4,093 nt of DNA. Origin: a virus. Lineage: Duplodnaviria > Heunggongvirae > Uroviricota > Caudoviricetes. The translations under genes and the position numbers were made by a program. The notes under the pieces were generated by a model, which was given only the letters and a program-made list of their open reading frames with translations, had not been told where the DNA came from and did not search any database. Of this stretch, positions 1 to 4,093 are shown piece after piece (position 1 is the first letter of the stretch; each line of letters starts with the position of its first letter). The stretch lies in the IMG/VR virus record IMGVR_UViG_2541047427_000008. One strand, given 5' to 3'.

Positions 1-468
1 GGCGCGATGACTGAACAGCAAATCCGGCAGGTCTGCCGTCAGTGCATGGACCGCTGCCGGGCGGGTGAAACGTGGCCTCCGGACCTGGCTGAGTTTGTGG
101 CGTTGATTTCGGAGAGCGGGGCAAATCCATTTGGCCTGACGGTGGATGCCGTGATGGAGGAGTACCGTCGCTGGAGGAATGAATCCTGGCGGTACGACGG
201 GAGTGATAAATACCCGTGGCCACAGCCGGTGCTGTACCACATTTGCCTCGAGATGCGTGACAGAGGGATTGAGCGGCAGATGACGGAAGGTGAGTTAAAA
301 CGACTTGCAGAACGGCAACTGACGAAATGGGCAAAGCAAGTTGGTAACGGGATGAGTATTCCCCCGATCCGGAGACAACTCGCATCGCCGAAGTGCCCGC
401 AAGGGCCAACGCCAATTGAATTACTGAAACAGGAATACGAGCGCCGGAAGGCGGCTGGTTTTGTTTGA
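1..468 (+). CDS. Lambda P-family replication protein (helicase loader), C-terminal part; 5' end lies outside the window
   Basis: Frame 1 is open from base 1 to the TGA at 466-468, so the ATG at 7 is probably internal. The translation shows blocks recalled from lambda P's C-terminal half (PPDLAEFVALI, SDKYPWPQPVLYHIC, MTEGELKRLAERQL). Position just upstream of nin-like genes fits. Similarity is from memory, not a search. Confidence 0.7.
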   Translation, partial: GAMTEQQIRQVCRQCMDRCRAGETWPPDLAEFVALISESGANPFGLTVDAVMEEYRRWRNESWRYDGSDKYPWPQPVLYHICLEMRDRGIERQMTEGELKRLAERQLTKWAKQVGNGMSIPPIRRQLASPKCPQGPTPIELLKQEYERRKAAGFV

Positions 469-501
469 ATCTGAGAAACGATTTTGTCGGAGGAAATTTT
501 A

Positions 502-1218
502 ATGGAAACCGTATCTGACGCACTGAAAGCACTGAAAAGAGCCTCTTCACATGTGGTGGCAGCTCGCCTTGGAATTAGTCGTGAAGAGGCTGTCAACGAA
601 CTGTGGAAACTGAAACGCCGTGGAGAAGCGGATAACAAGGGGGCGATATGGTGGCTGACTCAGGCTGGTGAAAGTGAACCGGTGTCACCGGTACCGAAAG
701 TGACGGCGCAAATGCTGACAGAGGCGATTGAACAACATGGCCCACAAACGGCGGATGAACTGGCATTGATGTTCGGAATTACCTCCCGCCGGGCGAATTC
801 ATCGCTGGCAATGGCAATCAGCAAAGGGTGTCTGATTCGCGTGAATCAGGATGGTAAATTTCGTTACTGCATACCGGGCGTTGATTTACCGGCAGAGCCG
901 AAAGCAGCATCCGTAGCTGAAACGGAGGGTAAAGCCCTTCCTCAGCCAGCTGGTGTTGCGTTACCAGTCCAGGAAACGGCTGCACAGGAAGAAATTAAAA
1001 CAGAAGCGGTGGAGGACATTGTGAAGTTGCAGCAATCGTTCACTGAAGCGAAAGCAGATGACCTGATTCTACCATCGCTGCATGTGGCTAACCGCGAGCT
1101 GCGCCGGGCGAAAAGTAATGTTCAGAAGTGGGAGCGAGTCTGTGCTGCGCTACGGGAACTGAACAAACACAGGGATATTCTCCGGGATATTACCGCCACC
1201 AGAGAGCAGCAGCGGTGA
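502..1218 (+). CDS. Phage protein, DUF1627-like, with two winged-helix-like segments and a coiled-coil C-terminus
   Basis: ATG at 502 preceded by GGAGG at 488-492 (9-nt spacing); the track's start at 484 is a TTG and less likely. 239 codons ending at TGA 1216-1218. HTH-like segments [19 protein letters not shown] and [27 protein letters not shown]1627 label is recollection and unverified. Confidence 0.75.
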
Positions 1219-1532
1219 GTGGCTGGAAGAAGTGGCGCTGGGCTGAAATCCTGATACTCCGGCAGTGTGCGGGAACGATGAGAGTCGAAAGCATCGGTTA
1301 TCTGATTGGCCGTAGTGAGTCAGCCGTCAGGACGAAAGCGCGGGAACTGGGTATCAGCATGATGTTACGGGGTGATTATCACCAGTCAGCCAAATGTTCA
1401 CAGCGTGATATTGAGCTGGCGTGGCAACTGCATCAGCGTGGTGTACCCCGACGGGAAATTGCCGAAAAGTTTGGGATGAAGTTGGGCGCAGTGAATAACT
1501 ACGTTTATTTCGACAGGAGGGTTCAGGAGTGA
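1215..1532 (+). CDS. Small protein with two helix-turn-helix motifs (putative DNA-binding regulator)
   Basis: In-frame GTG at 1215 overlaps the upstream stop (GTGA at 1215-1218), suggesting translational coupling; alternative ATG start at 1278. Motifs [21 protein letters not shown] and [18 protein letters not shown] resemble sigma-70 region 4 / LuxR-type HTH. The part of the track ORF upstream of 1215 overlaps the previous gene and is probably not translated. Confidence 0.65.
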
Positions 1533-1831
1533 GGGTGAGGGTTTATATCGCCGGTCCGATGACGGGATATGAAAATTTTAACCGCGAGGCATTTCACAAA
1601 ACGGAAGAGGTGCTGAAACGGGAAGGGCATACCGTTTTAAACCCGGCAGTACTTCCGGACGGGCTGACTCAGCCACACTACATGGATATTTGCATGGCAA
1701 TGCTCCGTTGCGTGGATGCGGTTTACATGCTGAAAGGCTGGCAGCAGTCGGCAGGTGCAGGGGCTGAGCTGGCACTGGAGGAGAAACCGGGCCATGCGGT
1801 GATTTTTCAGGAGGTGGGCAGTGAATATTGA
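1529..1831 (+). CDS. DUF4406 / nucleoside 2-deoxyribosyltransferase-like protein
   Basis: GTG at 1529 overlaps the upstream TGA (1530-1532); alternative GTG at 1535 with GGAG at 1526-1529. N-terminal VYIAGPMTGYENFNREAFHKTEEVLKREGHTVLNPA matches the family hallmark as I recall it. 100 aa. Confidence 0.8.
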   Translation: MRVRVYIAGPMTGYENFNREAFHKTEEVLKREGHTVLNPAVLPDGLTQPHYMDICMAMLRCVDAVYMLKGWQQSAGAGAELALEEKPGHAVIFQEVGSEY

Positions 1832-2138
1832 CCCGGCGATAACGATTGATATGGCCCTGAACGCCGGCCTGGCACTTCTTGGTTATTTCTACATTATGTT
1901 CTGCAGCGGACGATGGCTGTCACTGTTGTTCATGAAAAAATGGAATAAACGCCGTAAGCAGGAGCAACGCCAGAAGGCAATGGATGCATTTTTCGAAGCC
2001 TTCGGAATTGACGGCATGGAACCAGGGGATCCAGCTCGCGCAATCAGCAGAGGGGGTGTAGTAATCCTTGTATATCGGAGTGAAGAGAAAAATGACGATC
2101 ACAAAACAACGTGTAGAAGAAATCATATCCCGCATTGA
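1821..2138 (+). CDS. Small membrane protein: one N-terminal transmembrane helix followed by a basic segment
   Basis: GTG at 1821 with GGAGG at 1809-1813 (7-nt spacing), overlapping the upstream gene end by 11 nt. Hydrophobic ITIDMALNAGLALLGYFYIMFCSGRWLSLLF followed by KKWNKRRKQEQRQK. The 3' part overlaps the next gene, so true extent is uncertain. Confidence 0.5.
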   Translation: MNIDPAITIDMALNAGLALLGYFYIMFCSGRWLSLLFMKKWNKRRKQEQRQKAMDAFFEAFGIDGMEPGDPARAISRGGVVILVYRSEEKNDDHKTTCRRNHIPH

Positions 2139-2409
2139 AATGTATGGACATGGTGCAGGGTATATCGCAGACGAGGTTAATGATCTGGCTATACTGGCGC
2201 TGAATTTATCAAATATCGCGAACCTGAAGCGATACGAGCTTGATATGGGAGGTTGCGACTCGTGCGGTCAGGATTGTGGCGCTGATATGACTGAAGATCC
2301 TGATGGTGATTATGTCCTGTTTGATGACGTGGTTAAGTTGTTTGAATTTGATACAACCACTCAAAAGTTAGAAATCCCGGCAAAGGAGGCAGCCAGTGGG
2401 CAAGATTGA
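2092..2409 (+). CDS. Hypothetical strongly acidic protein with a C-x2-C-x3-C motif
   Basis: ATG at 2092 (MTITKQRVEE...); the track start at 2068 is a TTG, and an ATG at 2140 is an alternative. About 22 Asp/Glu versus about 8 Lys/Arg in 105 aa by my hand count. Motif CDSCGQDCG. Ends at TGA 2407-2409. No family recognised. Confidence 0.6.
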   Translation: MTITKQRVEEIISRIEMYGHGAGYIADEVNDLAILALNLSNIANLKRYELDMGGCDSCGQDCGADMTEDPDGDYVLFDDVVKLFEFDTTTQKLEIPAKEAASGQD

Positions 2410-2833
2410 CTATCAGGCACTGCGTGAGGCAGCACAAAACTATCAATCGACGCTGGCGTGGTATCAGGCTACCCCGGACAGCCCAAATGCTGAACGGGAT
2501 TGTGATGCGGCTCTTGCTGCGTTTAAGCGTCACATCCGTCATCGGGAAGCGGATATTATCGCTGATTTGCTGGATGGACTGGAAGAAGCAAAATCACAAC
2601 TCAACGAGCAGCGTGAGTATTACGAAGGCGTTATCTCTGATGGGAGCAAGCGTATTGCTGAACTGGAAGCGCGGGAAGTTCAATTACCGACTCGCTACGA
2701 CCTTCGATATGGACACCCGATAAATGCAGATGAGCGACATGTCATGATACCTAAAGAAAATGGCAGTTGGCTTTACCTGATTGACCTAGAACACGCATTA
2801 CGCGTCGCTGGCATTCGCATCAAAGGAGAGTGA
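2396..2833 (+). CDS. Hypothetical protein with a central coiled-coil-like segment
   Basis: GTG at 2396 with AAGGAGG at 2383-2389 (6-nt spacing), overlapping the upstream gene by 14 nt. 145 aa with heptad-like IADLLDGLEEAKSQLNEQREYYEGV...RIAELEAREVQL. Faint resemblance to Ead/Ea22-like prophage proteins, not assertable. Confidence 0.65.
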   Translation: MGKIDYQALREAAQNYQSTLAWYQATPDSPNAERDCDAALAAFKRHIRHREADIIADLLDGLEEAKSQLNEQREYYEGVISDGSKRIAELEAREVQLPTRYDLRYGHPINADERHVMIPKENGSWLYLIDLEHALRVAGIRIKGE

Positions 2834-2834
2834 G

Positions 2835-3026
2835 ATGAACGGACAAATATCAATTGTTCGACCAGGAGCATGTGACGATCGCGAAATACGAATGATTATT
2901 CGTCTGGCGATGGGGAAAACAATAACTGCTCTCATTACTCCAGAAAATCTCGCATTAGCATTAACAGGAAAGTCAGACATGCCAGTAGAGCTAAAGCTGC
3001 GAAATGTTGAGATTAAGGTGAAATAG
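2835..3026 (+). CDS. Hypothetical small protein (63 aa)
   Basis: ATG at 2835 one base after the upstream stop (TGAGATG), with AAGGAGAG at 2822-2829. Ends at TAG 3024-3026. The overlapping - strand ORF 2798-3070 has no start context and antisense-like composition. Confidence 0.55.
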   Translation: MNGQISIVRPGACDDREIRMIIRLAMGKTITALITPENLALALTGKSDMPVELKLRNVEIKVK

Positions 3027-3028
3027 CT

Positions 3029-3586
3029 ATGACCACTATTACCAAAGATCGACTGCTGACAATCCAGCATTGGCGCGAAACATACGGACCGGGTAGCAAC
3101 GTTGTGCTTCCAGCAGAAGAAGCGGAAGAGCTGGCACGGATTGCGCTGGCATCACTGGCAGCAGTATCGGATGAACGAGCAGCCTATGAATTATTTATGG
3201 AGAAGCGTTTCGGAGAATCTGTAGATCGCCGCAGAGCAAAAAATGGCGATAGAGAATACATGGCATGGGATATGGCGCTTGGCTGGATTATCTGGTGTCA
3301 CCGCGCCGCCATGCTTCAGGCTGGAAACTTTCGGGAAAATAAGGGTTCGTCAACCAATAATTTTCGGATAATCTCGGAAACGTCAACCAACTCTCCGGCA
3401 ATCCCTGATGAGGTGTTGTCCGCAATCCTGAAGGTCGCCAGGCTTCGTGCAGATTTCGATGCTTCTGAAGTGGACAGGCGAGGTATCGGTAGTTGTCTGG
3501 ATGAGGCCGAGCAAGAACTTATCGTTACCATTAACGAATACGCCAGTCAGATCGCAGTAGAAGCGACACAGGGGGAGAACCAATGA
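3029..3586 (+). CDS. Hypothetical protein (185 aa)
   Basis: ATG at 3029 two bases after the upstream TAG, with AAGGTGA at 3013-3019 as a possible ribosome-binding site. Contains an internal imperfect tandem repeat. Ends at TGA 3584-3586. No family recognised. Confidence 0.65.
   Translation: MTTITKDRLLTIQHWRETYGPGSNVVLPAEEAEELARIALASLAAVSDERAAYELFMEKRFGESVDRRRAKNGDREYMAWDMALGWIIWCHRAAMLQAGNFRENKGSSTNNFRIISETSTNSPAIPDEVLSAILKVARLRADFDASEVDRRGIGSCLDEAEQELIVTINEYASQIAVEATQGENQ
3326..3391 (+). repeat. Imperfect tandem direct repeat of 2 x 33 bp inside the 3029-3586 CDS
   Basis: Units 3326-3358 and 3359-3391 match at about 22 of 33 positions by hand alignment, each ending in an identical CGTCAACCAA (3348-3357 and 3381-3390). 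Confidence 0.5.
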
Positions 3587-3660
3587 GCCGGCCAGATGCA
3601 TTTGCAGGCGTTGCTATAGCTATTGCTTTTCTAGTATATGTTATTTGTCGGTGGGGGTAA
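3583..3660 (+). CDS. Putative 25-aa hydrophobic mini-protein (MSRPDAFAGVAIAIAFLVYVICRWG)
   Basis: ATG at 3583 overlaps the upstream stop (ATGA at 3583-3586), preceded by GGGGGAG at about 3572-3578. Single hydrophobic stretch; stop TAA 3658-3660. Not in the ORF track, presumably below its length cutoff. Short ORFs arise by chance, so this is tentative. Confidence 0.35.
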   Translation: MSRPDAFAGVAIAIAFLVYVICRWG

Positions 3661-3695
3661 AAACGTTCGCCGGGATTCACACCAAGGGAGGGAAT

Positions 3696-3800
3696 ATGTC
3701 GGATGATATTTCACTGGTAATGGAAGGCGCTCTGGCTGTTATTGCTGTTGTGGGTGTTTACTGCCTGGTTGTGTTTTTGATGGAGCGCCTGGGGAACTGA
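3696..3800 (+). CDS. Putative 34-aa single-pass membrane peptide (MSDDISLVMEGALAVIAVVGVYCLVVFLMERLGN)
   Basis: ATG at 3696 preceded by AAGGGAGGG at 3684-3692 (about 4-nt spacing). Acidic N-terminus then a roughly 20-residue hydrophobic helix; stop TGA 3798-3800. Not in the ORF track. Confidence 0.45.
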   Translation: MSDDISLVMEGALAVIAVVGVYCLVVFLMERLGN

Positions 3801-3810
3801 ATTCATTCCG

Positions 3811-3826
3811 TATGGGAATTCCCATA
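3811..3826. repeat. 16-bp perfect palindrome TATGGGAATTCCCATA, possible dimeric protein-binding site
   Basis: Exactly self-complementary, centred on GAATTC. Sits between the 34-aa peptide stop (3800) and the predicted hok promoter -35 (3841). No downstream U-run, so not an intrinsic terminator. Confidence 0.6.
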
Positions 3827-3840
3827 TCGGGCAAAACGGT

Positions 3841-3868
3841 TTGCTGTAAAGCGAGAGTTAAGTAGAAT
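3841..3868 (+). promoter_or_regulatory. Predicted sigma-70 promoter for the hok-like mRNA
   Basis: -35 TTGCTG (3841-3846), 16-bp spacer, -10 TAGAAT (3863-3868). Predicted start near 3875, just before GCTTGAGGCT (3879-3888), which matches the 5' end of plasmid R1 hok mRNA as I recall it. Confidence 0.5.
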
Positions 3869-3874
3869 TGCTGC

Positions 3875-4043
3875 GGGTGCTTGAGGCTGTCTGCCTCGGG
3901 CATGCCACCGTAAGGCAGACAGAGAAAAGCCCCAGTTAACATTACGCGTCCTGCAAGACGCCTAACATTAATCTGAGGCCAATTTCATGCTAGACACATG
4001 TAGGTTAGCCTCTTACGCGCCGAAAGGCAAGGAGAAGCAGGCT
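3875..4043 (+). other. Structured 5' leader of the hok-like mRNA, including a 10-bp stem and a mok-like upstream start
   Basis: Inverted repeat CTGTCTGCCT (3887-3896) / AGGCAGACAG (3913-3922) with a 16-nt loop. Downstream blocks AGCCTCTTACGCGCC and GCAAGGAGAAGCAGGCTATGAAG resemble hok-family leaders. ATG at 3987 with GAGG at 3975-3978 is in frame with the hok ATG. Confidence 0.55.
3930..3995 (-). ncRNA. sok: Predicted Sok-like antisense RNA (antitoxin of a type I toxin-antitoxin pair)
   Basis: By analogy with R1 hok/sok. Minus-strand promoter-like elements: -35 TTGCCT (complement of 4025-4030), 17-bp spacer, -10 TAACCT (complement of 4002-4007). Transcript would cover the mok-like start region. 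A short hairpin GCGTC-N6-GACGC is present, but ends are guessed and no clean terminator is seen. Confidence 0.35.
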
Positions 4044-4093
4044 ATGAAGCAGCAAAAGGCGATGTTAATCGCCCTGATCGTCATCTGTATTAC
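4044..4093 (+). CDS. hokD: Hok/Gef-family type I toxin, HokD/RelF-like; first 16 codons only, truncated by window end
   Basis: ATG at 4044 preceded by AAGGAGAAG at 4029-4037. Translation MKQQKAMLIALIVICI matches the HokD/RelF N-terminus as I recall it (MKQQKAMLIALIVICLTVIV...). Confidence 0.85.
   Translation, partial: MKQQKAMLIALIVICI

Follow-up and report, generated by a model that had tools for sequence, protein, structure and literature searches.

The ea/exo-xis and nin regions of lambdoid and P22-like phages, including those of E. coli O157:H7 prophages, are crowded with mosaic genes of unknown function. Among the described proteins, Ea22 of lambda and the Stx phages has been reported to be pro-lysogenic (PMC7093339, PMC10834534), tetrameric and mosaic (PMC10834534), and its C-terminal domains, which are acidic and interchangeable, have been proposed as ligands for unknown host proteins (PMC10834534). 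HK446 gp27 (Oad2) has been reported to bind and inhibit the P2 OLD defence protein directly, and has been described as a relative of P22 EaE that is sometimes fused to EaD/Ea22 (bioRxiv 10.64898/2026.07.10.737580).

The protein described here, 105 aa in length, is encoded in a window of 4,093 nucleotides (the whole stretch of DNA analysed, an IMG/VR record of the Caudoviricetes). It shares the genomic niche of the Ead/Ea22-like proteins, namely the ea/exo-xis or nin accessory regions, together with their mosaic build. A subset of these proteins (P0148 and P0167) bears one of its two modules, designated module B below, as a C-terminal head, and natural fusions between the two protein types exist; it differs from them in having neither a PF13935 match nor a long coiled coil. 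Oad2, likewise a small acidic protein (pI 4.8), comes from the same mosaic pool and from the same cluster of ea-region genes. Like Ocr (PF08684) and ArdA, which are small acidic (pI ~4) accessory proteins of phages or plasmids, it fits a pattern of early expression, but it is predicted to consist of a helical hairpin, a small beta domain and a disordered tail, and has no sequence, profile or fold similarity to either. Overall, its gene is one of the early accessory genes that make up the EaE/Ead/Ea22 mosaic pool in enterobacterial phages.

Gene model, composition and distribution

The coding sequence spans positions 2092–2409 on the + strand, stop codon included, and its translation gives 105 aa followed by a stop codon. 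A mechanical ORF list began the same frame at an upstream TTG (position 2068, 113 aa). The ATG at 2092 was preferred because RefSeq/PGAP calls the identical gene model from this ATG to the stop (WP_000156547.1, 'hypothetical protein') and because MTITKQR forms the N-terminus of every homologue.

The translation contains 13 Asp and 9 Glu against 5 Lys and 3 Arg, that is 22 acidic and 8 basic residues, exactly as counted by hand in a first-pass annotation made from the nucleotide sequence. That annotation had described a strongly acidic 105-aa protein with a CDSCGQDCG motif and a very acidic C-terminal half. The coordinates and motif were borne out by the translation and the RefSeq gene model, with cysteines at residues 55, 58 and 62 and the motif at residues 55–63, and the C-terminal half holds 14 acidic and 3 basic residues. 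The net charge is approximately −14, the pI 4.11 and the share of acidic residues 21 %, making this the most acidic of the nine ORFs in the window. The earlier characterization as a small acidic phage protein of an accessory region was thus correct.

Comparison with the homologues of Sf101, PhiR12_1 and KFS-SE2 gave dN/dS values of 0.11–0.26; these derive from an ungapped alignment, which a one-codon deletion throws out of register for Vi II-E1, so that the values involving that phage are invalid. The ORF is a real gene under purifying selection. It was present in 533 of 5426 complete E. coli genomes, where the annotation was always 'hypothetical protein', and in 46–60 phage records. Homologues were found both in the P22-like phages Sf101 and PhiR12_1 and in siphophages of ~45 kb (Vi II-E1, KFS-SE2, seszw, LPST10 and others). 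An integrase or repressor is annotated in none of the 87 features of KFS-SE2, which nevertheless carries the gene, and a lysogeny-specific role is therefore unlikely. A word-indexed protein search returned 248 relatives, of which the best 120 were 77–99 % identical to the query. The literature was searched for the accession, the PHROG number and the motif and sequence strings, and nothing was found; the protein was likewise absent from the text and supplements of two accessory-gene screens.

Genomic neighbourhood

The window is 99.4 % identical to a lambdoid prophage of E. coli O157:H7 that is integrated beside potC/potD-cobB. On the + strand, replication protein P is followed by a DUF1627 gene, a small gene, the DUF4406 and DUF4752 genes and the gene studied here, after which come an Ead/Ea22-like gene, a 63-aa ORF, a 185-aa mosaic ORF, small hydrophobic ORFs and hok/sok. 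The small gene between the DUF1627 and DUF4406 genes had weak helix-turn-helix (HTH) matches.

Both immediate neighbours overlap the gene. The 3′ end of the DUF4752 gene (1821–2138, + strand), its usual upstream neighbour in E. coli prophages, covers its first 47 nt, and the Ead/Ea22-like gene (2396–2833, + strand), which starts with GTG, covers its last 14 nt. The product of the latter matched the Pfam Ead_Ea22 model with an E-value of 2.2e-13 and 51.4 bits against a cut-off of 27. A gene of this type is the usual downstream neighbour in E. coli genomes and also in PhiR12_1. Further downstream, the 185-aa ORF (3029–3586, + strand) is a mosaic paralogue that starts with the same N-terminal module (31 % identity, E 2e-5). 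Promoter- and terminator-like sites in the window did not exceed the frequency seen in shuffled sequence, and on the + strand the gene is flanked by no such site, so that it reads as part of one early operon.

The leftward early operon of Sf101 and PhiR12_1 carries the homologue in its ea region, with abc/anti-RecBCD on one side and int on the other. The genes adjoining the homologue in PhiR12_1 are annotated as Ea22, EaA or EaE, and their counterparts in Sf101 are annotated as hypothetical only. The 'eae protein' of PhiR12_1, located ~300 nt upstream of the homologue, is 65 % identical to Oad2.

Family and structure searches

The first-pass annotation had recognized no family for this protein, and this holds for the curated collections. 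No match was found in Pfam or NCBIfam (both E≤1), zero families were matched among the anti-phage defence models of PADLOC-DB (E≤0.01), and the PDB sequence profile search (E≤10) was also negative. As no Pfam family was matched at E≤1, the protein is not a member of Ead_Ea22 (PF13935), and the zinc-ribbon and zinc-knuckle families of Pfam were likewise unmatched at this threshold. The profile-HMM check that the annotation had proposed thus gave no confident match to a family of known function. The statement does not extend to PHROGs v4, where the protein is a full-length member of phrog_3126 (E 2.5e-66, residues 1–105 on profile positions 1–105 of 105), a family with no assigned function, domain description or structure; the Vi II-E1 homologue matched the same HMM with an E-value of 1.6e-57. 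Nor does it extend to the second half of the protein, which is a recurrent, unannotated phage domain.

A relationship to Lar/RalR was considered on the basis of weak 'Lar-like' PHROG matches and was rejected by hhalign. The matches belonged to the genes upstream of the homologues in Vi II-E1 and KFS-SE2, and the module-B profile aligned with E. coli K-12 RalR over one column (E 0.24).

The structure prediction that had also been proposed was carried out with AlphaFold2. An alignment of 20 close homologues gave an unusable model (pLDDT 46.9), and one of 49 sequences that included diverse module-B homologues gave a model of moderate confidence (pLDDT 72.7, pTM 0.49). The predicted elements are helices at residues 5–18 and 26–43, a strand at 47–51, the Cys loop, a strand at 65–68, a turn with a short strand, a helix at 77–87 and a disordered tail from about 88 to 105. 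The model had no fold match among solved structures in the PDB. It lacks the long central coiled coil that characterizes Ead/Ea22 proteins, having instead two short helices, a small beta unit and one 11-residue helix. The structure of the C-terminal domain of lambda Ea22 has been solved by NMR; for this protein the missing fold match is to be read with the qualification that the searched libraries may lack its NMR entry. A comparison of module B with lambda Ea22 also gave no match, a result to which we attach no weight.

Two-module architecture

An exhaustive profile search of 1.84 billion representatives gave 124 matches, which fell into three classes covering the whole profile, positions ~1–40 only or positions ~41–88 only. 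Judged from these alignments, the protein is made up of two independently occurring modules and a tail. One of the matches, in a protein of 2824 aa (P0180), was rejected as a compositional artefact of acidic DPDGN repeats.

Module A (residues 1–43; 2092–2220, + strand) is a predicted helical hairpin formed by the helices at 5–18 and 26–43, with the pattern MTITKQRVEEII..G.G....E..DLA.LAL. Mosaic prophage proteins of the DUF551 type and of other kinds begin with it too, among them P0192, in which module A is joined to DUF551. The DUF551 mosaic proteins, represented by the 185-aa ORF of the window and its RefSeq relatives, thus share module A with the protein studied here, which has no DUF551 domain itself.

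Module B (residues 44–88; 2221–2355, + strand) is a domain that recurs in phage proteins and for which Pfam has no model. It comprises the strand RYELD, the Cys-bracketed acidic loop, the strand DMTE, the turn DPDG, the segment DYVL and the helix FDDVVKLFEFD, and follows the pattern LKRYELDM.GCDS[CF]GQDCGADM.ED.DGDYVLFDDV..L. Its 45 residues include 13 of the 22 acidic residues of the whole protein. Module B recurs in several arrangements. It forms the C-terminus of the Pfam-confirmed Ead_Ea22 coiled-coil proteins P0148 and P0167, it follows module A in proteins whose C-terminal part is DUF551 (P0157 and P0173) or a dATP/dGTP pyrophosphohydrolase domain (P0165), and it occurs as stand-alone proteins of 60–97 aa (P0226, P0227, P0231, P0233 and P0237). 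A divergent branch carries GGHCDSFGQDCGAEM (P0189, P0201, P0207 and P0216), and module B is also found in small phage proteins of other Proteobacteria. The divergent GGHCDSFGQDCGAEM branch was seen in an Aeromonas phage as well, and two of the stand-alone homologues were located among small ORFs on metagenomic contigs with phage-type replication or nuclease genes.

A Cys-poor variant of module B with a shorter loop forms the N-terminal copy in P0196. In Vi II-E1 and KFS-SE2, the homologue is overlapped by an EaE/Oad2-related gene that begins with a variant of this kind; hhalign aligned module B with these N-termini at probabilities of 85 % and 73 %, respectively. At the C-terminus of the Ea22-like protein encoded in the window, module B aligned in the same register with a weak score (hhalign E 0.002, probability 14 %), and the likeness there is only suggestive.

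The C-terminal tail (residues 89–105; 2356–2406, + strand) is predicted to be disordered, with pLDDT <50. In longer relatives of 142–205 aa, differing C-terminal cassettes are joined at residue ~97 (the TPATDAFLAEVRAQ... junction), and one of these relatives, P0035, carries the C-terminal module of Sf101_0023, a cassette of EaE/Oad2 type, with 91 % identity over 86 aa. In P0121 and P0135 the whole protein is fused in frame to an Ead_Ea22 protein. The modules are therefore shared and recombined among the accessory genes of these phages.

The relationship to Oad2 was found to follow the same pattern. Longer variants of the protein share a 'TPATDAFLAEVRAQ...LRKG' C-terminal cassette with Oad2, which the 105-aa form lacks; one such variant, P0007, matched Oad2 with an E-value of 2e-9, mostly via this cassette. 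The Oad2 relatives of Vi II-E1 and KFS-SE2 begin with a hairpin resembling module B and overlap the homologue of the present gene, and the Vi II-E1 relative (VIP0050) is 39 % identical to Oad2 (E 2e-12). Homology to Oad2 itself was rejected both for the 105-aa protein (BLASTP E 0.52) and for module B (hhalign of the module-B profile, E 0.52). The link to Oad2 is one of shared context and shared cassettes only.

Proposed role

Oad2 and the role proposed for the Ea22 C-terminal domains are the analogies from which we infer that this soluble product of the early operon could well bind another protein stoichiometrically, although we place this somewhat short of an even chance. In such a mechanism module B, with its rigidified acidic loop, would recognize a protein either of the host or of a co-resident mobile element, and module A would serve in scaffolding or oligomerization. 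This would lead to host takeover or counter-defence; neither DNA mimicry nor the control of lysogeny as such would be at work. An anti-defence role is plausible from the EaE/Ead/Ea22 and Oad2 context, and this part of the first-pass proposal gains contextual support because the mosaic pool includes Oad2 as a reported inhibitor of OLD.

A bolder extension, which we regard as rather unlikely, is that module B may be an undescribed, widely distributed and exchangeable target-recognition head, carried on Ea22/EaE scaffolds or free, whose Cys-stapled acidic loop would bind and thereby neutralize one particular bacterial protein of immunity or DNA repair. The consensus of such a head is L-[KR]-R-Y-[DE]-L ... 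C-x6-C ... M-x-E-D-x-D-G-[DE]-Y-V-x-[FLW]-D-D-V. The readings weighed below are not all mutually exclusive.

Cysteine loop and the metal or redox reading

The CDSCGQDCG loop (residues 55–63; 2254–2280, + strand) had been read as a C-x2-C-x3-C cluster suggestive of metal binding. This pattern is present in the protein but is not conserved. Among 198 unique module-B sequences, a sample biased towards enterobacterial relatives, C55 was kept in 180 and C62 in 182, and position 58 was Cys in 111 and Phe in 62 (~31 %), the Phe variants including the close phage homologues of Sf101 and PhiR12_1. Because position 58 varies, the conserved feature is a C-x6-C bracket around an acidic loop rather than a three-Cys cluster, and the metal-cluster idea is weakened since only two cysteines are conserved.

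A small metal-binding or redox-sensing protein, in which the acidic Cys loop binds Zn, Fe or another cation, is an unlikely reading on this evidence. It could take the form of a site at a dimer interface to which each chain contributes two cysteines, or of a reversible disulfide that switches activity. The near-invariance of C55 and C62 across the Cys-type family speaks for such a role, as do the conserved carboxylates that flank the cysteines and the recurrence of the C-x6-C spacing in the distant stand-alone homologues P0226, P0227 and P0237. In addition, the exo-xis region has been reported to be linked to the oxidative-stress induction of Stx prophages (PMC4699033). Against these points, each chain offers just two conserved cysteines, the third being Phe in ~31 % of unique sequences, so the four conserved Cys/His ligands per site of a zinc ribbon or knuckle are not found; with two ligands per chain, this is not a mononuclear zinc site. 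No conserved histidine partner was seen, H20 lying in module A and being lost in P0050, and the absence of any match to zinc-ribbon or zinc-knuckle families or to RalR/Lar argues in the same direction. The N-terminal copy in P0196, Vi II-E1 VIP0050 and KFS-SE2 gp43 provide Cys-less versions of the module, which shows that the module-B fold has no need of a metal. A site shared across a dimer or a disulfide staple is possible in the Cys-bracketed loop.

Association with the downstream Ea22-like protein

The protein might instead be a partner subunit that assembles with the coiled-coil tetramer of the downstream Ea22-like protein and biases the lysis–lysogeny decision in the manner reported for Ea22 of lambda and the Stx phages. 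The 14-nt overlap with the start of the Ea22-like gene, the regular occurrence of such a gene downstream in E. coli genomes and PhiR12_1, the in-frame fusions P0121 and P0135 and the pro-lysogenic role reported for Ea22 (PMC7093339, PMC10834534) are consistent with this arrangement. The overlap is less telling in that overlapping genes are common throughout these operons. Furthermore, the downstream Ea22-like protein ends in different domains in different contexts, so that no fixed partner surface is evident, an Ea22-like gene does not follow the homologue in Vi II-E1 or KFS-SE2, and KFS-SE2 has no annotated lysogeny module. We give this reading the same low probability as the metal or redox one.

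Acidity and the DNA-mimic reading

The candidate function put forward in the first-pass annotation was that of a DNA-mimic anti-restriction protein, which, like Ocr or ArdA, would present an acidic surface resembling the DNA backbone and thereby tie up type I restriction–modification, BREX or other DNA-binding defence enzymes. The composition of the protein (21 % acidic residues, net charge −14, pI 4.1) is in keeping with this, as is its presence in the accessory regions of temperate phages and of phages without an annotated lysogeny module. Against a background of 186 annotated CDS from five related phage loci, its acidity stands out without being unique. Nine of the 186 have a net charge of −0.13 per residue or lower, and three of these nine are the protein and two orthologues, which places it in the most acidic ~5 % of CDS in these related phages. 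The same acidic tail of the distribution holds KFS-SE2 gp78 and HK446 gp36, both annotated as 'anti-restriction protein', and the use of acidity as a guide therefore has some base-rate merit. Kinship with these two proteins was rejected, since the sequences are unrelated to that of the present protein.

Beyond composition, the DNA-mimic reading found no support and lost ground. Neither the Pfam Ocr model (PF08684) nor any other Pfam model was matched at E≤1, whereas T7 Ocr as a positive control matched its own Pfam model with an E-value of 1.3e-64. There was no PDB sequence match and no fold match, solved DNA mimics included. DNA mimics have diverse folds, and the missing fold match does not for that reason exclude mimicry. 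With a net charge of −0.13 per residue, the protein is about half as densely charged as Ocr (−0.24), and the acidity is concentrated in one 45-residue hairpin domain and not spread along an elongated surface. In other proteins, moreover, module B is an interchangeable head on coiled coils. Strong acidity (pI 4.1) would suit nucleic-acid mimicry or cation binding just as well as the proposed protein-binding role. We consider DNA mimicry distinctly improbable here.

It is very improbable that the gene has no function and is simply the N-terminal piece of a larger mosaic gene that recombination left behind. Although many relatives are longer (142–205 aa) with different cassettes joined at residue ~97 and the last 17 residues are predicted to be disordered, relatives take the stand-alone form of 100–105 aa more often than any other (562 member sequences on 628 contigs in the P0002 cluster alone), and the gene is under purifying selection and is kept in phages with compact genomes.

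Implications

The present work amounts to the annotation of a hypothetical protein and not to the discovery of a function. It provides a better description of a mosaic Ea-type accessory protein and delineates a recurrent 45-residue domain within it. This domain, with its two conserved cysteines and no Pfam model, is a concrete unit that lends itself to testing. If the protein inhibits a defence system, the inhibitor would be one that is carried by about 10 % of complete E. coli genomes. The capping of coiled coils by module B suggests that Ea22-type proteins may be scaffolds bearing exchangeable binding heads. If the exchangeable-head reading were true, the EaE/Ead/Ea22 mosaic would be a combinatorial counter-defence toolkit, of which Oad2 acting against OLD would be the first solved case.

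Module sharing and possible fusions around the acidic protein

The acidic 105-aa protein (window 2092–2409, +; the target) is followed by an Ea22-like gene with a GTG start (window 2396–2833, +), whose product matched Pfam Ead_Ea22 in its N-terminal part and ends in the residues AGIRIKGE. The C-terminus of this product (PTRYDLRYGH..HVMIPKENGSWLYLIDLEHAL) aligned in register, and weakly, with module B, the acidic residues 44–88 of the target with their Cys-bracketed loop (hhalign E 0.002, probability 14 %). The same product also matched MucB_RseB in Pfam, at 23.6 bits versus a cut-off of 22.3, and this match is probably spurious. In the window, the target and Ea22-like genes occupy separate frames and overlap by 14 nt. 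In two relatives of the target from public assemblies, P0121 (278 aa) and P0135 (307 aa), the entire target was joined in frame to the downstream Ead/Ea22-like protein. These fusions could be genuine or else could represent assembly or frameshift artefacts.

Module A, the predicted helical hairpin formed by residues 1–43 of the target, was also found at the N-terminus of a 185-aa ORF (window 3029–3586, +), with 31 % identity between the two copies (E 2e-5). After module A, and in register with module B, this ORF has a basic stretch without Cys. RefSeq relatives of the ORF, with a gene of 588 nt, are labelled 'DUF551 domain-containing', and the window version had no match to Pfam DUF551. The alignment of the window to its best genome matches was split into two pieces, with 95 % covered.

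Relatives of Oad2, and proteins annotated as anti-restriction

Two genes overlapping target homologues in siphophages, VIP0050 of Vi II-E1 (L006:3465–3884) and gp43 of KFS-SE2 (L007:3429–3881), were identified as relatives of Oad2/EaE, Oad2 being the EaE-type HK446 gp27 reported to inhibit the OLD defence protein. VIP0050 had 39 % identity to this OLD inhibitor (E 2e-12), and in both VIP0050 and gp43 the first ~40 residues form a variant of module B that is poor in Cys. Both also had weak PHROG matches to 'Lar-like restriction alleviation', a link that was not supported when module B was compared directly with RalR.

Two small acidic proteins are annotated 'anti-restriction protein', namely KFS-SE2 gp78 (L011:44931–45191; net charge −19 in 86 aa) and HK446 gp36 (L009:11412–11660; −11 in 82 aa). 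One of the two exceeds the target in acidity and the other equals it. Neither had a Pfam family above threshold or similarity to the target in sequence comparison.

Other features of the window

Downstream of the 185-aa gene lie two very short hydrophobic ORFs that could encode membrane peptides. The first, of 25 aa (window 3583–3660, +; MSRPDAFAGVAIAIAFLVYVICRWG), has a start that overlaps the stop of that gene, and the second is of 34 aa (window 3697–3800, +; RefSeq WP_001278450.1). A hok/sok type I toxin–antitoxin locus occupies the window end (3875–4093, +), comprising an Rfam sok RNA match (RF01794, 3875–4049, 116.9 bits) and a hokD CDS that starts at ~4044 (beginning MKQQKAMLIALIVICI) and has its 3′ part beyond the window end.

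The 63-aa basic ORF at window 2835–3026 (+; phrog_1222) weakly matched a PHROG with the annotation DNA methyltransferase, at the C-terminal end of that family (E 5.9e-6). The DUF4406 protein (window 1529–1831, +) matched phrog_355, annotated 'nucleoside 2-deoxyribosyltransferase' (E 4.2e-43), and may be a nucleotide-metabolism enzyme inside the accessory gene string.

Follow-up and report, generated by a model that had tools for sequence, protein, structure and literature searches.

We analysed a block of four genes, g1 to g4, in a window of 4,093 nucleotides from a Caudoviricetes virus (IMG/VR record IMGVR_UViG_2541047427_000008). The genes and associated features, all on the + strand, are as follows:

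1821..2138, + strand: DUF4752 gene (Pfam DUF4752, E=7.5e-39)
2092-2409, + strand: g1 (ORF call; 105 aa)
2396-2833, + strand: g2 (ORF call; 145 aa)
2805..2837, + strand: mosaic junction (..GCTGGCATTCGCATCAAAGGAGAGTGAGATG), comprising the 3' end of the Ea22-type gene, a Shine-Dalgarno sequence and the g3 ATG
2835-3026, + strand: g3 (ORF call; 63 aa)
3029-3586, + strand: g4 (ORF call)
3029..3148, + strand: g4 head, aa 1-40 (MTTITKDR...ELARIAL), EaA-type N-terminal module (phrog_3323, E=1e-14)
3149..3343, + strand: g4 middle module, aa 41-105, near-invariant family core (phrog_660, E=2e-21; phrog_60, E=4e-19)
3401..3586, + strand: g4 tail module, aa 125-185, acidic, predicted helical hairpin (phrog_14306, E=1.5e-34)
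3583..3660, + strand: mini1, a 25-aa hydrophobic ORF without annotation, its ATG overlapping the stop codon of g4 (ATGA)

The coordinates and junctions originally given for the four genes were borne out by the ORF calls and by the RefSeq annotation of a 99.8%-identical prophage of E. coli O157:H7. The g1 and g2 genes overlap by 14 nt, g2 and g3 are separated by 1 nt, and g3 and g4 by 2 nt, with a Shine-Dalgarno sequence before each of the four starts. The tight coupling is real within g1-g4 but not specific to them, as close packing spans positions 1215 to 3660, with upstream overlaps of 4, 4, 11, and 47 nt and the ATGA overlap downstream. The gene order of the prophage is int-xis...racR-ydaT-DnaT-like-P-DUF1627-HTH-DUF4406-DUF4752-g1-g2-g3-g4-hokD-DUF968-rusA-Q, which places the block in a Rac-like lambdoid prophage, with the replication genes (DnaT-like, P) on one side and hokD/DUF968/rusA/Q on the other, and confirms the proposed nin-like location. 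The nin region of lambda (ren, ninA to ninI) likewise lies between the replication genes and the antiterminator Q, and both stretches are chains of overlapping or abutting dispensable genes in the early rightward operon (PMC10695390). They differ in gene content, which in the block is of the leftward 'ea' region type, and in Pfam, NCBIfam, and PHROGs none of g1-g4 matched a Nin or Ren family. The contents of this nin-equivalent stretch vary among otherwise similar prophages. As anticipated for such a region, g1-g4 are accessory, mosaic genes and not core replication or recombination genes.

The block had also been described as lower in GC, and the GC and codon-usage comparison proposed for it was run. 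The GC content of the block is 48.0%, against 53.7% for the genes at 7-1831, and the corresponding GC3 values are 43.6% and 55.8% (chi-square p=7e-5). There is also a modest difference in synonymous codon usage, the observed value being reached in 61/2000 permutations. The difference from the upstream genes is true but small, and it is not distinctive within the prophage, where per-gene GC is 0.501 +/- 0.045 and 27% of 1495-nt windows have a GC of 48.0% or less. The drop starts one gene before g1, at the DUF4752 gene (1821, 47.2%), and the lower GC goes on past the block to the end of the window (48.9%). Because more than a quarter of equal-sized prophage windows are as AT-rich and the dip outreaches the block both ways, the GC of the block falls within the usual range of the prophage; the GC outlier of the prophage is the replication module, not g1-g4.

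The four genes had been thought to have no recognisable family, which proved incorrect: g2 matches Pfam Ead_Ea22, and g1-g4 all match PHROG families (E from 1e-15 to 1e-66), all of unknown function. Two of the four, g2 and g4, fall in named families. The match of g2 to Ead_Ea22 (PF13935) covers residues 3-65 (E=2.2e-13, 51.4 bits, cut-off 27), and its N-terminal segment is the ..IDYQALREAA.. (QALREAA) of the family. Comparison with lambda Ea22 by BLASTP (E=3e-17) revealed an identical stretch, LNEQREYYEGVISDGSKRIA, in the coiled-coil core, and at the DNA level the two genes are almost identical across the coiled-coil part and over their last 30 nt. No protein alignment was obtained beyond residue about 108 except for the last 8 residues, and g2 ends with the same residues as lambda Ea22 (...AGIRIKGE). 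The N-terminal segment is common to g2 and the PF13935 family (lambda Ea22, P22 EaD, 933W L0069, Phi24B Ea22), the coiled-coil core and AGIRIKGE ending are common to g2 and lambda Ea22, and in lambda the junction DNA following ea22 is the same as that following g2. These likenesses assign g2 at the sequence level to the Ead/Ea22 family, with a predicted coiled-coil core by likeness to lambda Ea22. A Pfam match of g2 to MucB_RseB (23.6 bits, cut-off 22.3) was judged spurious, as it comprises 51 residues inside the coiled coil.

The two proteins differ in length (145 aa in g2, 182 in lambda Ea22), and the C-terminal region of g2 is unrelated to that of lambda. By sequence comparison, the lambda-type C-terminal domain, solved as a mixed alpha-beta dimer, is missing from g2, and g2 gave no sequence match at E up to 1 to PDB chains, the C-terminal domain of lambda Ea22 included. 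Because the family is known to vary there, the missing domain excludes only the lambda subtype for g2. Their settings differ as well, with g2 in the rightward operon behind the replication genes and lambda ea22 between exo and xis. Ea22 forms a tetramer and combines a coiled coil with acidic C-terminal domains that vary; DUF551 is present in one variant (PMC10834534). Deletion of lambda ea22 shortens the latent period, raises the burst size, and lowers lysogenisation (PMC7093339); the tetramer and the pro-lysogenic effect are known only for the Ea22 proteins of lambda, Phi24B, and P27 (PMC7093339, PMC10834534). The single Ea22 of Phi24B corresponds to two genes in 933W (PMC8614690), and ea22 was non-essential in a CRISPRi screen (PMC10695390). 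Transfer of the Ea22 function to g2 is uncertain, since the C-terminal region of g2 differs and the lambda C-terminal domain alone is inactive.

Analysis of g4 indicated a modular protein. Its head is 42.5% identical to the N-terminus of P22 EaA over 40 aa, a weak match (E=0.006), and heads are exchanged among the homologues (P0002, P0003, P0029), of which P0003 joins an EaA head to the g4 middle module. Columns 47-94 of the middle are invariant in a 43-sequence alignment, and no Pfam model covers this large middle module of the EaA family. The more than 7,000 homologues of g4 are mostly named DUF551 proteins and carry DUF551 at the C-terminus, a domain also found in proteins such as E. coli CPS-53 YfdS. 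The window g4, in contrast, matched no Pfam family at E up to 1, and both DUF551 (PF04448) and the ..HWMPLPEPP motif are absent from it. The corresponding gene of the O157:H7 prophage (99.8% identical) has both, and its DUF551 tail matches P22 EaA (E=1e-11). Comparison with the O157:H7 potC prophage located the recombination breakpoint at 3404/3405: positions 1-3404 of the window are 99.8% identical, and identity is then gone until 3597. From residue 125 or 126 an acidic, predicted helical module (net charge -8) stands in for DUF551 in g4. A gene of a second Rac-like prophage, found in 369 E. coli genomes, matches this tail with 100% identity, and in the longer relatives P0001 and P0003 the tail module sits between the middle module and DUF551. 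The ending without DUF551, ...ATQGENQ, is itself recurrent (P0002, P0004, and the 369 genomes). From these comparisons, g4 is assigned to the EaA/DUF551-associated modular family, here without DUF551.

The proposed structure prediction and Foldseek search, run for g4 and g1, yielded poor models and no fold matches. The mean pLDDT of the AlphaFold2 models was 57.4 for g4 (43-sequence alignment) and 53.4 for g1 (41 sequences), the best-modelled part of g4 being its tail (pLDDT 70-82), and Foldseek of both models against the PDB returned nothing below E=0.9. Sequence searches of g1-g4 gave no meaningful matches among PDB chains and nothing above noise in NCBIfam. Because the models are poor and the Foldseek searches empty, we draw no fold conclusions for g1 and g4, and these results do not back the protein-binding mechanism considered below. 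The literature on Ea22-like proteins, PF13935, PF04448, and P22 eaA/eaD yielded no functional study of homologues of g1, g3, or g4.

The g3 protein is basic (pI 9.5), with g1, g2, and g4 being acidic. It matches phrog_1222 (E=1e-40), had no match in the Pfam search, and has 88 homologue clusters, distributed over Enterobacteriaceae prophages, plasmids, and phage Av-05. The junction at 2805..2837, where g3 begins, is identical to lambda at the ea22 end. In 58/60 distinct g3 neighbourhoods the upstream ORF ends in ...GI(R)IKGE or a close variant, and the downstream slot is conserved in about 55/60, so that g3 fills the slot between the Ea22-type and EaA-type genes. Judged from its sequence, the g2/g3 junction appears to be a case of ordinary termination-reinitiation coupling. 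A g2-g3 fusion produced by programmed +1 frameshifting at the stop of g2 was considered and seems improbable: the Shine-Dalgarno sequence overlaps the P-site codon, and GAG offers no +1 re-pairing. The Ea22-g3 fusion proteins P0329-P0332, considered as 'Rosetta stone' evidence, are treated as sporadic frame changes and as weak support, each being on only 1-7 contigs, with P0331 explained by a single-base change in the conserved junction. A search of 1.84 billion representatives with the g3 profile also returned Flg_new/InlB B-repeat surface proteins and an RCC1-repeat protein, which were rejected as homologues. Their totals are summed from near-identical repeats of 7-11 bits each, and the reverse search (g3 against Pfam) was empty, making these matches a weak lead only.

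Comparison with other phages revealed the same slot arrangement. The eaD-eaI-eaA genes of P22 have the same order, with an Ea22/EaD-type gene ending in ..GI(K/R)(V/I)KGE, a gene of about 63-64 codons, and an EaA-type gene. The third protein starts with MTTITK(E/D)R...ELARIALASL in both P22 and the block, and ends with DUF551 in P22 and in most g4 relatives. P22 eaI and g3 are alike in slot and size but not homologous, and the interiors of P22 EaA and g4 differ, the window copy also being without DUF551. A second example of the trio is 933W L0069...L0065, in which the slot holds three unrelated small genes. The order of Ea22-type gene, small gene, and EaA-type gene, with its conserved junction, is widespread.

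The g1 protein is very acidic (pI 4.1), with a net charge of -14 in 105 aa, of which its tail carries -12 in 59 aa. It matches phrog_3126 (E=2.5e-66), had no match in the Pfam search, and has 248 homologues, with identities of about 72% or higher throughout, from E. coli and Salmonella phages. Comparison with g4 gave 31% identity over 81 aa by BLASTP (E=2e-5) and a probability of 82% by hhalign (E=1e-5). On these alignments, g1 appears to be a short, diverged, acidic relative of the N-terminal half of g4 and of the EaA family. The CxxCxxxC motif of g1 was rejected as a conserved metal site because the Cys58 position is often Phe in homologues. The DUF4752 gene is a frequent upstream partner of g1, adjoining it in 19/52 distinct g1 neighbourhoods and also in phage PhiR49_2. 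On its own, g1 occurs among the small early genes of the unrelated, non-lambdoid Shigella phage DS8.

The original prediction regarded the block as an acquired cassette, a view that the synteny analysis does not support, as the genes do not travel as a unit. Per anchor gene, 3-4 of the 42-53 distinct neighbourhoods contain all four genes, as do 278/2,339 E. coli genomes holding any piece. The genes are shuffled gene by gene among loci, with sub-gene mosaicism at conserved junctions. The ea-type genes lie leftward (exo-xis or 'ea' region) in lambda, P22, 933W, and many other phages, and the same local order is found in the leftward operons of PhiR49_2 (DUF4752-g1-Ea22-g3...xis-int), mEp460, lambda, 933W (L0069 Ea22 ... 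L0065 EaA-like), and P22 (eaD-eaI-eaA). Here they lie in the rightward, not the leftward, operon, which shows that Rac-like E. coli O157:H7 prophages can carry ea-type genes there. A crude consensus scan found no promoter-like site on the + strand of the window, and a consensus scan found no plausible terminator bounding or inside the block; on the + strand, terminator-like sites occur only at 443 and 1903, beyond the block, and both are weak.

We therefore favour, as the probable explanation, that the block consists of ordinary mosaic ea-type early genes in the hypervariable, dispensable region of a Rac-like lambdoid prophage. That g1 to g4 are ea-type accessory genes as assigned above is highly probable; the way in which they would act as modulators is proposed tentatively. 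As part of the rightward early operon, with the replication genes before it and hokD/rusA/Q after it, the block would be transcribed only via early-operon read-through on infection or induction, and g1-g4 would be translated as a coupled chain. Their products may be small, mostly acidic, oligomeric protein-binding modulators of host physiology, with the target set by the variable C-terminal modules. They could tune lysis-versus-lysogeny timing, an effect demonstrated for Ea22 of lambda and Phi24B. By analogy, the role of g1-g4 is most likely early, dispensable modulation of the host or of lysis-lysogeny. An unlikely extension of this explanation is that the Ea22-type/small-gene/EaA-type trio, with g1 as a cut-down paralogue, forms one modular early host-targeting machine, in which interchangeable acidic modules, displayed on a coiled-coil oligomer, would bind variable host proteins (defence or stress-response factors) and neutralise them. 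If true, it would account for the swapping of heads, tails, and the middle gene at conserved junctions and for a slot order that P22, lambda, and Rac-like prophages all maintain, in either early operon.

An anti-defence or host-interaction role for g1-g4 is possible, and among the rival explanations we considered that such fast-shuffling, early, acidic small proteins inhibit host immunity, for example with g1 mimicking DNA to counter restriction or other defence proteins that bind DNA, and with the swappable g4 and Ea22 heads and tails tracking variable host targets. The charges of g1, its tail, and the g4 tail are consistent with this, as are the extensive sub-gene module exchange, typical of arms-race genes, the early-operon location, and the occurrence of g1 among the small early genes of DS8; moreover, a DUF551 signature occurs in the phage dATP/dGTP pyrophosphohydrolase MazZ, which inhibits host restriction enzymes (PMC10834534). 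However, acidity alone is weak evidence, the low-confidence g1 model contains no trustworthy DNA-like charge array, no characterised anti-defence protein was matched in Pfam, PHROGs, or NCBIfam, and the sole experimental data on the family, those on Ea22, favour developmental timing and not defence escape. We consider this explanation rather unlikely. Still less credit is due to replication-linked accessory factors that would modulate host or phage replication initiation, like CPS-53 yfdQRST. The block sits directly behind DnaT-like, P (a helicase loader), and DUF1627, and DUF4406 adjoins g2 in 42/42 g2-anchored neighbourhoods, with P within 2 kb in 23/42, but this sample is biased to close relatives of the prophage and elsewhere the same genes lie far from replication genes, in leftward operons by xis/int. 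The overproduced DUF551 protein YfdS contributes to inhibiting DnaA-dependent initiation, yet within YfdQRST only YfdR binds DnaA (PMC4776307), and the window g4 lacks DUF551.

It is more improbable again that the block, which the original prediction took for a horizontally acquired cargo cassette, is an autonomous one (moron), expressed by the prophage to give the lysogen superinfection exclusion or a new defence function. The GC and GC3 below those of the replication module, the presence or absence of the region among related prophages, and the adjoining hok/sok addiction module fit this idea. Against them stand the ordinary GC for the prophage, the rarity of the four genes together, the lack of coding-strand promoter- or terminator-like sites bounding the block, and the occurrence of the same genes in repressor-controlled early operons of other phages; in PADLOC-DB, the eight proteins encoded between 502 and 3586 likewise matched nothing at E up to 0.1. 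Decay of the genes to functionless remnants in a defective prophage is hardly credible. Pseudogenes lie near the block (a truncated exonuclease and a TerB gene with an internal stop), and g4 is without the DUF551 domain that most relatives carry; nevertheless, the four ORFs are intact with their Shine-Dalgarno sequences, are kept intact in hundreds of loci and in functional phages such as PhiR49_2, mEp460, and the Stx phages, and the DUF551-less ending is a recurrent variant.

With the ea-type explanation preferred, the block represents typical mosaic 'dark matter' of lambdoid phages; its families (Ead/Ea22, EaA/DUF551-associated, and several PHROGs) had been catalogued before. The suggestion of an undescribed, self-contained system is thereby mostly cleared as a false lead. 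Given the influence of Ea22 on lysis timing and lysogeny in Stx phages, g1-g4 could, by analogy, affect prophage induction in EHEC. Downstream of the block, the mini1 ORF is kept in 52 fetched loci, among them loci where it lies behind DUF551-type versions of g4, and seven loci carry an internal stop; in the O157:H7 potC prophage (L001) it has the same ATGA overlap.

The block comprises four genes, g1-g4, which the original prediction described as an AT-rich, horizontally acquired cargo cassette of no recognisable family in a nin-like region. All four ORFs lie where predicted, in agreement with the RefSeq gene calls in the O157 prophage, and the predicted junctions were correct (a 14-nt overlap of g1 and g2, and gaps of 1 nt between g2 and g3 and 2 nt between g3 and g4). 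The features of the block and its neighbourhood are as follows:

1529-1831, + strand, DUF4406 gene, also matching phrog_355 (nucleoside 2-deoxyribosyltransferase, E=4e-43)
2092-2409, + strand, g1
2396-2833, + strand, g2
2835-3026, + strand, g3
3029-3586, + strand, g4
3149-3343, + strand, g4 middle module, residues 41-105, nearly invariant (..SDERAAYELFMEKRFGESVDRRRAKNGDREYMAWDMALGWIIWCHRAAM..)
3583-3660, + strand, unannotated hydrophobic 25-codon ORF (MSRPDAFAGVAIAIAFLVYVICRWG), its ATG overlapping the g4 stop codon (ATGA)
3696-3800, + strand, 34-codon ORF for a hydrophobic acidic peptide, hypothetical in RefSeq (O157 prophage)
3875-4049, + strand, sok, Rfam match of 116.9 bits (E=4e-27)
4044 to window end, hokD reading frame, running off the window

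A Shine-Dalgarno sequence precedes each of the four starts. Tight packing is not specific to the block, as genes upstream overlap by 4, 4, 11, and 47 nt and the 25-codon ORF continues the pattern downstream. The lower GC content was confirmed (48.0% versus 53.7% in the four upstream genes; GC3 43.6% versus 55.8%, p=7e-5), with a modest difference in synonymous codon usage (61 of 2000 permutations reached the observed statistic), but the drop begins at DUF4752 (47.2%) and persists to the window end (48.9%). Per-gene GC across the prophage is 0.501 +/- 0.045, and 27% of all 1495-nt prophage windows have a GC content of 48.0% or less; the lower GC is therefore real yet unremarkable, with the block near the prophage mean and the replication module as the GC-rich exception.

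The genes also proved to have recognisable families: PHROG families exist for all four, and g2 matches Pfam Ead_Ea22 (E=2.2e-13, 51 bits, cut-off 27). Comparison of g2 with lambda Ea22 revealed a shared N-terminal ..QALREAA.. segment, an identical coiled-coil stretch (LNEQREYYEGVISDGSKRIA), and common final residues AGIRIKGE, with the DNA of the coiled-coil core and the last 30 nt nearly or fully identical, whereas the C-terminal region of g2 is unrelated to the solved C-terminal domain of lambda Ea22. A marginal Pfam MucB_RseB match in g2 (2588-2743, residues 65-116; score 23.6 bits, threshold 22.3) lies within the coiled coil and was rejected. One RefSeq genome (O111:H8 strain 05-3004, hit H116) labels a homologue [quoted passage not shown], which probably misleads.

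The homologues of g4 form more than 7,000 clusters, mostly named DUF551 proteins, and their comparison revealed a modular build. A head that can be swapped (MTTITK.R...) is followed by a middle of about 65 residues that hardly varies, a linker rich in Ser, Thr, and Asn, and an acidic helical module that is optional; DUF551 or a different end closes the protein. The middle module occurs in thousands of prophage proteins, and no Pfam-A model covers it. P22 EaA and 933W L0065 are tied to this family through the head and the DUF551 end. DUF551 forms the C-terminal end of the O157 copy, while the window g4, which has no Pfam match, ends after the optional module at ...ATQGENQ, an ending shared with other proteins and present in 369 E. 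coli genomes. The very acidic g1 (phrog_3126, net charge -14) aligns to the first ~80 residues of g4 (BLASTP 31% identity, E=2e-5; profile-profile probability 82%, E=1e-5). AlphaFold2 models of g4 (mean pLDDT 57, all-helical, only the tail hairpin at 70-82) and g1 (mean pLDDT 53) were poor and gave nothing meaningful in Foldseek against the PDB, and searches of g1-g4 against PDB sequences and PADLOC defence models gave no match.

Across 95% of its length the window matches, at 99.3-99.4% identity, a prophage carried by 278 complete E. coli genomes, most of them O157:H7. In strain FRIK1989 this prophage adjoins potC, in the order int, xis, racR, HTH gene, ydaT, DnaT-like gene, P, DUF1627, HTH gene, DUF4406, DUF4752, g1-g4, small hypothetical gene, hokD, DUF968, rusA, antiterminator Q, and lysis genes. 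The block thus lies between P and Q in the rightward early operon, in the part equivalent to the lambda nin region, as predicted. Window positions 1-3404 are 99.8% identical to the potC prophage, 3405-3596 do not align, and 3597-4093 are 96.6% identical. By these alignments the window g4 is a recombinant, with boundaries at 3404/3405, which is the module switch point, and 3596/3597. Its tail matches, at 100% identity, a gene from a second Rac-like prophage in strains that also carry the potC prophage (e.g., CDC#03-98, hits H40 and H62), which suggests that resident prophages have exchanged sequence. The arrangement of the window is shared by IMG/VR contig 2541047166_000009 (L005).

To follow co-inheritance, up to 80 IMG/VR loci were fetched per anchor gene (304 in total), 27 marker proteins were located, and the counts were made over distinct neighbourhoods that extend 2 kb or more in both directions. 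All four genes occurred together in 4/52 (g1 anchor), 3/42 (g2), 3/48 (g3), and 4/53 (g4) neighbourhoods, a conservative result since the sample favours close relatives. Some piece of the block is found in 2,339 of 5,426 complete E. coli genomes, at 4,806 places; at least 80% of it is contiguous in only 278, and the entire block in 0. Rac-like relatives differ in content between DUF1627/DUF4406 and hokD, and in the non-lambdoid Shigella phage DS8 g1 also occurs by itself, within a set of small early genes. The synteny comparison therefore shows shuffled genes amid variable accessory content and not a cassette travelling as a unit; the observations of the original prediction were confirmed in part (coordinates, junctions, and lower GC) and its interpretation was supported in part (nin-like location), whereas family and joint acquisition failed.

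What does recur is a slot. The ORF before g3, a basic, 63-residue protein (phrog_1222; 88 homologue clusters across Enterobacteriaceae), carries the Ea22-type end ...GI(R)IKGE, or a sequence close to it, in 58 of 60 distinct g3 neighbourhoods, with conserved junction DNA (GGCATTCGCATCAAAGGAGAGTGAGATG); the ORF after g3 shows the MTxITK head, g4 middle module, or DUF551 motif in about 55 of 60. This order is not random, and it also occurs in leftward operons adjoining xis and int. PhiR49_2 carries DUF4752, g1, Ea22, and g3; mEp460 an ORF annotated as hypothetical and assigned to the Ea22 slot by its position, g3, and a g4-like gene; 933W L0069 (Ea22) and the EaA-like L0065; and P22 eaD, eaI, and eaA, EaI not being homologous to g3. 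Lambda keeps the post-ea22 junction and lacks g3. The pattern is classic lambdoid exchange of gene and sub-gene modules at short conserved boundary sequences, and the block belongs to an ordinary type of lambdoid accessory region that has been catalogued before.

Searching 1.84 billion representatives with a g3 profile yielded 79 proteins, among them rare Ea22-g3 fusions (four clusters, P0329-P0332, 1-7 contigs each) and longer proteins whose N-terminal domain resembles g3. The conserved junction at 2831-2837 has no stop in the g3 frame ahead of the g3 ATG (..AFASKESEM..), so a one-base frame change joins an Ea22-type protein to g3; such a change accounts for fusion P0331. Homology to Flg_new/InlB B-repeat and RCC1 proteins (P0340, P0358-P0361) was rejected, the scores being 7-11 bits per repeat and additive over near-identical repeats. 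The g3-like pattern in the B-repeats of the large Flg_new/InlB surface proteins (D.E[IV]..[IV]....G.TIT....PE......G.S[DE].P) is probably an artefact, because an RCC1-repeat protein also matches.

The PHROG families of all four genes carry no annotated function, and within the family only Ea22 has been studied experimentally. Deletion of ea22, which is non-essential (PMC10695390), gives a shorter latent period, a larger burst size, and poorer host survival in both lambda and Phi24B, and in lambda also reduces lysogenisation (PMC7093339). Tetrameric Ea22 contains a coiled coil, and its acidic C-terminal domains vary, with DUF551 in one variant (PMC10834534); a single Phi24B gene corresponds to two genes in 933W (PMC8614690). 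By analogy, g1-g4 may, tentatively, be dispensable genes expressed early, whose mostly acidic products would bind proteins and so tune lysis/lysogeny timing or alter host physiology, with the swappable modules setting the target. A consensus scan, admittedly crude, detected nothing resembling a promoter on the coding strand of the whole window and nothing resembling a terminator within or bordering the block, which, with the chain of coupled starts, fits early-operon passengers that would be silent in the lysogen.

Acidity and module shuffling would also suit a counter-defence role, which we consider unlikely. That the trio of Ea22-type, small, and EaA-type genes builds one modular host-targeting complex is doubtful. 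A replication-linked role like that of YfdQRST (PMC4776307) seems improbable, the autonomous defence or exclusion cassette originally proposed very improbable given the scattered inheritance of its genes, and decay barely credible.

The DUF4406 gene adjoins g2 in all 42 g2-anchored neighbourhoods. The 25-codon ORF is retained in 52 of the loci fetched, also after DUF551-type g4 (MIWPEAFAITGVAIAIDFLVYVICRWG in L001, the O157:H7 potC prophage copy), with an internal stop in seven. The sok match and hokD frame show that the block is followed directly by a type I toxin-antitoxin module, and the 34-codon ORF adjoins hokD in many related loci with varying upstream content.

Follow-up and report, generated by a model that had tools for sequence, protein, structure and literature searches.

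Sequence and RNA structure point to a complete hok/mok/sok cassette among the early genes of a lambdoid prophage in O157:H7-type Escherichia coli

Results

Genetic Context of the Locus

The last 260 bases of the window (the whole stretch of 4,093 nt of viral DNA that was analysed) very probably belong to a complete type I toxin-antitoxin cassette, hok/mok/sok, of the hokD/hokW subfamily that lies among the early genes (replication to nin) of a lambdoid prophage in E. coli of the O157:H7 type. The window itself covers the front part of the module, about 60% of it, and ends at codon 16 of Hok. The C-terminal two thirds of the toxin, the 3′ element fbi and the terminator were read in near-identical public records instead of the source molecule. 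A prophage present in 278 complete E. coli genomes, mostly of O157:H7, shares 99.4% identity with the window over 95% of the window's length. The prophage of E. coli O157:H7 strain LSU61 (L001; window coordinates equal L001 coordinates minus 2399) is 100% identical to positions 3834–4093, and a second relative (L020) is identical over 4044–4093. In the 400 nt downstream of the window end these two independent prophages differ by one base.

In strain FRIK1989 the element adjoins potC, and the gene order is integrase, excisionase, racR-like repressor, replication genes, DUF1627, DUF4406, ead/Ea22-like, DUF551, a small ORF, “hokD”, DUF968, RusA and antiterminator Q. This is the order of a lambdoid prophage, in which hok/sok follows the replication genes and precedes DUF968, RusA and Q. 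The module is free of IS insertions, frameshifts and stops, and every regulatory element is intact. There are four to eight related places per O157-type genome, the identical leader was found again in several independent loci, and 114 of 140 related loci retain the tac motif together with the Sok promoter box. A complete cassette is the rule among related loci, and the leaderless hokD of K-12 is the exception.

A preliminary description, made from the letters of the window, had proposed a hok/sok-type module embedded in a prophage and spanning 3811–4093. In sequence, the RNA elements by which the family is defined are all present, either in the window or downstream of it in records that are identical over 3834–4093. 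The proposed interval holds from about 3835–3855 on, where conservation among modules begins; the first 25–40 bases, including a palindrome at 3811–3826, lie outside the conserved module. This palindrome is not a terminator, since no T-run follows it. It forms the core of the near-perfect palindrome ccgTATGGGAATTCCCATAtcgg at 3809–3830, about 15 bp upstream of the −35-like hexamer of hok. Twenty related loci carry the exact 16-mer core in the same place, and the four that were checked have the perfect 22-bp palindrome CGATATGGGAATTCCCATATCG. The core is also found in a Photorhabdus locus (L064 1252–1267). The palindrome may be a protein-binding site.

Two small hydrophobic ORFs precede hok, one of 25 aa at 3583–3660 (MSRPDAFAGVAIAIAFLVYVICRWG) and one of 34 aa at 3696–3800 (a RefSeq hypothetical protein). 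Neither of them has a match in Pfam. A similar ORF of 27 aa (MTWPEAFANVGTVMAVVLVVYSICRWR) is found directly upstream of hokW in phage 933W. In the late region of the LSU61 prophage, after a tRNA-Ile/Arg/Arg cluster, a match to the Rfam sRNA STnc100 was observed (L001 10384–10556, 100.8 bits).

Reading Frames of Hok and Mok

The start of a HokD/RelF-like toxin had been recognised at the window end, and it corresponds to the RefSeq hokD CDS (WP_001303917.1; 51 aa in relatives with the identical leader), the product of which is named “type I toxin-antitoxin system toxin HokD”. The frame on the plus strand begins with the ATG at 4044–4046, opens with MKQQKAMLIALIVICIT, and runs through 16 codons and the first two bases of codon 17 up to the window end (4044–4093). 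A Shine-Dalgarno sequence, GGAG, is located at 4031–4034, 9 nt before the ATG; it is paired with CUCUU in the predicted fold of the full-length mRNA and free when the RNA is trimmed. Reading on into the near-identical public records yielded an intact 51-aa Hok with the conserved C-terminal region, followed by a fold-back 3′ end and a terminator. The full-length Hok from L001 matches Pfam HOK_GEF with 83.2 bits (cut-off 22). NCBIfam returned only sub-threshold matches to Hok and HokA (48 and 40 bits, cut-offs 73 and 89), which are uninformative beyond the Pfam result because they stay below the cut-offs. Codon Tyr47 of Hok lies in GCUUACGAA (L001 about 6575–6590, outside the window) and matches the tRNA-Arg2-like UACG motif that is edited by TadA; Tyr-to-Cys recoding at the Tyr47 position was described for hokC, hokD and hokE in a recent survey preprint (bioRxiv 10.1101/2025.08.07.668861).

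A second reading frame, mok, starts with an ATG at 3987 and runs to the window end, where it is cut (3987–4093, plus strand). Its Shine-Dalgarno sequence GAGG (3975–3978, 8 nt before the ATG) is invariant across relatives. Between 3987 and 4044 there is no stop codon, and mok stays open through the hok start and in frame with it, adding an N-terminal extension of 19 codons to give 70 codons in total. The same arrangement is annotated for mokW and for mokC of K-12. Translation of mok would be coupled to that of hok.

The hok mRNA Leader and Its Match to RF01794

A covariance-model search of the whole window against Rfam resulted in a single real match, RF01794, on the plus strand at 3875–4049 (116.9 bits, gathering score 59, E = 3.8e-27, full model coverage 1–157). 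A match to the snoRNA ceN48 (21.3 bits, E = 0.76) was dismissed as chance. As controls, K-12 hokC scored 118.3 bits, hokB 109.7 and an R1-type locus 88.9, all on the hok-sense strand. Although RF01794 carries the name “sok antitoxin”, in K-12 it matches the strands of hokC, hokB and hokE, opposite to the annotated sokC, sokB and sokE. The family therefore models the sense-strand hok leader, and a match proves a hok leader but by itself does not demonstrate an antisense RNA.

Position 1 of the Rfam model falls on 3875, the predicted 5′ end of the hok mRNA. The leader begins there with tac, GGGTGCTTGAGG (3875–3886), which is invariant among modules of the hokD/W type and is predicted to pair with the 3′ fbi when the mRNA is full-length and with ucb once it is trimmed. 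The 5′ element GCTTGAGGCT named in the preliminary description is present at 3879–3888 and overlaps tac. The leader hairpin follows at 3887–3922. Its stem of 10 bp had been proposed as well, and is formed by CTGTCTGCCT (3887–3896) and AGGCAGACAG (3913–3922), with three additional inner pairs. The leader helix of the Rfam model has 13 bp; its outer two and innermost positions do not pair here, so that only 10 of 13 pairs form in the window.

The stem had been reported to differ from that of plasmid R1 at one position in each arm, with pairing preserved. As R1 reference we used L018, which was found by tblastn with an R1 Hok sequence; L004 was dropped in favour of L018 because an IS150 is inserted in the L004 leader. 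The Hok of L018 is 100% identical to the sequence that we take to be R1 Hok. Compared to HokW it shows 44% identity and 69% similarity, and for R1 Hok and HokW the published values are 44% and 69% (PMC8621323). The R1-type stem reads CTTTCTGCC/GGCAGAAAG, or CUUUCUGCC/GGCAGAAAG, and the corresponding arms in the window are CUGUCUGCC/GGCAGACAG. The single differing pair is U-A in L018 and G-C in the window. This position covaries among 57 relatives, with AU in 37, UA in 10, GC in five, GU in four and unpaired bases in one.

Further elements of the family follow on the plus strand. The anti-Shine-Dalgarno element ucb (AAGCCCC, 3927–3933) has two predicted partners, the mok Shine-Dalgarno sequence in the full-length fold and tac in the 3′-trimmed fold. 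The Sok target hairpin (3934–3974) is about 19 nt longer than those of R1 and hokC and contains a 16-nt insertion relative to the Rfam consensus, which is common to hokW of 933W and all copies of the hokD/W type. The element dcb (GCCTC, 4008–4012) is predicted to pair with GAGGC (3975–3979) in the trimmed and leader folds.

A complete hok-type leader was also observed on a plasmid of Salmonella serovar India (NZ_CP022016; L010 531–1096), with a tac-like 5′ end, the leader stem, a long Sok-target hairpin, a mok start and the boxes of the Sok promoter. Instead of hok, this leader is followed by an ORF of about 130 aa that resembles a lipoprotein and carries the annotation TolA C-terminal domain protein. 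A gene other than hok seems to have taken over the hok/sok control region.

Predicted Conformational Switch of the mRNA

The full-length mRNA of 419 nt, completed with the downstream sequence of L001, folds with a minimum free energy of −176.7 kcal/mol (z = −8.3). In this fold the first 12 nt pair with the 3′ element, and the resulting tac/fbi duplex of 12 bp has an energy of −21.5 kcal/mol. fbi, CCTCAACGCACCC, is located outside the window, 49 nt after the stop codon in L001, and the terminator downstream consists of a CCCGCTTCGGCGGG hairpin and a T-run. The distance between stop codon and fbi is 45–56 nt in 38 of 39 loci examined. In the full-length fold the ribosome-binding site of mok is bound by ucb (AAGCCCC) and that of hok by CUCUU. 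When the last 47 nt were removed in silico, the thermodynamic prediction changed to pairing of tac with ucb and of GAGGC with GCCUC (dcb), and the hok site became free. This predicted switch between a closed full-length and an open 3′-trimmed form reproduces the switch and the ucb logic published for R1 hok mRNA (PMC9841398).

Covariation across Relatives

The alignment (MAFFT) comprised 57 non-redundant leaders from Escherichia, Shigella, Kluyvera, Photorhabdus, Erwinia, Pantoea, plasmids and viral contigs, and pairs were counted on a structure drawn from the window’s own fold. On this basis, 86.3% of the cells in paired positions were paired, compared to 37–50% when the partners were slid against each other. 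Double-sided changes affected 16 pairs, versus a mean of 9.5 in shuffles, and none of 500 shuffles matched the observed values on any measure. Individual helices gave a similar picture: 93.8% of cells are paired in the leader hairpin, where three pairs show double-sided changes, 97.2% in ucb/tac, and 100% in the helix of dcb and the mok Shine-Dalgarno sequence, and in the extension of the Sok target hairpin one pair changes from G-C to A-U. The mok-start hairpin reached only 57.9%, probably because the alignment slips in a hypervariable segment, and was not relied on. Compensatory changes were also seen between tac and fbi in 39 loci (GGGTGC/GCACCC versus GGGCGC/GCGCCC, GAGG/CCTC versus GAGA/TCTC, and a hokB variant). 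These changes support the helices. The family score, the z values of the mRNA and of the antisense RNA (see below) and the alignment to relatives agree with the earlier suggestion that the leader has a conserved RNA fold and is not a product of chance.

Putative Promoters and the Predicted Antisense RNA

A plausible sigma-70 promoter had been suggested for hok, and a promoter for a Sok-like antisense RNA. For hok, the −10 box TAGAAT is located at 3863–3868, with 6 nt between it and 3875, where the Rfam model starts. In homologues TAGAAT, TACAAT, TATAAT or TATGAT is found at the same distance, plus or minus one base, from the GGGTGC/GGCGC 5′ end. The putative −35 box TTGCTG (3841–3846) lies 16 nt upstream of the −10 box, is weak with three of six consensus bases, and falls into a region that varies among modules. 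On the minus strand, the −10 box of the putative Sok promoter, TAACCT (complement of AGGTTA), is at 4002–4007, 6 nt upstream of the presumed start at 3995; in the R1-type locus TATCCT occupies this position. The −35 box TTGCCT (complement of AGGCAA) is at 4025–4030, with a spacer of 17 nt. The CAAGG box at the Sok −35 is invariant or nearly so across relatives, and so are the −10 columns. On the plus strand the corresponding boxes AGCCTCTTAC and AAGGCAAGG are seen downstream of the mok ATG. A generic scan of 3600–4093 for sigma-70 promoters and terminators gave no call for the promoters of hok and sok, nor for a terminator, and the match to the consensus is 8/12 for TTGCTG-16-TAGAAT and 7/12 for TTGCCT-17-TAACCT. 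We retain both promoters because their positions are conserved among homologues, and not because of their match to the consensus.

The predicted Sok-like RNA would extend on the minus strand from 3995 to about 3919–3925 and have a length of about 71–77 nt, with ends assigned by homology to the annotated sokC and sokW. When mapped onto the window, the 5′ end of K-12 sokC and sokW of 933W (3925–3995) have the same start at 3995, in agreement with the position of about 3930–3995 that had been predicted for the antisense RNA. The predicted fold (−32.9 kcal/mol, z = −6.3) has a free 5′ tail of 10 nt, a long hairpin and a GGGGCUUUUCUC tail; by this model the RNA has the architecture of Sok.

The region 3980–4000, which contains the mok start and the Sok 5′ tail, varies more than any other part of the module, which is nearly invariant elsewhere, with a mean entropy of 0.94 bits (peak at 3985–3994) compared to 0.05–0.55 in adjacent bins. 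Copies within one genome differ here, e.g., L022 and L032 of E. coli CP178302. This variability may limit cross-talk between co-resident Sok RNAs. It is improbable in our view that diversification of 3980–4000 stops up to ten co-resident cassettes from neutralising each other, giving every prophage its private antitoxin, and that the palindrome at 3809–3830 ties the hok promoter to a DNA-binding regulator.

A poor −35 box that the generic scan did not call also fits a silent module, i.e., an evolutionary passenger like several chromosomal hok loci of K-12, which is little transcribed or produces too little Hok. The chromosomal E. coli loci hokA, hokB and hokC gave no post-segregational killing in earlier work (summarised in bioRxiv 10.1101/2025.08.07.668861), so an intact sequence is no guarantee of activity, and the presence of several related places per genome means that individual copies may be redundant. 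On the other hand, the module has not been disrupted, its regulatory elements are maintained by compensatory changes, its leader recurs unchanged in independent loci, and the sister system hokW-sokW is expressed and has a phenotype (PMC8621323). We consider it unlikely that the module is silent.

Discussion

Our data place the front of a very probably complete hok/mok/sok cassette at the window end, and nothing in this locus is new. The novelty implied by the preliminary description does not hold, because existing annotations cover the element and a close paralogue is characterised: hokW, mokW and sokW are named in the GenBank entry of phage 933W (AF125520), hokW-sokW of prophage Sp5 was demonstrated in 2021 to be a working type I system (Takada et al., PMC8621323), and a recent survey catalogued thousands of prophage hok genes (bioRxiv 10.1101/2025.08.07.668861). 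The value as a discovery is small. The locus does provide a clean positive control, as the RNA-level reading made from the sequence alone (5′ element, stem and compensatory change) was sound. In addition, the RefSeq label “hokD” hides the difference between a complete cassette and the K-12 remnant, and the family name “sok” of RF01794 hides that the sense-strand leader is modelled.

Proposed Mechanism and Role

From membership in the family we infer transcripts and their ends, half-lives, toxicity and a biological role for the window copy. A weak constitutive promoter (−10 box at 3863–3868) would produce a hok mRNA of about 420 nt starting at about 3875. In the full-length RNA the 5′ tac would be bound to the 3′ fbi, ucb would cover the mok site and CUCUU the hok site, and we propose that the RNA is translationally silent and stable as a consequence. 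Slow trimming from the 3′ end would remove fbi, tac would then pair with ucb, and the mok site would shift to the weaker pairing with dcb. Translation of Mok would subsequently drive translation of Hok, the 51-aa inner-membrane toxin. A stronger antisense promoter (4002–4030, minus strand) would in turn produce the unstable Sok-like RNA of about 71–77 nt, the free 5′ tail of which would pair across the mok start of the trimmed mRNA, block translation and lead to cleavage by RNase III. If synthesis of Sok stops or its level falls, upon loss of the element or upon prophage induction, the pool of stable mRNA would yield Hok and the membrane would be damaged.

The preliminary description considered a role in prophage maintenance or phage exclusion. 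For prophage copies a single experimental result is available, and it speaks for a different function, in lysis and phage release. HokW of Sp5 is toxic and is neutralised by sokW in dependence on RNase III and Hfq, and both RNAs were detected on northern blots. Mitomycin C lowers the sokW RNA and raises HokW in a way that depends on RecA, and when hokW-sokW is deleted, growth arrest sets in about 40 minutes later and only half as much Sp5 phage is released (Takada et al. 2021, PMC8621323). The window copy may likewise work mainly in lysis and progeny release by the induced prophage, instead of in maintenance or exclusion; its position in the early region upstream of Q, which on induction would see more read-through transcription and a higher gene dosage, would suit such a role. 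However, hokW is located elsewhere in 933W and Sp5, near the right end, so that regulation of the window copy on induction need not match. Moreover, the relative L020 carries several pseudogenes, and a lysis role presupposes that the prophage can be induced. We regard the lysis role as a tentative assignment, with the chances somewhat against it.

R1 hok/sok classically behaves as an addiction and abortive-infection system that kills the cell. By analogy, the window copy could mainly act when the prophage is lost or when a lytic phage shuts off transcription. The survey preprint reports that hok is enriched about four times in prophages (23% versus 5% expected), which is in agreement with addiction, but also that hok is not enriched beside defence systems (bioRxiv 10.1101/2025.08.07.668861). 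The chromosomal copies failed in killing tests, as mentioned above, and we consider this role of the window copy rather doubtful.

Comparison with Known Systems

Independent of its main role, the locus can be compared as a hok/mok/sok cassette with four known systems. By sequence, the window copy is a paralogue of hokW-mokW-sokW of 933W (AF125520) and Sp5. Both have a leader of 172 nt with the extended Sok-target hairpin, an in-frame mok, a 51-aa Hok (90% identical) and the identical tac/fbi pair. The DNA is about 92% identical over the module, with differences clustering in the leader hairpin and in the region of the mok start and the Sok 5′ tail. One pair of the leader hairpin is G-C in the window copy and A-U in hokW of 933W. 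hokW is found near the right end of 933W and Sp5, whereas the window copy is located between the replication genes and DUF968-RusA-Q. 933W lacks the CCCGCTTCGGCGGG terminator hairpin that is present downstream in L001.

K-12 hokD (relF) of the cryptic prophage Qin encodes a toxin that is 98% identical to the window-type Hok, with the single substitution L16I, and its 3′ UTR, fbi and terminator are the same. In both loci a DUF968 gene (ydfU in K-12) lies downstream and is separated from hok by one small gene, which is unnamed or rem. K-12 hokD, however, is located directly behind relBE and has lost promoter, tac, Sok target, mok and sok, all of which the window copy keeps at the level of sequence. 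Similarity of Qin to the window starts only at caggagaagcaggctATG, the hok ribosome-binding site, directly behind relE, and the Qin hokD locus has no match to RF01794, which bears out the earlier statement that K-12 hokD lacks an antisense partner of its own. The window is not a relBE-hokD remnant of the K-12 type, as the full leader is present, and the RefSeq name “hokD” reflects the 98% protein identity and not the type of locus. In the LSU61 prophage relB-relE are found about 5 kb upstream of the complete hok/sok and on the opposite strand (L001 714–1185 vs. L003 1847–2373). Rearrangement of an LSU61-like prophage appears to have given rise to the K-12 arrangement.

The hok/sok (parB) system of R1 shares elements and their order with the window, i.e., tac, leader stem, ucb, Sok target hairpin, mok Shine-Dalgarno sequence, dcb, Sok promoter (predicted in the window), hok Shine-Dalgarno sequence and fbi. 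It differs by a Hok of only 44% identity, a mok that is out of frame with hok, a longer leader loop, the shorter Sok target hairpin, and its location on a plasmid instead of a prophage. hokC/mokC/sokC (gef) of K-12 resembles the window in its in-frame mok, 19 codons longer than hok, in its comparable Rfam score, and in its 5′ end (GGGTGCTTGAGGCTGTCTG), the first 19 bases of which are identical. Its leader has 153 nt and a short Sok target hairpin, compared to 172 nt in the window, and the locus is chromosomal, not part of a prophage, and disrupted downstream by IS186.

What the first reader, a model, noticed from the sequence alone, without database searches (positions are those of the whole stretch)
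3975..4046. The mok-like upstream start is in frame with hok, unlike the overlapping out-of-frame mok of R1
An ATG at 3987 with a GAGG ribosome-binding site 8 nt upstream reads with no stop codon straight into the hok ATG at 4044, 57 nt downstream. Translation from 3987 would therefore give an N-terminally extended Hok (19 extra residues: MLDTCRLASYAPKGKEKQA) rather than a separate Mok frame. In the R1 paradigm as I recall it, mok is in a different frame and only couples translation. This 1-nt register difference could change how toxin translation is regulated, or it could be a sequencing or indel artefact.
Basis: partly seen in the sequence, partly recalled or inferred. Interest (0 to 1): 0.45.

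Follow-up and report, generated by a model that had tools for sequence, protein, structure and literature searches.

The report
Ordinary in-frame mok leader of hok
The upstream start codon is the normal "mok" leader of a prophage hok/sok toxin-antitoxin gene, and its being in frame with the toxin is the commonest known arrangement (as in E. coli K-12 mokC/hokC), not an anomaly or a sequencing error.

Summary
GAGG lies at 3975-3978 and an ATG at 3987. The frame is open for 57 nt into the hok ATG at 4044, which adds the 19 residues MLDTCRLASYAPKGKEKQA.

The window is a lambdoid prophage of E. coli O157:H7 carrying an intact hokD-type hok/sok locus (Rfam sok/hok-leader model 116.9 bits). The same 57-nt in-frame layout is annotated in K-12 as mokC/hokC, which share a stop codon, and mokA/hokA is also in frame. 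It is also present in srnB (F-type) and pndA (IncI).

I surveyed 179 hok loci, giving 91 unique leaders. In 47 the leader ORF reads in frame into hok, 25 carry the R1-like +1 long overlap, and 6 are in frame +2 with a stop at AUGA. All three registers occur among near-identical loci, produced by 1-nt indels.

The exact 70-aa ORF occurs on 874 public contigs, so it is not an artefact. Published R1 mutagenesis shows that only translation of the first 19 mok codons matters, not the frame beyond them.

Verdict: already known and ordinary.

The parts
3841..3868 (+). Inferred hok mRNA promoter: -35 TTGCTG (3841-3846), 16-nt spacer, -10 TAGAAT (3863-3868).
   Evidence: Read by eye. It sits 7 nt upstream of the conserved 5' end GGGTGCTTGAGG. 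The consensus scanner found no promoter at its threshold, so this is an inference from position only.
3875..3886 (+). 5' end of the hok mRNA, the tac element GGGUGCUUGAGG.
   Evidence: This is the start of the Rfam RF01794 match and is nearly invariant in alignment A2. In the full-length transcript taken from L001 it pairs with the 3' CCUCAACGCACCC (fbi), which lies outside the window (z = -7.5).
3875..4049 (+). hok mRNA leader (Rfam family 'sok', RF01794; the model matches the leader-sense strand).
   Evidence: 116.9 bits, gathering score 59, E = 3.8e-27, full model 1-157.
3946..3961 (+). Extra small hairpin gcgtcc-tgca-agacgc, inserted in the upstream stem relative to the Rfam consensus.
   Evidence: It appears as an insertion in the alignment. 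In A2 it is shared only with prophage hokD-type loci, with compensatory changes.
3975..3978 (+). mok Shine-Dalgarno sequence GAGG.
   Evidence: It is conserved in 116 of 117 viral loci. In every one of the 80 unique hairpins it forms the 5' side of the GAGGC/GCCUC clamp.
3975..4012 (+). mok translation-initiation and Sok-target hairpin. The clamp is GAGGC...GCCUC, the mok AUG lies at the top of the 5' arm, and the loop is CUAGACA.
   Evidence: all 80 unique homologous hairpins fold to the same shape, with many compensatory stem changes. One search gives the consensus pairs 145-149 / 182-186.
3987..4043 (+). mok leader ORF: 19 codons (MLDTCRLASYAPKGKEKQA), in frame with hok, reading on to the hok stop as a 70-aa ORF.
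   Evidence: It has the same 57-nt in-frame layout as the annotated K-12 mokC.
3922..3997 (-). Inferred Sok-like antisense RNA, starting around 3995-3997 and ending in the U-run after a long hairpin.
   Evidence: The K-12 sokC annotation spans -50 to +9 relative to the mokC ATG, and sokB is similar. I mapped this onto the window by homology. The predicted RNA folds at -34.5 kcal/mol, z = -5.26. The ends are inferred, not measured.
4002..4030 (-). Inferred Sok promoter on the minus strand: -35 TTGCCT (4030-4025), 17-nt spacer, -10 TAACCT (4007-4002).
   Evidence: Read by eye, and consistent with the position of the sokC start. It is below the scanner threshold, so this is an inference.
4029..4034 (+). 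hok Shine-Dalgarno sequence AAGGAG, 9 nt before the hok ATG.
   Evidence: CAAGGAGAA is invariant in A2, but it was part of the search pattern.
4044..4093 (+). hok (hokD-type) toxin ORF, cut by the window end. The full ORF is 51 aa in L001 4345-4500.
   Evidence: RefSeq annotates it as hokD. It is 98 % identical to K-12 HokD. Pfam PF01848 scores 81.9 bits.

Best explanation

The locus most likely works as worked out for R1.
1. The full-length mRNA is locked shut by 5'-3' (tac/fbi) pairing.
2. After 3' trimming, the mok SD/AUG hairpin becomes accessible.
3. A Sok-like antisense RNA made from the minus strand binds this region and blocks mok translation.
4. Without Sok, ribosomes start at 3987 and translate the 19 leader codons across the hok SD (4029-4034). 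This is what allows Hok to be made.

The register of the leader relative to hok does not matter for this mechanism. Here it happens to be frame 0, which is the commonest natural arrangement. A ribosome starting at 3987 would therefore produce a 70-aa N-terminally extended Hok, alongside any 51-aa Hok from initiation at 4044.

Shown here: the anatomy, the homology, the RNA-level conservation and the lability of the frame. Inferred from R1: Sok control, the coupling, and the production and toxicity of the two protein forms.
For: Family identity:
- Rfam RF01794 scores 116.9 bits against a gathering score of 59.
- RefSeq annotates the gene as hokD, and Pfam HOK_GEF scores 81.9 bits.
- tac/fbi end-pairing appears in the MFE fold of the full transcript, z = -7.5, and a terminator is present.

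The in-frame layout is standard:
- K-12 mokC 16751-16960 and hokC 16751-16903 share a stop; mokA and hokA also share a stop.
- srnB and pndA both have an in-frame upstream ATG at 57 nt.
- Survey of 179 loci and 91 unique leaders: 47 frame 0 open into hok, 25 frame +1 long overlap, 6 frame +2 ending at AUGA.
- Both registers occur within the same Hok subfamilies.
- The mok-hok distance changes through 1-nt indels at three or more sites.

The constraint is on RNA, not on the peptide. All 80 unique GAGG..CCTC hairpins keep the same fold, with compensatory changes, while leader codons 2-6 vary freely.

Not an artefact: the exact 70-aa ORF is on 874 contigs, and the exact 75-nt leader is in 4 IMG/VR contigs.

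Experimental basis from R1 (PMC9841398):
- mok start-codon mutants, and stop codons upstream of the hok ATG, abolish toxicity.
- Stop codons in mok after the hok ATG have no effect.
Against: - No experiment on this locus or on any hokD-type locus was available to me. Sok transcription, the mRNA ends and start-site usage are all inferred.
- The consensus promoter scan found neither the hok promoter nor the Sok promoter.
- My survey pattern required GCCTCTTAC...CAAGGAGAA followed by an ATG. It therefore cannot test whether in-frame loci ever dispense with the internal hok start. The counts are also not phylogenetically independent.
- I found no open-access text that states the in-frame arrangement explicitly. 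That it is known rests on database annotation and on my recollection of Poulsen et al. 1991 (orf69/gef) and Pedersen & Gerdes 1999.
Confidence: 0.88

Rival explanations
1. The 70-aa ORF from 3987 is the real and only toxin gene. The ATG at 4044 is just an internal methionine, so there is no leader/coupling arrangement in in-frame loci.
For: The ORF is continuous and has a GAGG SD at 8 nt. NCBI names the exact 70-aa protein 'type I toxin-antitoxin system Hok family toxin', and it is on 874 contigs. In frame 0, nothing in the sequence forces a second initiation.
Against: AAGGAG followed 9 nt later by ATG is kept at 4029-4046. In near-identical relatives with +1 or +2 register (for example L023/L025, or the L129 type in 12 contigs), Hok can only be made from that internal ATG. 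The Pfam HOK_GEF domain starts at residue 25 of the 70-aa form. The leader residues vary freely. RefSeq and K-12 annotate the short form as the toxin.
Confidence: 0.07
2. One reading: the 1-nt register difference from R1 marks a functionally distinct mode of regulating toxin translation.
For: In frame 0, leader translation necessarily yields an extended Hok rather than an unrelated Mok polypeptide. The product, if not the control logic, therefore differs from R1.
Against: Registers 0, +1 and +2 interchange among loci with nearly identical leaders and toxins. In R1, whatever lies beyond the hok start in the mok frame is dispensable (PMC9841398). All the regulatory RNA elements are conserved irrespective of frame.
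Confidence: 0.04
3. Sequencing or assembly indel artefact in 3985-4045.
For: None beyond the 1-nt difference from R1.
Against: The region is 100 % identical to a finished O157:H7 chromosome. The whole window is 99.4 % identical in many finished genomes. The exact 70-aa product is on 874 contigs. The identical leader is in 4 IMG/VR contigs, and 95 of 117 prophage loci have the 57-nt distance.
Confidence: 0.01

Closest known systems
E. coli K-12 mokC/hokC (gef) with sokC
   Same: The SD is GAGGC and the mok ATG is 8 nt downstream. The 57-nt in-frame offset and the shared stop codon are the same, giving a 69-70 aa extended ORF. Leader motifs are conserved (GCCUCUUAC, CAAGGAGAAG). Hok is 84 % identical.
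   Different: hokC is chromosomal, next to IS186, rather than in a prophage. It lacks the extra hairpin at 3946-3961. Leader codons 2-12 differ.
E. coli K-12 hokD (relF) in the Qin prophage
   Same: The toxin is 98 % identical, and the context is a lambdoid prophage.
   Different: In K-12 the leader, mok and sok are replaced by relBE sequence. The window carries the intact ancestral-type regulatory region.
hok/sok (parB) of plasmid R1 and flm of F
   Same: The mRNA architecture is the same (tac, SDmok hairpin, GCCUCUUAC, hok SD). The leader is 19 codons before the hok ATG. The Rfam family is the same.
   Different: In R1 the mok ATG is 58 nt upstream, in the +1 frame, giving a 70-aa unrelated polypeptide that stops 4 nt before the hok stop. 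Hok is only 37 % identical.
srnB (F) and pndA (IncI/R483-type) plasmid loci
   Same: The upstream ATG is 57 nt before the toxin ATG and in frame, giving 68- and 69-aa extended ORFs.
   Different: These are more divergent toxins and leaders, and they are plasmid-borne.
E. coli K-12 mokB/hokB
   Same: Same family and the same leader motifs.
   Different: The offset is 58 nt, in the +1 frame, and mokB is 55 aa and ends inside hokB.

Membership tests
[quoted passage not shown] | A Hok/Gef toxin ORF (about 50 aa, Pfam PF01848). | tested here: met
   PF01848 scores 81.9 bits against a cutoff of 22, tested on the ORF completed from the 100 % identical locus L001. The toxin is 98 % identical to K-12 HokD. 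Only codons 1-16 lie inside the window.
[quoted passage not shown] | A conserved structured hok mRNA leader. | tested here: met
   Rfam RF01794 scores 116.9 bits against a gathering score of 59, with the full-length model matched.
[quoted passage not shown] | A leader ORF (mok) with its own SD, starting about 57-58 nt upstream of hok and reading across the hok SD. | tested here: met
   GAGG at 3975, ATG at 3987, open through 4044. The ATG aligns positionally with the annotated mok, mokB and mokC starts.
[quoted passage not shown] | Long-range 5'-3' (tac/fbi) pairing in the full-length mRNA. | tested here: met
   In the MFE fold of L001:4176-4596, GGGUGCUUGAGG pairs with CCUCAACGCACCC; z = -7.5. 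The 3' partner lies outside the window.
[quoted passage not shown] | A cis-encoded Sok antisense RNA covering the mok translation-initiation region. | tested here: inconclusive
   The position is inferred from the K-12 sokC and sokB annotation. The predicted RNA is well folded, z = -5.26. The promoter hexamers TTGCCT/TAACCT are weak and were not called by the scanner. No transcript data were available.
[quoted passage not shown] | Toxicity of Hok and its repression by Sok. | not testable with these tools
   This needs expression and killing assays.
R1-type mok (out-of-frame overlapping ORF) | mok in the +1 frame relative to hok (58-nt offset), with a separate stop codon. | tested here: not met
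   The window offset is 57 nt, frame 0, with the same stop as hok. R1-type loci have 58 nt.
mokC/gef-type mok (in-frame leader) | mok ATG 57 nt upstream, in frame 0, sharing the hok stop codon. | tested here: met
   The window (via L001) gives a 70-aa ORF ending at the hok stop. K-12 mokC/hokC have the same geometry.

The most novel reading that the evidence does not exclude
In in-frame loci such as this one, every ribosome that translates the leader must make a 70-aa N-terminally extended Hok. This longer isoform could be a physiologically relevant toxin species, perhaps the main one, with its own insertion or toxicity properties. All three registers coexist naturally among near-identical prophage loci (57, 58 and 56 nt). 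That offers a ready-made natural experiment on whether the coupling is truly frame-independent.
Probability: 0.35. Interest if true: 0.3.

Novelty: already known. Interest (0 to 1): 0.08.

Why it matters
It matters little as a discovery. The in-frame mok leader is annotated in the E. coli reference genome and is the commonest arrangement in the hok family.

There are two practical points:
- The R1 textbook picture of an out-of-frame mok should not be taken as the family norm.
- Annotation pipelines disagree on calling the 51-aa or the 70-aa ORF as 'Hok'.

The frame lability documented here agrees with published R1 mutagenesis, which shows that only translation of the first 19 leader codons is needed.

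Tried and rejected
- The search for related loci with the 7-protein Hok alignment failed because no stretch was conserved enough. I used a DNA motif scan instead.
- The motif scan of genome contigs also returned chance matches in Pseudomonas, Bacteroidales and other taxa. A Hok HMM filter removed these, leaving 66 of 103 candidates.
- Literature searches for an explicit statement of the frame relationship ('in frame', orf69/gef, mokC) found nothing useful in the held library. Thisted et al. 1994 (PMC395038) is not held.
- The promoter scanner found no sigma-70 site for hok or Sok, so the promoter assignments remain inferences.
- RNAalifold on the MAFFT alignment recovered only the tac hairpin and the invariant GAGGC/GCCUC clamp. 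Covariation in the mok hairpin was seen only by folding each unique hairpin separately.
- NCBIfam has no Mok model, and the Hok models score below their cutoffs for this protein.
- The artefact hypothesis was rejected.

Full report
**Observation.** GAGG lies at 3975-3978, followed by an 8-nt spacer and an ATG at 3987. The frame stays open to the hok ATG at 4044, exactly 57 nt downstream. This encodes MLDTCRLASYAPKGKEKQA followed by MKQQKAMLIALIVICI..., and the window ends at 4093 inside hok. The pattern GAGG-N8-ATG is not unusual by itself: the window holds 2 matches against 0.76 expected. Whether the feature is real therefore has to be decided by homology.

**What the locus is.** Positions 3700-4093 are 100 % identical to a lambdoid prophage in E. 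coli O157:H7 strain LSU61, where the gene is annotated hokD. The whole window matches O157:H7 prophages at 99.4 %. It carries a lambda-P-like replication gene and nin-region DUFs upstream. Rfam RF01794, the 'sok' family whose model matches the hok leader-sense strand, matches 3875-4049 over its full length at 116.9 bits against a gathering score of 59.

I completed the gene from the identical locus L001:
- The toxin is 51 aa, 98 % identical to K-12 HokD and 84 % to HokC. Pfam HOK_GEF scores 81.9 bits.
- The full transcript folds with its 5' GGGUGCUUGAGG paired to a 3' CCUCAACGCACCC, the tac/fbi end-pairing, at z = -7.5.
- A terminator follows.

This is an intact hok/sok-type module. The K-12 hokD copy, by contrast, has had its leader replaced by relBE.

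**The R1 comparison.** In a plasmid locus whose Hok is identical to the R1 Hok sequence as I recalled it, mok is annotated at 443-655 and hok runs 501-659. That is a 58-nt offset in the +1 frame, giving a 70-aa unrelated polypeptide.

**Is the in-frame layout unusual? It is not.**
- In K-12, mokC (16751-16960) and hokC (16751-16903) share a stop codon and have the same 57-nt offset.
- The K-12 mokA pseudogene shares its stop with hokA.
- mokB/hokB is the R1-like case, at 58 nt.
- The two other classical plasmid systems, srnB (F-type) and pndA (IncI), both have an in-frame ATG 57 nt upstream, giving 68- and 69-aa ORFs.

**Survey of the family.** I scanned for the shared leader motif GCCTCTTAC-N8-16-CAAGGAGAA in one genome per species and in IMG/VR viral contigs. 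I kept the matches that were followed by an ORF positive for a Hok HMM. I then measured the distance from the SD-associated start to the hok ATG.

| Class | 62 genomic loci | 117 viral loci | 91 unique leaders (pooled) |
|---|---|---|---|
| Frame 0, open into hok | 22 | 95 | 47 |
| Frame +1, long overlap | 22 | 9 | 25 |
| Frame +2 (56 or 59 nt), 19-20 codon leader stopping at a TGA that overlaps the hok ATG | 5 | 12 | 6 |
| No SD or start codon | 7 | 1 | 7 |
| Other | 6 | 0 | 6 |

Different registers occur within the same Hok subfamilies. Among HokD-like MKQQKA toxins there are 28 frame 0, 4 frame +1 and 1 frame +2. Among R1-like MKLPRN toxins there are 4 frame 0 and 3 frame +1.

Alignment A2 shows that the mok ATG is positionally conserved. 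The mok-hok distance changes through 1-nt indels at three or more sites: TAGCC versus GCC, GG-C versus GGTC in a small hairpin, and between the hok SD and the ATG.

The counts are descriptive only. The loci are related to one another, and the motif was required for a locus to be included.

**The constraint is on RNA, not peptide.** All 80 unique GAGG...CCTC segments fold into the same hairpin. Each has a GAGGC/GCCUC clamp, the mok AUG at the top of the 5' arm and a 7-9 nt loop, with abundant compensatory stem changes. Examples are TTTCATG/CATGTAGG, ATCTATG/CGTAGAT, CTTTATG/CATAAAGG and TCTGATG/CATCAGA. Leader codons 2-6 vary freely (MLDTC, MLYTR, MSHKC, MNGKS, MLVTY). The conserved 'LASY.PKGKEK' stretch simply spells the invariant RNA motifs GCCUCUUAC and CAAGGAGAAG. 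The second motif also carries, on the other strand, the likely Sok -35 hexamer.

**Not an artefact.** The exact 70-aa product is present on 874 public contigs, where NCBI names it 'type I toxin-antitoxin system Hok family toxin'. The exact 75-nt leader occurs in 4 IMG/VR contigs.

**Mechanism.** The steps are taken from R1 and are inferred for this locus.
1. The full-length mRNA is closed by tac/fbi pairing.
2. 3' trimming opens the mok SD hairpin.
3. Sok binds there and blocks mok translation.
4. Without Sok, translation of mok across the hok SD allows Hok synthesis.

Le Rhun et al. (PMC9841398) report the relevant R1 results. Mutations of the mok start codon abolish toxicity, and so do stop codons upstream of the hok ATG. 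Stop codons in mok after the hok ATG have no effect. [quoted passage not shown] This makes the register beyond codon 19 irrelevant to control, and it matches the natural frame lability found here.

In this window, the Sok-like RNA is placed by homology to the annotated sokC, which spans -50 to +9 relative to the mokC ATG. That puts it at about 3997-3922 on the minus strand, with hexamers TTGCCT (4030-4025) and TAACCT (4007-4002). It folds well, at z = -5.26. The promoter is weak and was not called by the scanner.

The one real consequence of frame 0 is that leader translation yields a 70-aa extended Hok rather than an unrelated Mok. I could not establish whether that isoform is made in quantity or is toxic. 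It remains the only modestly open question.

**Verdict.** The contrast with R1 is correct. The feature is an ordinary, already annotated arrangement.

Noticed in passing
window 3696-3800 (+): A 34-aa strongly hydrophobic ORF (MSDDISLVMEGALAVIAVVGVYCLVVFLMERLGN) with a GGGAGGG SD lies just upstream of the hok promoter. RefSeq calls it only 'hypothetical protein' (WP_001278460.1), and it has no NCBIfam hit. It could be another small membrane protein.
   Followed up: partly
window 3811-3826: A perfect 16-bp palindrome, TATGGGAATTCCCATA, lies between the small hydrophobic ORF and the inferred hok promoter. Its function is unknown; it could be an operator or a recombination site.
   Followed up: no
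window 3946-3961: An extra small hairpin (gcgtcc-tgca-agacgc) is inserted in the upstream leader stem. It is absent from the Rfam consensus, R1, hokC and hokB. Prophage hokD-type loci share it, with compensatory changes. It also lengthens the predicted Sok terminator hairpin.
   Followed up: partly
L129 4487-4661 (and 11 other IMG/VR contigs); L016, L021, L089, L101: A third register class has the leader ATG 56 or 59 nt upstream. The 19-20 codon leader ORF ends at a TGA that overlaps the hok ATG (AUGA), a classic termination-reinitiation geometry, with an otherwise intact Hok.
   Followed up: partly
L027, L071, L103, L121 (Serratia): These loci keep the GAGGC...GCCUC hairpin and the Hok ORF (MMPNKR...; cut by the locus end in L027). 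They have no ATG, GTG or TTG at the mok position. Either leader translation starts at a non-canonical codon or these loci work without mok.
   Followed up: no
L001 4288-4500 / public protein cluster P0001: Annotation is inconsistent. RefSeq annotates the 51-aa hokD in LSU61. The exact 70-aa in-frame ORF is deposited on 874 contigs as 'Hok family toxin'.
   Followed up: yes
L001 1-4000 versus window 1-3699: The genome with the 100 % match to the hok region (LSU61) differs upstream: it has YdaT/HTH/ATP-binding genes rather than the window's lambda-P-like gene and DUF4406/DUF4752 genes. Other O157:H7 prophages match the whole window at 99.4 %. This is typical lambdoid mosaicism with hok as a shared module.
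   Followed up: partly
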